A stretch of 64,000 bases of DNA from Mucilaginibacter sp. (GCF_041663085.1 NZ_JBAZRC010000006.1:4586-68585), one strand, 5' to 3'; numbered from the stretch's first letter, positions 1 to 64,000 are shown. Notes: generated by a model not told the origin, from the letters alone. Translations and numbers: made by a program.

Positions 1-804
1 ATGGAAGAAGTTATCCGTTTGATGCTGATACCAAAAGACCCTGAGGATTCTAAAAACGCCATGATCGAGATACGTGGTGGTACAGGTGGTGATGAGGCCG
101 CGCTTTTTGCAGGCGACCTTTACCGTATGTATATGCGTTATTGCGAACGCCGCGGCTGGAAAACCGAACTGGTTGATTACACCGAAGGTACTGCCGGCGG
201 TTATAAAGAGATCGTATTTAGTGTAAACGCCGAGGATGCTTACGGCAACTTTAAATATGAAAGCGGCGTGCACCGTGTACAGCGTGTGCCCGATACCGAA
301 ACCCAGGGCCGTGTGCATACATCTGCTGCATCGGTAGTGGTACTGCCCGAGGTTGATGAGTTTGATATTGATTTACAGGTAAGTGATATCCGCAAGGACT
401 TGTTCTGTGCATCTGGTCCGGGTGGCCAGTCGGTAAATACCACCTATTCTGCCGTACGTTTAACGCACATCCCTACAGGTATAGTGGCACAGTGCCAGGA
501 TCAAAAATCGCAGTTAAAAAACTATGATAAAGCTTTAGGCGTATTACGCTCGCGTGTTTACGAAATGGAACTGCAAAAGCACCTGGAAGAAACCTCTAAA
601 AGGCGTAAAACCATGGTTGCCACCGGCGACAGGAGCGCTAAAGTGCGTACCTATAACTATCCGCAAGGCCGCTTAACCGAGCACCGCATAGGGTTAACCA
701 TCTATAATTTAACCGGTGTTATGAACGGCGATTTGCAGGAAATTATGGAAGCACTGCAATTTGCAGAGAACGCCGAAAGGTTAAAAGAAGGTACAGCAGC
801 CTAA
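1..804 (+). CDS. prfA: peptide chain release factor 1 (N-terminus cut by window edge)
   Basis: The ORF runs off the 5' edge. It has an RF1-type PxT context '[17 protein letters not shown]' and the GGQ motif 'GPGGQSVNT'. Confidence 0.9.
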
Positions 805-827
805 AAAATTATTATAATTATAAAATT

Positions 828-852
828 GAAAGCACCTATATGGTGCTTTTTT
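828..852 (+). terminator. rho-independent terminator after prfA
   Basis: 6-bp stem agcacc/ggtgct (831-836 / 842-847) with a 5-nt loop, followed by a T-run at 847-852. Confidence 0.6.
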
Positions 853-983
853 CATTTATAGAAACCCGCATTTCATGCCAATTTCATAATGCCCCACTAT
901 TTTAGCGTTTGTGGAGTTGCGTTTACATATTATGTTACGTAATTGTAAATACAACAACTTAACTGTTTATAACGCTATTACTT

Positions 984-1937
984 ATGCTGGCAGTAAAAAA
1001 TTTAACAGGCACTTCAACCATTTTTAACCGCGAGGTTCGTTTAATGGGCAACAGGTTCGAGATCAGTTTAGTAGCTAATGACCATATTTGGGCGCTGGCA
1101 CGTATTGATAGCGCTATTAGCGAAATAAACCGGGTTGAAAAATTATTAAGCACGTTTAATGAAGACAGCTCTATAAATGCCATTAACCGTAATGCGGGCG
1201 TGCAGCCGGTACGCGTAGATGCAGAAACCTTCAGGATAATTGACAGGGCTATACAAATATCGTCCCTTACTGATGGCTCATTTGATATTACCTACAACAC
1301 GGTGAATACTGATGCCGACGATATGTATACCCCTGTTGCTGTTGCCCCTGCTAAAAAGTTAAAAAAGAAAATAAGCCTTACCAACTATACCAATGTTGTG
1401 CTAAACTTTGATGCACAAACCGTATTTCTTAAAAACAAAGGTATGCGTATAGGTTTTGGCGCCATAAGCCGCGGTTATGCCGCCGACAGGGCAAAATACA
1501 TATTACAAATGGAAGGCGTTAGCAGCGGTGTTATTAACGCCGGTGGCGACCTGCTTACCTGGGGCCTGCAACCCGACAATACCCCCTGGACCATTGCCAC
1601 TGCCGATCCCTCACAGGCCAACCAGCCTTATGCTGCGGTAAATATCAGCAACATGGCGGTTGCAACATCTTACAATACAGAAAAATATACCAGTATCAAT
1701 AACATCAAAGCTAAAACCGATATTAACCCCGAGAACGGTTTTCCGGTTAGTAAAATTGAAAGCGTAAGCGTTATTACACCCGGTGCCGAACTTGCCGATG
1801 CCATGGCCACCCCTATTATTGCCATGGGCGTAAACGCCGGTTTATATTTAATAAACAAGCTTAACCAAATAGCGTGCATCATTGTTGATGACCATGCACG
1901 TGTATATACATCAAAAAATATAAGTGTGATGATGTAA
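984..1937 (+). CDS. apbE: FAD:protein FMN transferase (ApbE family)
   Basis: ApbE-like pattern: 'MGNRFEISL', 'SSINAINRNAG..PVRVD', 'DGSFDIT', 'GFGAISRGYAADRA'. Confidence 0.8.
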   Translation: MLAVKNLTGTSTIFNREVRLMGNRFEISLVANDHIWALARIDSAISEINRVEKLLSTFNEDSSINAINRNAGVQPVRVDAETFRIIDRAIQISSLTDGSFDITYNTVNTDADDMYTPVAVAPAKKLKKKISLTNYTNVVLNFDAQTVFLKNKGMRIGFGAISRGYAADRAKYILQMEGVSSGVINAGGDLLTWGLQPDNTPWTIATADPSQANQPYAAVNISNMAVATSYNTEKYTSINNIKAKTDINPENGFPVSKIESVSVITPGAELADAMATPIIAMGVNAGLYLINKLNQIACIIVDDHARVYTSKNISVMM

Positions 1938-2104
1938 GCCCAATGCTTACCTTTACCATAAACCTATTATACAATACTTTAACGCGCTAAATAAACAGGG
2001 ATAAAGCCCCGTGTGTTTAGCGCATTTTTACATACAATAATTTAATACACCTATACGCGGTTGCCTGCGTATCTTTGCAATATTAAAGTGTTTCTCCCCT
2101 TCAA

Positions 2105-2443
2105 ATGATAAAGTGGTTTTTGTATATTGTACTTTTACTGATATTCGCACCACGTTTGTCATACGCTAAAAGCAGTGCACGCTTTCACAGTAATCTTTTT
2201 CATGCTCACAGTACTGTATCATTTAACACAATTTATTCGTTACAACAAGATACAACTTTAACAAAAGGCAAACAAAAGCAATCAGAAGAAGACAAAAAGA
2301 AAATCAAGGAGGTTGCCAAGGCCAAAAAACAGCCGAAGCCCGAAAAGATAGAAACTGTTGACCCGGCAAAACCAAAACCTAAACGGCAGCGCAGGCCCGA
2401 AGGGTTGGAACGGCCACCCGAAATACCAAGGAGAAACGACTAA
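2105..2443 (+). CDS. hypothetical secreted Lys/Pro-rich protein
   Basis: N-terminal signal-like helix 'MIKWFLYIVLLLIFAPRLSYA' followed by a low-complexity K/P/E/R tail. I recognise no family. Confidence 0.4.
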   Translation: MIKWFLYIVLLLIFAPRLSYAKSSARFHSNLFHAHSTVSFNTIYSLQQDTTLTKGKQKQSEEDKKKIKEVAKAKKQPKPEKIETVDPAKPKPKRQRRPEGLERPPEIPRRND

Positions 2444-2459
2444 TATTACAGCTACATTA

Positions 2460-3338
2460 ATGAGATATTTTGGCGCCCTGTTATTTATTATTACTTGCAA
2501 TGCATTACATGCCGCTGCAGTAAAGCCGTTTATGGTAAAATACCGCGACGGGTATGCAGTTGCAGATACGGATACCGTTGTGCGTAAAACCTCGGTATCT
2601 GCAGGGATAAGCTACGGCAGCGATGCGCTTTTTTTCGGCCGTACGGGCCCCATTAAATACCCGTTCATGTCTACCGATCTTATTATTAATACAAAGCCCG
2701 GTTTTTTTGTATATGGTTCGGCTGTAAAAGTATTGGGCTACAAGCCCCTGGTTGATGAGATAGACCTTGGCGGCGGCTATTATTATCGCCTCTCTAAAAA
2801 ATTCACCGGTACGGTAAGTTATACACGCTTCATATTTAACAAAGAAGCCAATATCATCAAATCATCCGCATCTAACGATATTAACTGGAAGAATAGTTTT
2901 GATTGGAAATACCTTAAAACAAGCGCTACGGTTGATTACCTTTTCGGCAAATCGTACGATGTTTTTACGACCATCAGCAACTCCAAATATTTCGAAAGCA
3001 GCTTTAATATTTTTAACGATCAGGATTTTATTTCTGTTAACCCAAGCGTTAACCTCATTTTTGGCACACAAAACTTTGTGCAGCGATACGCAGTTGACCA
3101 TGATACCCGCTTAGAAGTTGACAACATTGCTGTTGTAAATGAAAATGGCCGCCGCGCCAGGGCAAATGCTAAATTTAATATGCTGAATTATAGCTTTAAA
3201 ATACCCCTGGCTTATAATATGCCGCACTATACGCTGGAGGCTTCCTATAAATATTCTATCCCGGTAAACGTGGAAGGGGTTTTAAAAAATCGCCGCGAAT
3301 CGTTTTTTAATTTCACCTTTTATTACGTGTTTTATTAG
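2460..3338 (+). CDS. hypothetical outer-membrane beta-barrel-like protein
   Basis: Internal ATG at 2460 gives the signal peptide 'MRYFGALLFIITCNALHA'. The sequence has alternating beta-strand-like character and an aromatic C-terminus '..FYYVFY'. The track start at 2358 overlaps the upstream ORF. Confidence 0.5.
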   Translation: MRYFGALLFIITCNALHAAAVKPFMVKYRDGYAVADTDTVVRKTSVSAGISYGSDALFFGRTGPIKYPFMSTDLIINTKPGFFVYGSAVKVLGYKPLVDEIDLGGGYYYRLSKKFTGTVSYTRFIFNKEANIIKSSASNDINWKNSFDWKYLKTSATVDYLFGKSYDVFTTISNSKYFESSFNIFNDQDFISVNPSVNLIFGTQNFVQRYAVDHDTRLEVDNIAVVNENGRRARANAKFNMLNYSFKIPLAYNMPHYTLEASYKYSIPVNVEGVLKNRRESFFNFTFYYVFY

Positions 3339-4022
3339 ATGAATGTATTGATCATTGAGGACGAAAAGGCACTTGCCCACGAACTGGAATTTTTCCTGGT
3401 GAAGAATAACTACATCTGCGAAATTTGCTATGATGGCGCATCAGCGTCAGAAAAAATCGCTGTTAACCTGTATGATTTTATCCTGCTTGACCTTGGCCTG
3501 CCGGATTACGAAGGGCTTGATTTGCTAAGAGAGGCAAAAAAGGCAAACCCCGAGGCAGCGTGTATTATCCTTACTGCCCGCGCCGAAGTTACCGACCGCG
3601 TAAAGGGCCTTGACCTTGGCGCAGATGATTACCTGGCAAAACCATTTTCGCTTTTAGAGCTGCAGAGCCGCATGCAGGCCATCACCCGCAGAAAATTTGG
3701 CATTACCCAAACGGTTATAGATCTGGATGGCTTTTTGGTGAATATTACCGACCGTACCATCCTTTATCATGTTAACCCGGTAAACACCATCACTAAAAAG
3801 GAATTTGACCTGATAGCTTATTTACTACTGCATAAAAACCGCACCCTAACCCGCGCCCAGTTAAGCGAGCATATTTGGGGCAGCGTTATTAATGATGACT
3901 ACGACTCGAACTTTATTGATGCACACATAAAAAATATACGTAAAAAACTAAGTGTATTTGCCCCCGCCGATTGGCTGGAAACCGTACGCGGCCTGGGCTA
4001 CCGGATTAAAACAAACGTTTAA
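3339..4022 (+). CDS. OmpR-family response regulator (REC + winged helix)
   Basis: REC motifs 'LIIEDE', 'DFILLDLGLPD', 'ILTAR', 'GADDYLAKPF'. C-terminal 'LTKKEFDLIAYLL...VRGLGYRI'. Confidence 0.9.
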   Translation: MNVLIIEDEKALAHELEFFLVKNNYICEICYDGASASEKIAVNLYDFILLDLGLPDYEGLDLLREAKKANPEAACIILTARAEVTDRVKGLDLGADDYLAKPFSLLELQSRMQAITRRKFGITQTVIDLDGFLVNITDRTILYHVNPVNTITKKEFDLIAYLLLHKNRTLTRAQLSEHIWGSVINDDYDSNFIDAHIKNIRKKLSVFAPADWLETVRGLGYRIKTNV

Positions 4023-4026
4023 GTAT

Positions 4027-5361
4027 TTGAAACTCCAAACCAAACTTACACTGTTTAATGCCATATCAAAACTGGTTATTGTAACCCTTTTTATCCTGCT
4101 GCTGCCCAATATTATCGAAAAAATAAATAAAAACTATACCGATAACCGCCTGGTAAAGCAAAAGGATAAGTTTTTGCAAAAGGTGAGGGATAACGGCATT
4201 AAATACTATATAGAAGACGGAGATAACTATGGCAGTTACCTGCCGTTGAAAGAAGAGTTCATCAGCCTGGAGATAGTAAACTATGATTTAGATACGATTA
4301 GGGACGAGCGGCGCATTGTGGAGCGCGACACCATTGACTACCGCATATTAAGCCACACTTTTAAAGCCGGTAAAAAAAATTATTTGCTTGAGATAGGCAA
4401 GAGTGCCGAAACCATTGGCGAAACCACCGGGCCGCTGCAAAACATAGCTTTCCAGATATTACTGGGGATGATACTGCTCACCATCCTGGCAGATCAGATC
4501 TACTCTAACTACATCCTGCGCCCGTTAAGCATCATTATCCGCACCAAGCTTATTGGCAACAAATTCCCCAAGCTTACGGTTTACAAGGAGGTTAAAACCA
4601 GCACCTCTGATTTTCAACACCTTGACCTGAGCATACACAAAATGGTGGAAACCATTGAAACTACCTTCCAGAAAGAACGGGAGTTTATATCCAATGCATC
4701 GCACGAACTAATGACCCCTATCTCTATCCTGCAATCAAAAATTGAGAATATGTTTGAGCAGGATGATATTGCCGACGACCTAAAAGTGCGCCTGCTGGAG
4801 ATGCAAAAAATATTGAACCGGTTAAAAAGTATTACCAAAACCCTGCTGCTGATATCGCAGATAGAGAACGACCAGTTTTTGAAGGAAGATATCATATCTG
4901 TGAACGACTTGCTGCAGGATGTTTATGAAGAGATCTCCATCCGCCTGCAGGATAGGAACATTAGCCTGGCCATGCTGGTTATAGATAATGTAGAATTGCT
5001 TGGCGTAAATAAATTCCTGTTGTTTAACCTGCTGTTCAATTTGATTAATAACGCTATTAAATATAACCGCCCCGATGGCGAAATAACAGTTACGGGGCAG
5101 TGGGTAAGAAACAATTACACCATTAAAATAACAGATACCGGCATTGGTATTGCAGCCGAAGAATTGCCGTATATATTTAACCGTTTTAAAAAAATGAAGC
5201 AATCACTTTCCCAGGATAGCTTCGGGCTGGGCCTGCCTATTGTAAAGTCTATAGCGGGGTTTCACCAGATAGGTATAGATGTAGTTTCTGAGAAAGGGGT
5301 TGGCAGTACATTTACCTTAACTTTCCCCATAAAACTTACCGGCAATGCGCCCATACTATAA
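4027..5361 (+). CDS. sensor histidine kinase (two TM segments, HisKA + HATPase_c)
   Basis: H-box 'SNASHELMTPISIL', N-box 'LINNAIKYN', G-boxes 'DTGIGI' and 'GLGLPIV'. The track start at 3952 overlaps the regulator by 71 nt. An in-frame TTG at 4027 sits just after the regulator stop. The exact start is uncertain. Confidence 0.85.
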   Translation: MKLQTKLTLFNAISKLVIVTLFILLLPNIIEKINKNYTDNRLVKQKDKFLQKVRDNGIKYYIEDGDNYGSYLPLKEEFISLEIVNYDLDTIRDERRIVERDTIDYRILSHTFKAGKKNYLLEIGKSAETIGETTGPLQNIAFQILLGMILLTILADQIYSNYILRPLSIIIRTKLIGNKFPKLTVYKEVKTSTSDFQHLDLSIHKMVETIETTFQKEREFISNASHELMTPISILQSKIENMFEQDDIADDLKVRLLEMQKILNRLKSITKTLLLISQIENDQFLKEDIISVNDLLQDVYEEISIRLQDRNISLAMLVIDNVELLGVNKFLLFNLLFNLINNAIKYNRPDGEITVTGQWVRNNYTIKITDTGIGIAAEELPYIFNRFKKMKQSLSQDSFGLGLPIVKSIAGFHQIGIDVVSEKGVGSTFTLTFPIKLTGNAPIL

Positions 5362-5505
5362 TTGTTGTACTAAATAAAAGGCAGCACTGCATAGCTTATT
5401 ATTTAGCGTATTATTGTTAACGCACCGTTATTTTCTCAAATCTTAAAAATATGTTGTTATAGTATGGATTGGTTTTCAAAATATCCGTAATATTTTAATA
5501 ATATA

Positions 5506-5513
5506 TAGTTTTG
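5506..5513 (+). promoter_or_regulatory. candidate Bacteroidetes -7 promoter box (TAnnTTTG)
   Basis: 'tagttttg' matches TAnnTTTG and lies 55 nt upstream of the ATG at 5568. Confidence 0.3.
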
Positions 5514-5567
5514 GTCTTTGGCATTCGCTTTGCAAATAATCAATTAATTACACACACCAATTTAAAA

Positions 5568-6248
5568 ATGAAAACACTAAAAATAAAAATTGCTACGTAT
5601 AGCATTGCATTAGCCTCATTAGGCATATTAGGCTCTGGCTGCGATTCATTAACCAAAACCCAAAAAGGCGCGGCTATAGGCGCAGGTGCCGGTGGTACCA
5701 TAGGTGCATTTATTGGTAAGGCAGCAGGGAACACTGCATTAGGAGCAATTATTGGTGGTGCCGTTGGTGGTACAGCCGGTGCATTTATTGGCCGTAACAT
5801 GGACAGGCAGGCTGCCGAAATTAAACAAACCGTACCGGGCGCAACCGTAACCCGCGAAGGTGAAGGTATATTGGTTAAATTTGATTCAGGTATCTTGTTC
5901 GATACCAACTCATCAGATTTAAAACCCGCTGCACGTACAAACCTTGCTAACCTGGCAGCATCATTACAAAACAACCCACAAACAAACATCTTAATTGTGG
6001 GCCATACAGATAATACCGGTACCGATGAGTATAACCAAAACCTTTCTGTACGCAGGGCCGAATCTGTAAAAGCATATATCTCTGCAAATAGTGTGGCTAA
6101 CTCACGTTTAAGCACAAGCGGCAAAGGTGAAAGCGAGCCAATTGCAGATAACAATACCGTTGAAGGCCGCAGCCAAAACCGCAGGGTTGAAATTGTGATA
6201 GTGGCAAATGATGCCATGAAAAACCAAGCTAAACAAGCAACCAACTAA
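5568..6248 (+). CDS. OmpA-family lipoprotein with glycine-zipper region
   Basis: Lipobox-like 'LGSGC', Gly-zipper 'GAAIGAGAGGTIGAFIGKAAG..', and an OmpA_C motif 'GHTDNTGTDEYNQNLSVRRAESV'. The ATG at 5568 is preferred over the TTG at 5511. Confidence 0.9.
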   Translation: MKTLKIKIATYSIALASLGILGSGCDSLTKTQKGAAIGAGAGGTIGAFIGKAAGNTALGAIIGGAVGGTAGAFIGRNMDRQAAEIKQTVPGATVTREGEGILVKFDSGILFDTNSSDLKPAARTNLANLAASLQNNPQTNILIVGHTDNTGTDEYNQNLSVRRAESVKAYISANSVANSRLSTSGKGESEPIADNNTVEGRSQNRRVEIVIVANDAMKNQAKQATN

Positions 6249-6272
6249 TTTAAGATAAGTTAATAGTTAATC

Positions 6273-6308
6273 AAAAAAGCCCTTGCTGTGCATAGCAAGG
6301 GCTTTTTT
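6273..6308. terminator. bidirectional rho-independent terminator
   Basis: 9-bp stem gcccttgct/agcaagggc (6279-6287 / 6294-6302), flanked by an A-run and a T-run. Confidence 0.65.
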
Positions 6309-6331
6309 ATTTTAATAATATTTTCGTTATT

Positions 6332-6461
6332 ACTCACCCCGACTATGCTTCGCTGGTCGACCCTCTCTGCTGCGCAAAGAGGGTGAGAAAACACATACAG
6401 TTTTAACCCTCTTTCCGCTTGCGGAGAGAGGGTGGTCGAGCGTAGCAACGACCGGGTGAGT
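6332..6461. repeat. palindromic REP/MITE-like element (family 'ggagagagggtggtcgagcg')
   Basis: The left arm 'actcaccccgactatgcttcgctggtcgaccctctct' is the inverted complement of the right arm 'agagagggtggtcgagcgtagcaacgaccgggtgagt'. The right half recurs at 8622-8675. Confidence 0.8.
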
Positions 6462-6529
6462 CAATCGCACAAAGACATTTTTACCCTATTTGAAAGAGGC
6501 ACCATGTAAGGGCAAAGAAGCCTTTATCA

Positions 6530-8299
6530 TTACTTACCTATTGCTTTTGCAACTATCATCGGTTGCAGCGACTTAAAAAAGTGGCTCAGATCTGCAGGCA
6601 ATACCCCATTCACTACACTATTGCTGTGGCAGGTAAAGCACGATTTGCTGGATGTTTGGAAATAGGTTTCCATAGTACTGTTGGCCAAAACGTTGGTACC
6701 TACTGCCGATCCTGGTGCAGAAAATTCGGCGCTGTAACTTTTCCCGTTTGGTGCCGCACCTTTTTCTGTCCAGGTAGCGCCTATCAGCAGGTAATTTGCC
6801 CGCACATCACCCGGCGAAAGTAATGCCTCAACTGTTTTGTTGATCGATATCAATTCGGTATTAGAGGCCGCCGCAGATTTAGACCTTGGGTTAGCTATCC
6901 CGAAAGCACCCCAGGCAAAAACGCGCTGCGTGTTACTTGCACTGATAGTTTGGCCGGTCTCAGCAGTGATGTAAGGCACCGTTTTGCGTTGCGCATCGCG
7001 GTTACCCATGTGCGGAACGTTTACAGTTGTGGCAGACGCATTGCTTGAAAAAACCCATCCGGTACCGGTATCCGCAGGTTGCGTGGCTGTTTTACCATCT
7101 TTAGTAATATAGTCATAAGCGGTGTTTGGTGTGATGCCGTTATGCTCATAAGTAGCCCAGATCATCTCCGGGTGGCCGGCGACACTACCCACGATGTGCA
7201 TACCCACCATCGCCATCATAACCGTTTTTTCACCCTTTGGCGTCCATTTGGTATTACTGGTGGTATCGTAAACCGGGATGGTAGCTTTCACCTGGAAGTA
7301 TTGAGCTGCATCGGGCAAAGAACTGGCTTCCACCCACGATGTTTTAATCTCCAGCGCAAGCGCGTTAGAATCGGGCAGCGTGTGGCCGGTTTTACGTGCA
7401 TAGGCCGTAACACTGTCCCGTTCGGCGGCGGTTATGGGGAAGTGGTTGCCGTTCAGTACGCCATTTTTAACGCCGGTCATATAATAAGCATATACGTCAT
7501 TTACCGACGACAGGTAGTAAACCAGCGAGCCCTGTTTAGACATCAGCACGTGGCCGGTAGCCTGGCCCACTTCTGATTGTGTAAGCTTGCCTTTCGAGTC
7601 AAGGAACACAAAATGGTTGCCCACTTTAAAACGCGCCACAAAATTCTCTTTAACCGCATGGCGAATAAGTGCTTTTGGATGGGCTATCTCATTATTTTTA
7701 CTGTCTTTAAAATGAAGTATCCCCCTGGCATCCTGTTGAACGCTGGCCACTTCCTGCGAGCCGGGTTTATCACTCTTTACTAAGGCGGGTGTATTTTCTT
7801 CAGGGCCGGCATTTTCTATCTCCAGCAATCTGCCGGTGCTGTCTTCCATTACAGGCAAACCGTTAGGGCCGGTTTTGTTGATGTTGTTAGTCATGTTTAA
7901 AACCCTTTTTGCATCGTGCGGCACCAGCCTGCGCTCGTTATTTACAATGGCCGAAACATCATAAAACAATGACGACTCCAGTACAGACCCGCCCTGTTTT
8001 ACAGGCGAGGTAAGCCAAAGCAGCATATGTTCAGACCAATCATAAAAATCGCAGTTGCCCTTTGTTACAGAAAAGTCAACACTGTTTGCCGGCGTAACCA
8101 ATCCGTTAAGAGACACTTTACCATCGGCAAACCAGCCGGCAAATTCCGAATCGGAAATGGCGCAAACGGGGTTTACATCATCGGGCAGCAGGTTTTTGGT
8201 TACAGAAGATGCGGTGGCTTCTGTTTTTGGTGCGCTGCAGCGCCATAATACAACAACCAGCAGGCAAAGCAATGCGGTTATCAATACTTGTTTTTTCAT
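6530..8299 (-). CDS. hypothetical secreted/anchored protein with C-terminal CXXCH
   Basis: 589-aa ORF with an N-terminal hydrophobic signal 'MKKQVLITALLCLLVVVLWRC'. There is a single 'CFTCH' about 40 aa from the C-terminus. I recognise no family. Confidence 0.6.
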   Translation of the reverse strand: MKKQVLITALLCLLVVVLWRCSAPKTEATASSVTKNLLPDDVNPVCAISDSEFAGWFADGKVSLNGLVTPANSVDFSVTKGNCDFYDWSEHMLLWLTSPVKQGGSVLESSLFYDVSAIVNNERRLVPHDAKRVLNMTNNINKTGPNGLPVMEDSTGRLLEIENAGPEENTPALVKSDKPGSQEVASVQQDARGILHFKDSKNNEIAHPKALIRHAVKENFVARFKVGNHFVFLDSKGKLTQSEVGQATGHVLMSKQGSLVYYLSSVNDVYAYYMTGVKNGVLNGNHFPITAAERDSVTAYARKTGHTLPDSNALALEIKTSWVEASSLPDAAQYFQVKATIPVYDTTSNTKWTPKGEKTVMMAMVGMHIVGSVAGHPEMIWATYEHNGITPNTAYDYITKDGKTATQPADTGTGWVFSSNASATTVNVPHMGNRDAQRKTVPYITAETGQTISASNTQRVFAWGAFGIANPRSKSAAASNTELISINKTVEALLSPGDVRANYLLIGATWTEKGAAPNGKSYSAEFSAPGSAVGTNVLANSTMETYFQTSSKSCFTCHSNSVVNGVLPADLSHFFKSLQPMIVAKAIGK

Positions 8300-8487
8300 T
8301 TTGAGTGTGATTTGGTTAAAGGTTGTTAAGTTTGGCTTTCAAGGCTTACAGCCTGCAATTTCAACAATGCTATAAATTACTGATAACCAGTACGTAAATA
8401 TTAAAAAATACAACTAACGGGAATACCCTCAAAACGTCTTATTAGGCGGGGGTAAAAACGTCTTTTTGTTTTCGCGTACAATTAACT

Positions 8488-8603
8488 CTGCTACCGCAAG
8501 CGTCCCGCTTGTGGGTTTAGGACGGCTTGACTAAGCTAAGTTTACACAATATGCTATGCGTTTACCGGGCATGCGGCCACAAGCGGGACGCTTACGGTAG
8601 CGG
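8488..8603. repeat. palindromic REP-like element (family 'accgcaagcgtcccgcttgtgg')
   Basis: Arms 'ctgctaccgcaagcgtcccgcttgtgg' and 'ccacaagcgggacgcttacggtagcgg' are inverted complements about 60 nt apart. Confidence 0.75.
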
Positions 8604-8621
8604 GTGAAGAGAATGGCAAAA

Positions 8622-8675
8622 CCCCTTTCCGCTTGCGGAGAGAGGGTGGTCGAGCGAAGCAATGACCGGGTGAGT
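8622..8675. repeat. half copy of the 6332-6461 repeat family
   Basis: 'cccctttccgcttgcggagagagggtggtcgagcgaagcaatgaccgggtgagt' is near-identical to 6407-6461 and in the same orientation. Confidence 0.8.
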
Positions 8676-8726
8676 TGACTTGCAAAGCGCCCTTTAAGCT
8701 TCTGTGCTTTTTTGTACCTTTGCCGC

Positions 8727-10100
8727 ATGGCATCCATCAAACCATCTGTACCAAAGGGCACCCGCGATTTCTCTCCCGCCGAAATGGCAAAGCGTAACTT
8801 TATTTTTGATACCATTAAAGGCGTATTCAGGAAATACGGTTACCAGCAGATAGAAACCCCTTCGATGGAAAACCTCAGCACCCTTACCGGCAAATACGGT
8901 GATGAGGGTGATAAATTGATATTTAAGATCTTAAACAGCGGTGATTTTTTAGCCAAGGCAGATGAGCAGGCATTAGCCGCGCGCAACTCAAACCAGGCAA
9001 CTGCATCTATCTCCGAAAAAGCCCTGCGCTACGACCTTACTGTGCCTTTCGCCCGTTACGTTGTACAGCACCAAAACGAAATCACATTCCCTTTTAAACG
9101 TTTCCAGGTGCAGCCGGTATGGCGGGCAGACAGGCCGCAAAAAGGCCGTTACCGCGAGTTTTACCAGTGTGATGCTGATGTAGTTGGCTCGGCATCATTA
9201 CTGAACGAGGCGGAATTTATCATGATCTATGACGAAGCTTTAAGCCTGCTTGGTTTAAAGGATTTCAGCATCAAAATAAACAATAGAAAAATACTATCGG
9301 GCATCGCACAAGTGATAGACAAAAACGATAGCATTATTGACATGACCGTAGCTATCGACAAGCTGGATAAGATAGGTTTCGACGGCGTGGTAAAAGAACT
9401 GCTTGAGCGTGGCTTCACCCAGGCAGATATCGATCATATCAAACCTATCATCCTGCTGGAAGGCACAAACGATGAAAAGCTTGCCAGTCTACGCGCCGCT
9501 TTACAAAATTCAGAGATCGGCCTGAAAGGTTGTGATGAAATAGAAACCGTATTTAATTACGTAGCAGCCTGCAAACCATTAACCGCCAAACTTGAGCTTG
9601 ACATCACCCTTGCACGTGGCTTAAACTACTACACCGGCGCTATCTTCGAAGTAAAAACCAACGAGGTGGCCATGGGCAGCATCGGCGGCGGTGGCCGTTA
9701 TGACGACCTTACCGGCATGTTCGGTTTAAAAGGCCTTACCGGCGCGGGTATCTCTTTTGGTGCCGACCGGATCTACGATGTACTGGAAGAACTGAACCTG
9801 TTCCCGCAATCGGCAGAGCAAAGTACGCAGGTACTTATTTGCTGTTTTGATGAGCAGGGCGAAAAATATGGCCTGCCCCTGTTGCAAAACCTGCGCGGCC
9901 AAAACATCAATGCCGAACTTTACCCCGCCGGCGCCAAAATTAAAAAGCAAATGGAGTATGCCAATAACAAGCAGATCCCCTACACCGTTTTAATTGGCAG
10001 CGACGAAATGCAGAGCGGCCTGCTTACTTTTAAAAATATGGAAAGTGGTGAACAGGAGAAGCTATCGGCAGATGACATTTTGGACAAGCTTCAGCAATAA
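8727..10100 (+). CDS. hisS: histidine--tRNA ligase
   Basis: 'KGTRDF', 'RYDLTVPFARYV', 'FQVQPVWRADRPQKGRYREFYQCD', 'GGGGRYDDL'. The ATG at 8727 is preferred over the track start. Confidence 0.95.
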   Translation: MASIKPSVPKGTRDFSPAEMAKRNFIFDTIKGVFRKYGYQQIETPSMENLSTLTGKYGDEGDKLIFKILNSGDFLAKADEQALAARNSNQATASISEKALRYDLTVPFARYVVQHQNEITFPFKRFQVQPVWRADRPQKGRYREFYQCDADVVGSASLLNEAEFIMIYDEALSLLGLKDFSIKINNRKILSGIAQVIDKNDSIIDMTVAIDKLDKIGFDGVVKELLERGFTQADIDHIKPIILLEGTNDEKLASLRAALQNSEIGLKGCDEIETVFNYVAACKPLTAKLELDITLARGLNYYTGAIFEVKTNEVAMGSIGGGGRYDDLTGMFGLKGLTGAGISFGADRIYDVLEELNLFPQSAEQSTQVLICCFDEQGEKYGLPLLQNLRGQNINAELYPAGAKIKKQMEYANNKQIPYTVLIGSDEMQSGLLTFKNMESGEQEKLSADDILDKLQQ

Positions 10101-10110
10101 TATTAATTAC

Positions 10111-10944
10111 ATGCACAGAGCTTTTATAACACTTCTGCTTATTGTTGTTATTAAAAGCTACGGCTTTGCCCAAATTGAATTACCCGCCAAGGTATATCCG
10201 TTTAATTTTAAGTACCTGGGCTATGCGGCTCAAGATTTAATAGTAAACGACACAATTGTTCCAACTTATCAGGCCTCAAAATATTACTATATTAATTCCT
10301 ATACAGGTAAAAAAATATTGAGCCAGGGCTTTGAAGAAGCCTATCCGTTTTATAATGGGTTTGGGTTAGTTAAAATCAATGGCAAATATGGCATCATCAA
10401 AAAAAGCGGACAAATGGCTGTAGAAGCAGTTTACACAAGCTTCCAGGTCTCTTTGCCGCGCCCGAGCATTAGTTTCGGTTTTCAAAAAAATTTCAACCTA
10501 ATAGAAGGGGTCTTGTCTGATAAAGATTACTTCGATGGTGAACCTGTGATACGGGAGTATCCAGCAATTAAAAAAGGCAGGTATTTCTATTTACTTGACA
10601 CAAGTCGAACAGACATTCCTTTGATTTATGACGATTTTGCAGCACCAAAAGACTTTTGGAAATACAACGGTTTATACGCGCTTAAAAATGGCTTATTCTG
10701 GTATTATTTCAACAAAGGCACATTGTTATTTAAAAACAAAAACAAACCACTTTCATTTACAGATGATGTGTTTATTTATAAAACACGTGGGCTATATAAC
10801 ATCATAAACAATAAAGGAGTTACTGTACTTTCTAAAAACTATAAATGGATAGCGGCCAATGGCCATGTGGCCATAAACCTTAATAATGAGGTGGTACTCT
10901 TAAACAGGTTAAAAAGCGAAATCTTATATTTCCCTAAAAACTGA
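10111..10944 (+). CDS. WG (KWG) repeat-containing protein, secreted
   Basis: The ATG at 10111 gives the signal 'MHRAFITLLLIVVIKSYGFAQ'. Motif 'FYNGFGLVKINGKYGIIKKSGQ' is typical of WG repeats. Confidence 0.6.
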   Translation: MHRAFITLLLIVVIKSYGFAQIELPAKVYPFNFKYLGYAAQDLIVNDTIVPTYQASKYYYINSYTGKKILSQGFEEAYPFYNGFGLVKINGKYGIIKKSGQMAVEAVYTSFQVSLPRPSISFGFQKNFNLIEGVLSDKDYFDGEPVIREYPAIKKGRYFYLLDTSRTDIPLIYDDFAAPKDFWKYNGLYALKNGLFWYYFNKGTLLFKNKNKPLSFTDDVFIYKTRGLYNIINNKGVTVLSKNYKWIAANGHVAINLNNEVVLLNRLKSEILYFPKN

Positions 10945-10951
10945 TGAAGCT

Positions 10952-11536
10952 ATGATCTTCCATTTCAGAAACAAGTTCCCGCAGCTCAATTTCTTTTGGG
11001 ACAAGTACCTGCCCTATCAAGAACGGTTGGAGATCCCGGCCAAAACAATTTTGCTGGAAGAAGGCAAGGTGTCACAAAACTACATCTTCATAGAAAAAGG
11101 CTGCGTAAGGGCATTCTTTAACAATAACGGCGACGATAAAACCGTCCAGTTCTTTTTCGAGAACGAAGGGCTTACTTCCTTTGATAGTTTTACAAACAAC
11201 GTCCCCAGTTTAATAACTATCGAAACTATTGAGCCGTCGGTTGTTTATTTACTGCCTAAAAAACACGTCCTCCGGCTGGTAGAAGAGTTAACCCGCGAAC
11301 CGGAGTTTGTTCAACTAATGCTGCGCATGTTTGCACAGCGGCAAATGCATTACATGAACGAGTTTTTCTCCTTTATCCGCGATACGCCCGAGCAACGCTA
11401 CCAAAACCTGCTGAACAATCGGCCTCATATCATCCAAAGGGTTCCACAACATTACATCGCCTCATACCTGGGTGTAAGCACCGTACACCTTAGCCGTATA
11501 AAAAGTAAAATAGCCAAAGGCAACGCGCATTTCTAA
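10952..11536 (+). CDS. Crp/Fnr-family transcriptional regulator
   Basis: A cNMP-binding-like N-terminal half plus a C-terminal HTH 'IASYLGVSTVHLSRIK'. Confidence 0.8.
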   Translation: MIFHFRNKFPQLNFFWDKYLPYQERLEIPAKTILLEEGKVSQNYIFIEKGCVRAFFNNNGDDKTVQFFFENEGLTSFDSFTNNVPSLITIETIEPSVVYLLPKKHVLRLVEELTREPEFVQLMLRMFAQRQMHYMNEFFSFIRDTPEQRYQNLLNNRPHIIQRVPQHYIASYLGVSTVHLSRIKSKIAKGNAHF

Positions 11537-11609
11537 ACTTGATAACATATGTTATCGTACAGGGGCTTAGCGCTACCCTACTTTTGTCTTAACAAAAAGA
11601 CAGAAGAAA

Positions 11610-12581
11610 ATGAAAGCAGCAGTAATATACCAAAAGGGAGGATTACCTCAATATATCGATTTCCCGGAGCCAGCCGTTCAGAACGATGATGAAGTTTTAG
11701 TTACCGTAAAGGCAGTGGCTATTAAACACTTTGATAAAGGCGTAGCTGCCGGCAGTCATTACTCAAGCGAAGCACCAAAAGACAATGGCCGTATAATTGG
11801 TGGCGATGGCGTTTGCCTGCTTGCCGATGGCACACGAGTTTATGCTATTGGCGTAAGCGGCATGCTGGCCCAAAAAGCAACCATCCGTAAAGGCTATACC
11901 GTACCTGTGCCCAATGGGTTGGACGATGCTACAGCGGCCGCCCTGCCAAATGGTGTTATGGGCGCAGCCATGGGGCTAAAATTTAAAGCGGATATACAAC
12001 CAGGCGATGTAGTACTAATAAACGGCGCTACCGGCTTTACCGGCCGCATTGCGGTACAGATAGCCAAATACTATGGCGCAAAAAAGGTGATAGTAACCGG
12101 CCGCAACCAACAATCGCTGGATGACCTGCTATTGCTTGGTGCAGATGAAATTATATCCGTATTGCAGGATGACGAAAGCTTCAAAGCGCAGATCACTGCA
12201 ATTCATCAAACTACCCCGATTGATATTATAATCGATTACCTGTGGAGCCATACCGCCGAAATGATATTGGCCTGCATAAAAGGAGATGGCTCATTCACCA
12301 ACAAAATAAGATACGTATCGATAGGTAGCATGGGCGGTGACCTGATCCAGCTATCGGCAGCAAACCTCAGGAGTGTCAATCTGCAATTAACCGGCTCAGG
12401 CCTTGGCAGTTGGTCTAAACAGCAGGTTGGGCAGCTTATAAGTGAGATATTACCAGAGATGTTCCGGCTGGCAACACAAGGCGCGCTTAAAATAGAAACT
12501 ACTCAAGTTAAATTACAGGACATTGCCGAACTATGGAACCTTGACGTACCGGGCGGACAGCGCCTGGTAGTAATCATTTAG
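11610..12581 (+). CDS. zinc-binding/quinone oxidoreductase-type MDR dehydrogenase
   Basis: MDR fold pattern with the nucleotide-binding segment 'INGATGFTGRIAVQIAKYYGA'. Confidence 0.75.
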   Translation: MKAAVIYQKGGLPQYIDFPEPAVQNDDEVLVTVKAVAIKHFDKGVAAGSHYSSEAPKDNGRIIGGDGVCLLADGTRVYAIGVSGMLAQKATIRKGYTVPVPNGLDDATAAALPNGVMGAAMGLKFKADIQPGDVVLINGATGFTGRIAVQIAKYYGAKKVIVTGRNQQSLDDLLLLGADEIISVLQDDESFKAQITAIHQTTPIDIIIDYLWSHTAEMILACIKGDGSFTNKIRYVSIGSMGGDLIQLSAANLRSVNLQLTGSGLGSWSKQQVGQLISEILPEMFRLATQGALKIETTQVKLQDIAELWNLDVPGGQRLVVII

Positions 12582-12615
12582 ATGAGTGATTTTATACCCG
12601 GATAGCAAACGATAA

Positions 12616-13962
12616 TTATAGCCCTTTAGTCGGGCTACCATTTATTTTGGTTACAAGCCTGTATAAGGGGTACGATACCAGGAAAAGGGCCACAACAAAT
12701 ATAAAGCTCCTGGTATCGCTTATTGCAAAGCCAACAAACAACACCAGGCTAACCGTAAGCGCAAGAATAGTTAAATAAGGATAGCCCCATGCTTTATACG
12801 GGCGATGAAGATCCGGTTCTTTTTTCCGCAGCATTAATAATGATGCAAAAGAAAAAGCGGTAACAACGGTTAACATTACCGCCGCAAGGGAGAAGATTTG
12901 CTCAAAAGTATTATACCGTATAAAAATAAGCGTTAATACATAACAAACCAGCAAAGAAACGTATGGGGTGCCCCCCTTGTTTAATAAGGCACCCTGCTTT
13001 ATAAAAAAGCCTTCGCGGCTTAAGCCAAAAAGTATCCGCGAGGGTATCAGCATGTACGCATTTAATATACTGATGACAGAAAAGATGGCTATTATATTGA
13101 TGATGACAGAACTCCAGCTGCCAAAAGCAACCTCGGCGGCGGCAGAAGCAGCCAATGGCGATTTAGCGATTGAACTAAGCGGAAGCACATATAAAATGGC
13201 CCCGTTAATAAGCAGGTAAAGGGTAATGATGGTAATAGCACCAATAAAATAAGACCGGGCTATATTTTTACCGGGGTTCTCATCTTCTTCTGCAAAAAAG
13301 GAAACTGCCATCCAACCGTCGTAAGTACCTAAAATTAGTTGCATGGCTTTAAAAAAGGCAATTATCAGCGCTCCATTAAATACAATAGTTTCTGGAACCA
13401 ATAAGCCTGATGATTGCTGGGGCTTTGCCAAAAAACAACCGGCAACCAAAAATAAAAGTAAAATAACCTTTAAAATACTTGTTATTTTTTGCGTGGCGCT
13501 GCTTGTTTTTATGCCGGGCAAGTTAAGCAATGTAAATGCGGTTAAGTACCCTATACCAACGGCCTTATCATACCCCTGTAATTGCGGGAAAAGCAAGGTG
13601 GTATATTCGCCTAAAACAATGCAGAAAAATGCGGGAGCACTTACATTCAATATAAAATCAAACCAGCCGGCGGCAAAGCCAATATATGTACCAAAAGCTT
13701 TTTTTATGTAATTGAATGCGCCACCGGCCTTTGGCATCATAGCGGTTAGTTCGGCATATGAACTTGCGCATAATAAAATATACATGCCCGTTAAAAGCCA
13801 GCAGCTAAGTATAAGCAGTTTATTGGGCAAAAGCGCGGCAATGCTGCCCGGGGCGCGCAAAATACCGGCGCCAATGGTACTACCCACAACTATTGATACC
13901 CCGAATACAATACCTAAAACCTTTTTTAATTTTACTTCACTTTGTTTATTGGTTTTAGCCAT
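12616..13962 (-). CDS. APC-family amino acid permease
   Basis: About 12 hydrophobic segments and an APC N-terminal signature 'GSTIGAGILRAPG'. Confidence 0.85.
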   Translation of the reverse strand: MAKTNKQSEVKLKKVLGIVFGVSIVVGSTIGAGILRAPGSIAALLPNKLLILSCWLLTGMYILLCASSYAELTAMMPKAGGAFNYIKKAFGTYIGFAAGWFDFILNVSAPAFFCIVLGEYTTLLFPQLQGYDKAVGIGYLTAFTLLNLPGIKTSSATQKITSILKVILLLFLVAGCFLAKPQQSSGLLVPETIVFNGALIIAFFKAMQLILGTYDGWMAVSFFAEEDENPGKNIARSYFIGAITIITLYLLINGAILYVLPLSSIAKSPLAASAAAEVAFGSWSSVIINIIAIFSVISILNAYMLIPSRILFGLSREGFFIKQGALLNKGGTPYVSLLVCYVLTLIFIRYNTFEQIFSLAAVMLTVVTAFSFASLLMLRKKEPDLHRPYKAWGYPYLTILALTVSLVLFVGFAISDTRSFIFVVALFLVSYPLYRLVTKINGSPTKGL

Positions 13963-14034
13963 GCAATTATCAATAGTTATTAGATGCTTAAAGATATATT
14001 CTATTATTAGTACCGGTTTATAATCATATAATAC

Positions 14035-15891
14035 TTACGTTAAATACACTTTAAAAGTTGTGCCTTTGCCTAACTGGCTTTCAACCTCAATTTTACCGCC
14101 CAGTGCCTCTACCTGGTTTTTGGTGATAAAAAGGCCCATGCCTTTCGCATCGCGGTTACCGTTAAAGGTTTTGTACATGCCAAAAAGGTCGCTGCCATGC
14201 TTTTGCAGGTCAATGCCAATGCCATTGTCAGCAACTATAAACCCCTCCCTGTCACCGGCATCTTTAAAATAGCTCAGGGTTATTTTAGGCCGGGTAGTAG
14301 CAGGGCGATATTTTATAGCGTTGCTTATTAAATTAAAGATGATACTTTCTAAATAAGCGGGGCTGTGAATGAGGGAACATTCGGCCGGGATAAGGTTCTC
14401 GATATCTACATCCCATGCTTTAATATCATTTGCCAGTAACGCTATAGCCCTATTAAAATAGTTTAGTAAATTAACTTTAGCAGTTTGAATATTGAGGTTG
14501 GTTTGTATAGATACTACCTCATTAAGGTTAGTAATAGTTTCGTTTAACTGTTCAGAAACTTTTGCCAGATGATTAGATAGTTCCTGCTTTTCCGTTTCGT
14601 TTGTAACCGGGTCGGTTAGTACATCCATCAGCATTTTAAAATTGCTGGCGTGGGTGCGCAGGTTATGCGATACGATGTAGGCAAAATTAAGCAAGCGGTT
14701 GTTTTGCCCGCTTACTACTTCTAAAGTTGCGCGCAGGCGCTGTTCCTGCTCTTTTTGCTCGGTAATATCTGTATGGGTGCCAATGATACGCGCAGGCTTG
14801 TTATTTGCATCATATTCAATAACCTTGCCCCTGTCAAGCACCCATTTGTAGGTACCGTCTTTACACAAAACCCGGTGCTGGTTCGAGTAAAAATCCGACT
14901 TGCCGCTTATATAGGCCCTAACATCTGCCACATATTTATCCCGGTCGTCAGGGTGCACCCTATTTGTCCATTGCCCGGGGATGTTGCTAAACTCATTTTC
15001 CTCAAGGCCTATCATACTCAGGCATTGTTTTGAGTGGAAAACAGTATTATTAACCAGGTCAAGGTCCCAAATGCCACCACCCGACCCTTCAGAAGCAAAG
15101 ATCCACCTTCGCTCGCTTTCTTTTAATTCTGCTTCGGCCTGTTTACGCCCGGTAATATCTTTTATCTGCGAAACAAAATACAGCGGAACTTCAGACTTGT
15201 CGCGTACAATACCTACGTTTAACAATGACCAAATAACCCCTCCATCCTTTTTTAAATACCTTTTTTCCAACTGGTACCCGCTTATCTCTTTGTTCAGCGT
15301 TCTTTGCAGGAGGGCAAGATCAGCCTCAAGGTCTTCAGGGTACGTTATCTGCTGGAAAGTTTTTGTTATCAGTTCATCGGCCGTATAGCCCAGCATATCG
15401 CATACGCTTTTGTTTACTTTTAAAAACTTTCCTTCTACCGATACAAGCACCATCCCAATAGGCGAGTACACAAAAGCGTTCCTGAATGTTTCTTCGCTTA
15501 TTTCGAGGGTTTGTTCGGTGAGTTTTTTATCGCTGATATCAATATGGCATCCTACCATACGTACCGGCTCATCATTATCCCATTCAATTACACGGCCTGT
15601 GCTGTTTATCCAAACTGTCGAGCCGTTTTTGTGGGTGTACCTTACATCAATATTAAATGGTTTTTTACCGTGGCTTTCGTAATGTTGCCGAAGGCAAGCA
15701 TCCATGCGCGGCCTGTCTTCGGGTATGATCAGGTTTGCCCATGTTTCGGTAGTGTTTGGCAGTTCATCATCCTGGTAGCCAAATATATTTTTAAAGGCAC
15801 TGCTATAGATCACCTTATCTTCCCGCAGATAACAATCCCAATACCCCGCAAGGGTTTCTTCAAGAATGATCTTATAAATATTCTCCATCAA
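14035..15891 (-). CDS. multi-PAS sensor histidine kinase
   Basis: Three PAS/PAC-like repeats ('..GSTVWINSTGRV', '..GGVIWSLLNVGIV', '..GTYKWVLDRGKV'). H-box 'VSHNLRTH' and G2 box 'GMGLFITKNQVEALGG'. Confidence 0.9.
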   Translation of the reverse strand: MMENIYKIILEETLAGYWDCYLREDKVIYSSAFKNIFGYQDDELPNTTETWANLIIPEDRPRMDACLRQHYESHGKKPFNIDVRYTHKNGSTVWINSTGRVIEWDNDEPVRMVGCHIDISDKKLTEQTLEISEETFRNAFVYSPIGMVLVSVEGKFLKVNKSVCDMLGYTADELITKTFQQITYPEDLEADLALLQRTLNKEISGYQLEKRYLKKDGGVIWSLLNVGIVRDKSEVPLYFVSQIKDITGRKQAEAELKESERRWIFASEGSGGGIWDLDLVNNTVFHSKQCLSMIGLEENEFSNIPGQWTNRVHPDDRDKYVADVRAYISGKSDFYSNQHRVLCKDGTYKWVLDRGKVIEYDANNKPARIIGTHTDITEQKEQEQRLRATLEVVSGQNNRLLNFAYIVSHNLRTHASNFKMLMDVLTDPVTNETEKQELSNHLAKVSEQLNETITNLNEVVSIQTNLNIQTAKVNLLNYFNRAIALLANDIKAWDVDIENLIPAECSLIHSPAYLESIIFNLISNAIKYRPATTRPKITLSYFKDAGDREGFIVADNGIGIDLQKHGSDLFGMYKTFNGNRDAKGMGLFITKNQVEALGGKIEVESQLGKGTTFKVYLT

Positions 15892-16002
15892 TCAGGGGTA
15901 TTGGATAATGCTAAACGGTAACCCAATATACGACAATTTAAGAAGATATAAGTTTGATTAATAGGCATTTCTAATTTTACCCATCTGCCTTATTATTAAC
16001 AC

Positions 16003-17214
16003 TTATACAAAATTAAGCCCGGCAAAGTCCCTGTTTAATATCCGGCTGTTATTTACATTGAGCCATTTATCAAGCAGTGTGGCATAAACATCTCTAAAAT
16101 CTATCTCATATTTCAGGTCGCCGTTATCTAATTGGGCCAGGTTGGGGGCGTTGTTGTAGATACCCGCCTTTTTAAGCTTACCGCCAAATATCATAACGTT
16201 GTTTGCCGTGCCATGGTCGGTGCCATTACTGGCATTTTGCTCTACCCGGCGGCCAAATTCAGAGAAGGTCATTACCAGGGTATCATCAAGCTTACCGGCT
16301 TGTTTAAGGTCTTTTACAAAGGCGGCCACCGCATCGCCATAAATTTTAAGCTGGCGCCCTTGCTGGTTTTGCTGCTGGGTATGGGTGTCAAACCCGCTTA
16401 ATGATACATAGTAAACCCTTGTTTTTAATCCTGAATTTATAAACTTAGCCACGCTTTTTAGCTGTTTTGCAAACGCCGTTTGCGGATATTCTGCAGTAGT
16501 ATTATATGTTTTTGAGGTTTGCTGTATATAGTTAGCCGATGAATAGGTTTCTATCATGGTTTTGTATAAGTAACCTAAATTATCCTCATTCAGATGTGCG
16601 CTGTTGTGTTCATCAACCAGCTCTTTAAAAAAAGGCTCCCGGGTGTTTTGGTATAGCTTCGCCGGGTTTTGCACCGCAATCCCTTTCATTTTAGCTCCCT
16701 TCATGGCAAGTGATAAGGTATCATCAACCTCAACGGCGGTGTATGGGTCTTTATTAACAGCGCAATTGGCATCCAGGTACCGGCCTATCCAGCCGGTAGT
16801 TAAAAACTGATTAGCTTCACTCCCGGTTTGCCATATATCCATCGAACGGAAATGCGACCTGTCGGGATTGGGATAACCTACAGAATTGATCACACTCATC
16901 CAGCCCTGATCGTAAATTTCTTTTAGGGCCGAGAGGTTGGGGTTAAGGCCCTGCATATCATTTAGTGTAACTATCTCCGTTTTTTTTATGGCGATGGTGT
17001 TACGTTTCTGGTAATAAATATCGTTGCCATAAGGCACAATGGTATTCAGCCCGTCGTTACCGCCTGATAGCTGTATGATCACCAGGTTTTTATACCCGGT
17101 CATATCGGCGGATGCCATAGCCTCTAACGGCTTTAAAAATGATGGTATTAAAAACGCGCCCGATGCCAGCGTTGTGCTTTTTAAAAAATCTCTTCTCTTC
17201 ATCACTTTATCCAA
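16003..17214 (-). CDS. DUF1501 domain protein (Tat-exported, sulfatase-like fold)
   Basis: Twin-arginine signal 'MKRRDFLKSTTLASGAF', plus 'GGNDGLNT' and 'GTDHGT' motifs typical of DUF1501. Confidence 0.85.
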   Translation of the reverse strand: MDKVMKRRDFLKSTTLASGAFLIPSFLKPLEAMASADMTGYKNLVIIQLSGGNDGLNTIVPYGNDIYYQKRNTIAIKKTEIVTLNDMQGLNPNLSALKEIYDQGWMSVINSVGYPNPDRSHFRSMDIWQTGSEANQFLTTGWIGRYLDANCAVNKDPYTAVEVDDTLSLAMKGAKMKGIAVQNPAKLYQNTREPFFKELVDEHNSAHLNEDNLGYLYKTMIETYSSANYIQQTSKTYNTTAEYPQTAFAKQLKSVAKFINSGLKTRVYYVSLSGFDTHTQQQNQQGRQLKIYGDAVAAFVKDLKQAGKLDDTLVMTFSEFGRRVEQNASNGTDHGTANNVMIFGGKLKKAGIYNNAPNLAQLDNGDLKYEIDFRDVYATLLDKWLNVNNSRILNRDFAGLNFV

Positions 17215-18642
17215 TTAACATAGTTGATACTCGGGTGTCGAAACCAGTTCAATAGCCATTGCCTTTATATTGGTGGCCTTATTGATCATCTGCATTAAGT
17301 TGTTACTTATCGGCGTAGCCAACAATACATGTGCAATTGCTGCTTTAGAGGTGCCGGGTGGTATAGCCGCCAAAAAATCATCCCAGTTTGGCTGGCTTTG
17401 CGCCGGTGTATTTACATCCTTACGGGCATTAGTGTTTGGTATAGCAGCCAGTACCGCTTCGTCTTCCGGGTCAGTTTTGCCTTTAAAATCAATTACACCA
17501 TCACTTAAAACCGTTGATGGTATCTTTATCCTGTACATGAGCGATGAGCTATCAATCCAACTTTTGCCACCGGGCCAACCGGCAACATTTGGTGGATTAA
17601 ACAGCACCTGCCCCAAAGTACGCTGAAACTGCAGCAGCACATCCGGGTTTTTATAATCAACATAAAACTGCCTGCTAAGCCCAACAATAAAATCAACAGG
17701 CGATTTAATAATGTTCCCTATATTTTTATCCGCATAAAACCAGTCGGCAGTAAAAATCAATTTCAATACCGGGGTTATCTCATAATTGCTATTGTAAAAC
17801 ACATCGGCCATGGTGTTAATATGCTTAGGGTCGGGGGTGTCATTAACCAGGTATTTATACAACTTAGTACAAATAAAATTTGCCGTTTCCTTTTTTTGCA
17901 GCAGGGTATCAATAATATCAGCGCCGGTAAAGTTCCCGGATTTACCCATAAAAGTTTTTGGCCCGGCATCATGCAAAAACTTACGTTCAGCAAATTCGCC
18001 GTTATTGTTAAACCCCCATCCGGTAAAAGCCCTGGCCGATTCTTTAATGTCCTGCTCGGTATAATTTCCTCGACCAATGGTAAAAAGCTCCATCAACTCG
18101 CGGGCGAAGTTCTCATTAGGGTGGCCCTTTTTATTTTGTTGATTATTTAAAAACTGGAGCATAGCCGGGGCCTGCGAAACCTGCAACAACATGGTGCGGA
18201 AATTACCAAGAGCATGCTCTCTGTGTATATTATTCAATTGCTGGGCATACCAGGGGTTTTGTGTACGGCAGGCAAAATGATTATGCCAAAAAAGGGTCAT
18301 CTTCTCCCGTAACTGGCTATCGCCGCTGCTCATTTGAGTTACCCAGGCAATGTTCAGATCTTTCTCCAGCTGGCGTTGTTGTTGCAAAAACATCTTTTTG
18401 GTTAATGCATCATCAGCATCTTTATAGCTACTGTTAGTAGCCACCACATTAAGCTGTCTTATTTCTCCGGAAGCTTTAAAAAGCTGGTCGGTAGTTTGTT
18501 TTACAGTGAGGTGCTGCGCTTGTTGCAGATCTGCAAAGCGCAGCCCAAAACCCGCCCTTGCATACAAATGCGCTATTTTTTTTATGCCATCCATTATAGT
18601 TATGACAACCATGCCGGGGAGTGGTTTAATCCCTAACGGCAA
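17215..18642 (-). CDS. DUF1800 domain protein
   Basis: 'HLYARAGFG', 'LFWHNHF', 'MLQFLNN..N' and 'NENFARELMELFTIG' are DUF1800 hallmarks. The likely true start is the internal 'MDGIKK' near 18594. Confidence 0.8.
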   Translation of the reverse strand: MPLGIKPLPGMVVITIMDGIKKIAHLYARAGFGLRFADLQQAQHLTVKQTTDQLFKASGEIRQLNVVATNSSYKDADDALTKKMFLQQQRQLEKDLNIAWVTQMSSGDSQLREKMTLFWHNHFACRTQNPWYAQQLNNIHREHALGNFRTMLLQVSQAPAMLQFLNNQQNKKGHPNENFARELMELFTIGRGNYTEQDIKESARAFTGWGFNNNGEFAERKFLHDAGPKTFMGKSGNFTGADIIDTLLQKKETANFICTKLYKYLVNDTPDPKHINTMADVFYNSNYEITPVLKLIFTADWFYADKNIGNIIKSPVDFIVGLSRQFYVDYKNPDVLLQFQRTLGQVLFNPPNVAGWPGGKSWIDSSSLMYRIKIPSTVLSDGVIDFKGKTDPEDEAVLAAIPNTNARKDVNTPAQSQPNWDDFLAAIPPGTSKAAIAHVLLATPISNNLMQMINKATNIKAMAIELVSTPEYQLC

Positions 18643-18709
18643 TTTTTTTAATTCACTATTAAAATCATCCCAACAAGTGTTATATTCGTGTCGCCTAACC
18701 TTAATTTAA

Positions 18710-20680
18710 ATGAATAAGATTTTTACTGCCCTGGTATTGTGCCTTAGTATTTCATTAGCTAATGCACAAACAAAACCCCTTACCCAGCCCTTCGGTAAAG
18801 TTGATGCTGCCGACCTTGAATCAAAAAGCTGCGATTTTGAGAAAGATGCTAACGCTGAGATCCTTTTTGATAAAGCTGAGATATATTATGATGCCAACCT
18901 TGACCTTGGGATGGAAAGGCATAAAAGAATAAAAATATATAATACCAATGGAAAAGATAACGCCAATATCCGTATTGAATATTATAGCGGCAACCATGTG
19001 GAATATATTACCGGGCTACAGGCACAAACCATTAACTTAGTTAACGGCAAGCCCGAAATAACCAAGCTTGATAAAAAACTGGTGTTTACAGAACGTATTG
19101 ATAAAATGCGCTCGGCCCTTGTTTTTAGTATGCCCAATGTAAAAGAGGGGTCTATAATTGAATACAAATATATTTGGAACACCAACTCGCTGAGCAATTT
19201 CCCCGATTGGTACTTTCAGGACAAACTACCAACACGTTACAGCGAGCTTACCACCTCTATTCCCGACTTTTTGTACTTTAAGCAAAAAGCAAATATAGTA
19301 CAGCCGCTAATTGTAAACACCCGCAAAGACGAAGGCCGTAGTATGGGCACTGGTACCAACATGGTACCTTACACCCTTGAAAGAAACACAAGGGGAATGG
19401 CAAATGTACCATCATTAACGGATGAACCCTACATGACTGCTACTACTGATAATTTGCAGTCTATTATATACCAGTTAACCTCTATCAGGCCAACCATGGG
19501 TATCATCAAAAGTTTTTCTGATACCTGGGCAAAGGTTGGGGGCATCCTGGCCGATGATGAAGATTTTGGCCTTCAGCTAAAAAGAAAACTAACCGGCGAG
19601 GAAGCCATCATTGCAAAAGCCAAGGCACTTAAAACCGACGACCAAAAGATACAATACATTTTTGGCGAAGTAAAAAACACCATGAAATGGGATGGCGTTG
19701 ACCGCTGGTACACCAATGACGGCACTTCAAAAGCCTGGGAAAAGAAAACCGGCAACTCGGCCGAAGTTAACCTGATACTATACCATTTATTAAAACAGGC
19801 CGGCGTTAAAGCTTACCCAATGGTAGTAAGCACGCGCGAACATGGCAAGGTAGTACCTTACTATACTTTTTTATACCAGTTTAACAGGGCGGTGGTTTAT
19901 ATACCCATAGATAGTACCCGCAACTATGTGCTTGATGCAACAAACAAGTATAATATTTATAATGAACTGCCCGACAACCTGCTGAACTCTGACGCTTTGT
20001 ATATTGACAAGGAAAAGAAACAGTATGATATGGTTTACCTGGAAAGGAAAGACCCCGTTAGGCAGATAGTGATTGTAAGGGGCGAAGTTAAACCGGATGG
20101 AAAAATGAACGGCACGGCACAAATAAGCAGCTTTGGCTATAACCGTATCCATACCCTATCGCGCTACAAAACAGATGGCGAGCAAAAATATACCGACTAT
20201 TTAAGGGAGAATAACAATAACCTGAAGGTAACATCGCTTAAGTTTGATAACATGGAAATTGATACCCTGCCGTTAACGCAAAACATTAATTTCAACCTCG
20301 ACCTGACCAGTTCTGATGATAATTACATCTACTTTGTACCAAATATCTTTAGTTCGTTACGCACCAATCCGTTTTTAAGCGAAAACAGGCGCACTGATAT
20401 TGAATTTGGTTACCGTAATAGCTATTCTATTATAGGCACCTATACATTACCCGCAAATTATAAAATTGATGCGCTGCCAAAAAGCGCTACCATGACCATG
20501 CCCGATGGCAGCATTACCTTTAAACGCTATGTGGCCACAGAGAACGGCACTTTAATGGTACGCTATGTTATTGATCATAAAAGCACCCTTTATCCTAAAG
20601 ATAGCTACCCGGATTTCCGTGAGTTTTATAAAAAGATGTATGAGATGCTGAACGAGCAGGTTGTGTTAAAAAAATCTTAA
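18710..20680 (+). CDS. DUF3857/transglutaminase-like paralogue with degenerate active site
   Basis: Signal peptide. It is homologous in layout to the next gene, but the transglutaminase core reads 'KKTGNSAEV ... FNRAVV ... VLDAT' (Cys to Ser, His to Arg). Confidence 0.7.
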   Translation: MNKIFTALVLCLSISLANAQTKPLTQPFGKVDAADLESKSCDFEKDANAEILFDKAEIYYDANLDLGMERHKRIKIYNTNGKDNANIRIEYYSGNHVEYITGLQAQTINLVNGKPEITKLDKKLVFTERIDKMRSALVFSMPNVKEGSIIEYKYIWNTNSLSNFPDWYFQDKLPTRYSELTTSIPDFLYFKQKANIVQPLIVNTRKDEGRSMGTGTNMVPYTLERNTRGMANVPSLTDEPYMTATTDNLQSIIYQLTSIRPTMGIIKSFSDTWAKVGGILADDEDFGLQLKRKLTGEEAIIAKAKALKTDDQKIQYIFGEVKNTMKWDGVDRWYTNDGTSKAWEKKTGNSAEVNLILYHLLKQAGVKAYPMVVSTREHGKVVPYYTFLYQFNRAVVYIPIDSTRNYVLDATNKYNIYNELPDNLLNSDALYIDKEKKQYDMVYLERKDPVRQIVIVRGEVKPDGKMNGTAQISSFGYNRIHTLSRYKTDGEQKYTDYLRENNNNLKVTSLKFDNMEIDTLPLTQNINFNLDLTSSDDNYIYFVPNIFSSLRTNPFLSENRRTDIEFGYRNSYSIIGTYTLPANYKIDALPKSATMTMPDGSITFKRYVATENGTLMVRYVIDHKSTLYPKDSYPDFREFYKKMYEMLNEQVVLKKS

Positions 20681-20687
20681 CCTAAAA

Positions 20688-22622
20688 ATGAAACACACCA
20701 TTCTTAAGCTGCTGGCTTGCGCGGCTACTATCATGTTTTTTAATAGCGGCTATGTTATTGCACAAGATAAACTATCAAAAGACCTTTATATTGCAGCTAC
20801 TATACCCGATTCTTTAAAGGATAAGGCCAACTCTGTGGTGCGTTATTCATCTGATGAATTATACATCAAAGGCAAGGATAAAATTATCACAAGGCACCAC
20901 AGCATTATTACCATTTTAAATGAAAAAGGGGATGATGAATCGCGGTTGATCTTGTATTACGACAAAAAATTCAATACCGTAAATAGTGTAGAGGTAGTGG
21001 CGTATAACGCTGCGGGTACGCAATTAAAAAAATACCACAAAAGCGATATGTACGATAGGGCAGCTATTGATGGCATGTCTATCATAACTGATTACCGCTT
21101 GCTTGCATTATCGCACACTGTAGCGTCATACCCGGCCACCATTGAGGTTACTTACGAAACCAGCAGGAACAGTTATCTTGATTTGGGAGAGTGGCAATAC
21201 CTGGAACCCGAAAAAGCAGTGCAATATGCCGAATACATTGTACGCACAACTCCCGAAAGCGGCTTTAGATATATCAATAAAAATACCACTATAAAACCGC
21301 AAAAAACATACGAAGACGGCTTTGATAAATACATTTGGAAAGTTAGTAGCCTAAAAGCTATAAAACCCGAAAAGGATGCGGTTAACTGGCAGGTATTTCC
21401 CCACATTGCTTTTGCTACCAAATATTTTCAGTTTGATGGCCTGCCCGGCGATATAAGCAACTGGCAAAGTTACGGCAAGTGGCAGCAGGCCTTAAATGCC
21501 GACGTTTGTACACTTACTCCGCAGCGTGTTGAAGAGATAAAGGCTATGACCGCCGATTTAAAAACCGATAAGGAAAAGGCCCGGTTCCTGTACAATTACA
21601 TGCAGCAAAACATGCGTTATGTAAGCATACAGCTGGGTATTGGCGGCCTTAAACCCTTCCCCGCTACTTTTGTTGATCAAAAAAAATATGGTGATTGTAA
21701 AGCTTTGTCAAATTACATGTCGGCCTTGTTAAAGGCGGTGAACATCCCGTCATACTATGCCATGATCCGCGCCGGCGAAAATGAGGAACCCGCTACAACC
21801 TCGTTCCCGTCAGATCCTTTTAACCATGTTATTTTGTGTATCCCCTTTAAGGGCGATACTACCTGGCTGGAATGTACCAGCAACACCAAACCTTTTGGTA
21901 AGCTTGGATCGTTTACCGAAAACCGCAACGCCCTGCTTATTACCGAAAACGGCGGTGTATTGATGAATACCCCAAAAAGCACTATGCAGGACAACCAGTT
22001 TAACAGCGAGGTGCACCTTACACTTAACCCGGAAGGTGGCGCGAAAGCCGAAGTGAAGATTTTAAGCACTGGCGGCTATCGCGATGATTATATTGGCCTG
22101 GCATCTTTAAAAACTGATGAGCAGAAAGAGTATCTGATAAGGGCTTTGAACATGAAGCAACCATCCATAATAGATGTTAAACCCGCTACCGATAAAGACG
22201 GCACCAAAGAGATAGGCATTGACCTGGAATACGATAAGTTTTGCGACATAGCCGCAGGCAATAAAATGTTTTACCGCCCCCGCGCGTTCGACCTGTGGGG
22301 AACAACCATACCTGTTTTGGAGAAAAGAAGAAACGATTTTTACTTTTCGCACCCTATGCAAAAATCATGCGTAACTACTATTGACCTGCCTGCCGGCTTT
22401 GAGGTAGAAACCCTGCCTGTTAATCAAAATTTAACTTTTACTTATGGCAGCTATGATGTAAAATACGTTTACGACGCTGTAAAAAACCAGGTAATAAGCA
22501 CCACTAAATTTAACCTAACAAACCACGTAATACCTGCTGCCAAATACAACGAAATGCAGCAATACATGGATAACATTGCCAAAGCGCAAAATAAAAAGCT
22601 GGTGATACGCAAGAAGGCTTAA
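20688..22622 (+). CDS. DUF3857 + transglutaminase-like cysteine peptidase domain protein
   Basis: Signal peptide, and a transglutaminase core '[13 protein letters not shown] ... PFNHVILC' with Cys and His present. Confidence 0.75.
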
Positions 22623-22632
22623 TTTTGCCTGC

Positions 22633-23271
22633 ATGATCTTCCGGCTTGATGACCGTTTACTGTTCCCCAACCCTTCGCTTGCCGAAGAGGATGGGTTGTT
22701 GGCAGTAGGCGGAGATCTTTCTACAGAGCGTTTGCTGCTGGCCTATCAGAATGGTATTTTCCCATGGTATAGCGACGACGACCCTATCCTGTGGTATTCG
22801 CCGCACGAAAGGTTTGTGCTTTACCCTGCCGAATTGAATGTATCAAAATCAATGAGGCAGGTTTTACGTTCAAATAAATTCACTGTTACTACCGATACCT
22901 GTTTTAGCGATGTTGTTGCTGCCTGTTCATCTGCAAAACGCGAAGGACAGGACGGCACCTGGATAACTGATGATATGATGGCCGCTTATGCCAAACTACA
23001 CCGCGAGGGCTACGCCCATTCGGTTGAGGTTTGGCTTGATGGCAAACTTGTTGGCGGGCTTTATGGCGTACACGCCGGCGATGTATTTTGCGGCGAAAGT
23101 ATGTTTAGCCTGGTGAGTAACGCCTCAAAAACCGCGCTGATATGGCTTTGCAATACCGGTAAATATAAGCTGATAGATTGCCAGGTTTATACAGAACACC
23201 TGGAGAGCATGGGTGCGCGTATGATACCCCGCGAAGATTATCTCAGCATACTGCATAAAACCGTTGCCTAA
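22633..23271 (+). CDS. aat: leucyl/phenylalanyl-tRNA--protein transferase
   Basis: '[26 protein letters not shown]', 'PILWYSP..RFVL', 'GESMFS'. Confidence 0.9.
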
Positions 23272-23290
23272 ACATTAGTTTTGTAAACAG

Positions 23291-23887
23291 ATGGAGCAGG
23301 CAAATCACAAAGAGCGTATTATTTTAGGGATTGACCCGGGCACAGCAGTAATGGGCTACGGCCTGGTGCTGGAGAAAGGCCCCAAAATTGAACTGATAAG
23401 CCTGGGTGTGGTTAAGATGGATAAGATTGACGACCACATGCTGAAACTGCAACGCATTTTTGAAAAAACCGTTGCCCTTATTGATAACTACAAACCCGAT
23501 TGCCTGGCCATCGAGGCCCCTTTTTACGGCAAAAACATACAAGTAATGCTAAAGCTTGGCCGCGCGCAGGGTGTTTGTATGGCCGCTGCACTATCGCGCA
23601 ATGTATCTATTACCGAGTATGCACCCCGTAAAATAAAACAGTCCATCACCGGTAATGGCAGCGCCACCAAAGAGCAGGTATCGGCCATGCTGCAAACCCT
23701 TTTAAAGTTCTCCGAAACACCCGATTTTTTTGACGCTACCGACGGATTGGCCGTAGCCGTGTGCCACTCATTTCAAAAAATACAGGTATCACGCGGGGGC
23801 AAGGTCACCAGTAAAAAAAGCCACTCGGGCTGGGAGGCATTTGTAAAAGATAATGCCGCCAGGGTAAGTATTATCCCCAAAAAATAG
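23291..23887 (+). CDS. ruvC: crossover junction endodeoxyribonuclease RuvC
   Basis: 'ILGIDPGTAVMGYG', 'AIEAPFYGKN', 'KQSITGNGSATKEQV', 'DATDGLAVAVCH'. Confidence 0.9.
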   Translation: MEQANHKERIILGIDPGTAVMGYGLVLEKGPKIELISLGVVKMDKIDDHMLKLQRIFEKTVALIDNYKPDCLAIEAPFYGKNIQVMLKLGRAQGVCMAAALSRNVSITEYAPRKIKQSITGNGSATKEQVSAMLQTLLKFSETPDFFDATDGLAVAVCHSFQKIQVSRGGKVTSKKSHSGWEAFVKDNAARVSIIPKK

Positions 23888-23892
23888 TATTG

Positions 23893-24417
23893 CTATAGTA
23901 GCATCTTACGTACATCCGCCCAGTTATCAACGCGTATATCCCACTCCACATCGTGGTTATGGCTGGCGGTAAATAATATGCCCTGCCCAATAAAACGTTT
24001 AAAATGCTTTACGTTATCATCAATCAGGTAATCGGCGTTGATGATGCTTTTATCGCCGCAAAAAACGATGTTATTCCACGAAATGTACGGAAAATGCTTG
24101 CCCAGCCAATCCAGTTTGGGCAACAGGGAATTAGGGAATTCCATAGCAGCAGTGGTGATAAAGATCTCATACTTTTCATACAGGTCTTTAATTACCTCCT
24201 GGCAACCGGGAATAACCTCCAGGTCTTTAAAAAAGTCATCATGATATACATATTCCTGTATCAGGTACCTATGATCATGTGGCAGTAGTTCTGAAAATTT
24301 TTTAGAGTTAAGTTCTTCGAGGGTAAATTCGATGTTGTGATCGCGCTTGTACCATTCTGCAAAACGATGGTTAGCGTCAGCTATCACCTCATCCATATCA
24401 ATAGCTATTCTCTTCAT
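23893..24417 (-). CDS. 5'(3')-deoxyribonucleotidase (HAD, NT5C type)
   Basis: HAD motif I 'IAIDMDEVIAD' and a C-terminal 'LIDDN'. The size and layout match NT5C-like nucleotidases. Confidence 0.7.
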   Translation of the reverse strand: MKRIAIDMDEVIADANHRFAEWYKRDHNIEFTLEELNSKKFSELLPHDHRYLIQEYVYHDDFFKDLEVIPGCQEVIKDLYEKYEIFITTAAMEFPNSLLPKLDWLGKHFPYISWNNIVFCGDKSIINADYLIDDNVKHFKRFIGQGILFTASHNHDVEWDIRVDNWADVRKMLL

Positions 24418-24469
24418 AGTGTGTCATTAGTACACAAATATAAAGTCTTTAAATCAGTAACTTATTTAT

Positions 24470-24486
24470 AATTATTCTAAATAATT
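24470..24486. promoter_or_regulatory. candidate operator: perfect 7-3-7 AT-rich palindrome upstream of TonB receptor
   Basis: 'AATTATT cta AATAATT' lies 60 nt upstream of the receptor ATG. Its NATWAT-like hexamers are reminiscent of Fur-type boxes. Confidence 0.25.
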
Positions 24487-24545
24487 TGGATAACAAGTCA
24501 TTAGAATGTACTTTTGGCCATTATTTATAATTAGTCTTAATAAGA

Positions 24546-26942
24546 ATGAAGATAACGAATACCTGCCTCTTATCAAAATCAGCTTTACTGTTTTTCCTAT
24601 TCTTTACTATTTCAACCATTACATTGGCACAACAAAATGCTATTGTTAAGGGAACAATAAAAACATCCGACGGTCAACCGGCCCAAGCAGTATCTGTAGG
24701 GGTTAAAAGCACTTCGATAGGTGCTATGACCAATATTAATGGCGATTTTCAATTTAAACTAAAACCCGGCACCTACATTATACATGTATCGGCAATAGGT
24801 TTGGCAAGTGAAGAAAAATCAGTAACAGTTACTGCAGGCAACACCACTATTGTTAATTTTAGCTTAAGGGAAAACTCCAGTCAGTTAAAAGAAGTTACCA
24901 TCTCAGATAATAAGCGCAAGTTTAAAATTGATAACCCATCGCCAACGCTGCGCTTAAACGAACCGCTGTTACAAATTCCGCAAAATATACAGGTGGTAAG
25001 CGGCGATCAGTTGCAAGAGCAGCAGATCTTTAACATGCTTGAAGGTGTATCGCGCAACGTAAGTGGTTTAACCATGCAGGAGCACTGGGGTAACTACGCC
25101 CGTGTTAACGGCCGTGGCGACAGGCTTGCAGCTTTCCGTAACGGGATGAATATTGAGGCAACCTGGGGGCCACTGACAGAAGACATGTCGTTTGTTGACC
25201 GTATTGAGTTTGTAAAAGGCCCGGCAGGTTTTATGCTGGCCAACGGCAACCCATCCGGTTTTTACAACGTGGTTACTAAAAAACCTACAGGTTTAACCAG
25301 CCAATCGTTCAATTTTACTGCGGGCAGCTTTAACAACTACCGCGCCACGGCCGATTTTGACGGCAAACTGACCAGTGATGGCAAATTACAATACCGCCTA
25401 AACCTGATGGGGCAAATGTCAGAATCATGGCGCCCGTACGATTTTACGAACCGCGTTGCCATAGCACCCGTATTGCGTTATAAATTTGATGATAAAAATA
25501 CTTTAACTGCCGAATACACCTACCAGTTTCAGCGCATGAATGCTTTTGGTTCGGCGTACTTATTCTCTACCGATGGTTACGCAAGTTTGCCCCGTAACTT
25601 TACCAATGCCCCATCAAATTCTCCGGCAACCAACATCAAAGACCATAGCGCATTTTTAACTTACGAACATAAATTCAATGATAAATGGAAGGTAACCGCA
25701 CAAGGCGCTTACTTTAACTATGCACAAAAGGGCTACAGCTATTGGATAAACAGCATTGCCGACAATGGCGATATTGACCGGAACCTTGGTTTATGGGATG
25801 CTATTAACAAAAATAAATTTGCCCAGGCATTTGTAAACGGCGAGGTAAAAACCGGTGCTATTAATCACCGTATTTTGGGAGGTGTAGATATTGGCGATAA
25901 ATACTACATCCCCGATTATATCCAATCAGGCTCGCTTGACCCTGACCCGGCTAATATGTTTAATATTCATAACCCTAATAACGGCCCGGTTACCTTACCT
26001 GTATTTGACAGAGATACCCCGCTTAGCGAACGTGGCAAAGATTGGTATACCACAGAGAAATACCAGTCTGTATATGTACAGGACGAATTAGGTTTTTTTA
26101 ATGATAAACTGCGCTTAACCATTGGCGGACGGTTTACCCATGCTACCACATTTGACGCCAGCGCTGCTGAGGGTTTTAAAAACACTAACGACAAAAAGAT
26201 AACACCACGTATTGGTATAAGCTATTCTGTTGATTCGGCAACCAGCGTTTATGGTGTTTATGACCAGGCATTTTTACCGCAAAACGGAAATATTGCCGGT
26301 GGCGGCAAGGTTAAACCAATTACAGGTAACAATTTCGAATTAGGCGTTAAGCGCGATTGGTTTGATGGTAAATGGAGCACTTCATTATCTGCTTACAGGA
26401 TACTTAAGAACAACCAGTTAGTTGGCGTGCCGGGCAACACAAATGAAGTTGTACAATTAGGCCAAACTAAAACACAGGGTATTGAGTTTGATGCCCGCGG
26501 CGAGATCATTACCGGTTTAAGCTTCATGATCAATTACGCTTACACGGATTCTAAGATCTCTAAAGATGCCGACCCTGCAAACGTAGGCAACCCGGTACCG
26601 GGCTTTGCTAAGCAGGTAACCAATGCATGGTTAACCTACCGCATACAACGCGGTGTATTAAAAGGCTTAGGTTTTTCGAGCGGATACCAATGGCAGATAG
26701 ACCGTTTGCCGTGGAGCCTTGGCACCGGCACTTCAGACCTACCAAACTATTTCCGTTTAGACGCCGGTGCATCTTACCAGCTCAGGAAAATGAGCTTCGC
26801 GGTAAATGTAAACAACGTTTTAAATACCTACCTGTACTCCGGCGGTCATGAAGATTACCTGAGCGCTACGGGCAAAACCGTTTACAGCTGGCAGGCCGAA
26901 GCACCAACAACAGTACGTTTAAGCGTTGGCTATAAATTTTAA
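24546..26942 (+). CDS. TonB-dependent siderophore-type receptor with CarboxypepD_reg N-domain
   Basis: Signal peptide, 'VKGTIKTSDGQPAQAVSVGV' (carboxypeptidase-regulatory-like), plug 'IEFVKGPAG', and barrel ending 'LSVGYKF'. Confidence 0.9.
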   Translation: MKITNTCLLSKSALLFFLFFTISTITLAQQNAIVKGTIKTSDGQPAQAVSVGVKSTSIGAMTNINGDFQFKLKPGTYIIHVSAIGLASEEKSVTVTAGNTTIVNFSLRENSSQLKEVTISDNKRKFKIDNPSPTLRLNEPLLQIPQNIQVVSGDQLQEQQIFNMLEGVSRNVSGLTMQEHWGNYARVNGRGDRLAAFRNGMNIEATWGPLTEDMSFVDRIEFVKGPAGFMLANGNPSGFYNVVTKKPTGLTSQSFNFTAGSFNNYRATADFDGKLTSDGKLQYRLNLMGQMSESWRPYDFTNRVAIAPVLRYKFDDKNTLTAEYTYQFQRMNAFGSAYLFSTDGYASLPRNFTNAPSNSPATNIKDHSAFLTYEHKFNDKWKVTAQGAYFNYAQKGYSYWINSIADNGDIDRNLGLWDAINKNKFAQAFVNGEVKTGAINHRILGGVDIGDKYYIPDYIQSGSLDPDPANMFNIHNPNNGPVTLPVFDRDTPLSERGKDWYTTEKYQSVYVQDELGFFNDKLRLTIGGRFTHATTFDASAAEGFKNTNDKKITPRIGISYSVDSATSVYGVYDQAFLPQNGNIAGGGKVKPITGNNFELGVKRDWFDGKWSTSLSAYRILKNNQLVGVPGNTNEVVQLGQTKTQGIEFDARGEIITGLSFMINYAYTDSKISKDADPANVGNPVPGFAKQVTNAWLTYRIQRGVLKGLGFSSGYQWQIDRLPWSLGTGTSDLPNYFRLDAGASYQLRKMSFAVNVNNVLNTYLYSGGHEDYLSATGKTVYSWQAEAPTTVRLSVGYKF

Positions 26943-26964
26943 TATCCCTAACTCAATTCATATA

Positions 26965-29445
26965 ATGAAGACATCATTCCCTAATTTATTTAAGCTATTC
27001 GCGGCAATTGTAGTGCTGCTAACCCTGATAAACCCCGCAAGCCTGTTTGCACAAAACAGGGGCACCTTACAAGGTAAAGTGGTAACCCAAAAAAATGAGC
27101 CTGCCGCTAATGTTTCTATAGGCCTAAGCGGCACCCGCATAGGTACCAGCACTTCAGATAATGGCGATTTCTCATTTAAAGCACCTGCCGGTAGTTATAC
27201 CATTATCATATCATATGTTGGTGTACAAACTGTTGAAGTACCTGTTACTGTTACTGCAAATCAGGCAACCGTTGTGCCTACTATTACCATTAATGCTAAC
27301 CTGTCGCAGTTAACAGAAGTTAATGTTATCGCAAGCAGGTCAAATCGTTTTGCACGCAAAGTGAGTACCGATGTAGGTAAGATCCCTTTGGATAATCTGG
27401 AAAACGCACAAAGCTATACTACCATTAGCAGCGAGCTTATCAAAGAGCAACAAATATTTTCTGTTGATGAGGCTTTAAGAAATGCCCCGGGCATCCAAAA
27501 AATGTGGGATGCAACCAACCGCGTAGCCGATGGCGGTGGTTACTTTACTCTACGCGGTTTTGTTACGCAAACACGTTTACGTAATGGCATTGCCGGCTTA
27601 GTTACCAGCACCATTGATGCTGTTAACATTGATAAAATTGAAGTGATAAAAGGCCCGTCTGCTACATTATTCGGGAGTACTTTAACATCTTTTGGTGGCC
27701 TGATAAACAGGGTTACTAAAAAACCTTATGAAACGTTTGGCCTTGAGGTTGGAGAATCGGTAGGCAGTTATGATCTTAACCGTACTACTATTGACCTCAA
27801 TACACCAATCGGCTCAAAAGTTGCCTTTCGTTTAAACTCTGCTTACAATTACGAGGGCAGTTTTCAAAATTATGGTAAGAGCCGCACGTATGCAATTGCA
27901 CCAAGCTTGTCAATTAAAGCTAACGACAAATTATCGTTCTTATTAGAAGCCGAAATGTTTTATGGCCGTAACGCCGCTAAGCCATTCTTCTTTTTCTACG
28001 ATTCGCCGAAAGCTTTGGGTATAACCAAGGTTAGTCAATTAAACATCGACTATAAAAACGCTTATTCAAACGACGACATTACTTCGTATAGTCGCAGTTT
28101 AAATTACTTTGCGCAAGCCAATTACAAAATATCTGATAAGTTTACCTCGCAAACGGTATTCTCAAATTCAAATAGTTTCTCTAACGGGCCAAGCCCATAC
28201 TACTATTTGGTTACCGATGCAAGGGCAATTGGCATTGCAGCTGCTGATGGCATAACATTACCAGACCCTGCAGGCGAGCATAACTATATTTACCGTAACG
28301 ACCAATCTACCTCTAACAGTAAATTTGGCGCTACCGAGATACAGGAGAACATTAACGGTGATTTTAACACCGGTTCAATTCGCCACCGTTTTGTATTTGG
28401 CTTAGATTATCAACATCAAAACTCTCACCAGATATATTTTGGTAACGCTTATGGTATAGCGCCAATAAATGACCCTAACTATGATTACGGATCGTTTAAC
28501 AAAGCATTGGTTGATGCTACAAATGCTGCCAACCCGCTTACTGCGGCTAATACCTATCCTTACATTTACAAAACCAACACCTACAGCACATACATGTCTG
28601 ATGTTGTAAACCTTACCGACAGGTTAATAGCTTCTGTTGGTTTACGTGTCGACCGTTTTGAGAATAAGGGAAATTACCTGCTTGATGGCACACAATCAAC
28701 CAAGCCATACGGCCAAACTGCTTTCTCGCCAAAATTCGGCCTGATCTTTCAACCGGTTAAGGATGTGATCTCGTTATTTGCCAACTTCCAAAACGGGTTC
28801 CAGAACACCCAGGTTTTCTTAGATGCAAACAATCTGCCCGTTACACCTAAAGTGCAAAATGCAACCCAAATTGAAGGAGGTGTTAAAGCAGCCTTATTTA
28901 ATGGAAAATTGAACGGTACAATTAGTTATTACGATATTAACTTAACCAATATCATCAGGAACGTACCCGGGTCAAATACCGCATTTGTTCAGGATGGCAC
29001 GCAAAAAAGCAAGGGTTTTGAGTTAGAAGTTGTTGCTAACCCGGTATCTGCAGTAAACATTGTAGCCGGTTTTGCTTACAACAATTCAAAGTTTACCAAA
29101 GCCGATGCCGATGTACAAGGCTTACGCCCAAACACCGCAGGTTCGCCTTACCTGGCCAACGTTTATGTTAGTTACCGTTTGCCACAAAGTTTTGTTAAAG
29201 GTTTAGGCGTTGGTGTTGGTGGCAATTACGCCAGTAGCAATAAAATAATAAACAGTGTTAGCCAGGGCACTTTTGAGTTACCATCATATACCTTGTTAAA
29301 TGCTTCGGTATATCTGGACAGGCCTAAGTACCGCTTTGGCTTAAGCGGCAACAACTTAACCGATAAGCATTATTATACCGGTTACACAACCATTAACCCG
29401 CAAAGGTTACGTCAGTTTGTGTTAAGCGCATCATATAAACTGTAA
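26965..29445 (+). CDS. TonB-dependent receptor with CarboxypepD_reg N-domain
   Basis: The ATG at 26965 gives a signal peptide. 'LQGKVVTQKNEPAANVSIGL', plug 'IEVIKGPSATLFG', and C-terminus 'LSASYKL'. Confidence 0.9.
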   Translation: MKTSFPNLFKLFAAIVVLLTLINPASLFAQNRGTLQGKVVTQKNEPAANVSIGLSGTRIGTSTSDNGDFSFKAPAGSYTIIISYVGVQTVEVPVTVTANQATVVPTITINANLSQLTEVNVIASRSNRFARKVSTDVGKIPLDNLENAQSYTTISSELIKEQQIFSVDEALRNAPGIQKMWDATNRVADGGGYFTLRGFVTQTRLRNGIAGLVTSTIDAVNIDKIEVIKGPSATLFGSTLTSFGGLINRVTKKPYETFGLEVGESVGSYDLNRTTIDLNTPIGSKVAFRLNSAYNYEGSFQNYGKSRTYAIAPSLSIKANDKLSFLLEAEMFYGRNAAKPFFFFYDSPKALGITKVSQLNIDYKNAYSNDDITSYSRSLNYFAQANYKISDKFTSQTVFSNSNSFSNGPSPYYYLVTDARAIGIAAADGITLPDPAGEHNYIYRNDQSTSNSKFGATEIQENINGDFNTGSIRHRFVFGLDYQHQNSHQIYFGNAYGIAPINDPNYDYGSFNKALVDATNAANPLTAANTYPYIYKTNTYSTYMSDVVNLTDRLIASVGLRVDRFENKGNYLLDGTQSTKPYGQTAFSPKFGLIFQPVKDVISLFANFQNGFQNTQVFLDANNLPVTPKVQNATQIEGGVKAALFNGKLNGTISYYDINLTNIIRNVPGSNTAFVQDGTQKSKGFELEVVANPVSAVNIVAGFAYNNSKFTKADADVQGLRPNTAGSPYLANVYVSYRLPQSFVKGLGVGVGGNYASSNKIINSVSQGTFELPSYTLLNASVYLDRPKYRFGLSGNNLTDKHYYTGYTTINPQRLRQFVLSASYKL

Positions 29446-29447
29446 GT

Positions 29448-30626
29448 ATGACCCCATTTAAAAAAGTACTGCTTTTTTGCCACCGCTGGCTCGGATTTAT
29501 CTCCGGGCTTGTGGTGTTTATTGTAAGCATAACCGGTTGTATCTTTTGTTTTCAGGATGAGATACAGGATGCGATACACGATCACCGTTCCGTACAAAAT
29601 ACCGGTAAGCCATACGTACAGCCATCGCAACTGATAAACGAGGTAAAAAAAGCTTACCCTAAGGCAAGCCCCGATTTTATTTATTACTTCGGCACAGAAA
29701 GACCTGCAGGCGTATATGCCAACCTGGGTAAGGATGGGTATGAAATTGTATATTTAAATCCTTACACGGGCAAGATAACTTACCACGAAAAACCGCAAAC
29801 AAACTTTTTCATCATTGTAGAATATATTCACTTGTACCTGCTGTTGCCGCCGGCCATTGGTAAGTGGATAGTTGGTGTATCGGTTATTGTTTTTATGGTG
29901 ATCATGATCACAGGCCTTATCCTTTGGTGGCCTAAACGCAAAAGCGACCGCAAACGTAGTTTCACCATTAAATGGGGCGGCCGCTGGCGCAGGATTAATT
30001 ATGACCTGCATAATGTGCTTGGCTTTTATGCAACATCCATCGCCATTATATTGTCTATAACCGGCCTGGCTATAGCTTTTGAGCCGGTAAGTAAAGCCAT
30101 CTACAACACTGCAAATATTGGCAGAAATATTAAATACGAGGACGAAGTAACCGAGCCGAAGTCCGACTCGCTTAAAAGGGCCGGGATTGCCAATAAGCCG
30201 GTTGTTGATATTGCATTTGCATACGCCAGGCAACAAGCCCCCGAGGCTGAAATGTTTTTGATCCATAACGACCCTGCTTTATCAGGTGCTATTGGCGTTG
30301 GCGCTTACGCCAAATCGCTGCACTACTCAAATGCCAATGGTTTCGAGTTTGATAAATACAACGGCAAGCTGCTTAAATCATATATATATGATAAAAAAAG
30401 CCCCGGCCTGAAGCTGAACGAGATGAACTATGATATCCATGTGGGCCAGATAGGTGGCTTAACCACCAAGATTATCGCGTTTTTAGCCAGCTTAATTTGC
30501 GCCAGCTTACCCATAACCGGGTTTATCATCTGGCTGGGCAAACGCAAAAAATCAAAATCGAAAGGTAAGAAAGTGCGGGATGCGGTGCATCATAAAACGC
30601 ATAAGCGCGTAGTGCAACAAGCCTGA
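29448..30626 (+). CDS. PepSY-associated TM helix domain protein
   Basis: 'FCHRWLGFISGLVVFIVSITG' at the N-terminus, 4 TM segments and a basic C-tail. It is typically linked to siderophore receptors. Confidence 0.85.
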   Translation: MTPFKKVLLFCHRWLGFISGLVVFIVSITGCIFCFQDEIQDAIHDHRSVQNTGKPYVQPSQLINEVKKAYPKASPDFIYYFGTERPAGVYANLGKDGYEIVYLNPYTGKITYHEKPQTNFFIIVEYIHLYLLLPPAIGKWIVGVSVIVFMVIMITGLILWWPKRKSDRKRSFTIKWGGRWRRINYDLHNVLGFYATSIAIILSITGLAIAFEPVSKAIYNTANIGRNIKYEDEVTEPKSDSLKRAGIANKPVVDIAFAYARQQAPEAEMFLIHNDPALSGAIGVGAYAKSLHYSNANGFEFDKYNGKLLKSYIYDKKSPGLKLNEMNYDIHVGQIGGLTTKIIAFLASLICASLPITGFIIWLGKRKKSKSKGKKVRDAVHHKTHKRVVQQA

Positions 30627-30632
30627 TTTTTT

Positions 30633-30699
30633 CAACCACAGAGGGCACAAAGAAAGAACCACAAAGGCCACGGAGATTTACTCTTTGTGGCCTTTGGTT
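30633..30699. repeat. REP-like element of the 'aaccacagagg' family with internal hairpin
   Basis: 'caaccacagagggcacaaag' followed by the hairpin aaccacaaaggccac / gtggcctttggtt. It is related to 51468-51650 and 46426-46466. Confidence 0.7.
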
Positions 30700-30704
30700 T
30701 ATCC

Positions 30705-30803
30705 CGGCCGTTGTTGGTGTTGTCACCAACAACATTTAGGACGGCTAAAACTTGCAAAACTTGGATGCATGGCGGCTTGTTGGTGACAACACCAACAAGG
30801 GCC
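30705..30803. repeat. long imperfect palindrome
   Basis: Arms 'ccgttgttggtgttgtcaccaacaac' and 'gcttgttggtgacaacaccaacaagg' are inverted and about 45 nt apart. Confidence 0.7.
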
Positions 30804-30880
30804 AAAATTAAATCACTTATTATAAGATACTTATAAAAATTCAAAGTGTTCACGGCAGTGAACGTGAACGGTTAGTATGG

Positions 30881-31900
30881 CTATCTGTACTCCACTTCCA
30901 CATCATCCGTCAAAGCATGGCCGGTACAGGTTAAGATCCAGCCTTTGGCGATATCCTCATCGGTTAATACTTCGTTTTTGGCCATCTCTACCTTGCCGGT
31001 TTTACAAAAGGCAACACAGGCCGAGCAAATGCCACTACGGCAACTATAAGGTAGCTGAATGTTATTCTGCAAGGCGGCCTGCAATATGGATTGGTTCTCT
31101 CCCGCAGCAATATCATGCAGCTCGTTATTAAAATTAATGCGGATATTTTTTGGCGGATAATTAGTTTGACTGCCCGTAACCGGTACGGTCTCCAGCACAA
31201 AGTTTTCCTTGTGGATCTGTTGCGCATCAATCCCCATGTAAAGCAATGTAAGCCTGATCATTCGCATATACACAAATGGGCCGCACAGATAAAATTCGGC
31301 TTTATCTTTGGAAAATGACAGCTGCTCGTTCACCAGTTGCTCTACTTGGATATTGGTTAGCCTGTTGGCCTCACTACTTAGCAGGTGGGTAATAGTAAAC
31401 CTGTCGGGATAGCCTGCCAGTAGCTCATTTAGTTCGTTATTAAACAATACCGATTCGGGGCTTTGGCTGCTGTATATCAAATGCAGCTTGCTCTCGCCGG
31501 GGCGGTTCAGGATGTATTTGAGTTGGGAGAAAACTGGTGTGATACCACTCCCGGCAGCAAAAAATAAAATGTCTTTTGGTGTTGCATACTCTTTTACTGT
31601 AAATACCCCGGCAGGCTCAACAACGTTCAGCACATCGCCTACATTAACTTTGGTGAGCAGGAACCGCGAGATCTCGCCATTGCTGATCCGTTTTACCGTA
31701 ATAGCCATACGCTCATCATCCGGCGATGAACTTAACGAGTAAGAACGGCGTACCTCCTGGTTATGGTGGTTAAACACCAACGTAATAAATTGCCCTGCTT
31801 TATAAGGCACCGTACTGCCAACCGCCCTAACCAGGTAAAAAGTAGCCGTATCCGGCGATTCCCATTTAATTCCGTCAACCCGTAATTGAAGCATGCGCAA
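30881..31900 (-). CDS. ferredoxin-NAD(P) reductase-type flavoprotein fused to plant-type 2Fe-2S ferredoxin
   Basis: FAD motif 'RSYSLSS', NAD motif 'AAGSGITP', and C-terminal cluster ligands 'CRSGICSACV...C'. Confidence 0.85.
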   Translation of the reverse strand: MRMLQLRVDGIKWESPDTATFYLVRAVGSTVPYKAGQFITLVFNHHNQEVRRSYSLSSSPDDERMAITVKRISNGEISRFLLTKVNVGDVLNVVEPAGVFTVKEYATPKDILFFAAGSGITPVFSQLKYILNRPGESKLHLIYSSQSPESVLFNNELNELLAGYPDRFTITHLLSSEANRLTNIQVEQLVNEQLSFSKDKAEFYLCGPFVYMRMIRLTLLYMGIDAQQIHKENFVLETVPVTGSQTNYPPKNIRINFNNELHDIAAGENQSILQAALQNNIQLPYSCRSGICSACVAFCKTGKVEMAKNEVLTDEDIAKGWILTCTGHALTDDVEVEYR

Positions 31901-31902
31901 AT

Positions 31903-33351
31903 TTACTCTTTCGCCATCCTTTTTCTTAATACACTATTCTTTTTACCGTAGGTATAATAGATGACTAAGCCAATGGCTAACCATATGATCAGCCTTAACC
32001 AGGTATCGCCCGGTAAAAATGTCATCATGGCAAAGCAGGTTAATATCCCTAATATAGGCACCAAAGGCACAAACGGTGTTTTAAACGGCCGGTGTACATC
32101 GGGCTGCTGTTTGCGTAAAATAAGTACGCTCGCGCATACCATCACAAAGGCAAGCAGGGTGCCAATGCTGGTCATTTCGCCTACTACCTTTATGGGTACA
32201 AATGCCGCAAAAATAGCGATGAACGCACAAAGCAGGATGTTCGATTTCCATGGTGTGCGGAATTTGCTGTGCACTTCAGAGAATACTTTTGGCAACAACC
32301 CATCTTTAGACATGGAGAAAAATACCCGTGACTGGCCCAGCAGATCAACCAATATAACCGAGGTATAACCTATCAATATAGCCAGTACAATGGCCTTGCT
32401 TAACCACTGGTAATGTGTTTTTTCTATAGCGATGGCAACCGGTGCTCCCGAGCCAATGAACTCTTTATAATTAGCCATCCCCGTCATCACATGCGCGAAG
32501 ATCACAAACAGGATGGTACATACCACCAGCGAACCGATAATCCCGATAGGCATATTACGCTGCGGGTTCTTGGCCTCCTGAGCAGCGGTTGATACGGCAT
32601 CAAAACCGATAAAAACAAAGAATACCAAACCGGCGCCACGCAGTATGCCCGACCAGCCATAATCGCCCCAAACGCCTGTGTTTTGCGGAATGTAAGGATG
32701 ATAGTTTGCCGGGTTAATGAACGACCAGCCCACCGCGATGAACACCAGCACCACGCCAACTTTTAAACTTACAATGATGGCATTGATGAGCGCCGAGCCT
32801 TTTGTACCCCTAATGATAACGCTGGTAACCAGCACCACAATTAAAGCGGCAGGCAGGTTCATAATGCCACGCACCACATCGCCATTGGCTGCCTTTGAGG
32901 TTTCAAACGGCGACAGGATAAGCTGCGGAGGCAGGTATAGATCAAACCACGAAAGAAACTTGGTGAGGTATTGCGACCAGCTAATGGCCACAGTGGCAGC
33001 ACCAACTGCATATTCCAGCATCAGGTCCCACCCTATTATCCAGGCAAAAAGCTCGCCCATGGTTGCGTATGAGTAGGTGTAGGCACTACCCGCCACAGGT
33101 ATCATGGCCGAAAACTCGGCATAACACAAGGCTGCAAATGTACAGCCCAAAGCGGCTATTAAAAATGATATGGTTACCGCCGGGCCGGAATGCTGGCCTG
33201 CGGCGATGCCGGTTAATGAGAATAAGCCCGCGCCAATAATAATGCCTATACCAATAAGGATAAGGTTAACCGGGCCAAGCGAACGTTTTAATGAGTGCTC
33301 CCCTTCTTCTTTCGACTCCCGGAGCAATAGCTCGATAGGTTTTTTGATCAT
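31903..33351 (-). CDS. amino acid permease (APC/CAT-like)
   Basis: 'GIGIIIGAGLF', 'AELSAMIPVAGSAYTYSY'-like segment 'AEFSAMIPVAGSAYTYSY', and 12-14 TM segments. Confidence 0.9.
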   Translation of the reverse strand: MIKKPIELLLRESKEEGEHSLKRSLGPVNLILIGIGIIIGAGLFSLTGIAAGQHSGPAVTISFLIAALGCTFAALCYAEFSAMIPVAGSAYTYSYATMGELFAWIIGWDLMLEYAVGAATVAISWSQYLTKFLSWFDLYLPPQLILSPFETSKAANGDVVRGIMNLPAALIVVLVTSVIIRGTKGSALINAIIVSLKVGVVLVFIAVGWSFINPANYHPYIPQNTGVWGDYGWSGILRGAGLVFFVFIGFDAVSTAAQEAKNPQRNMPIGIIGSLVVCTILFVIFAHVMTGMANYKEFIGSGAPVAIAIEKTHYQWLSKAIVLAILIGYTSVILVDLLGQSRVFFSMSKDGLLPKVFSEVHSKFRTPWKSNILLCAFIAIFAAFVPIKVVGEMTSIGTLLAFVMVCASVLILRKQQPDVHRPFKTPFVPLVPILGILTCFAMMTFLPGDTWLRLIIWLAIGLVIYYTYGKKNSVLRKRMAKE

Positions 33352-33453
33352 ACTACAATTAAGCCTACAAAATTAGTAGATTATTTTTGAAAGCCTAATG
33401 AATACTGATTGCAAGGGAGAAACGTGAGGGTTTTATGACTATCTACCATGGCC

Positions 33454-33566
33454 GTCGCTCGGCTCCCGCCGAGTGACCGTTATTATACGGCGTCCCGCCG
33501 CAGTCATAAATTAATTTGGCGGCCGGAGGCCTTATCATAATCATCACTCGGCAGGAGCCGAGCGAT
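33454..33566. repeat. palindromic REP-like element (family 'cgctcggctcccgccgagtg')
   Basis: 'gtcgctcggctcccgccgagtgac' and 'tcactcggcaggagccgagcgat' are inverted complements about 65 nt apart. Confidence 0.7.
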
Positions 33567-33581
33567 TGCAAAAGATTTAAT

Positions 33582-34577
33582 CTACAACGCTATCACAATC
33601 TTCCCAAACTGTTTAGCCGCTCCCATCTTATCAAAAGCCTTTTTAGCATCTGTCAGCGGGAAAACCTCGTCAACCACAGGCACTATTTGGTGCAGATTAA
33701 CAAAGGCAAGCATGGCTTTAAAATCATCCTGCGTACCCATGGTTGTACCCAATATCTGCAGTTGTTTCCAAAAGATAGGCCTTGCGTTCAGCTCGGGGAT
33801 ATTACCTGCTGTGCCACCAAAAAACACGATGCGGCCACCGGGGTTACAAATATCCGGGATCCTGGCAAAATCAGGCCCAAGGGCGCTATCCACCACAATA
33901 TCAAAACCACCGCCGCTAAAGTGTTTCAGCTCCTGCGCCCAATCCTGCGCTTTGTAGTTTACACCGGCGCAAGCCCCAAGTTGTTTAGCCCGGTCTATCT
34001 TTTCGCCCGTGCCCGATGTTACAAAAACCTGCGCCCCGGCGGCTACTGCAAACTGTAAGGTGAACGATCCGGTACCTGCACCAACACCAACCACTAATAC
34101 CTTGTCGCCTTTTTTGATATGCGCTTTGGTGAACAATGCCCGGTATGCCGTAAGCCCCGCCAAAGGCAATGCCGCTGCCTGTTCCCAGTTTAAATGGGGC
34201 GGTTTTGGGTAAAGGTATTCGGCTTTTACCAATACATATTCGGCCATAGTGCCATCCTCGGGCAGCCCTAATATTTTAAACTCTTTTGATTGAAACTCCG
34301 GGTGCTCGCCCCAGTTATGCGATGGGTTAATGATCACTTCTTTGTTGAGCCAGTCGCCTGCGCCTTCACCAGCTTCGGCAACAATGCCTGAGCCATCGGC
34401 ACCAAGGATGGTTGGGTATTTGATACCGGCGTACTTGCCCTGGGTTATCCACCAGTCGCGGCGGTTTAGGGCTGCTGCCTTTATCTGTACCAGTACCTCG
34501 CCCGGGCCGGGTGTGGGTTTGGCAACATCTTTTATAACCAAAGGGTTTTCTGCGGATTCAAGGACGATGGCTTTCAT
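33582..34577 (-). CDS. NADPH:quinone reductase-like zinc-type dehydrogenase
   Basis: MDR pattern 'GEVLVQIKAAALNRRD' and Rossmann segment 'VLVVGVGAGTGSFTLQFA'. Confidence 0.85.
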   Translation of the reverse strand: MKAIVLESAENPLVIKDVAKPTPGPGEVLVQIKAAALNRRDWWITQGKYAGIKYPTILGADGSGIVAEAGEGAGDWLNKEVIINPSHNWGEHPEFQSKEFKILGLPEDGTMAEYVLVKAEYLYPKPPHLNWEQAAALPLAGLTAYRALFTKAHIKKGDKVLVVGVGAGTGSFTLQFAVAAGAQVFVTSGTGEKIDRAKQLGACAGVNYKAQDWAQELKHFSGGGFDIVVDSALGPDFARIPDICNPGGRIVFFGGTAGNIPELNARPIFWKQLQILGTTMGTQDDFKAMLAFVNLHQIVPVVDEVFPLTDAKKAFDKMGAAKQFGKIVIAL

Positions 34578-34600
34578 GGTGTAATGTTCTAAACCACCAT

Positions 34601-34694
34601 GTCATTGCGAGGAGCGTAGCTACGCGGCAACCTCGTAGCCAATGCATGAACGTATAGCATGCGACGAGATTGCCGCGCTATCGCTCGCAATGAC
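34601..34694. repeat. palindromic element, 'gtcattgcgag...ctcgcaatgac' family (divergent copy)
   Basis: Termini 'gtcattgcgaggagcg' and 'cgctcgcaatgac' are inverted complements. Confidence 0.8.
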
Positions 34695-34776
34695 ACAGTA
34701 GTAATGGTAATTGTAAAAATAAAAAAAGCGACAGATAATTATCTGCCGCTTTTAAAATATATAATGCCTGCTTAAA

Positions 34777-35388
34777 TTAAGCGATAGCTTTTGTATACAA
34801 TTCTGAAACGTGGTTCCAGTTGATAACATTCCAGATAGCAGCCAGGTAATCAGGGCGGCGGTTCTGGTATTTTAAGTAGTAAGCGTGCTCCCACACATCA
34901 ATACCTAAAACCGGGGTGCCTTTTACTTCGGCAATATCCATTAAAGGGTTATCCTGGTTTGGGGTTGATGTAATAGCCAGTTTTTTATCGGCAGTAACAA
35001 TAAGCCAGGCCCAGCCTGATCCAAAGCGGGTTGCACCAGCTTCAGATACTTTGGTTTTAAAATCGGCGAATGAACCGAAAGTGCTTTTAATAGCATCGGC
35101 TAACGCACCTGTAGGCTCGCCACCACCGTTTGGTGATAACAGCGTCCAGAATAATGAGTGGTTATAGTGGCCACCACCATTGTTACGTACAGCAGGCGGA
35201 AACTTTGAGATATTTTTGATGATGTCTTCAATTTTACCATCAGCCTCTGGTTTACCTTCTAAAGCTTTGTTAAGGTTGGTAACATAAGCCTGGTGGTGCT
35301 TACCATGGTGAATTTCCATAGTAAGTTTATCAATGTGTGGTTCCAGAGCATCGGTAGCGTAAGATAACGCCGGTAGTGTAAATGCCAT
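34777..35388 (-). CDS. Fe/Mn superoxide dismutase
   Basis: '[10 protein letters not shown]' and '[17 protein letters not shown]'. Confidence 0.95.
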
Positions 35389-35544
35389 AATATTTAAAAT
35401 TTAAGGTTAAACTGTTTCGTGTGATGTAGCAAATATAAGGGTTGAAGCAGGTAATTGTTCTATATGAATGTCAAGTTTTTGTTAAGGGGATAGTTCATTG
35501 TTGATAGTTCATGGTAGTTTCGTCTATGAACTATTAACCATCTG

Positions 35545-36018
35545 CTATTTTCTCTTCCCTTTAAAAAAGTCCTTTACCAATTGCGAGCATTCATTCTCAT
35601 TAATGCCGCCGGTTACCAGCGTTTTTGGGTGAGTGATGCTTTGGTTAAGCCTGCCGAAACCGCGTTGGGTATCATAAGCCCCAAAAACTATCCTCCCTAT
35701 CTGGAACCAGTAGCTTGCCCCTGCACACATCACACAAGGCTCCATGGTAACATACAAGGTACACTCGGGCAGGTACTTGCCACCCATTGAGTTTACGGCC
35801 GCGGTAAGCGCCTGCATTTCGGCATGTGCGGTTACATCGTTCAACCGCTCGGTAAGGTTATGGCCACGACCAATGATCTGCCCTTTGCAAACCACAACGG
35901 CGCCAATGGGTATCTCATCCTCTTTCAGTGCCTGGCGGGCTTCTTTAAGGGCCTCGTTCATGAAAAACTCGTCGGGAGAGATGGCGGGCTGTTCATCGCC
36001 AAAAGTTATATATCGCAT
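35545..36018 (-). CDS. tadA: tRNA adenosine(34) deaminase
   Basis: CDA zinc motifs 'HAEMQAL' and 'PCVMCAGA'. The size is about 150 aa. Confidence 0.9.
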   Translation of the reverse strand: MRYITFGDEQPAISPDEFFMNEALKEARQALKEDEIPIGAVVVCKGQIIGRGHNLTERLNDVTAHAEMQALTAAVNSMGGKYLPECTLYVTMEPCVMCAGASYWFQIGRIVFGAYDTQRGFGRLNQSITHPKTLVTGGINENECSQLVKDFFKGKRK

Positions 36019-36392
36019 CAGGTGGTTTGGTCAAATGTGTTTTTTAAATGCTTTTCGGTTACCCTAAAAAGTATAATTACTGTGGCAAAAGCACCTACAA
36101 GCATTAAAACAATTTTAGTAAGGGTACGTGCTTCGGGGCTTATCGGTAACAGCATAAATAATGCTGTAATAATTATGCCCGTTATCACCAGCACCCATCC
36201 GCATTTGATAATAAGTGCGGTAGAGTAGCGGTTGCCTTCGTCCCAGTTTTGCTGGTTTTTCATTGATAGCGTGGTGCGATAACCATAAAGACTGTTGATC
36301 TCTTTTGGCGGATAGCGCTTTTGTATAAGCCCCGCCAGCAGGAATATTACACCTATCAGGTGTGGGCCAACTATCCAGTTTGCAAATATCAT
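36018..36392 (-). CDS. SdpI/YhfL-family membrane protein
   Basis: 4 TM segments and the motif '[24 protein letters not shown]'. Confidence 0.6.
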
Positions 36393-36724
36393 ATCAGTTT
36401 GCTGCCATTGGGTACGGGTTTATCTATCGCGGTGAGTACAATATCACCATTTTCGTCGGCAAGACCGGTCACCAAAAACTCCGACATAAATGTAGCTATC
36501 TGTTTCTTCGGGAAGTTTACCACGCCCAGGATCTGTTTGCCCGGCAACTCTTCTTTGGTGTAGTGTTTAGTGATTTGCGCGCTGCTTTGCTTAATGCCCA
36601 GCGGCCCAAAATCAACTTTCAGTTTATACGCAGGCTTACGCGCCTCGGGAAAGTCGGCCACCTCCAGTATAGTACCGGCACGCAGTTCAACCTTTTCAAA
36701 ATCGTTCCAAGTAATGGTTTCCAT
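36389..36724 (-). CDS. tRNA-binding domain protein (CsaA/YgjH-like)
   Basis: '[32 protein letters not shown]' is typical of the EMAP/CsaA tRNA-binding fold. Confidence 0.8.
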
Positions 36725-36762
36725 GCGGGCAAAGGTAGGGTGTTGGTTTTAATTATGTTTGT

Positions 36763-36904
36763 GTCCGTCCGTTTTTTTGTGCGGACATGGGTGGACAATT
36801 CTCTCCACGCGTCATTGCGAGGTACGAAGCAATCTCAAGACTATGCATAAACGCCATACATGCGCTACCGTCCATCTGGAGATTGCTTCGTACCTCGCAA
36901 TGAC
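36763..36904. repeat. composite repeat: 'tgtccgtccg..gtgcggacatgggtggaca' hairpin + 'gtcattgcgaggtacgaagcaatctc' palindrome
   Basis: The palindrome at 36811-36904 has perfect arms 'gtcattgcgaggtacgaagcaatctc' and 'gagattgcttcgtacctcgcaatgac'. The adjacent hairpin recurs, inverted, at 43797-43838. Confidence 0.85.
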
Positions 36905-36935
36905 ACTCGGAGAAGGGAAGATCGCCCAAAGCCTA

Positions 36936-37466
36936 CTACTTCCTTATCTTCTTAACCGTTTCTGTTAAATGCGCCAAATGGTGGTTACCGTGCCAGGCGT
37001 ACAGGGCCAGGTTCTTTTTCAAAGGCGTTACACTGCCACTCTCCGGATGGATGAAGGTGCGGTTCCATTGGTCTTCGCTAAAGGTTTCAAAAAGGGCAAC
37101 CATGTGCTGGTGGATGCCGTCGAGCATTTTTAGGGATGGCTCAACGGGCAGGCGGTAATCGGGCTGTATGGCCCAGCCGGCCTCGTCGTATGGTTTTATG
37201 GTTGGGTTATCTTCGGTAATGGCCAGTTTAAAGCGGCAAAGCGAGTTCATGTGGCTGTCGGCAAGGTGGTGTACAACCTGGCGCAGGGTCCAGCCGCCGG
37301 TGCGGTACTGGGTATCCAGCTGCTCGTATGTTAAACCGATAATGGCTTCGCGGATACGGCCCGGCAGGGTGGCTATTTCGTGGATCCAGCGGCGCATATC
37401 ATCTTCCGTGTATGATACCGGCTGTACGAATTTCCCTATCGGGTAGCGCATTTGTTCGTCTGTCAT
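36936..37466 (-). CDS. DinB/YfiT-family metal-dependent hydrolase (bacillithiol-transferase-like)
   Basis: 'MRYPIGKF', 'HHLADSHMN' and 'WHGNHHLAHL' are His-rich DinB motifs. Confidence 0.8.
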   Translation of the reverse strand: MTDEQMRYPIGKFVQPVSYTEDDMRRWIHEIATLPGRIREAIIGLTYEQLDTQYRTGGWTLRQVVHHLADSHMNSLCRFKLAITEDNPTIKPYDEAGWAIQPDYRLPVEPSLKMLDGIHQHMVALFETFSEDQWNRTFIHPESGSVTPLKKNLALYAWHGNHHLAHLTETVKKIRK

Positions 37467-37544
37467 GGTGCTTAAAATGTTAAATTTTATTGTTCCGTAA
37501 GGAATTGGGCTAATTTAGCGTTTTACAGTTATTTTGGTTTACTG

Positions 37545-39371
37545 ATGATTAAAAAGTTACTGCTGATATGCCTGCTGCTTAAATGTACCACAACCTTTGC
37601 CGAAACCATCCGCACGGATGTTTTAGTGGTTGGCGGCGGCGCAGGCGGGGTTGCCGCGGCCATACAAAGCGCCCGCAGCAAAATAAAAACCTTACTGGTT
37701 GAGCAGGGCCCCTGGCTGGGTGGCAGCGCTACCAGCGGCGGCATGTGCATTATGCCCGAGAACCGCAATTTTGCATCGGGCATCTATGCCGAATTCAGGA
37801 ACCATATCCGCGAGTTTTACAAACCCCGTTTAGGGTACGATACCACCCGTAATGCCCCTTTGGTGTTTGAGCCTTCCACCGGTGCATCCATCCTCAAAAA
37901 AATAACCGATACCGTTAAAAACCTTACTGTAAAACTTAACACGCCTTTTACATCCATCAAAAAAGACGGTACCGACTGGGTAGTTACCGTGATGGACAAC
38001 GGCAAACCGCTCATCATCAAAGCAAAAATAGTAGTTGATGCTACCGAGCTGGGCGATGTAGCCGCTGCCAGCGGTGTGCTGCTTACCGCGGGGTTTGATA
38101 GTCGCGATGATACCAAAGAAACCCTTGCGCCCGGGAACGCTACCAACCAGATACAGGACATCAGCTACCTGGCCATCCTGAAAGATTTTGGTAAAGCTGC
38201 CGACCGCACCATTACCAAACCCGAAGGCTATAACGCCACCCTGTACGCCTGCCTGAAGGCTGCCGACGTAAAAAAGTTGCTTGCTGCTGCCGTATTGCCG
38301 AATGATAAATACCTGATAAACTGGGAAAACTGCGGCAACCAATACTCCGTTACCGCCGACGACCTGAAACCCGAGAACCGCGAAGCCACTTTCGCTAAGG
38401 CAAGACTGCGTACGCTGGGGCTCATCTATTACCTGCAAACCGCCCTGGGCTACAAAAACCTTAGCCTTACCGACGATTTTAAAACCACCCACCACCTGCC
38501 GTACCTCCCCTACATCCGCGAGAACCGCCGCGCCGCAGGCATGGTGCGCATGGTGCTTGATGATATTTACACCCCCTACAACCGCCAAAGCAAACTGTAC
38601 CGCACCAGTATTGGCGTGGCCGATGCACTGCCCGGGCAGCATTACAGCGTAGCCGGTGTGCCGCATATTGCCTACCCGCCCTTCCCGGCGTTTAGTGTGC
38701 CGCTGGGTGCCGTGGTGGCTAAAGACCAGGAGAACCTGCTGGTTTTAGAAAAAGCCCTTTCGGTAACGCATTTGGTGAATGGCGCTGTTACCAGCCCCGC
38801 CGTACAAATGACCATTGGGCAGGGGGCAGGGGCTGCCGCGGCCTTCTGCATATTTTTTAAGCGCACTACTAAACAGCTTGATGTGCGCACCATACAGGGC
38901 GAGATACTGGACCATAAAGGCAGCCTGCTGCCCTTTGCCGATATCCCCCAAACCGACCGCCACTTCCGCGCTATACAGCAGGTGGCCGCTACAGGTATGC
39001 TGCAAGGCATACAAAAACCCGACGGCCAGACAGCGCAGGTATTGTTTATGCCCGATAGCGCCATCCGTACAGCCGAGGTGCAGCCGCTTCTTACCGAGCT
39101 GTACTCGCGGGCCTTTATATGGTTTGGTAAAGAAAAACCGGGCGATGCCTTTACCCTGGGCAACCTGCTCAGCTACATCAGCGAAATTACCCTGCGCGAC
39201 CCAACCGAACTACAGGAAGCCACCCGCCGTACATGGAAAACGTATTACCACTTTAACACCCCCTTTAACCCCAAACGCCCCGCCACACGCCGCGAGTTTG
39301 CCGTACTGGCCAACCGCTTTTTTAACCCCTTTGCCCGCACGGTTGATATTACCGGCAAGCTGGTTAATTAG
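37545..39371 (+). CDS. FAD-dependent oxidoreductase, secreted
   Basis: Signal peptide followed by the dinucleotide-binding 'VLVVGGGAGGVAAA'. 608 aa. Confidence 0.8.
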   Translation: MIKKLLLICLLLKCTTTFAETIRTDVLVVGGGAGGVAAAIQSARSKIKTLLVEQGPWLGGSATSGGMCIMPENRNFASGIYAEFRNHIREFYKPRLGYDTTRNAPLVFEPSTGASILKKITDTVKNLTVKLNTPFTSIKKDGTDWVVTVMDNGKPLIIKAKIVVDATELGDVAAASGVLLTAGFDSRDDTKETLAPGNATNQIQDISYLAILKDFGKAADRTITKPEGYNATLYACLKAADVKKLLAAAVLPNDKYLINWENCGNQYSVTADDLKPENREATFAKARLRTLGLIYYLQTALGYKNLSLTDDFKTTHHLPYLPYIRENRRAAGMVRMVLDDIYTPYNRQSKLYRTSIGVADALPGQHYSVAGVPHIAYPPFPAFSVPLGAVVAKDQENLLVLEKALSVTHLVNGAVTSPAVQMTIGQGAGAAAAFCIFFKRTTKQLDVRTIQGEILDHKGSLLPFADIPQTDRHFRAIQQVAATGMLQGIQKPDGQTAQVLFMPDSAIRTAEVQPLLTELYSRAFIWFGKEKPGDAFTLGNLLSYISEITLRDPTELQEATRRTWKTYYHFNTPFNPKRPATRREFAVLANRFFNPFARTVDITGKLVN

Positions 39372-39397
39372 GTGTTGGTGAGTGGTTACACAATTCA

Positions 39398-39520
39398 ATT
39401 CCCTCCCCACGGGAGGGTTAGGGAGGGGTTTATGCAACATGCTTCACGTATAAACCCCTCCCTGCCACAACACATTACCATCGCACCCCTCCCCAGGGAG
39501 GGAATTTAGCTGCCCCATCA
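39398..39520 (+). repeat. three-hairpin G/C-tract composite repeat (copy 1)
   Basis: Three hairpins: 'attCCCTCCCCacGGGAGGG', 'GGGAGGGGTTTA..loop..TAAACCCCTCCC', 'CCCCTCCCcaGGGAGGG'. The stems match 44852-44973 in the same orientation, while the loops differ. Confidence 0.8.
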
Positions 39521-39534
39521 TATTATGGGTTTGG

Positions 39535-39615
39535 TTCCCCTTTTGAGAGGGGTTAGGGGTGTGTTTGCCGATGTGCAAAATACCCGCCCTGTAATGGTGA
39601 GCCTGTTGAACCACC
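39535..39615 (-). repeat. composite repeat ('cccctctcaaRagggg/ttaggggtgtg' + 'ggtgagcctgtYgaacc'), left inverted copy
   Basis: Its reverse complement aligns with 44008-44086. The two conserved blocks match at 27/28 nt ('ttgagaggggttaggggtgtgtt') and 26/28 nt ('cgccctgtWatggtgagcctgtYgaacc'). Confidence 0.8.
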
Positions 39616-40020
39616 TTGTCCCATTTTGGAAACGGGACAGATGGGACAAACGGAACGCATTGATAATGAGCGTATTATTACTGACAATATCTTGTCAGTA
39701 GTTCAATAAAAGCTTTGCGGTTTTGCTTTTAAATACTCATATACAGCATTTTATAAAATTGGCATTTTGTTCCATTTTTTAGAAATGGGACAAAACGGGG
39801 CAGGGCTGAAATTTTGTCCGGCTTTCCCGGGAATAAGCCGGTACAAAGCCAACAAAACAGCATTTTTTTCGCCTTTTTTCGGCCTCAGTTCGGCCTGTTT
39901 AGGCGGCAAGGGTAGCCGTAAATAAAAAGGTATTTTTTATATTAAATTACTGATTTATAGCCAATTAAGAATTTCAGGCTTGTTCCGTTTTTTCCCGAAT
40001 GGAACGAAAATGGAACAGGC
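39616..40020. repeat. three dispersed copies of a roughly 40-nt hairpin + phased GGRACR motif in ORF-free AT-rich spacer
   Basis: Copy A 39616-39657: arms ttgtcccat/atgggacaa, with GGGACA, GGGACA, GGAACG starting 9 nt apart. Copy B 39767-39802: arms ttgttccattt/aaatgggacaa, with GGGACA and GGGGCA 10 nt apart. Copy C 39979-40019: arms gttccgtt/aatggaac, with GGAACG and GGAACA 11 nt apart. Confidence 0.7.
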
Positions 40021-40169
40021 TTTTGTAAGCCGGATGCTCAGATTTATGGAGTGGCTTATGTGGTGTTTAATGCTGCTATCGGGTTAGTGAAATTGGCCTG
40101 TTTTTATGTGCCTGGAAATGATTGTTTACTAAGTAGAAAGGCACGTTTGCGCCAACTGGGAATATTATA

Positions 40170-43100
40170 CTAAACGTCTTTTTCCGGTTTTTTCGTTTTA
40201 TACTTAGCCATGAGATTACTCTTATCTTCCTTTGAATAACCTTTCGCTTTTATAAGAATATCGCCTATCATATTTAAATATTTTAAGTCAGAATCTGGAT
40301 TTTTTGAACGAATGTTGTAATAGTTCATTATTTTAATAAAACTCATATCTAAAATATATTTTTTGGTAGTATTTTTTATATACTCATCCAAAACATCAAA
40401 ATAATTGTGACCTTTTACATCTGCATATAAAAAAACCGAGAGGAATTTTTCAAAATCTGATATTCTATTATCAGATTTATCCTCTTGAATTTTTCTATAA
40501 AGCGTTTGTGATAATTTTTGGGTACCCATGTTATCATTCATTAGTGCTTGGTGATACCAAGGTAAAAACTGTAAAATTTGAATTTGTTCTTCTTTTTCAT
40601 TATCTGGTATCAATTTATTTTCGATGAGCTGCGAAACAAAGATTTTGTAGAAAATTGCAAAATAGATCGAATTATCTAAAATACTTTTTAATGAATTAAG
40701 TTTTAGATTTTGCTCCTCAACTTCTTCACTGTTTTTTAAGACCTTTAAAGACAATATAAAACTTTTAGCTATTGCATCCGGTGCTGTATCTTTTGCTTTT
40801 TTTTGAATCCCATTTTCTGTCTTTTGAGATAAAAGTTTTGCATCGTCCATGTTAATAAGATCTTCCTCCGTAGCCTTGTAATCAGAAACAAGACTTGTGA
40901 CTTCGTTCTTTGGGATTTTTATTTTAGAAACTGATTGTTTAAAAAAATCGTCTACCGAGTGACCGAGAGCCCTAATTTTCTCTTTAATTTCTTTAAATTC
41001 AGCACTTGACCTCTCAACTATTAACTTCAATATATCAACATCGTCTCTATTTAACCCCGTAAAATAATCTATTTCGTTTATAAATTTTAGATAATTAGCC
41101 TCATCTAATACTTCGCTTTTAAATTTTGGATCAAATCCCATTTTTTTAACTAAAAAGTATTCTAAAAAACAAGTGAATCTAAATCTAATGGAATTATCTT
41201 CTTTAATAAAAATTCCGGAGTCAATTAGTTCAGCTAAAATTTTTTCGACGTTATAAGAAAAGTCTTTTTTCTTTAAGTAAGAGTTGATAAATTGAAAAAT
41301 ATTGACGTGAGTATCTGAGTAATTTTCACCATCTTCTTTTAACATTTTATACGCAATTTCTGAAAGTAGCCGTACCTTATTTTGATAATCAAAAGTCTCT
41401 GATAAAATACCCGATTTAGAATGTTTATTTAATAACTTTTCTATAAATGTTTCGATTAAAGTAGAGTTATTAATAGGCTTGTAATTTTGTTGTTTTTCGA
41501 TAATCCAAAGAAACATGGAGACAGTAAAGGGGGTTCTGGGCAAAGACAAAGCCAAAAATCCATTAATTAGAGTTTCTACTTTCTGAGGCTTATCAATTAA
41601 ATCTTTATCTTTAAACCACTTAGTTGTAAGTTCTCTTATCTGCTTTGATTGAAAATCTTTTATGTTAATATTATTGAATTTAAATTTATCGAGTGAAGTA
41701 TAATGCTCTGGGATTTCACCAGCATACAAAATATTATAAGTAGCAATTATTTTTAACTTGGGATATTCTGCAGCCAAATCATATAATTGTTTTATTTTTA
41801 ATAAATCGATAAAATCATTTGATGCTTTTAAATTGTCAATAAGCAATAGGATAGGATGTGTATCTAAAATTGCTTTTGTCGCTTCTTTTGATACAAGTAA
41901 ATAGTCTCTGATGTTAGAAATTAGATCTGAAGATATTTTTGAAAACTCAACATACACCGGTATATAATTCGCATTATTTAACGGATTTAAGCATTCGTGT
42001 ATAAGTTTATCCAACAGAATTGTTTTACCCGATTCTTTAGTGCCAAAGAGTAAATAATTTTCTTTGTTTTTTAATAATGTGTTTAGGTCTTCCACAACCT
42101 CTTCTTTATCGCTATTAATTGATGCTTTAAGAGCTAATTTTGGTTGAACAAATAATTCTATTAAACTTTTAGGCGCATCAGTATCTGTGCTGTATGTCAA
42201 CATGTGCATATCCATTTTACAGATGTGCTCTTCATTAATGGTTTTTATTAAACTTTGTCTTTCTATTTCCTTTTCAATTTCTTCGGACTTCGGCAAATCT
42301 AAAATCCATAACCCATCTTTTCCCATAGCCGTATTTATACTAAAAGCTGAATTCGGGAAGGTATACTCATAAAATTTTATAAAAATTTTTGATTCCAAAA
42401 AATTTAAATCAATAGTTGAAAAGCCATTAGAATATTTTTTGTAGTCTGTATTTATGTTTGCCGTTAAAGTCCCGGGAGCGATTAGTGTTAGCAATTTACC
42501 CTGCGGTTCAATTATATACCTATTGCTTGCGCTATGAACATGACCGCAAAGCATCATATCAAATTCGGATTGTAATAATTTCTCACTAATCAATTTATCT
42601 GAGTCAAATAATTGATCGGTATAATGGTGCATAACCGCTATTCTGTAATCACAATCCTTCAGATAATCAATCCCATTTATTAATTGATCTTCACCTAACA
42701 ATAAATTTCCCTTATCTGTGTCACCATAACATCTCCAAGAAGAATTAAAAGATATTATACCAATTTTTTTATTGTCAAACTTGTATTTAAACCCAGATTC
42801 AAAAAAAGAGACATATAAATTTTCTGAGGGAGTATATAATACATCTAAAAAGTCTTTGTAAGGCTTCATTCTGAGTGCACCCGACATGTCTCCGCCATTA
42901 CGTATTTTTTTTATAAAATCATTTACTTTAACAGAACTCTTTAATATATTTAAGCACCCTGCCTCTGTTATTTCTGTATCAAGGTTTCTAACTGCATCGT
43001 GATTTCCCGGACAAATAATAAATTTATCATCTCCTATATTTAGTTTACTACATATCTTTCTTATCACATTATCATAAAATGATAGAAACGCTTGTTCTGG

Positions 43101-43277
43101 AGAGTTAAAAGATTTCCCCCCTTGGTCTATTAAATCCCCCGAAAAAACAACGAGATCGACCTGCTGTTCATTATTTATTTTTTCAATCGAATTTAGGAAA
43201 GGTTGAATGGTAAATAACCCATCCTTAATCAGAGTATTATTATCAAGATGAAAATCAGAAAAATGTAGTAATCTCAT
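40170..43277 (-). CDS. metallophosphoesterase - STAND/NACHT-like P-loop NTPase - helical C-terminal domain fusion (candidate NLR-like defence protein)
   Basis: 1035-codon ORF of about 20-37% G+C. Metallophosphoesterase motifs: SDFH (aa 7-10), GDLID (47-51), GNHD (91-94), VMHH (215-218), GHVH (245-248). Walker A GTKESGKT (aa 412-419, nt 42021-42044) and Walker B ILLLID (476-481). NACHT-like 'LPRTPFTVSMFLW' and 'FRFTCFLEYFLV'. Confidence 0.85.
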   Translation of the reverse strand: MRLLHFSDFHLDNNTLIKDGLFTIQPFLNSIEKINNEQQVDLVVFSGDLIDQGGKSFNSPEQAFLSFYDNVIRKICSKLNIGDDKFIICPGNHDAVRNLDTEITEAGCLNILKSSVKVNDFIKKIRNGGDMSGALRMKPYKDFLDVLYTPSENLYVSFFESGFKYKFDNKKIGIISFNSSWRCYGDTDKGNLLLGEDQLINGIDYLKDCDYRIAVMHHYTDQLFDSDKLISEKLLQSEFDMMLCGHVHSASNRYIIEPQGKLLTLIAPGTLTANINTDYKKYSNGFSTIDLNFLESKIFIKFYEYTFPNSAFSINTAMGKDGLWILDLPKSEEIEKEIERQSLIKTINEEHICKMDMHMLTYSTDTDAPKSLIELFVQPKLALKASINSDKEEVVEDLNTLLKNKENYLLFGTKESGKTILLDKLIHECLNPLNNANYIPVYVEFSKISSDLISNIRDYLLVSKEATKAILDTHPILLLIDNLKASNDFIDLLKIKQLYDLAAEYPKLKIIATYNILYAGEIPEHYTSLDKFKFNNINIKDFQSKQIRELTTKWFKDKDLIDKPQKVETLINGFLALSLPRTPFTVSMFLWIIEKQQNYKPINNSTLIETFIEKLLNKHSKSGILSETFDYQNKVRLLSEIAYKMLKEDGENYSDTHVNIFQFINSYLKKKDFSYNVEKILAELIDSGIFIKEDNSIRFRFTCFLEYFLVKKMGFDPKFKSEVLDEANYLKFINEIDYFTGLNRDDVDILKLIVERSSAEFKEIKEKIRALGHSVDDFFKQSVSKIKIPKNEVTSLVSDYKATEEDLINMDDAKLLSQKTENGIQKKAKDTAPDAIAKSFILSLKVLKNSEEVEEQNLKLNSLKSILDNSIYFAIFYKIFVSQLIENKLIPDNEKEEQIQILQFLPWYHQALMNDNMGTQKLSQTLYRKIQEDKSDNRISDFEKFLSVFLYADVKGHNYFDVLDEYIKNTTKKYILDMSFIKIMNYYNIRSKNPDSDLKYLNMIGDILIKAKGYSKEDKSNLMAKYKTKKPEKDV

Positions 43278-43305
43278 TATTATGTTTTAAAGAAGTTTTA
43301 AAGCA

Positions 43306-43336
43306 TAAATTTATTAATAACAGCCTCTGTTAACAA
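43306..43336 (-). promoter_or_regulatory. candidate Bacteroidetes-type promoter of the fusion gene
   Basis: On the minus strand: TTG (43336-43334), 20 nt spacer, then TAAATTTA (43313-43306; consensus TAnnTTTG). The -7 box ends 28 nt upstream of the ATG. Confidence 0.3.
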
Positions 43337-43619
43337 TACGTAAAAATACCTGATTTTCAATTAATTATAGATTAAAACCCGCCTACCAACCCCACCCCAA
43401 ATAAACCCCGGCAATATAAATACAGCCGAAACCGCATATTGGGGCAAGTCGTGTTCTTCCGTTATAATTAAATATTGCTGCAGTTAAAACATTACCTAAA
43501 AGTAGATAATTGCCAAATAGCTGTGTTTCTGCGTATTATTCCGGGTTGGTCCGTTTTTCTTATTTTAATTAGTCTCTCCACCGCTGGCGCACGCGTGCCG
43601 CGTGTGCTTAATAAACGGT

Positions 43620-43838
43620 GTCATTTCGAACGAACAAGGGGTGGGTTGCGACAGGGCGAGAGGAGAAATCCTGTTCATTATGCAAAGTTTGCCGCCTGTC
43701 ATTCTAACAAGATTTATCTGCGATGAGCTCGCTACGGTCGGTTCTCCCCGTACCTCGTTCGAAATGACAGGGTGGTGAGAATGGTTGCAAACAAAGCCCT
43801 CTGTCCACCATGTCCGCACCCCTAAGCGGACGGACAAG
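43620..43838. repeat. composite repeat: 'gtcatttcgaacgaa...ttcgaaatgac' palindrome variant + 'tgtccaccatgtccgcac..gcggacggaca' hairpin
   Basis: Arms 'gtcatttcgaacgaac' (43620-) and 'cgttcgaaatgac' (-43768). Segment 43797-43838 is the inverted counterpart of 36763-36800. Confidence 0.75.
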
Positions 43839-44007
43839 GGTTAGTGAGCAGTGAATGGTTGAATTGGTGAGTAGTTGAGCTGCCCCATCAACCCTAAACC
43901 CGGTAGCAGCGGATACCGGCCATTGTGCCTAAGGCCTGCGGGCGTATGAGCGGATAACGGGGCTGCCGTGGCCTAAGCACCACCGGCCTTGCTTTACAAA
44001 TAGGTTA

Positions 44008-44086
44008 ATGGTTCGACAGGCTCACCATAACAGGGCGGTGATGCATGGCGGCTAACACACCCCTAACCCCTCTCAAGAGGGGAATA
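44008..44086 (+). repeat. composite repeat, right inverted copy of 39535-39615
   Basis: 'atggttcgacaggctcaccataacagggcggtg....aacacacccctaacccctctcaagaggggaata'. Confidence 0.8.
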
Positions 44087-44221
44087 AAAGCCGCTCTTCG
44101 CACCCGCACCACCCCCGCAAACAACGTGCAGCTATATTTAATTCGCACATTCTACCTTTATACTATTAATTAACCATACCTTGTATATGGTAACAACGTT
44201 GTTATTCAAATCCGTTCCTTT

Positions 44222-44706
44222 ATGTTACAGCCTGTAAGTTTTGCCACGCGCAAAAAAATATTCATCGAATATTTAAACCTTGTTTATAGTAACAAAAGCT
44301 ATTTAAAGTCGGTTTTTTTAGAGATGCGCGAACTGGCCACCAACCCCACCCTGCTATTGGCTATTGACGAAACCGGCGCCGATAACCTGAGCCAGATAGA
44401 TAACATTTACGCCATGTTTGGCTCAATTAACGAGCATATTACCGAAAGGCATATTATTGCGGCTAAAGCCATGAACCTGGAAGCCTACAGCGCGGCCATA
44501 AACGTTACGCGCTTGCCATTGAGCGCGACTGTGCCATACTTTTTTACCTGCAAAGTATAGAAGCCATAGATGCCCTGTACTTTAAAACCCTGCAGGGCAT
44601 GGCCAAAGGCCTGCATTACGATTATATGAACCTGCAATACCCGTATGATATTGCCATGGATAACCAAAGCCTGCTGTTTGATATCCACACCGAAATGGTG
44701 GCGTAG
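44222..44706 (+). pseudogene. hypothetical helical protein (possibly ferritin-like DUF892/YciE-type), apparently frameshifted
   Basis: The 112-codon ORF (44222-44560) ends shortly after a T6 run. A second frame, open from 44467 to the stop at 44704-44706, reads '..RYALAIERDCAILFYLQSIEAIDALYFKTLQGMAKGL..HTEMVA' and has no start codon of its own until late. Together they give about 160 aa. Confidence 0.45.
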
Positions 44707-44710
44707 GCTG

Positions 44711-44758
44711 GTTCATTAGTTCATTAGTTCATTGGTTCATTAGTTTATTGGTGACTGC
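44711..44758 (+). repeat. tandem octamer repeat (gttcattR x5 plus a degenerate sixth unit)
   Basis: gttcatta gttcatta gttcattg gttcatta gtttattg gtgactgc. Confidence 0.85.
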
Positions 44759-44773
44759 GGGGGCATTGCGCTT

Positions 44774-44806
44774 AAGCACACCCCCAACCCCTCTCAAGAG
44801 GGGAAT
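44774..44806 (+). repeat. solo copy of the 'acacccc.aacccctctcaagaggggaata' hairpin repeat
   Basis: Near-identical to 44054-44086 in the same orientation. Confidence 0.8.
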
Positions 44807-44851
44807 AACTTCACGTAGGGCAGGGTTAAATATAAAGCTTCAGCCGGCGCT

Positions 44852-44973
44852 ATTCCCTCCCCCCGGGAGGGTGCAGGGAGGGGTTTAGGCGACTATGCCT
44901 CACCAACAACCCCTCCCTGCCACCATACTGCCCATCGCACCCCTCCCAAGGGAGGGATTTGATTTGCCCCGCC
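44852..44973 (+). repeat. three-hairpin G/C-tract composite repeat (copy 2, direct with 39398-39520)
   Basis: The same stems as copy 1 in the same order and orientation, with variable loops. Confidence 0.8.
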
Positions 44974-45055
44974 ACCCAACTAATCACTAATTAACTACTC
45001 ACCAATTAACTAATTTCTACTAACTTTGATGAGCTTTTAACGCCATTTGCTAAAT

Positions 45056-45478
45056 ATGAGCGAGAACCAATTTAACCGCCCTATACGTGTTTTAGTTGCC
45101 AAAGTAGGCCTTGACGGGCATGACCGCGGCGCGCGCATTATTGCTACCACCCTGCGTGATGCGGGTATGGAGGTAATATACACCGGCCTGCGCCAAACCC
45201 CCGAAATGGTGGTGAACACGGCCCTGCAGGAGGATGTGGACGCTATTGGCATCAGCATCCTATCAGGCGCGCACATGACGGTTTTCCCCAAGGTGATGGC
45301 GCTGATCAAAGAGAAAAAGATGGACGATGTACTGCTTACCGGCGGCGGCATTATCCCTGCCGATGATATAGCCGAACTGAAGAAGATAGGCGTGGGCGAG
45401 CTTTTTCCGCCGGGTACCAGCACTGCCGATATTGTTACCTATATTACCAACTGGGTACATACCAACCGCAATTTTTAA
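45056..45478 (+). CDS. cobalamin (B12)-binding domain protein, methylmalonyl-CoA mutase small-subunit type
   Basis: '[35 protein letters not shown]' contains the DxHxxG B12-binding motif. The ATG at 45056 is preferred. Confidence 0.85.
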
Positions 45479-45490
45479 TACTACCGTACA

Positions 45491-46273
45491 ATGAGTTTTC
45501 AGAATATACTTATACAGGATAAAGACCGCATTCAATATATCATCATTAACCGCGAAAGCAAGCTTAACGCCCTTAACCAGGCTACCCTTGCCGAGCTGCA
45601 CACCGCCTTAACACAGGCTTTTAGCAACAACAACGTTGGGGGTATCATTATTACCGGCGCGGGCACCAAGGCCTTTGTAGCCGGGGCTGATATCAGCGAG
45701 TTTGCCGGTAAGGATGTTGACAGCGGCCGCAGGATAGCCTACGACGGGCAATCGAACGTGTTTGATGTGATAGCCGGCGGCAATAAGCCGGTAATAGCGG
45801 CGGTAAACGGTTTTGCCCTGGGCGGCGGGTTAGAGCTGGCCATGGCCTGCCATATCCGCATAGCATCTGATAACGCTAAAATGGGCCTGCCCGAGGTTAC
45901 CCTGGGTTTGATACCGGGCTACGGCGGCACGCAAAGGTTAACACAGCTGGTTGGCCGTGGCAAAGCACTGGAGATGATCATGACCGCAGATATGGTTACG
46001 GCTGCCGATGCCCTTGCCTTAGGGCTGGTTAACCACGTAGTTACCCAGGATGAATTATTACCAAAAGCCGAAGAGCTGCTAAACAAAATATTAACCCGCG
46101 CCCCGCTGGCCCTTGCAGCGGCCATCCGCGCGGTGAATGATGCCCATGCCGATGGCGCTAACGGCTTTGATACCGAGATTGAGGAATTTGCCCGCTGCTT
46201 TGGCACAAAAGATTTTAAGGAAGGGGTTTCGGCTTTTTTAGAGAAAAGGAAACCTGAGTTTAAGGGGAAGTAA
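45491..46273 (+). CDS. enoyl-CoA hydratase/isomerase (crotonase) family protein
   Basis: 'KAFVAGADISEF', 'VIAAVNGFALGGGLELAMACHIRIAS' and 'GLPEVTLGLIPGYGGTQRL'. Confidence 0.9.
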   Translation: MSFQNILIQDKDRIQYIIINRESKLNALNQATLAELHTALTQAFSNNNVGGIIITGAGTKAFVAGADISEFAGKDVDSGRRIAYDGQSNVFDVIAGGNKPVIAAVNGFALGGGLELAMACHIRIASDNAKMGLPEVTLGLIPGYGGTQRLTQLVGRGKALEMIMTADMVTAADALALGLVNHVVTQDELLPKAEELLNKILTRAPLALAAAIRAVNDAHADGANGFDTEIEEFARCFGTKDFKEGVSAFLEKRKPEFKGK

Positions 46274-46282
46274 AATCCAAAC

Positions 46283-46375
46283 GTCATTGCGAGGTACGAA
46301 GCAATCTCCCGATAGGCTGTCAAGATGCAACGCGTTTAGGCATAGTCAGGAGATTGCTTCGTACCTCGCAATGAC
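46283..46375. repeat. 'gtcattgcgaggtacgaagcaatctc' palindromic element
   Basis: Perfect 26-nt arms 'gtcattgcgaggtacgaagcaatctc' and 'gagattgcttcgtacctcgcaatgac'. It begins 10 nt after the crotonase stop. Confidence 0.85.
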
Positions 46376-46679
46376 GTCTTATTTAGCGAGGCCGCCAAAA
46401 ACCCAAAAACCTTCGCTCCCTCTGTGCATTTTTCCTCACTGTGGCCGCTGTGGTAAAAAACCGCATTCTTGCATTTTCATCCAAATTTCATACTACAGGG
46501 CACTTTTTAACATATAATTTACACTATCCTGACCATTTGCGCCATCGGGTCAAATTTAATTCGCTATCAATCAACTGATTGAATAATCGTGACAATTGGA
46601 TGAAAAATAATATATGATTTCATGCTTTACTTTGCCCTGTGCAATACAAAAAAGCACGTTATCTAAATATTATTATATC

Positions 46680-47267
46680 ATGAAAAGATCATTAAAAATC
46701 GCAGCTCTTGTTTTAGCATTCGCAGGTTTATCTGTAGCCGCTAAAGCCCAAACAACAACTTCTACTTCTACTACAACTAAAGACGGTATACGTTACAGCA
46801 TTGGCGTTGAAGCAGGCATCCCTGTAAGCAACCTTAAAAACACCCACACATGGAACCTTGGTGGTTCGGTACAGGCAGATATCCCTGTGGCGTCACAATT
46901 ATTCGTAACTGTTAACGCAGGTTACAACAACATATTTGGCAAAAAGGATTACGCAGGTGTTGCCGGTGCAGATGTACCAAACATGCAGTTGATCCCGGTA
47001 AAAGCAGGTTTAAAATACTTTGTTGTACCAAACTTTTACGTACAGGGCGAAGCCGGTGCAGCTTTCCTGTTAAACAAAAACGATTTAGGATTTAATAAAT
47101 CAACCGCGTTTGTTTATGCTCCGCAGGTAGGTGTTCAGTTCCCGGTTAGCGCAAGCGGTAACTTTATTGATGCAGGTGTACGCTACGAAGCTACTACCAA
47201 ATACAGAACTGGTATAGATGATAGCAAAGTAAGCTTTTTAGGTTTACGCGTGGCTTACGGTTTCTAA
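46680..47267 (+). CDS. outer-membrane beta-barrel (porin-family/OmpW-like) protein
   Basis: The ATG at 46680 gives the signal 'MKRSLKIAALVLAFAGLSVAAKAQ'. Alternating strands and C-terminus 'LRVAYGF'. Confidence 0.75.
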   Translation: MKRSLKIAALVLAFAGLSVAAKAQTTTSTSTTTKDGIRYSIGVEAGIPVSNLKNTHTWNLGGSVQADIPVASQLFVTVNAGYNNIFGKKDYAGVAGADVPNMQLIPVKAGLKYFVVPNFYVQGEAGAAFLLNKNDLGFNKSTAFVYAPQVGVQFPVSASGNFIDAGVRYEATTKYRTGIDDSKVSFLGLRVAYGF

Positions 47268-47439
47268 AACCAAGGCATTTGCCTATTAAAAACATCATTA
47301 AAAAAGAGGGGGCTTATGGCCTCCTTTTTTTGTTTATAAGCCATATTTTTACCCGTAGTTAATAATAATTCTGATAAATTAGCAAATATTTGTACCTTAA
47401 CCTGCTTAATATATTTACCTGTAAACAGTAATTGCTGCT

Positions 47440-48852
47440 ATGAAAAAAATACTCATCATAGATGATGAAGTTAATGTTGGATTGTTGCTATCAAAATTTT
47501 TGGTACGTAATGGTTTTGAGGTAAGCACGGCTGCAAATGGTGGCACAGGGATGGATTTTTTGAAAAAAACCGACTTCGACCTGGTACTGTGCGATTTTAG
47601 GCTGGAGGATACCGATGGCCGTGAGATGCTTAAAAACATCAAAGCGCTTTATCCAAAAACTGGCGTTATTATTATAACCGGCTACTCGGATATTAAGATG
47701 GCCGTTGAACTTATTAAGATGGGGGCTTATGATTATATTACCAAACCCCTATACCCCGACGAGATCCTGAACACCATTAACAAGGCTATTGAAACCCAGT
47801 ACGCCCTGCAGGAAATGGCCGCAAACGATTATACCACGCTTGATAAACCACCTAAAGAAGGTAAAAAGCAAATACTATCGGGCGAGTTTGTGGTAGGCAC
47901 CAGCCGGGCATCAAAAGAATTACTGAAACAGATTGAGCTGGTTGCACCAACCAACTACAGCGTTATTATACTGGGCGAAAGCGGTACGGGTAAAGAGTCG
48001 GTAGCTAAAAGCATCCACTTAAACAGCCCCCGCCATAACCAGCCCTTTGTAGCTATGGATTGCGGGTCGCTTACCAAAGAGCTGGCCGCAAGTGAGTTCT
48101 TCGGGCACGAGAAAGGATCTTTCACCGGGGCGTTATATACCAAGATAGGCCACTTTGAAATGGCTAACGGTGGCACTTTGTTTTTGGATGAGGTGGGTAA
48201 CCTATCGTACGAGATACAGGCCGCCTTGCTGCGTACTGTGCAGGAACGCAAGGTAAAACGCATAGGCAGTACAAAAGAGATTGACCTGGATGTGCGCATC
48301 ATTATAGCCACCAATGAGAATTTGCAGGATGGCATCTCAAAAGGCCGTTTCCGCGAAGATCTTTACCACAGGTTTAACGAGTTCAGTATTTACATGCCGC
48401 CCCTGCGCGAGCGTGGTAACGATATTATGATGCTGGCAGAGCATTTCCTGAAAATTGCCAATCACGAGCTTGACCGTAACGTAACCAGCTTTGCCCCCGA
48501 AGTAGTAGAGTGCTTTATGAACTACCGCTGGCAGGGCAACATCCGCGAGCTGAAGAACGTGGTACGCCGCGCTACTTTGCTTAGCGAGGGTAACGAAATA
48601 AGCATGAAAACGCTTCCGCTTGAGATCTCTAATTTTAAAGTGTCCTCATCGTTTGAGCCGGCAAATACTTCTGTTGCAAACGATGCTAAAGAGCCCAAAC
48701 ACGATTTGAAGAACGCCGCTCTTGGCGCCGAACACGAAACTATTTTAAAAGTGCTGCGCGAGGTTAACTTCAATAAAACCAAGGCCGCCGAGATCCTGAA
48801 CATCGACCGTAAAACGCTTTACAATAAAATGAAAGCCATCAACCTGAAATAA
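47440..48852 (+). CDS. sigma-54-dependent response regulator (REC-AAA+-Fis HTH, NtrC family)
   Basis: REC 'ILIIDDE..DLVLCDFRLED', Walker A 'GESGTGKE', GAFTGA-type loop 'EKGSFTGA', and C-terminal HTH 'NKTKAAEILNIDRKTLYNKMK'. Confidence 0.9.
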   Translation: MKKILIIDDEVNVGLLLSKFLVRNGFEVSTAANGGTGMDFLKKTDFDLVLCDFRLEDTDGREMLKNIKALYPKTGVIIITGYSDIKMAVELIKMGAYDYITKPLYPDEILNTINKAIETQYALQEMAANDYTTLDKPPKEGKKQILSGEFVVGTSRASKELLKQIELVAPTNYSVIILGESGTGKESVAKSIHLNSPRHNQPFVAMDCGSLTKELAASEFFGHEKGSFTGALYTKIGHFEMANGGTLFLDEVGNLSYEIQAALLRTVQERKVKRIGSTKEIDLDVRIIIATNENLQDGISKGRFREDLYHRFNEFSIYMPPLRERGNDIMMLAEHFLKIANHELDRNVTSFAPEVVECFMNYRWQGNIRELKNVVRRATLLSEGNEISMKTLPLEISNFKVSSSFEPANTSVANDAKEPKHDLKNAALGAEHETILKVLREVNFNKTKAAEILNIDRKTLYNKMKAINLK

Positions 48853-48854
48853 TT

Positions 48855-49064
48855 ATGGCGCACCATGATGCAACCAACCCGGCAAACAGCAAGGTTTTTG
48901 ATTTACTGAAGCACGATATCCGCAACCAGTTATCAAATATACAACTGGCTTTAGAAGGCCTTAAGTATGAGGTTGATGATTCAAAAGGCGATTTGAATTT
49001 ATACTTTGACAGCCTGGCACAATCGGCCAAAAAAATAGATAAGCTGCTGGATGGGTTTGAATAA
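48855..49064 (+). CDS. stand-alone DHp (HisKA-like) domain protein, 69 aa
   Basis: The ATG lies 2 nt after the regulator stop. H-box-like 'LLKHDIRNQLSNIQLALEGL', followed by a second helix 'LYFDSLAQSAKKIDKLLDGF'. There is no ATPase domain. A terminator follows. Confidence 0.55.
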   Translation: MAHHDATNPANSKVFDLLKHDIRNQLSNIQLALEGLKYEVDDSKGDLNLYFDSLAQSAKKIDKLLDGFE

Positions 49065-49076
49065 ATTTTATACAAA

Positions 49077-49103
49077 AGCGCCAAAACTTATTGGTGCTTT
49101 TTT
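49077..49103 (+). terminator. rho-independent terminator
   Basis: 8-bp stem agcgccaa/ttggtgct (one G-U pair) with a 6-nt loop and a T-run at 49098-49103. Confidence 0.6.
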
Positions 49104-49146
49104 GTTATATATTAGTATCACAATTTAGCTCTTCAAGGGGTAACCA

Positions 49147-50193
49147 ATGTCCATTTTTAATTATAAGCAGCGCAATAATATTATACTGGTAAGCATAGTT
49201 GTGCTTGGCTGTTTCTTACTGTATGCCTTAAGCGAGCTGTTCAGCTCTATACTGGGCGCCATCGTGCTGTTCACTATCTTCCGCCCGTTTTATTTGTATA
49301 TGGTAGAGCGGCGCCGGTTTAACAAGGCGCTTTCGGCGATGATCATAATTCTTATTTCGCTCGTCGTTATTGTTATCCCGTTCCTGTCGTTAAGTATTAT
49401 GGTGATAGGCAAAATATCAGGCATTAACCGCGAGGAACTTAATATTGATAAATGGACACAAAAAATTGACGCGTTTACCGGCGCCAACCTTAACCAGCCG
49501 CACTTTGCCGAAAACACCCTGCAAAAATTAGGGGCCTACGCCGCCGATCTTTTTCCATCAATATTAGGCAGCGCCGCCAACATTATACTTACCCTGCTTG
49601 TAATGTACTTTTTGCTGTACTTTATGTTTGTGCAGATGCGCGAGTTTGAAATAGGGTTGCTTAAATATGCGCCTTTCCGCGAGCAGCACGCTTTAAAGTT
49701 CGCCACCGAGCTGCGCAATTCTACCTACTCAAACGTACTGGGGCAGGGTATAATAGCATTAGTACAAGGCGCCTTACTGGCCAACGGTTTCTGGATCTTC
49801 CACATCCCCGACCCTATCTTTTGGGGCGTTATAGGCGCCTTTATATCGTTTTTGCCGGTAGTGGGCGCGCCAACCCTTTGCATTCCCGCCAGTATTATGC
49901 TTTATGCCAATGGCGAAAAGGTACAAGGCGTAATATTATTATTATACGGTATATTATTTATTGGCAATGTTGATAATGTGTTGCGCATGGTCATTAATCG
50001 CCGTATTGGCAATACCCACCCCATTATAACCGTTATAGGGGTATTTATTGGGTTACCGCTGTTTGGTATTCTTGGCTTGGTTTTTGGGCCTGTGTTGCTG
50101 TCATATTTTTTGCTATTATTGGAGATATATGAAACCAACCGCATGGCCGCCGACAGGTTGGAGCGTATACGAACCGGGCCCGAAACGCAATAA
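49147..50193 (+). CDS. AI-2E family transporter (PerM/UPF0118)
   Basis: 7-8 TM segments and a conserved C-terminal region 'NVDNVLRMVINRRIGNTHPIITVIGVFIGLPLFGILG'. Confidence 0.8.
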   Translation: MSIFNYKQRNNIILVSIVVLGCFLLYALSELFSSILGAIVLFTIFRPFYLYMVERRRFNKALSAMIIILISLVVIVIPFLSLSIMVIGKISGINREELNIDKWTQKIDAFTGANLNQPHFAENTLQKLGAYAADLFPSILGSAANIILTLLVMYFLLYFMFVQMREFEIGLLKYAPFREQHALKFATELRNSTYSNVLGQGIIALVQGALLANGFWIFHIPDPIFWGVIGAFISFLPVVGAPTLCIPASIMLYANGEKVQGVILLLYGILFIGNVDNVLRMVINRRIGNTHPIITVIGVFIGLPLFGILGLVFGPVLLSYFLLLLEIYETNRMAADRLERIRTGPETQ

Positions 50194-50259
50194 ACACACA
50201 AGAAATAAACTTATTTAATAATTATAAAAACAAATATTCAACTAATAAATTAATACAAT

Positions 50260-50526
50260 ATGAACGATAACACAAAAGTGGTTGTCGCGTTGCTGGCAGG
50301 ATTAGCGGCAGGAGCGGCATTAGGAATTTTATTTGCACCTGACAAAGGCACCGAAACACGCGACAAGCTTTCAGAATCATTAATTAACCTTGGCGATTCG
50401 ATAAAAGAAACAGCCGCTGCAGAAATTGATAAACTGGTTGGCTTAAAAGACAAAGTGGTTGATAATATAAAAACCAAAGTTAGAGGCGCCGAAGAAGAAT
50501 ACCAGGACGACCTTGAACACGCATAA
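50260..50526 (+). CDS. YtxH domain protein
   Basis: 'LLAGLAAGAALGILFAPDKGTETRDKL' is the YtxH signature. Confidence 0.8.
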   Translation: MNDNTKVVVALLAGLAAGAALGILFAPDKGTETRDKLSESLINLGDSIKETAAAEIDKLVGLKDKVVDNIKTKVRGAEEEYQDDLEHA

Positions 50527-50574
50527 TTTACCGTTGCAGGTATATATCAATTAACCCGCAACAAACTATAATAT

Positions 50575-50916
50575 ATGGAACCCGAAAAAGAAGAACCAAC
50601 ACGCCCGATTATTGACCAGCTAAAAGAGTATGCTGAAACACGCTTTAAACTCTTAAAATACGAAGTTATTGAGCGCAGTACGTCTATCATAGCCGATGTT
50701 ATAACCGATTTGGCCATTATAGTGGTATTGGTGTTAACCTTTTTATTCGCAAGTTTCACGCTGGCGTTATTCATGGCCGATGTTTTGCATTCATACTGGC
50801 AGGGTTTTGCATCAGTTACCGTTTTGTATGCACTTATTGCAACGATAATAGCATTTGCCAAGCGCAGTTTTGAAAGGCCAATTATAAACGCAATGGTCAG
50901 AAAATTTTTTAAATAA
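50575..50916 (+). CDS. holin-X/DUF1469-like small membrane protein
   Basis: 113 aa, with an amphipathic N-terminus 'LKEYAETRFKLLKYEV' followed by two TM helices. Confidence 0.55.
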   Translation: MEPEKEEPTRPIIDQLKEYAETRFKLLKYEVIERSTSIIADVITDLAIIVVLVLTFLFASFTLALFMADVLHSYWQGFASVTVLYALIATIIAFAKRSFERPIINAMVRKFFK

Positions 50917-50919
50917 CGT

Positions 50920-51375
50920 ATGGGAACACCTATCAGAAATATATTGGAGTTGCAGGGCGAAATTGGCCGCTTGAAAAATTTAGAAGCCCAGCAGGCTGTG
51001 GCCTTAAAAGCCCGGTTTAGCGGGCCATCGGCTATTTTTACAACAGTACTCTCGCTGTTCCCAAAATCGCCAACAGTTGACGGCATAAAAGGCGCAGGCT
51101 TTTTTAACCAGGACCTGTTAGGCCTTGTATCGAGGTTTGCGTTGCCGTTGGCCTTAAACAAAACATTGTTCAGGCATTCTAACTTCATTGTTAAAACACT
51201 GGTGGGCATATTGTCGCAAAAGGCATCGCATTACATCAGCGAAGACAATGTTAGTGGTATTTGGGGCAAGGCAAAGGGTTTGTTTAACAACCTTTTTAAA
51301 AAGAAAGATAAAAAAGATAAAGAAACCGGGATAGTGCTTGAAAAAGATGACGTACCGGCATATCAGCCATATTAA
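50920..51375 (+). CDS. hypothetical protein (third gene of YtxH cluster)
   Basis: The ORF starts 4 nt after the previous stop. It has a coiled N-terminus and a basic C-terminus, and I recognise no family. Confidence 0.5.
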   Translation: MGTPIRNILELQGEIGRLKNLEAQQAVALKARFSGPSAIFTTVLSLFPKSPTVDGIKGAGFFNQDLLGLVSRFALPLALNKTLFRHSNFIVKTLVGILSQKASHYISEDNVSGIWGKAKGLFNNLFKKKDKKDKETGIVLEKDDVPAYQPY

Positions 51376-51467
51376 AAATCTTAAAACCCTGTTGCGAAAC
51401 ACAGTTTTAATGGAGAAGGGATAGACCTACAGGGTTTATCCCTTTTTAGTTTAGCCGGGGTTTGGGT

Positions 51468-51650
51468 TTAACCACAGAGTTAGCAGAGGTTTTCACGCAG
51501 AGGCGCAGGGATTTTGCTATGATGTGCCTATTAAACTTATTTTCGATTCCCTCCCTGCACCCTCCCGCTGGGAAGAATCGCACATACCACCCCACATCAT
51601 AATCAAATTCTAAACCTCTGTGCACTCTGCGCTTTGCCCTCTGTGGTTAA
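51468..51650. repeat. MITE-like element of the 'ttaaccacagag' family with 12-bp perfect terminal inverted repeats
   Basis: Termini 'ttaaccacagag' (51468-51479) and 'ctctgtggttaa' (51639-51650). It has internal 'cagagg' words and a fragment of the CCCTCCC repeat. A solo right end is at 46426-46466. Confidence 0.75.
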
Positions 51651-51693
51651 AAAACATTCATGTTATCCGGCAAATACTTATTTTTGCATTTTT

Positions 51694-52341
51694 ATGGGAA
51701 AAGATAAGATTAGGCGCTTTGCCGAGATAGAAACATTCAGCAATGTTTTACAGTTAGATGCCGGGAAACCTTTTAAAGGCAACTGGGCTGCAGGTTTTTT
51801 TAAGAACAACAACCCTGTTGTATTAGAGCTGGCCTGCGGCAAAGGCGAATACACCGTTAACCTTGCGCAGATGTTTCCCGGTAAAAATTTTATCGGGATA
51901 GACTATAAGGGTAACCGCATTTGGCGCGGGGCAAAAACCGCGCTGGAAGAAGGCGTAAACAATGTGGCTTTTTTGCGGATGCAGATAGAGAACCTGGTTG
52001 ATTACTTTGCCCCCGGCGAGGTCGACGAGATCTGGATCACCTTCCCCGACCCGCAGCCGCAATTAAGCCGCGAAAAGAAACGCCTTACCTCGCCACGCTT
52101 TTTAGATATGTACCGCATTGTATTGAAACCCGGCGGCTACATGAACCTGAAAACCGATAACGACGGCCTGCACGCTTATACCGCCGAAAAGATAGCCGAA
52201 CTTAACCTGCAGCTTTTTGTTAAGACCGAAGACCTTTATCATTCTGAACATGCTGATGAGGTATTATCCATCAAAACCTATTATGAGAAAAAATACCTTC
52301 AGCATAATAAGAACATCAACTACCTTAAGTTCTCATTTTAA
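51694..52341 (+). CDS. trmB: tRNA (guanine46-N7)-methyltransferase
   Basis: 'LELACGKGEYT', 'FIGIDYKGNRIW' and 'DEIWITFPDPQ'. The ATG at 51694 is preferred; the track start lies inside the repeat. Confidence 0.9.
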   Translation: MGKDKIRRFAEIETFSNVLQLDAGKPFKGNWAAGFFKNNNPVVLELACGKGEYTVNLAQMFPGKNFIGIDYKGNRIWRGAKTALEEGVNNVAFLRMQIENLVDYFAPGEVDEIWITFPDPQPQLSREKKRLTSPRFLDMYRIVLKPGGYMNLKTDNDGLHAYTAEKIAELNLQLFVKTEDLYHSEHADEVLSIKTYYEKKYLQHNKNINYLKFSF

Positions 52342-52349
52342 CCACCGCC

Positions 52350-52682
52350 ATGCCCGACTATAACTTTTTCGACAACGTTTATGATGTGGTCAGGCAGATC
52401 CCTAAGGGCAGGGTAACATCCTATGGTGCTATAGCGGCTTACCTGGGCTCGAAGCAATCATCGCGCATAGTAGGTTACGCCATGATGGCTTGCGGCACTG
52501 CAAACCCACCCGTACCTGCACACCGGGTATTAAACAAACAGGGTTTACTAACCGGTAAATTCCATTTTGGGGGTGATACTATGGAGCAAATGCTGCAAAG
52601 CGAAGGTATTGAGGTTATAGATAACCAGGTGCAAAACTTTAAAGATATTTTTTGGGACCCGGCTATAGAATTGGCGCTTTAA
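52350..52682 (+). CDS. MGMT-family DNA-binding protein lacking the acceptor cysteine (alkyltransferase-like, ATL)
   Basis: 'IPKGRVTSYGAIAAYLG..SSRIVGYAM' followed by 'PVPAHRVLNKQG' where MGMT has PCHR. Confidence 0.8.
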   Translation: MPDYNFFDNVYDVVRQIPKGRVTSYGAIAAYLGSKQSSRIVGYAMMACGTANPPVPAHRVLNKQGLLTGKFHFGGDTMEQMLQSEGIEVIDNQVQNFKDIFWDPAIELAL

Positions 52683-53034
52683 CCCCATCGCGTTTTTTAC
52701 TGTAATCGGTAAATATTACCACTATTAGCCAAAATATCCCCAGGCCGGCAAAATATGGTTTGGTGCGCTCATCGTACTGAAAAAGCGTGAACGCGGCAAC
52801 CATCATCCCTAAACTAATGGCTAACTCTATAAACCGGTGCAGCTTTAAAGGCACCATCCTAAACATCCCCGAACTATAATCGGTAACAACCGTAAGTATT
52901 AACTGCGCTGTAGCCAGCAGGTAAACGTAAGTAGCCACATCTTTTTGCATGGCAAAAAACGTTGGCGACGTGTAAAGGAATATGATCAGTATATAATCGA
53001 TAATGCCGTGCAGCTTTGGCGAGATAAGTTTCAT
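52663..53034 (-). CDS. hypothetical 4-TM membrane protein
   Basis: The internal ATG at 53034 gives 'MKLISPKLHGIIDYILIIFLY..'. The longer track ORF would overlap the upstream gene. Confidence 0.5.
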   Translation of the reverse strand: MKLISPKLHGIIDYILIIFLYTSPTFFAMQKDVATYVYLLATAQLILTVVTDYSSGMFRMVPLKLHRFIELAISLGMMVAAFTLFQYDERTKPYFAGLGIFWLIVVIFTDYSKKRDGVKAPIL

Positions 53035-53089
53035 GCGGTTTAAAATTTTTACTACATACACAGAAATCAAGCCAACGATTTTGCAGCGC

Positions 53090-53452
53090 TTAGATAAGTT
53101 GCAACAACTCCATTCGGTTACCAAACGGGTCTATAAAGGCAAAGCGGCGGCGGCCGGGGATAACAGGCTCTTCTACTATCTCCACATTATTATCTTCCAG
53201 GTGTTTGCGGGCAGCATCCACGTCGGCAACCTCCATGGCGGTATGGCGGATGCTTCGGGGCAACGCGGGCTCAACACCAATATGCAGCTGTAAATCGCCA
53301 ATGTTTAGCCAATACCCGGCGGATGAGAAAAGATGGTCAAGCCGGTCAATCAGTTCCAGCCCGAGTACTTTTGTATAAAACGCTTTTGCTTCCTCCAGCC
53401 TTTCGGGCGGTACGCAAACATGAAAATGGTCTGCTCGTTTAAAAGTGATCAT
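53090..53452 (-). CDS. VOC/glyoxalase-family protein
   Basis: 'DHFHVCVP..AKAFYTKVLGLE' and 'HTAMEV..' in a paired beta-alpha-beta-beta-beta layout. Confidence 0.8.
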   Translation of the reverse strand: MITFKRADHFHVCVPPERLEEAKAFYTKVLGLELIDRLDHLFSSAGYWLNIGDLQLHIGVEPALPRSIRHTAMEVADVDAARKHLEDNNVEIVEEPVIPGRRRFAFIDPFGNRMELLQLI

Positions 53453-53826
53453 TCGTGCTCGGCAAAAGTTAACACGTAGTTGTTATTATCCAATATAGAA
53501 AATTCGGTAGCGCCGTAAAACGTTTTCTCAAGGCCTTTAAGCACCGTAACCTTATCTTTTATCCCCTCAAAAAAACTTTGGATGTTTGTAAGGTTGATAT
53601 ATAGCAACAGCGAGCCGCCATCGGTACGGTTTATCTCCGGCAGGTCATCAGCCAGGCTCTCAAACGTCTGGAACATCAGGGTAACCTTACCATTGCTCAT
53701 CATCACCCAAACCAGGTCATCGCCGGTTTCGGGTACGCTCATGGTTATTTCAAAGCCTAATATCCTGTAAAAAGATACCGTGGCTTTCATATCGCTGACA
53801 AAAATATTGGGGGATATACTTTCCAT
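53449..53826 (-). CDS. VOC/glyoxalase/bleomycin-resistance family protein
   Basis: 'IFVSDMKATVSFYRILGFE' and 'FYGATEFSILDNNNYVLTFAE'. It overlaps the next gene by 4 nt (ATGA). Confidence 0.8.
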   Translation of the reverse strand: MESISPNIFVSDMKATVSFYRILGFEITMSVPETGDDLVWVMMSNGKVTLMFQTFESLADDLPEINRTDGGSLLLYINLTNIQSFFEGIKDKVTVLKGLEKTFYGATEFSILDNNNYVLTFAEHE

Positions 53827-53962
53827 TTTGATTTTAATTGTACGGTAAATTTAGGATAAATCGGGCTGTATGAAAATAAACATTTATACCTTTAAAAATA
53901 ATACGCCTGTGATTGGAATCACTAATTCACTAATTAAATAACTCACTAAATAAATACTCCCC

Positions 53963-54307
53963 ATGGGACAATTAATAAACGACTTTGAAGCCTATCGTAC
54001 CAAAATGAACGACAGGATAATGGAAACCGCCAACACTAACATTAAACGCTTTTTCGCGCTGGATACCACTACCTATGCCGATGGGGCGCTGGATGTTAAG
54101 ACCAAAGAAATGCTGGGCCTGGTAGCCTCGATGGTTTTACGCTGCGACGATTGCATTAAATACCACCTGGGCAAATGCCACGAAGCCGGCGTAAAGCACG
54201 ACGAAATGAACGAGGTATTCATGATAGCCAACCTTGTCGGCGGCTCAATCGTGATCCCGCATTATCGTAGGGCGGTGGAGTATTGGGATGAATTGAACGG
54301 GTTATAA
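53963..54307 (+). CDS. carboxymuconolactone decarboxylase (AhpD-like) family protein
   Basis: 'LDVKTKEMLGLVASMVLRCDDCIKYHL' carries the CxxC of AhpD-like proteins. Confidence 0.8.
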   Translation: MGQLINDFEAYRTKMNDRIMETANTNIKRFFALDTTTYADGALDVKTKEMLGLVASMVLRCDDCIKYHLGKCHEAGVKHDEMNEVFMIANLVGGSIVIPHYRRAVEYWDELNGL

Positions 54308-54317
54308 TTCCCCGCGC

Positions 54318-54410
54318 GTCATTGCGAGGTACGAAGCAATCTCTTTAGGACAATTGTACACCTTGCATAAACGAATAGCTTAAAGAGATTGCTTCGTACC
54401 TCGCAATAAC
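54318..54410. repeat. 'gtcattgcgaggtacgaagcaatctc' palindromic element
   Basis: Arms 'gtcattgcgaggtacgaagcaatctc' and 'gagattgcttcgtacctcgcaataac' with one mismatch. Confidence 0.85.
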
Positions 54411-54434
54411 GGACTTTAATAAAAAAACCATAAT

Positions 54435-54986
54435 ATGCCAACTAAACTAACCCGTTGCCGCTGGTGCGGAACCGACCCGCTTTACATGGAATACCACGAT
54501 AAGGAATGGGGTAAAACCACGCATGATGACAAGGTATTATTCGAGTTTTTAACACTGGAAGCTGCACAGGCTGGCTTAAGCTGGATAACCATTTTGCGCA
54601 GGCGCGATAATTACCGCAAAGCCTTTGCCGGGTTTGATGTGCAAAAGGTGGCAAAGTTTGATGACAATGATAAGGAGCGCTTGCTGAACGATGCGGGCAT
54701 CATCCGCAACCGTTTAAAGATCAACTCGGCCATTAATAATGCAAAGCTGTTTATCGACGTGCAAAAGGAGTTTGGCTCGTTTAATAACTACCTGTACAGC
54801 TTTATGCCCGGTGGTAAACCTATTACCATTTACACCGGCCCGCACGTAAGCACGCCCGAATCTGACGCGATAAGCAAGGACATGAAAAAGCGGGGCTTTA
54901 AATTTTTCGGCACCACCATTTGCTACGCCCACATGCAGGCTACAGGTATGGTTAATGACCATGTGCCGGAGTGCAGTTTCAGGTGA
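54435..54986 (+). CDS. tag: DNA-3-methyladenine glycosylase I
   Basis: Zinc-snap 'CRWC', 'YHDKEWG', 'LEAAQAGLSW' and C-terminal 'H..C'. Confidence 0.9.
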   Translation: MPTKLTRCRWCGTDPLYMEYHDKEWGKTTHDDKVLFEFLTLEAAQAGLSWITILRRRDNYRKAFAGFDVQKVAKFDDNDKERLLNDAGIIRNRLKINSAINNAKLFIDVQKEFGSFNNYLYSFMPGGKPITIYTGPHVSTPESDAISKDMKKRGFKFFGTTICYAHMQATGMVNDHVPECSFR

Positions 54987-55100
54987 TGGCACTGATTTAA
55001 AAATGATTTCACCGATTGACTACTCAACATAAATCGTATTTTTGAAATCATAGTTCAATCTGTGAAATCACACCAGTATCGGTGTAATCTCAAAAATATT

Positions 55101-57911
55101 ATGAAGAAGCTTTTTCTATTGGATGGTATGGCCCTGATATACCGGGCGCATTTTGCTTTGAGTAAAAACCCCCGTTTTACCTCGGCGGGACTAAATACTT
55201 CGGCGGTTATGGGTTTTACCAACACCCTGCTGGAGGTTCTGCGTAAAGAGAAACCCACCCATATGGCCGTGGTATTTGATACCGATGCCCCAACCGAGCG
55301 CCATACCGAATACGAAAAATACAAGGCACACCGCGAGGCCATGCCCGAGGATTTGAGCAAAGCCCTCCCCTATATATTTAAAGTGGTTTTAGGTTTCAAC
55401 ATCCCGCTGATAACCAGCGATGGTTACGAAGCTGATGATATTATAGGTACCCTTGCCAAAAAAGCCGAGCAGAAAGGCTACCAGGTTTACTGCATGACGC
55501 CCGATAAGGATTTCGCGCAGCTGGTATCAGAGAATATCCGCATTTACAAACCGGCCCGCATGGGTAACGATATGGAAATACTGGGTGTAAAAGAAGTATT
55601 GGAGAAATGGGAGATAGAACGCCCCGAACAGGTAATAGATATCCTGGGCCTTTGGGGCGACGCGGTGGATGGCATACCCGGCATACCCGGTGTTGGCGAA
55701 AAAACCGCCAAGACGCTCATTAAACAATATGGGTCGGTTGAAGAAATTATAGCGCATAGTCACGAATTGAAAGGCAAGCTGCGCGAGAACGTAGAGAACT
55801 TTGCCGAACAGGGCTTAATGTCGAAAAAACTGGCTACCATTAACCTGAACTCGCCGGTTGAGCTGGACGAGGCCGGGCTGGAAATGTGCGCGCCAAGTAA
55901 AGATCTTCTGGAGCCTTTATTTGCCGAACTGGAGTTCCGAACCCTTGGCCGCCGTGTGTTTGGCGATGATTTCAGCATTACCGAAACCCGCGCCGTATCG
56001 GTACAAACCGACCTGTTTGGCAACCCCGTTGCTGATGGCCGCACCACCCTATCAGTTGAGGTACAGGATATTTACGAAGCGCCAACCCCTGTTGATATCA
56101 AAAACATCAACACCATTGAACACGAATATATTTTGGCCGATACCTTTGAGAAACGAGCCGATCTCATTAACATACTAAAGCAGCAAAAGCATTTTTGCTT
56201 TGATACCGAAACCACCGGCACCGATGCCAACCAGTGCGAACTGGTGGGCTTATCCTTCGCGGTAAAGCATAACCAGGCATGGTATGTACCCGTACCGGTT
56301 GAGGAGGCTGAGATAGTTAAAATAGTTGCCGAGTTTAAGCCCGTATTTGAGGATGCCGGTATTGGTAAAACAGGTCAGAATTTGAAGTTCGATATCCTGA
56401 TGCTGAAATGGTACGGCGTAGAAATGAAGGGCGACCTGTTCGACACCATGATGGCGCATTACGTGATAGACCCGGATACCCGTCACAACATGGATATCCT
56501 GGCAGAAAACTACCTCCAATATAAACCCGTTTCCATTACCGAACTTATTGGCCCCAAAGGCAAAAACCAGGGCAATATGCGCGATGTGGAGATAGAAAAA
56601 ATAAAAGAATACGCTGCCGAAGATGCCGACATTACCCTGCAGCTGCGCACCGTTTTTGAGCCCAAAATAAAAGAAGTTGAGGCCGAAGACCTGCTACATA
56701 AAATTGAGAACCCGCTGATTTATGTACTGGCCGATATTGAGCACGAAGGTGTAAAGATTGACCACGAAACATTAAAGGATTTCTCCAAATTATTGGAAAC
56801 CGATATTGCCGCGCTGGAAAAAACCGTGTTTGAAAAAGCGGGTGTAAGGTTCAACGTGGCATCACCAAAGCAACTGGGCGAGGTATTGTTTGAGAAACTG
56901 ATGCTGGACCCTAAAGCCAAAAAAACCAAGACCGGCCAATACCAAACCGGCGAGGATGTGCTTTTAGCCCTTGCCGCCAAAAGCGATATCGTAAGGGATA
57001 TACTGGATTTCCGCCAGCTGCAAAAGCTAAAATCTACTTATGTAGATGCTTTGCCAACCATGGTAAACCCAAAAACAGGCAGGGTGCATACCAGCTATAA
57101 CCAGGCGGTGGCGGCAACTGGGCGTTTAAGCTCTAACAACCCCAACCTGCAAAATATCCCTATCCGTACCGAGCGTGGCCGCGAGGTGAGGAAAGCCTTT
57201 ATTCCGCGCGATGAGAACCACAGCATTGTATCTGCCGATTATTCGCAGATTGAGCTGCGCATTATTGCCGAGATCAGCAAAGACCCAAACATGCGCCAGG
57301 CTTTTATTGATAATATTGATATCCACACCGCTACAGCCGCCAAAGTGTACGGCATAAGCATTGAGGATGTAGACAGCACCCAACGCCGTAATGCCAAAGC
57401 GGTAAATTTTGGTATCATCTATGGGCAATCGGCATTTGGGTTATCACAAAATCTGGGTATCCCGCGCAAAGAGGCGGCCGAGATCATCGAAAACTATTTT
57501 GCTCAATACCCCGGCATCAAACAATATATGGCCGATACCATGAACTTTGCCCGCGAGAACGGTTACGTAACCACCCTGATGGGTCGCCGCCGTTACCTGC
57601 GCGATATCAACAGCGCCAACCAAACCGTGCGTGGCTTTGCCGAACGAAATGCCATCAATGCGCCCATACAAGGTTCGGCTGCAGATATGATCAAGATAGC
57701 GATGATCAATATCCATAAGGAGTTTAAAGCACTTAAACTGGATGCCCGTATGACCATGCAGGTGCATGATGAGTTAGTTTTTGATGTACCTAACCACGAG
57801 ATAGAAATTGTAAAGCCTATCATCCTGGATAAAATGAAAACCGCCATCAAAACCGAAGTGCCGATAATGGTAGAGATTGGTACAGGATTGAACTGGCTGG
57901 AAGCGCATTAA
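55101..57911 (+). CDS. polA: DNA polymerase I
   Basis: 5'-nuclease 'LLDGMALIYRAHFA', 3'-5' exo 'FCFDTETTG', and polymerase motifs 'DYSQIELRI' and 'QVHDELVFD'. The ATG at 55101 is preferred. Confidence 0.95.
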   Translation: MKKLFLLDGMALIYRAHFALSKNPRFTSAGLNTSAVMGFTNTLLEVLRKEKPTHMAVVFDTDAPTERHTEYEKYKAHREAMPEDLSKALPYIFKVVLGFNIPLITSDGYEADDIIGTLAKKAEQKGYQVYCMTPDKDFAQLVSENIRIYKPARMGNDMEILGVKEVLEKWEIERPEQVIDILGLWGDAVDGIPGIPGVGEKTAKTLIKQYGSVEEIIAHSHELKGKLRENVENFAEQGLMSKKLATINLNSPVELDEAGLEMCAPSKDLLEPLFAELEFRTLGRRVFGDDFSITETRAVSVQTDLFGNPVADGRTTLSVEVQDIYEAPTPVDIKNINTIEHEYILADTFEKRADLINILKQQKHFCFDTETTGTDANQCELVGLSFAVKHNQAWYVPVPVEEAEIVKIVAEFKPVFEDAGIGKTGQNLKFDILMLKWYGVEMKGDLFDTMMAHYVIDPDTRHNMDILAENYLQYKPVSITELIGPKGKNQGNMRDVEIEKIKEYAAEDADITLQLRTVFEPKIKEVEAEDLLHKIENPLIYVLADIEHEGVKIDHETLKDFSKLLETDIAALEKTVFEKAGVRFNVASPKQLGEVLFEKLMLDPKAKKTKTGQYQTGEDVLLALAAKSDIVRDILDFRQLQKLKSTYVDALPTMVNPKTGRVHTSYNQAVAATGRLSSNNPNLQNIPIRTERGREVRKAFIPRDENHSIVSADYSQIELRIIAEISKDPNMRQAFIDNIDIHTATAAKVYGISIEDVDSTQRRNAKAVNFGIIYGQSAFGLSQNLGIPRKEAAEIIENYFAQYPGIKQYMADTMNFARENGYVTTLMGRRRYLRDINSANQTVRGFAERNAINAPIQGSAADMIKIAMINIHKEFKALKLDARMTMQVHDELVFDVPNHEIEIVKPIILDKMKTAIKTEVPIMVEIGTGLNWLEAH

Positions 57912-57973
57912 TACAATGCCATTGTTGTAAAGTACCAAGCAATCTAAGAGTGAAAAGTCGGCGGCATGTCTAT

Positions 57974-58040
57974 TGTAGACGCGGAGTATCGCATCTCTAC
58001 ATTATCGTATCCCGTAGAGACGCGATACTTCGCGTCTCTC
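57974..58040. repeat. inverted pair of 'tagagacgcgatacttcgcgtctc'-type repeats
   Basis: 'tgtagacgcggagtatcgcatctctac' (57974-58000) and 'gtagagacgcgatacttcgcgtctc' (58014-58039) are near inverted complements. Confidence 0.7.
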
Positions 58041-58225
58041 GCCATCTTACAAACCTTATTAACAAATTCACAATAAACGCTGCCCTCCAATTCTCATTTA
58101 TGCCGAAATTGCAATTAACCGCCATTACTGATTAAATAATATCACATTTTTAAACACATTTTTAAAATTATGTGTTTGTTCATTTGGGGAAATGTTTAGT
58201 ACCTTAAACCAATATATAATCCCGA

Positions 58226-59650
58226 ATGAGAATTTTTCACCTGAGTGCCGAATGCTACCCTATTGCCAAAGTTGGGGGCCTTGCCGATGTGGTTGGCGCG
58301 CTGCCAAAATACCAGAACCAGGCAGGGATGCAGGCCGCTGTTGTGATGCCTTTTTATAACCGCAAGTTTGTTCATGAGAATACATTCGATGTTGTTTTTC
58401 AGGGCACTACACTATTGGGTACGCGCAGGATATACTTTGAGATACTAAAAGAACAAACCGACAAACTGGGTTTCGAGCTTTATTTGATAAAGATACCGGG
58501 CCTGCTGGACAGGGAAAATGTTTACAGTTATCCCGACGAGAGGGAACAGTTCCTGGCCTTCCAGATCTGCTTTCTGGACTGGATAAACTGGAGCGGCCAA
58601 ACACCCGACCTGGTGCATTGCCACGACCATCACTCGGGTTTGGTGCCTTTCCTGATGTACCACTCAAACTTGTACCGCAGGCTGGCACATATCCCAACCA
58701 TATTTACTATACACAACGGGCAATATCACGGCGCTTTTGGCTGGGATAATTTGCACTACCTGCCCGAGATTGACTTTTATAAAACCGGCCTGCTTGATTG
58801 GAACGGCGGCATCAACCCGCTGGCATCGGCAGTAAAATGCTGTTGGCGGTTCACTACGGTTTCGCCAAGCTATTTGCAGGAGTTGAGCATTAGCTCTAAC
58901 GGATTGGAATACCTGTTTTATGTAGAGCGGGATAAAGGCATAGGCATCATCAACGGTATTGATACCGATGTTTGGAACCCCGAGACAGACCCTATGCTGC
59001 CCGAGCATTTTAATGCTACAACCGTAGCCAAAGGCAAGCAGAAAAATAAAGAGATACTATGCGAGCGGTTCAACCTTTCGCCGGATAAGCCACTGATAGC
59101 CTTTATTGGCAGGTTAGTGACCGAAAAAGGATCGGACCAATTGCCTGCTGCTATTGAGCGGAGCATTAAAGAACATGGCGACAAAGTAAACTTCCTGATA
59201 CTCGGTGCAGGAGAAAGCGCTACAGAAATGTCGCTTAATCTGCTCAAGCAATTGTACCCTCAAAACTGCAATGTATTTATAGGGTATGATGAATCATTGG
59301 CACACCTGATATATGCCGGCGCCGATTTTCTGCTGATGCCATCGCGGGTGGAGCCTTGCGGCTTAAACCAAATGTATTCTATGCGGTACGGTACTATGCC
59401 AATGGTACGCAGCACCGGAGGTTTAAAAGATACCGTGATTGATTTTGGCGATGAAGGCGGTTACGGCATACGCTTTGAGAATGTAACCGTAGATGATATT
59501 TGCGTATCGGTAACCCGCGCAGTTGTGCTGTATAAAGACACCCGCAAAATGCAAACTCTGCGCAAACGCATGATGGCCCTCGATTTTTCGTGGGACCGCT
59601 CGGCAAAAGAATATATGAACCTGTATGAAAGTTTAATTCCTAAGATATGA
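58226..59650 (+). CDS. glgA: glycogen synthase
   Basis: 'SAECYPIAKVGGLADVVGALPK', 'HCHDHHSGL' and 'MPSRVEPCGLNQMY'. Confidence 0.9.
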   Translation: MRIFHLSAECYPIAKVGGLADVVGALPKYQNQAGMQAAVVMPFYNRKFVHENTFDVVFQGTTLLGTRRIYFEILKEQTDKLGFELYLIKIPGLLDRENVYSYPDEREQFLAFQICFLDWINWSGQTPDLVHCHDHHSGLVPFLMYHSNLYRRLAHIPTIFTIHNGQYHGAFGWDNLHYLPEIDFYKTGLLDWNGGINPLASAVKCCWRFTTVSPSYLQELSISSNGLEYLFYVERDKGIGIINGIDTDVWNPETDPMLPEHFNATTVAKGKQKNKEILCERFNLSPDKPLIAFIGRLVTEKGSDQLPAAIERSIKEHGDKVNFLILGAGESATEMSLNLLKQLYPQNCNVFIGYDESLAHLIYAGADFLLMPSRVEPCGLNQMYSMRYGTMPMVRSTGGLKDTVIDFGDEGGYGIRFENVTVDDICVSVTRAVVLYKDTRKMQTLRKRMMALDFSWDRSAKEYMNLYESLIPKI

Positions 59651-60909
59651 CATCGAAAGTAATCAGTATTGTACTTGGAGGCGGCCAGGGCAGCCGTTTG
59701 GCACCGCTTACAGAAACCCGTTCAAAACCAGCAGTGCCAATTGCGGGTAAATACCGTTTGGTTGATATTCCCATCTCCAACTGCCTGCACTCAAATATCA
59801 GCCGTATATTTGTATTAACGCAGTTTAACTCGGCATCGCTAAACAAGCACATCAAAAACACTTATCACTTTAGTACGTTCAGCACGGCTTTTGTTGATAT
59901 TTTGGCTGCCGAACAAACCCCTACCAGCGGTGGCTGGTTCCAGGGCACGGCCGATGCGGTAAGGCAAAGCCTGCACCATTTGGCCACGCACGATTTTGAT
60001 TACGTGCTGATCCTATCGGGCGACCAGCTGTACCAGATGGACTTTGAGGAGATGATACAACAGCATATCGATCGCAATGCCGATATCTCTATCGCTACCA
60101 TCCCTGTGCATGTAAACGATGTGCCCGGCTTCGGTATTCTTAAAACTGATTCTGACAGCCTGATCACCTCATTTGTTGAGAAACCCAAAAGTGGTTTTGA
60201 GGACCTTGTATCGGATGTAAGCGACGAAATGAAAGAGCAAGGCCGTATTTACCTGGCATCAATGGGTATTTACATTTTTAACCGCCAGTTGCTTTACGAT
60301 TTGCTGGAAGGGAATGATTATACCGATTTTGGTAAAGAGATCATCCCGCAATCAATAGCCGGGCATAAGGTTATCAGCTACCAGTACGAAGGTTACTGGA
60401 CAGACATCGGTACCATCAAATCATTTTTTGATGCCAACCTTGGCCTTACAGATGACATCCCGCAGTTTAACCTGTTTAACAAAAACCAGATATACACCCG
60501 CGCACGCATGTTGCCGCCAACCAAAATATCGGGCACACTGATAGACCGTTCTATCATTGCAGATGGTTGCATCATTAATGCAGCGCATATTATCCATTCC
60601 ATTATAGGTATCCGTACCCGCATTGGTACGGCCAGCGAAATTGAAAGCTGCTATGTTATGGGGAGCGATAATTATCAAACGTTGGAAGAAATTGCTTTTG
60701 CTAAAGAAAACAATCTGCCTATTATGGGCATTGGCGACAGGTGCGCTATCAAAAATGCCATCATCGATAAAAACACTTATATAGGTGATGATGTGAAGAT
60801 AAACTGTGGTGATCCTCTGCCTGACGGCGACTTCCCGACGCATACCGTTACCGACGGAATTGTGATTGTAAAGAAACGCGCGGTAATACCAAGCGGCACC
60901 ATAATTTAA
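59647..60909 (+). CDS. glgC: glucose-1-phosphate adenylyltransferase
   Basis: 'VLGGGQGSRLAPLT..RSKPAVPIAGKYRLVDIPISN' and 'GYWTDIGTI'. It overlaps glgA by 4 nt. Confidence 0.9.
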   Translation: MTSKVISIVLGGGQGSRLAPLTETRSKPAVPIAGKYRLVDIPISNCLHSNISRIFVLTQFNSASLNKHIKNTYHFSTFSTAFVDILAAEQTPTSGGWFQGTADAVRQSLHHLATHDFDYVLILSGDQLYQMDFEEMIQQHIDRNADISIATIPVHVNDVPGFGILKTDSDSLITSFVEKPKSGFEDLVSDVSDEMKEQGRIYLASMGIYIFNRQLLYDLLEGNDYTDFGKEIIPQSIAGHKVISYQYEGYWTDIGTIKSFFDANLGLTDDIPQFNLFNKNQIYTRARMLPPTKISGTLIDRSIIADGCIINAAHIIHSIIGIRTRIGTASEIESCYVMGSDNYQTLEEIAFAKENNLPIMGIGDRCAIKNAIIDKNTYIGDDVKINCGDPLPDGDFPTHTVTDGIVIVKKRAVIPSGTII

Positions 60910-60981
60910 TTTTAAAGATAGCAGAACAATCAATAGTTAATTTGTTTTATATATAAACTATAAAACTTAAATTAACTTGTT

Positions 60982-61173
60982 ATGAAAAAGACTATCTGTA
61001 TGATCGCGGTTGCCGCCATCTCTTTCGGTAGTGTAAATGCATTTGCTGCAATGCCGGTGCAAACACAACAGGACACATCTAAAATGAAAAAGAAACCGAT
61101 GAAAAAGAAGATGAAGCACAAGAAGATGATAAAGGACACATCGATGAAAAAAGACACCGCAATGAAGATGTAA
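60982..61173 (+). CDS. small secreted Met/Lys-rich protein (MXKDX-type pentapeptide repeats)
   Basis: Signal peptide 'MKKTICMIAVAAISFGSVNAFA' followed by 'MKKKPMKKKMKHKKMIKDTSMKKDTAMKM'. A strong terminator follows. Confidence 0.6.
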   Translation: MKKTICMIAVAAISFGSVNAFAAMPVQTQQDTSKMKKKPMKKKMKHKKMIKDTSMKKDTAMKM

Positions 61174-61187
61174 TGCTTCGAAAAAAC

Positions 61188-61220
61188 AAAAAGCCTCCCG
61201 ATACGTCAGGAGGCTTTTTT
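61188..61220. terminator. bidirectional rho-independent terminator between convergent genes
   Basis: 7-bp stem agcctcc/ggaggct (61192-61198 / 61209-61215), with an A-run upstream and a T-run at 61215-61220. Confidence 0.7.
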
Positions 61221-61234
61221 GTGGTTATACAATT

Positions 61235-61912
61235 TTACAGTTCTAAACTTTCGCCTATGGCAGGTAGCTTTAAGTTTAGCCCTGCTTTTACAAATTTACC
61301 GGTCACCTCTTCTTTGTCTATCTTTATTACCGGGAACGAATCGTAATGCACACCGATAATATTTTTACAGTTTACAAAAGCCGCGGCTTTTATGGCATCG
61401 TCGGCCCCCATGGTGTAGTTATCGCCTATTGGGAAAATTGCCCACGCGAGGTTCTCATCTGCCAGCAATTTCATATCATAAGTTAGTGCGGTATCGCCGG
61501 CAAAGTAAATCACCTTCCCTTCCGAGTAAATGAGGAAACCTGCGGGATTACCACCGTTACTTCCATCAGGCAATGTGCTGGAGTGTACGGCGTTCACCAT
61601 TTTAACACGGCCAAAATCAAAATTAAAGCCACCGCCAATGTTCATACCATGCACGTTATCTACTCCTTGTTTGCCCAGCCAGCCGGCTATCTCGGCAATG
61701 CAAATAACCTTTGCACCGCTGCTTTTAGCAATGGTCACCAAATCGGCAACGTGGTCGCCGTGCCCGTGCGATACCAAAATATAATCGGGCTTAAGGCTGT
61801 TTACATCAATATGTTTAGCCAGCTCGTTTGGCGTAATAAACGGGTCAAATAATAAAGTTTTGCCATCGGCTACCATTTCAACGGTAGATTGGCCATAATA
61901 CGTCAGTTTCAT
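61235..61912 (-). CDS. UPF0173 metal-dependent hydrolase (MBL fold)
   Basis: 'MKLTYYGQSTV', 'ILVSHGHGDHV' and 'GDNYTMG'. Confidence 0.85.
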   Translation of the reverse strand: MKLTYYGQSTVEMVADGKTLLFDPFITPNELAKHIDVNSLKPDYILVSHGHGDHVADLVTIAKSSGAKVICIAEIAGWLGKQGVDNVHGMNIGGGFNFDFGRVKMVNAVHSSTLPDGSNGGNPAGFLIYSEGKVIYFAGDTALTYDMKLLADENLAWAIFPIGDNYTMGADDAIKAAAFVNCKNIIGVHYDSFPVIKIDKEEVTGKFVKAGLNLKLPAIGESLEL

Positions 61913-61939
61913 AGTTTGTGTTTTTAGATGTATTACCGA

Positions 61940-62254
61940 TTATTTGTTAAACAGGTTGCCTAAGCCGCCCATTCCACCAAGCATAGCGCTGGTCATAGCG
62001 GCCATCTCGCTCTGGCTAAGGTTTTCGGCTTGTTCTATGGCTTTGTTTATGGCAACAACCAATAGCTCTTCCAGCTCCTCTTTATCGGCATCCTTAAAAA
62101 AGTCGAGATCGATGTTAACCGATTGCACTACTTTATTGCCGTTAGCCTGTACGCTTATTTTTCCGCCTTCGGCAGTGCCGGTAACGGTTATAGCATCCAA
62201 ACGCTTTTTTACTTCACCAGCCTTTTGCTGGGCTTCCATTAATTTATCGAACAT
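61940..62254 (-). CDS. YbaB/EbfC-family nucleoid-associated protein
   Basis: 104 aa with 'GTAEGGKISVQANGNKVVQSVNID' and 'EELEELLVVAINKAIEQAE'. Confidence 0.85.
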   Translation of the reverse strand: MFDKLMEAQQKAGEVKKRLDAITVTGTAEGGKISVQANGNKVVQSVNIDLDFFKDADKEELEELLVVAINKAIEQAENLSQSEMAAMTSAMLGGMGGLGNLFNK

Positions 62255-62347
62255 AATATGTTATGGTTATTGGTTGATTAGGTGAGTAGTTAAATGGTTG
62301 AAGGGAGAACTATTCACCAATCAACTTAATCAACCACTCACCAAAGA

Positions 62348-63556
62348 TTAATCCTCCGCTGTATCGCCGTTACCGGTATAGGCTCCCTTACGTACTACCG
62401 GCATACCTGTCATTTTAAACAGGTCATCCAGGTGCAGTAAACTGCCGTTAACCATATTACCTAACAAAACAATGGTAACATCGTTTTTCATATCGCGTAA
62501 AAATATATGGCGAAAGCCGTGCCACCAGCCGGTATGGTAAATAACCTTTTGGCCGGGGCTTTCAAATATGCGCCAGCCATAGCCATAGCTAAAGTGCCCG
62601 CGTATCATGGGGTTACGTGCGGTATAAGCCGAGTCCTGCGTGGCGGGTTTTATCAATTTACCGGCTTTAAGGGCCTGGTCAAAAACGTACAAGTCGGCAA
62701 CCGTGCTGTAAATGCCCTTATCGCCCACCGGGCCATCTAAAAAATTTTGCGCAACCGAGTATTTCCAGCTGTTGCGGTCGTGCCCAACAACATCAACAGG
62801 TATTTTATCATAAACCGCTTTTGAGTACACGGCAGTATGTGTCATGCCGGCGGGTTTAAAAACATTCTCTTTCATGTAATCGGCATAACTCATACCGGTT
62901 ACTTTTTCTATAATGGCGCCCAGCACCATAAAGTTGCTGTTGTTATATAAAAAGCTTGCATTTGGTTTGTTAAAACGGGCAGGCTTGTATTTAGCTATCA
63001 GGTCCATAGCCTCTTTGTTGGTAAGGCCTTTCTTTTGGTTAAGGTGCTGGCTGCGGTAAATGTTATCAACAAAGTAAACATAGTTCATCATACCACTGCG
63101 GTGCGTAAGCAGCAGGCGAATGGTTACGCCATCGTACGGAAAATCCGGAAAGAAATCTTTTACATCCTGGTCAAGCTTAATCTTGCCCTTTTCCCACAGC
63201 TGCATAATGGCCGTACCCGTCATGGTTTTGGTAACCGATGCCAGTTCAAATTGCGAAGCCAGGGTAAGGCTGTCGCGGGTTAGGTGGTTGGCCCAGCCGA
63301 AAGATCCCTCATAAATTATTTTGCCCTTTTTAGCTACCAGTACATTGCCGTTAAAACCGCTCACCTTATGCAGGTGCTGCATAAACTCCTCAATTTTTTT
63401 ATCGCCCTTACTGGGGTCATATTTAAGTATTTCGGCAGTGTTAAATGGTTTGCCGTTATCAGCTTCGCCCTTTTTATTGTGGCCGGGAGACGAGCAGGAA
63501 GTAAACGCGAGAAGGGAAAACAGAAGGGAAATGACAGTTGTGCACACTTGTCTCAT
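62348..63556 (-). CDS. serine hydrolase (class C beta-lactamase/DD-peptidase family), lipoprotein
   Basis: Lipobox 'FTSC' and the SxxK motif 'ELASVTKTMTG'. Confidence 0.85.
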   Translation of the reverse strand: MRQVCTTVISLLFSLLAFTSCSSPGHNKKGEADNGKPFNTAEILKYDPSKGDKKIEEFMQHLHKVSGFNGNVLVAKKGKIIYEGSFGWANHLTRDSLTLASQFELASVTKTMTGTAIMQLWEKGKIKLDQDVKDFFPDFPYDGVTIRLLLTHRSGMMNYVYFVDNIYRSQHLNQKKGLTNKEAMDLIAKYKPARFNKPNASFLYNNSNFMVLGAIIEKVTGMSYADYMKENVFKPAGMTHTAVYSKAVYDKIPVDVVGHDRNSWKYSVAQNFLDGPVGDKGIYSTVADLYVFDQALKAGKLIKPATQDSAYTARNPMIRGHFSYGYGWRIFESPGQKVIYHTGWWHGFRHIFLRDMKNDVTIVLLGNMVNGSLLHLDDLFKMTGMPVVRKGAYTGNGDTAED

Positions 63557-63669
63557 AGATAAAAAGTTCTTTCACTTAAACGAAGGCGAAAATTAGAAAT
63601 TATATAGGAGGTAAAAGATTAAATTTCAATTAATGTTTCAACAATGTTAAAAACAGGCTAATTTTAGGT

Positions 63670-64000
63670 ATGCGAAATTTACTGCGGATAATTGTATTTA
63701 CCCTTTTAAACCTTCAATATGCATCGGCACAAGATGTAGTCGCCCTGATAAAAGATGGCCGGCAACTAAGCAGCCAAAAACAATATCCCGAAGCTATTGA
63801 AAAATACAAAAGCGCTTTACTAATTGAGCCCGAAAACCCACAGGCAAATTACCAGTTAGCTTTTGCGCTGTTTGCAAGCGGCAAAGGCCCGGATGGGTTA
63901 CCCTATCTGGATAAGGTTGTAAGCGCCAATAAGAACACTCCGCTAACAGCTGCATCCTACAGTTTAATGGGGAGTATTTATGGCAATGCTAAACAGCTGC
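63670..64000 (+). CDS. TPR-repeat protein (C-terminus beyond window)
   Basis: The ATG at 63670 gives the signal 'MRNLLRIIVFTLLNLQYASAQ'. TPR-like 'YPEAIEKYKSALLIEPENPQANYQLAFALF'. The frame is open to the window edge. Confidence 0.6.
   Translation, partial: MRNLLRIIVFTLLNLQYASAQDVVALIKDGRQLSSQKQYPEAIEKYKSALLIEPENPQANYQLAFALFASGKGPDGLPYLDKVVSANKNTPLTAASYSLMGSIYGNAKQL

Follow-up and report, generated by a model that had tools for sequence, protein, structure and literature searches.

Several described antiphage systems resemble the protein analysed here, in whole or in part. The Avs/AVAST and bacterial NACHT (bNACHT) proteins share a layout of effector, STAND NTPase and C-terminal sensor in one gene, and calcineurin-like phosphoesterases have already been named as effectors of bacterial NACHT/STAND proteins (Kibby et al. 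preprint; Kaur et al. 2021). E. coli DS-8 (WP_032203427.1; DefensePredictor, Science 2026) is a single-protein metallophosphatase-NACHT system of ~1014 amino acids that lowers phage plating (PMC13092281). Its phosphatase mutants D52A and N84A and its P-loop mutant K375A lose defence, and its authors favour a cyclic-nucleotide substrate on the basis of HHpred and the structural similarity of the phosphatase to SMPDL3A/3B (PMC13092281). PDC-S60, catalogued in PADLOC-DB v2 (2023), is a single-gene system that is a bioinformatic candidate only, with no function or mechanism attached, and a literature search for it by name found no paper. In the PUA-Cal-HAD (DS-9) system, a calcineurin-like phosphoesterase is the catalytic antiphage effector. 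PUA-Cal-HAD is activated through higher-order assembly, and its Calcineurin-CE converts (d)NDP to (d)NMP and NAD+ to NMN and AMP (10.64898/2026.01.15.699771).

The gene that we compared with these systems lies in a 64-kb window of a Mucilaginibacter sp. genome (64,000 nucleotides, the whole stretch of DNA that was analysed). The original prediction described an uninterrupted 1035-codon frame of foreign composition on the minus strand, and we recovered that frame with an ATG start and no internal stop codons. The G+C content of the gene is 0.291, compared to a mean of 0.442 (sd 0.023, minimum 0.405) for the other 3.1-kb stretches of the window, which places it ~6.5 sd below them. Likewise, its GC3 is 0.251, compared to 0.54-0.66 for five neighbouring genes. 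The hand counts of G+C on which the claim of foreign composition had been based proved exact on recount (inside the gene 30.0, 20.0 and 36.7%, in the flanking genes 53.3 and 50.0%). High AT content extends from ~40100 to 43500, a block that takes in the gene and 100-200 nt on either side. The block was said to hold no other ORF of at least 60 codons, and this is correct save for a 61-codon antisense ORF inside the gene (42187..42372, plus strand), which is almost certainly spurious. Housekeeping genes, not a defence island, surround the gene in the window. The gene is intact and horizontally acquired, and it is a lone AT-rich insertion in the Mucilaginibacter genome. An identical protein in the database is annotated 'MAG: metallophosphoesterase [Mucilaginibacter sp.]', and the full-length AlphaFold2 model of the protein has a pLDDT of 88.5 and a pTM of 0.74. 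Part of the ~85-nt repeat that brackets the gene is a dispersed repeat, and a copy of it is found, too, 0.8 kb downstream of the homologue in M. aquariorum. Terminator-like sites in the region number 4, compared to 3.3 from shuffles.

Table 1. Features of the gene and its flanks (positions counted from the first nucleotide of the window).
Feature	Residues	Position (nt)	Strand	Basis
Complete gene, 1035 aa + stop: metallophosphoesterase / STAND (NACHT-like) NTPase / helical C-terminal domain	1-1035	40170..43277	minus	ORF, PDC-S60 match
Calcineurin-like metallophosphoesterase domain, putative effector, metal-binding motifs all intact	1-330	42288..43277	minus	Pfam PF00149, motifs, Foldseek
Linker: long helix (332-356) and short beta elements ahead of NTPase	331-395	42093..42287	minus	Model secondary structure
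P-loop nucleotide-binding domain of STAND NTPase	396-540	41658..42092	minus	Weak Pfam hits, Foldseek
Walker A, GTKESGKT	412-419	42021..42044	minus	Conserved residues
Walker B, ILLLID	476-481	41835..41852	minus	Conserved D481
Helical and winged-helix domains of STAND module	541-715	41133..41657	minus	PF24406, model topology
Family-specific all-alpha C-terminal domain, presumed sensor	716-1035	40173..41132	minus	Separate model, no relative detected
Weak terminator-like hairpin, candidate only, 17 nt past stop codon		40140..40153	minus	Consensus scan
~85-nt repeat, left copy, brackets gene in inverted orientation		39533..39614	plus	Repeat comparison
~85-nt repeat, right copy		44009..44092	minus	84-93% complementary to left copy

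The N-terminal domain matches the Pfam Metallophos profile PF00149 above its cutoff (58.4 bits versus 21.5; E 1.7e-15; aa 1-249 against model positions 1-190 of 191). The five motifs that had been read from the sequence (DxH, GDxxD, GNH[DE], H and GHxH) are all found, in order and at the residues given. In an alignment of 62 family members, D8, H10, G47, D48, G91-N92-H93-D94, H217, H218 and G245-H246-x-H248 are invariant or at least 90% conserved, with GDxxD corresponding to G47-D48..D51. The best structural match of this domain in a Foldseek search is YydB of B. subtilis (9a6c_B; E 2.7e-13, TM by target 0.53), for which we found no functional literature, and the domain also matches purple acid phosphatase 5uq6 (E 6.5e-6, TM by target 0.57). 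By sequence, its PDB matches are weak. The best is to Lmo2642, followed by Rv0805, Icc and GpdQ-type enzymes, all of which we take to be cyclic-nucleotide or phosphodiester hydrolases, and SbcD and Mre11 are matched as well. The N-terminus scores the phosphoesterase model of DS-9A (PUA-Cal) above SbcD (E 1.7e-10 versus 5e-7); this match to DS9_1_antiphage (NCBIfam), which served as a stand-in for the profile of the Calcineurin-CE clade of conflict effectors defined by Aravind and colleagues, reaches 40.3 bits against a cutoff of 420 and covers aa 2-186 only, or about half of the domain.

The central part of the protein is best described as a STAND NTPase that is NACHT-like, of the nSTAND4 type. 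Its P-loop domain draws weak Pfam matches to AAA_14, AAA_7 and nSTAND6. The Walker A box had been placed with correct arithmetic, and its residues G412, G417, K418 and T419 are conserved across the 62 aligned family members. In the proposed Walker B box, D481 is at least 90% conserved in the family and sits on a strand of the model (476-483). A winged-helix module had also been proposed, and its segment RFRFTCFLEYFLV falls within a match to Pfam nSTAND_NTPase4 (PF24406) that is above cutoff (48.7 bits versus 27; aa 662-709, nt 41151-41294). The AlphaFold2 model shows a helix-helix-helix-beta-hairpin topology at aa 631-715. Foldseek searches, which return metallophosphoesterases for the N-terminus, match the protein's centre to NLRC4, NAIP5, NOD2, NLRP3 and Avs4 with E values of 1e-9 to 1e-7 and a probability of 1.0. 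The matches of the P-loop domain include ORC/Cdc6, the whole set having E values of 1e-9 to 1e-5. Whole-chain TM scores against NLR/NACHT proteins are low (0.2-0.3), as expected with multidomain proteins. While the nSTAND_NTPase4 profile thus bears out the assignment, the Pfam NACHT profile PF05729 does not match the window protein at E up to 1; precomputed PF05729 hits exist for a minority of its relatives.

The last ~320 amino acids had been described as probably helical and belonging to no nameable repeat family, which agrees with what we found. When modelled alone, the C-terminal domain is all-helical at high confidence (pLDDT 84.4, pTM 0.81). Searches of Pfam and of PDB sequences with this region returned no match, and the fold search returned no relative (best Foldseek E 0.11 in the PDB and 0.24 among viral models, TM <0.3). 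The constraint on this domain equals that on the NTPase (pN 0.079 versus M. aquariorum). By analogy with related receptors, its role is presumed to be that of a sensor.

Scanned against PADLOC-DB v2.0.0 with matches accepted at E up to 1, the protein matches PDC-S60 end to end (model PDLC05051; E 5.1e-138, 460 bits, aa 1-1006 against model positions 1-997 of 1027). The only other PADLOC model matched is mad8, marginally. PADLOC-DB includes AVAST models, none of which is among the matches, so by these models the protein does not belong to the Avs families. Foldseek does match it to Avs4 (8dgf) and to animal NLRs, but it differs from Avs and bNACHT proteins in matching neither an Avs model nor PF05729, and no solved sensor, TPR-like or other, is related to its sensor domain. 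Of nine distant members of the family that were sampled, six match PDLC05051 near full length. The DS-8 clade better fits a second PDC-S60 model, PDLC05050, and DS-8 relatives match PDC-S60 models.

The NCBIfam profile DS8_antiphage (NF053861) matches aa 5-711 of the protein (E 8.5e-54, 182.7 bits, model positions 1-682 of 994), a homology that covers the phosphoesterase, NTPase and winged-helix regions. Both proteins have an N-terminal metallophosphatase followed by a NACHT-type NTPase. A BLASTP alignment with DS-8 residues 1-399 pairs D52 and N84 of DS-8 with D48 and N92 of the window protein. K375 of DS-8 (GDEFCGKST) corresponds to K418 by its position in the Walker A motif, in a stretch that BLASTP leaves unaligned. 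However, the two are only 21% identical over the phosphoesterase domain, the profile match ends at aa 711 and so, at this sensitivity, leaves out the C-terminal sensor region, and DS-8 comes from Enterobacteria whereas the host here is a member of the Bacteroidota. Equivalence to DS-8 is rejected by the 790-bit cutoff, below which nine other family members also fall (92-218 bits). Judged by its sequence, the protein is a distant homologue of DS-8 and a member of PDC-S60.

Two further groups also have a calcineurin-like phosphoesterase. PUA-Cal-HAD differs from it in having a PUA sensor that binds m6-dAMP and no STAND NTPase, and in being a two-gene system whose HAD phosphatase is required for dNTP depletion; no HAD partner is encoded beside the window gene. 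SbcD/Mre11, like YydB, have the two-metal phosphoesterase fold and motifs in common with it, but their matches are weak, partial and below the family cutoffs (TIGR00619, 27.7 versus 77.65 bits; PRK10966, 29.1 versus 450), so membership in that family is rejected. There is no SMC-like or SbcC/Rad50 neighbour near the gene.

The family is widespread, consistently AT-rich, and often found on conjugative elements or beside restriction-modification or Abi genes. One member lies on a CTnDOT-type ICE, one in a region that resembles an ICE and carries a Type I RM system, and one at the edge of an ICE; members in Bacillus and Sphingomonas are plasmid-borne, and putAbiC lies directly 3' of another. In another eight genomes, SoFic, Type IIG RM, bSEFIR, McrB-like, Schlafen-type helicase and resolvase genes are among the neighbours. 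Several relatives, like the window gene, stand alone amid housekeeping or metabolic genes. The distribution is patchy, insertion sites differ among members, and no partner gene is conserved across the contexts examined. Among three Mucilaginibacter copies, pN is 0.09-0.16 compared to a saturated pS of 0.75-0.81; by this measure the family is under purifying selection and its function appears to be retained. In every host examined the gene is richer in AT than its flanks. It stays at ~29% G+C where the hosts have 45-50%, despite the saturation of synonymous sites, and selection could maintain this AT-richness, for example for silencing or for limiting the translation of a toxic protein. Some variants have an added N-terminal SMEK nuclease domain and have lost every phosphoesterase metal-binding residue while keeping the Walker A and B boxes, and in other STAND clades (nSTAND6/nSTAND1) the phosphoesterase domain occurs as a fusion partner too. 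This decay and these fusions support a role for the N-terminal domain as the effector.

We consider it likely that the gene product is an NLR-like (STAND/NACHT-type) antiphage receptor of the PDC-S60 family that works as a single protein, a horizontally acquired distant homologue of DS-8 that would act by sensor-triggered NTPase switching leading to hydrolysis of nucleotide- or NAD+-type molecules. The protein has a three-part anatomy and intact catalytic and P-loop residues, and the gene is under purifying selection in a family associated with mobile and defence DNA. By analogy with Avs, bacterial NACHT proteins and DS-8, the C-terminal helical domain would sense a phage-derived trigger, the NTPase module would switch and oligomerise, and oligomerisation would activate the N-terminal two-metal phosphoesterase. 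In the most speculative step, the effector may hydrolyse phosphoanhydride or phosphodiester bonds of NAD+ or of small nucleotides of the (d)NDP/(d)NTP type. Depletion of an essential metabolite might then abort the infection, as Calcineurin-CE of PUA-Cal-HAD suggests. The choice of a small-nucleotide substrate, made by analogy, is weak because the DS9_1 match is partial (40 versus 420 bits) and the HAD partner is absent.

The effector of such a receptor might instead be an Mre11/SbcD-like nuclease that, on activation, breaks down the DNA or RNA of phage or host. Sequence comparison places SbcD and Mre11 among the closest proteins of solved structure, NCBIfam SbcD models match the N-terminal ~100 amino acids, and in family members the phosphoesterase domain matches the PADLOC 'Endonuclease' effector model (E ~1e-24). 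The replacement of the domain by a SMEK nuclease in some variants is also consistent with an interchangeable nucleic-acid-degrading output. Nevertheless, we find this alternative unlikely. In a scan at E up to 1, the window protein itself has no match to the 'Endonuclease' model, its SbcD/Mre11 matches have E values of 1e-6 to 1e-3, cover motifs I-III only and reach 27.7 of the 77.65 bits required, and an SbcC/Rad50-like partner is absent nearby. Furthermore, the sole such effector of a defence system whose biochemistry has been characterised uses nucleotides and NAD+ (10.64898/2026.01.15.699771).

It is more doubtful still, and in our view very unlikely, that the phosphoesterase of a defence protein here degrades a cyclic-nucleotide or oligonucleotide signal, as proposed for DS-8. 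Removal of a second messenger would normally dampen immunity, not execute it, and the gene has no cyclase or CBASS-like partner near it. The PDB sequence matches led by Lmo2642 and the phosphodiesterases that follow it do favour such a substrate. The DS-8 phosphatase likewise resembles human SMPDL3A, a cGAMP phosphodiesterase, but SMPDL3A lies outside the top 50 fold matches of the window protein, and even the DS-8 study names no target nucleotide (PMC13092281). Least probable of all is a role other than antiphage defence, whether as mobile-element cargo (ICE/plasmid competition, exclusion or addiction) or as a housekeeping signalling NTPase-phosphatase. Many family members are carried on ICEs and plasmids and several copies, including the window gene, sit alone among metabolic genes, as this explanation would have it. 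However, homologue DS-8 directly reduces phage plating (PMC13092281) and several members adjoin RM, Abi, SoFic or bSEFIR genes; a housekeeping role in particular fits poorly with a patchy distribution, insertion sites that differ and a foreign composition.

The antiphage receptor reading thus retains the three-part function that the original prediction gave to its NLR-like conflict protein, which profiles, structure, genomic contexts and DS-8 homology all uphold. The accompanying claim of novelty fails, because the architecture is present in PDC-S60 and DS-8. No characterised system had been thought to combine this effector with this NTPase, but DS-8 has the same architecture and has been validated with mutants (PMC13092281), and the supposedly unusual effector was already on lists of bacterial NACHT/STAND effectors. 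The entry of the architecture in PADLOC-DB removes the novelty and leaves the function intact, an outcome for which the original prediction had allowed. The system is real and not of a new kind, and it adds a member to its class without a new principle.

If confirmed, the finding would extend the metallophosphatase-NACHT (DS-8) class, which has been validated experimentally, to the Bacteroidota. Little work has been done on phage defence in this phylum, which matters both in ecology and in medicine. The class would also gain a divergent homologue that folds well and has an active site that appears intact from its residues, with which its two questions could be addressed: the substrate of the phosphoesterase and the ligand of the C-terminal domain. 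The variants that have gained SMEK and lost a working phosphoesterase site are a natural experiment in effector swapping on one chassis. We regard it as conceivable, though doubtful, that the Bacteroidota-centred PDLC05051 subfamily is mechanistically distinct from DS-8 and combines a novel NLR sensor class with a HAD-free phosphoesterase that depletes nucleotides or NAD+. If so, this would be the first receptor of NLR type with a Calcineurin-CE-like output that depletes metabolites, and the conserved 320-aa C-terminal domain would represent a sensor class new to NLRs, with a trigger that may come, for example, from Bacteroidota phages.

An ORF scan recovers the gene as a single uninterrupted frame of 1035 codons on the minus strand, as originally predicted. 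Its G+C content is 29.1%, compared with a mean of 44.2% (sd 2.3, minimum 40.5) in the other 3.1-kb stretches of the window, so it lies approximately 6.5 sd below the rest of the window. Likewise, GC3 is 0.25 for this gene versus 0.54-0.66 for five neighboring genes. The AT-rich block comprises approximately the gene and 100-200 nt on each side. The five G+C counts made by hand for the original prediction were exact when recounted, and its statement that the block contains no other ORF of at least 60 codons needs one trivial correction, the only error in that observation, for a 61-codon antisense ORF within the gene.

The protein had been described as an intact metallophosphoesterase joined to an NTPase with Walker A and Walker B motifs. 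Consistent with this, the Pfam Metallophos and nSTAND_NTPase4 models both match above their cutoffs (see table), and weak AAA-type Pfam matches fall around the P-loop between these two regions. Both the catalytic and the P-loop sites are intact: across the 62 aligned family members, the phosphoesterase residues D8, H10, G47-D48, G91-N92-H93-D94, H217-H218 and G245-H246-x-H248 and the Walker A and Walker B residues G412, G417, K418, T419 and D481 are invariant or at least 90% conserved. Because Pfam's own NACHT model finds no match in the protein, the NACHT assignment is more accurately given as STAND, NACHT-like (nSTAND4 type).

An AlphaFold2 model built on the same alignment is confident (pLDDT 88.5, pTM 0.74) and provides the domain boundaries in the table. 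In Foldseek searches of the PDB, the structures matching the center of the protein were NLRC4, NAIP5, NOD2, NLRP3 and the bacterial Avs4 (E from 1e-9 to 1e-7); those matching its N-terminus were YydB of B. subtilis (E 2.7e-13) and purple acid phosphatase. The C-terminal domain was also modeled separately (pLDDT 84, pTM 0.81). Attempts to name it by family failed, with no match in Pfam or among PDB sequences and no significant match among PDB or viral folds.

Features of the gene, its product and its flanks (nt, window positions; aa, residues of the protein)
Feature	Position	Basis or remark
Gene	40170-43277 (-)	ORF scan
Beta-sandwich phosphoesterase	aa 1-330	AlphaFold2 model
Linker helix	aa 332-356	AlphaFold2 model
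P-loop domain	aa ~396-540	AlphaFold2 model
Helical and winged-helix modules	aa 541-715	AlphaFold2 model
All-alpha (C-terminal) domain	aa 716-1035	AlphaFold2 model
Pfam Metallophos	aa 1-249	58 bits, cutoff 21.5
Pfam nSTAND_NTPase4	aa 662-709	49 bits, cutoff 27
NCBIfam DS8_antiphage	aa 5-711	E 8.5e-54
~85-nt inverted repeat bracketing the AT-rich gene	39533-39614 and 44009-44092	84-93% complementary
Third copy of the dispersed repeat part	44779-44803	
G+C-rich region of small repeats, upstream	43560-43970	
Perfect 15-nt inverted repeat	43619-43633 and 43755-43769	
3' flank	39590-40170	580 nt
Palindromic hairpins with shared arms	39616-39639, 39767-39793, variant 39978-40018	TTGTYCC...GGRACA
112-aa ORF	44222-44560 (+)	no Pfam match

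The pairing of this effector with this NTPase had tentatively been taken as uncharacterized, a claim that fails in light of the PDC-S60 model, DS-8 and earlier comparative work. PDC-S60, a candidate defense system of PADLOC-DB v2, matches the protein from end to end through its model PDLC05051 (E 5.1e-138). DS-8 (WP_032203427.1), reported in the DefensePredictor study, is a single E. coli protein with metallophosphatase and NACHT domains that lowers phage plating, and its D52A, N84A and K375A mutants lose defense (PMC13092281). Calcineurin-like phosphoesterases had already been listed as effectors found in bacterial NACHT/STAND proteins (Kibby et al. preprint; Kaur et al. 2021). The functional reading, that of an NLR-like conflict protein with a metallophosphoesterase effector, stands.

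We compared the protein with DS-8 using the NCBIfam model DS8_antiphage and the 399 N-terminal residues of DS-8 given in Table S8 (PMC13092281). The model scores 183 bits, far under its 790-bit equivalog cutoff, and the 399 residues are 21% identical to the window protein (E 2e-7). In the alignment, D52 and N84 of DS-8 lie opposite D48 and N92 of the window protein. By its place in the Walker A motif, K375 corresponds to K418. A profile of sampled distant family members found Firmicutes and other relatives, DS-8 not being among them, and a search with the 399-residue DS-8 N-terminus returned truncated relatives only. DS-8 relatives partially match both PDC-S60 models (PDLC05051 and PDLC05050), which places DS-8 and the window protein under one candidate-system label.

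A Mucilaginibacter MAG has an annotated protein identical to this one, and an exhaustive profile search returned 4959 proteins at E <=1e-30, with at least 150 clusters at 50% identity having full-length matches above 630 bits. The named hosts are mostly Bacteroidota; others are Fibrobacter, a WOR-3 MAG, Bacillota (Bacillus plasmids, Sporomusa, Clostridiales) and Sphingomonas. No relatives on phage records were found in the family searches. Since just two peptide patterns were used, the 10 loci of the family locus alignment are a lower bound and not a distribution.

The family is linked to mobile elements and defense genes, in contexts typical of defense cargo. One copy lies within a CTnDOT-type conjugative transposon, another in an ICE-like region next to a Type I RM system, DUF3800 and a transposase, another at an ICE edge, and another directly before putAbiC. 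Copies in eight further genomes lie near SoFic, a Type IIG RM enzyme, bSEFIR, McrB-like and Schlafen-type helicase proteins, resolvases and TnpB-like genes. Other copies, that of the window included, are lone insertions among metabolic genes. A copy on a "Klebsiella grimontii" plasmid was considered as an enterobacterial bridge and ruled out, being frameshifted and set in Bacillus-like gene surroundings. This copy (CP079755.1, plasmid pNY3A, 330-349 kb) has a YueH family protein and M4 and M23 peptidases as neighbors, and the record may be misassigned or chimeric.

At the window locus, the neighbors are genes for a deaminase, SdpI, a tRNA-binding protein, DinB, an FAD oxidoreductase, a B12-binding protein, an enoyl-CoA hydratase, an outer-membrane protein and a sigma-54 regulator. 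PADLOC detects no second system in the 64-kb window, its remaining matches being generic housekeeping paralogs. A tRNA-linked island was rejected, there being no tRNA at 30-52 kb and no integrase or transposase in the window flanks. The small ORF between the AT-rich insertion and the B12-binding gene may represent a chance reading frame or a fragment of a gene.

Each of the three Mucilaginibacter copies (protein identities of 84% and 74%) occupies a different chromosomal site, and at the DNA level they are similar from the start codon to approximately 16 nt short of the stop codon. A B12-binding or mutase gene lies near both the window and M. aquariorum copies; synteny was rejected, as the neighbors differ and similarity is confined to the gene. 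At 2339-6262 of the M. aquariorum locus (L002) is a 1307-aa MeaB/methylmalonyl-CoA-mutase fusion in which DUF559 and a faint MTES_1575 match are listed between two MM_CoA_mutase matches; this region could be an inserted Vsr-like endonuclease domain.

The Mucilaginibacter copies are under purifying selection in all three domains, with pN at 0.09-0.16 versus saturated pS at 0.75-0.81, indicating that the window gene is functional. These pN values, far below pS, together with the intact motifs rule out a pseudogene or relic. Since synonymous sites are saturated, none of the copies derives from another by recent transfer, and AT-richness persists between them despite this saturation. The family gene has a G+C content of 26-33% in every host examined (window, L002, L003, L005, L010, L012 and L019-L027), regardless of the G+C of its flanks (0.30-0.50). 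This persistence suggests that low-G+C donors have supplied the gene more than once or, alternatively, that AT-rich coding is selected for.

Within the 64 kb, the ~85-nt repeat is present in full only twice. A copy is also found 0.8 kb downstream of the gene in M. aquariorum, where its orientation with respect to the gene is the same. The repeat is dispersed in part (CCCCTCTTGAGAGGGGTTAGGGGTG). It is either a REP/MITE-like element that builds up in such long intergenic stretches or what is left of the gene's delivery vehicle; we treat it as REP/MITE-like and not as proven transposon ends. Related small repeats also crowd the flanks of the M. aquariorum copy (L002 8175-8212 and 13200-13433), to which short segments of the repeat-filled region upstream of the window gene are 93-97% identical, and they appear to be dispersed Mucilaginibacter intergenic repeats. 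The 3' flank contains no ORF of at least 60 codons, and its minus-strand RNA fold has a z of -5.95. Elsewhere in the window the hairpin pattern is absent (0.06 occurrences expected by chance), and among the other loci it occurs only in a second assembly of the same sequence. Rfam gave nothing meaningful in the flanks, and promoter and terminator scans gave counts equal to those of shuffled sequence, the promoter consensus being sigma-70 and Bacteroidota promoters outside the tool's range.

Five family variants (P0151, P0163, P0176, P0178 and P0198; ~1210-1250 aa) have an additional SMEK domain at the N-terminus, described in the literature as a nuclease domain linked to short Argonaute systems. 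Every metal-binding residue of their phosphoesterase is replaced, and Walker A, Walker B and the C-terminal domain are kept. Such loss is expected where a newly gained effector assumes the function and its predecessor degenerates to a scaffold. From their sequences, these variants look like effector replacements that retain a pseudo-enzyme. Other STAND clades (nSTAND6/nSTAND1) and unrelated architectures of 1400 aa also carry a fused, intact copy of the phosphoesterase domain. Together, these arrangements point to the domain being an exchangeable effector module.

On the analogy of Avs/bNACHT proteins and of DS-8, a phage cue would be sensed by the C-terminal domain, upon which the NTPase would switch and oligomerize and the phosphoesterase effector would be activated. 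For its substrate, the weakest step, we favor small nucleotides (NAD+ or (d)NDP/(d)NTP-type). The Calcineurin-CE effector of PUA-Cal-HAD (DS-9), which converts (d)NDP to (d)NMP and NAD+ to NMN and AMP (preprint 10.64898/2026.01.15.699771), is the only biochemically characterized defense effector of this kind, and the DS-9A model, in a partial match, fits the window N-terminus slightly better than the SbcD models do. Two points count against this substrate, namely the partial coverage of the DS-9A match and the absence of a HAD partner for the window gene. The same defense protein could instead carry a nuclease, which we consider improbable. The solved proteins nearest in sequence are Lmo2642, SbcD/Mre11 and Rv0805/GpdQ-type enzymes, and every match is weak. 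Hydrolysis of a cyclic nucleotide, which the DS-8 authors suggest from similarity to SMPDL3A (PMC13092281), seems a long shot for this protein.

The gene is real, intact and almost certainly functional in phage defense, as predicted. By its sequence relationships, the protein is a divergent Bacteroidota member of the PDC-S60/DS-8-like metallophosphoesterase-STAND family, a kind already known. The residual interest lies in its presumed C-terminal sensor domain, in the substrate of the phosphoesterase, and in the SMEK variants in which the effector appears to have been swapped.
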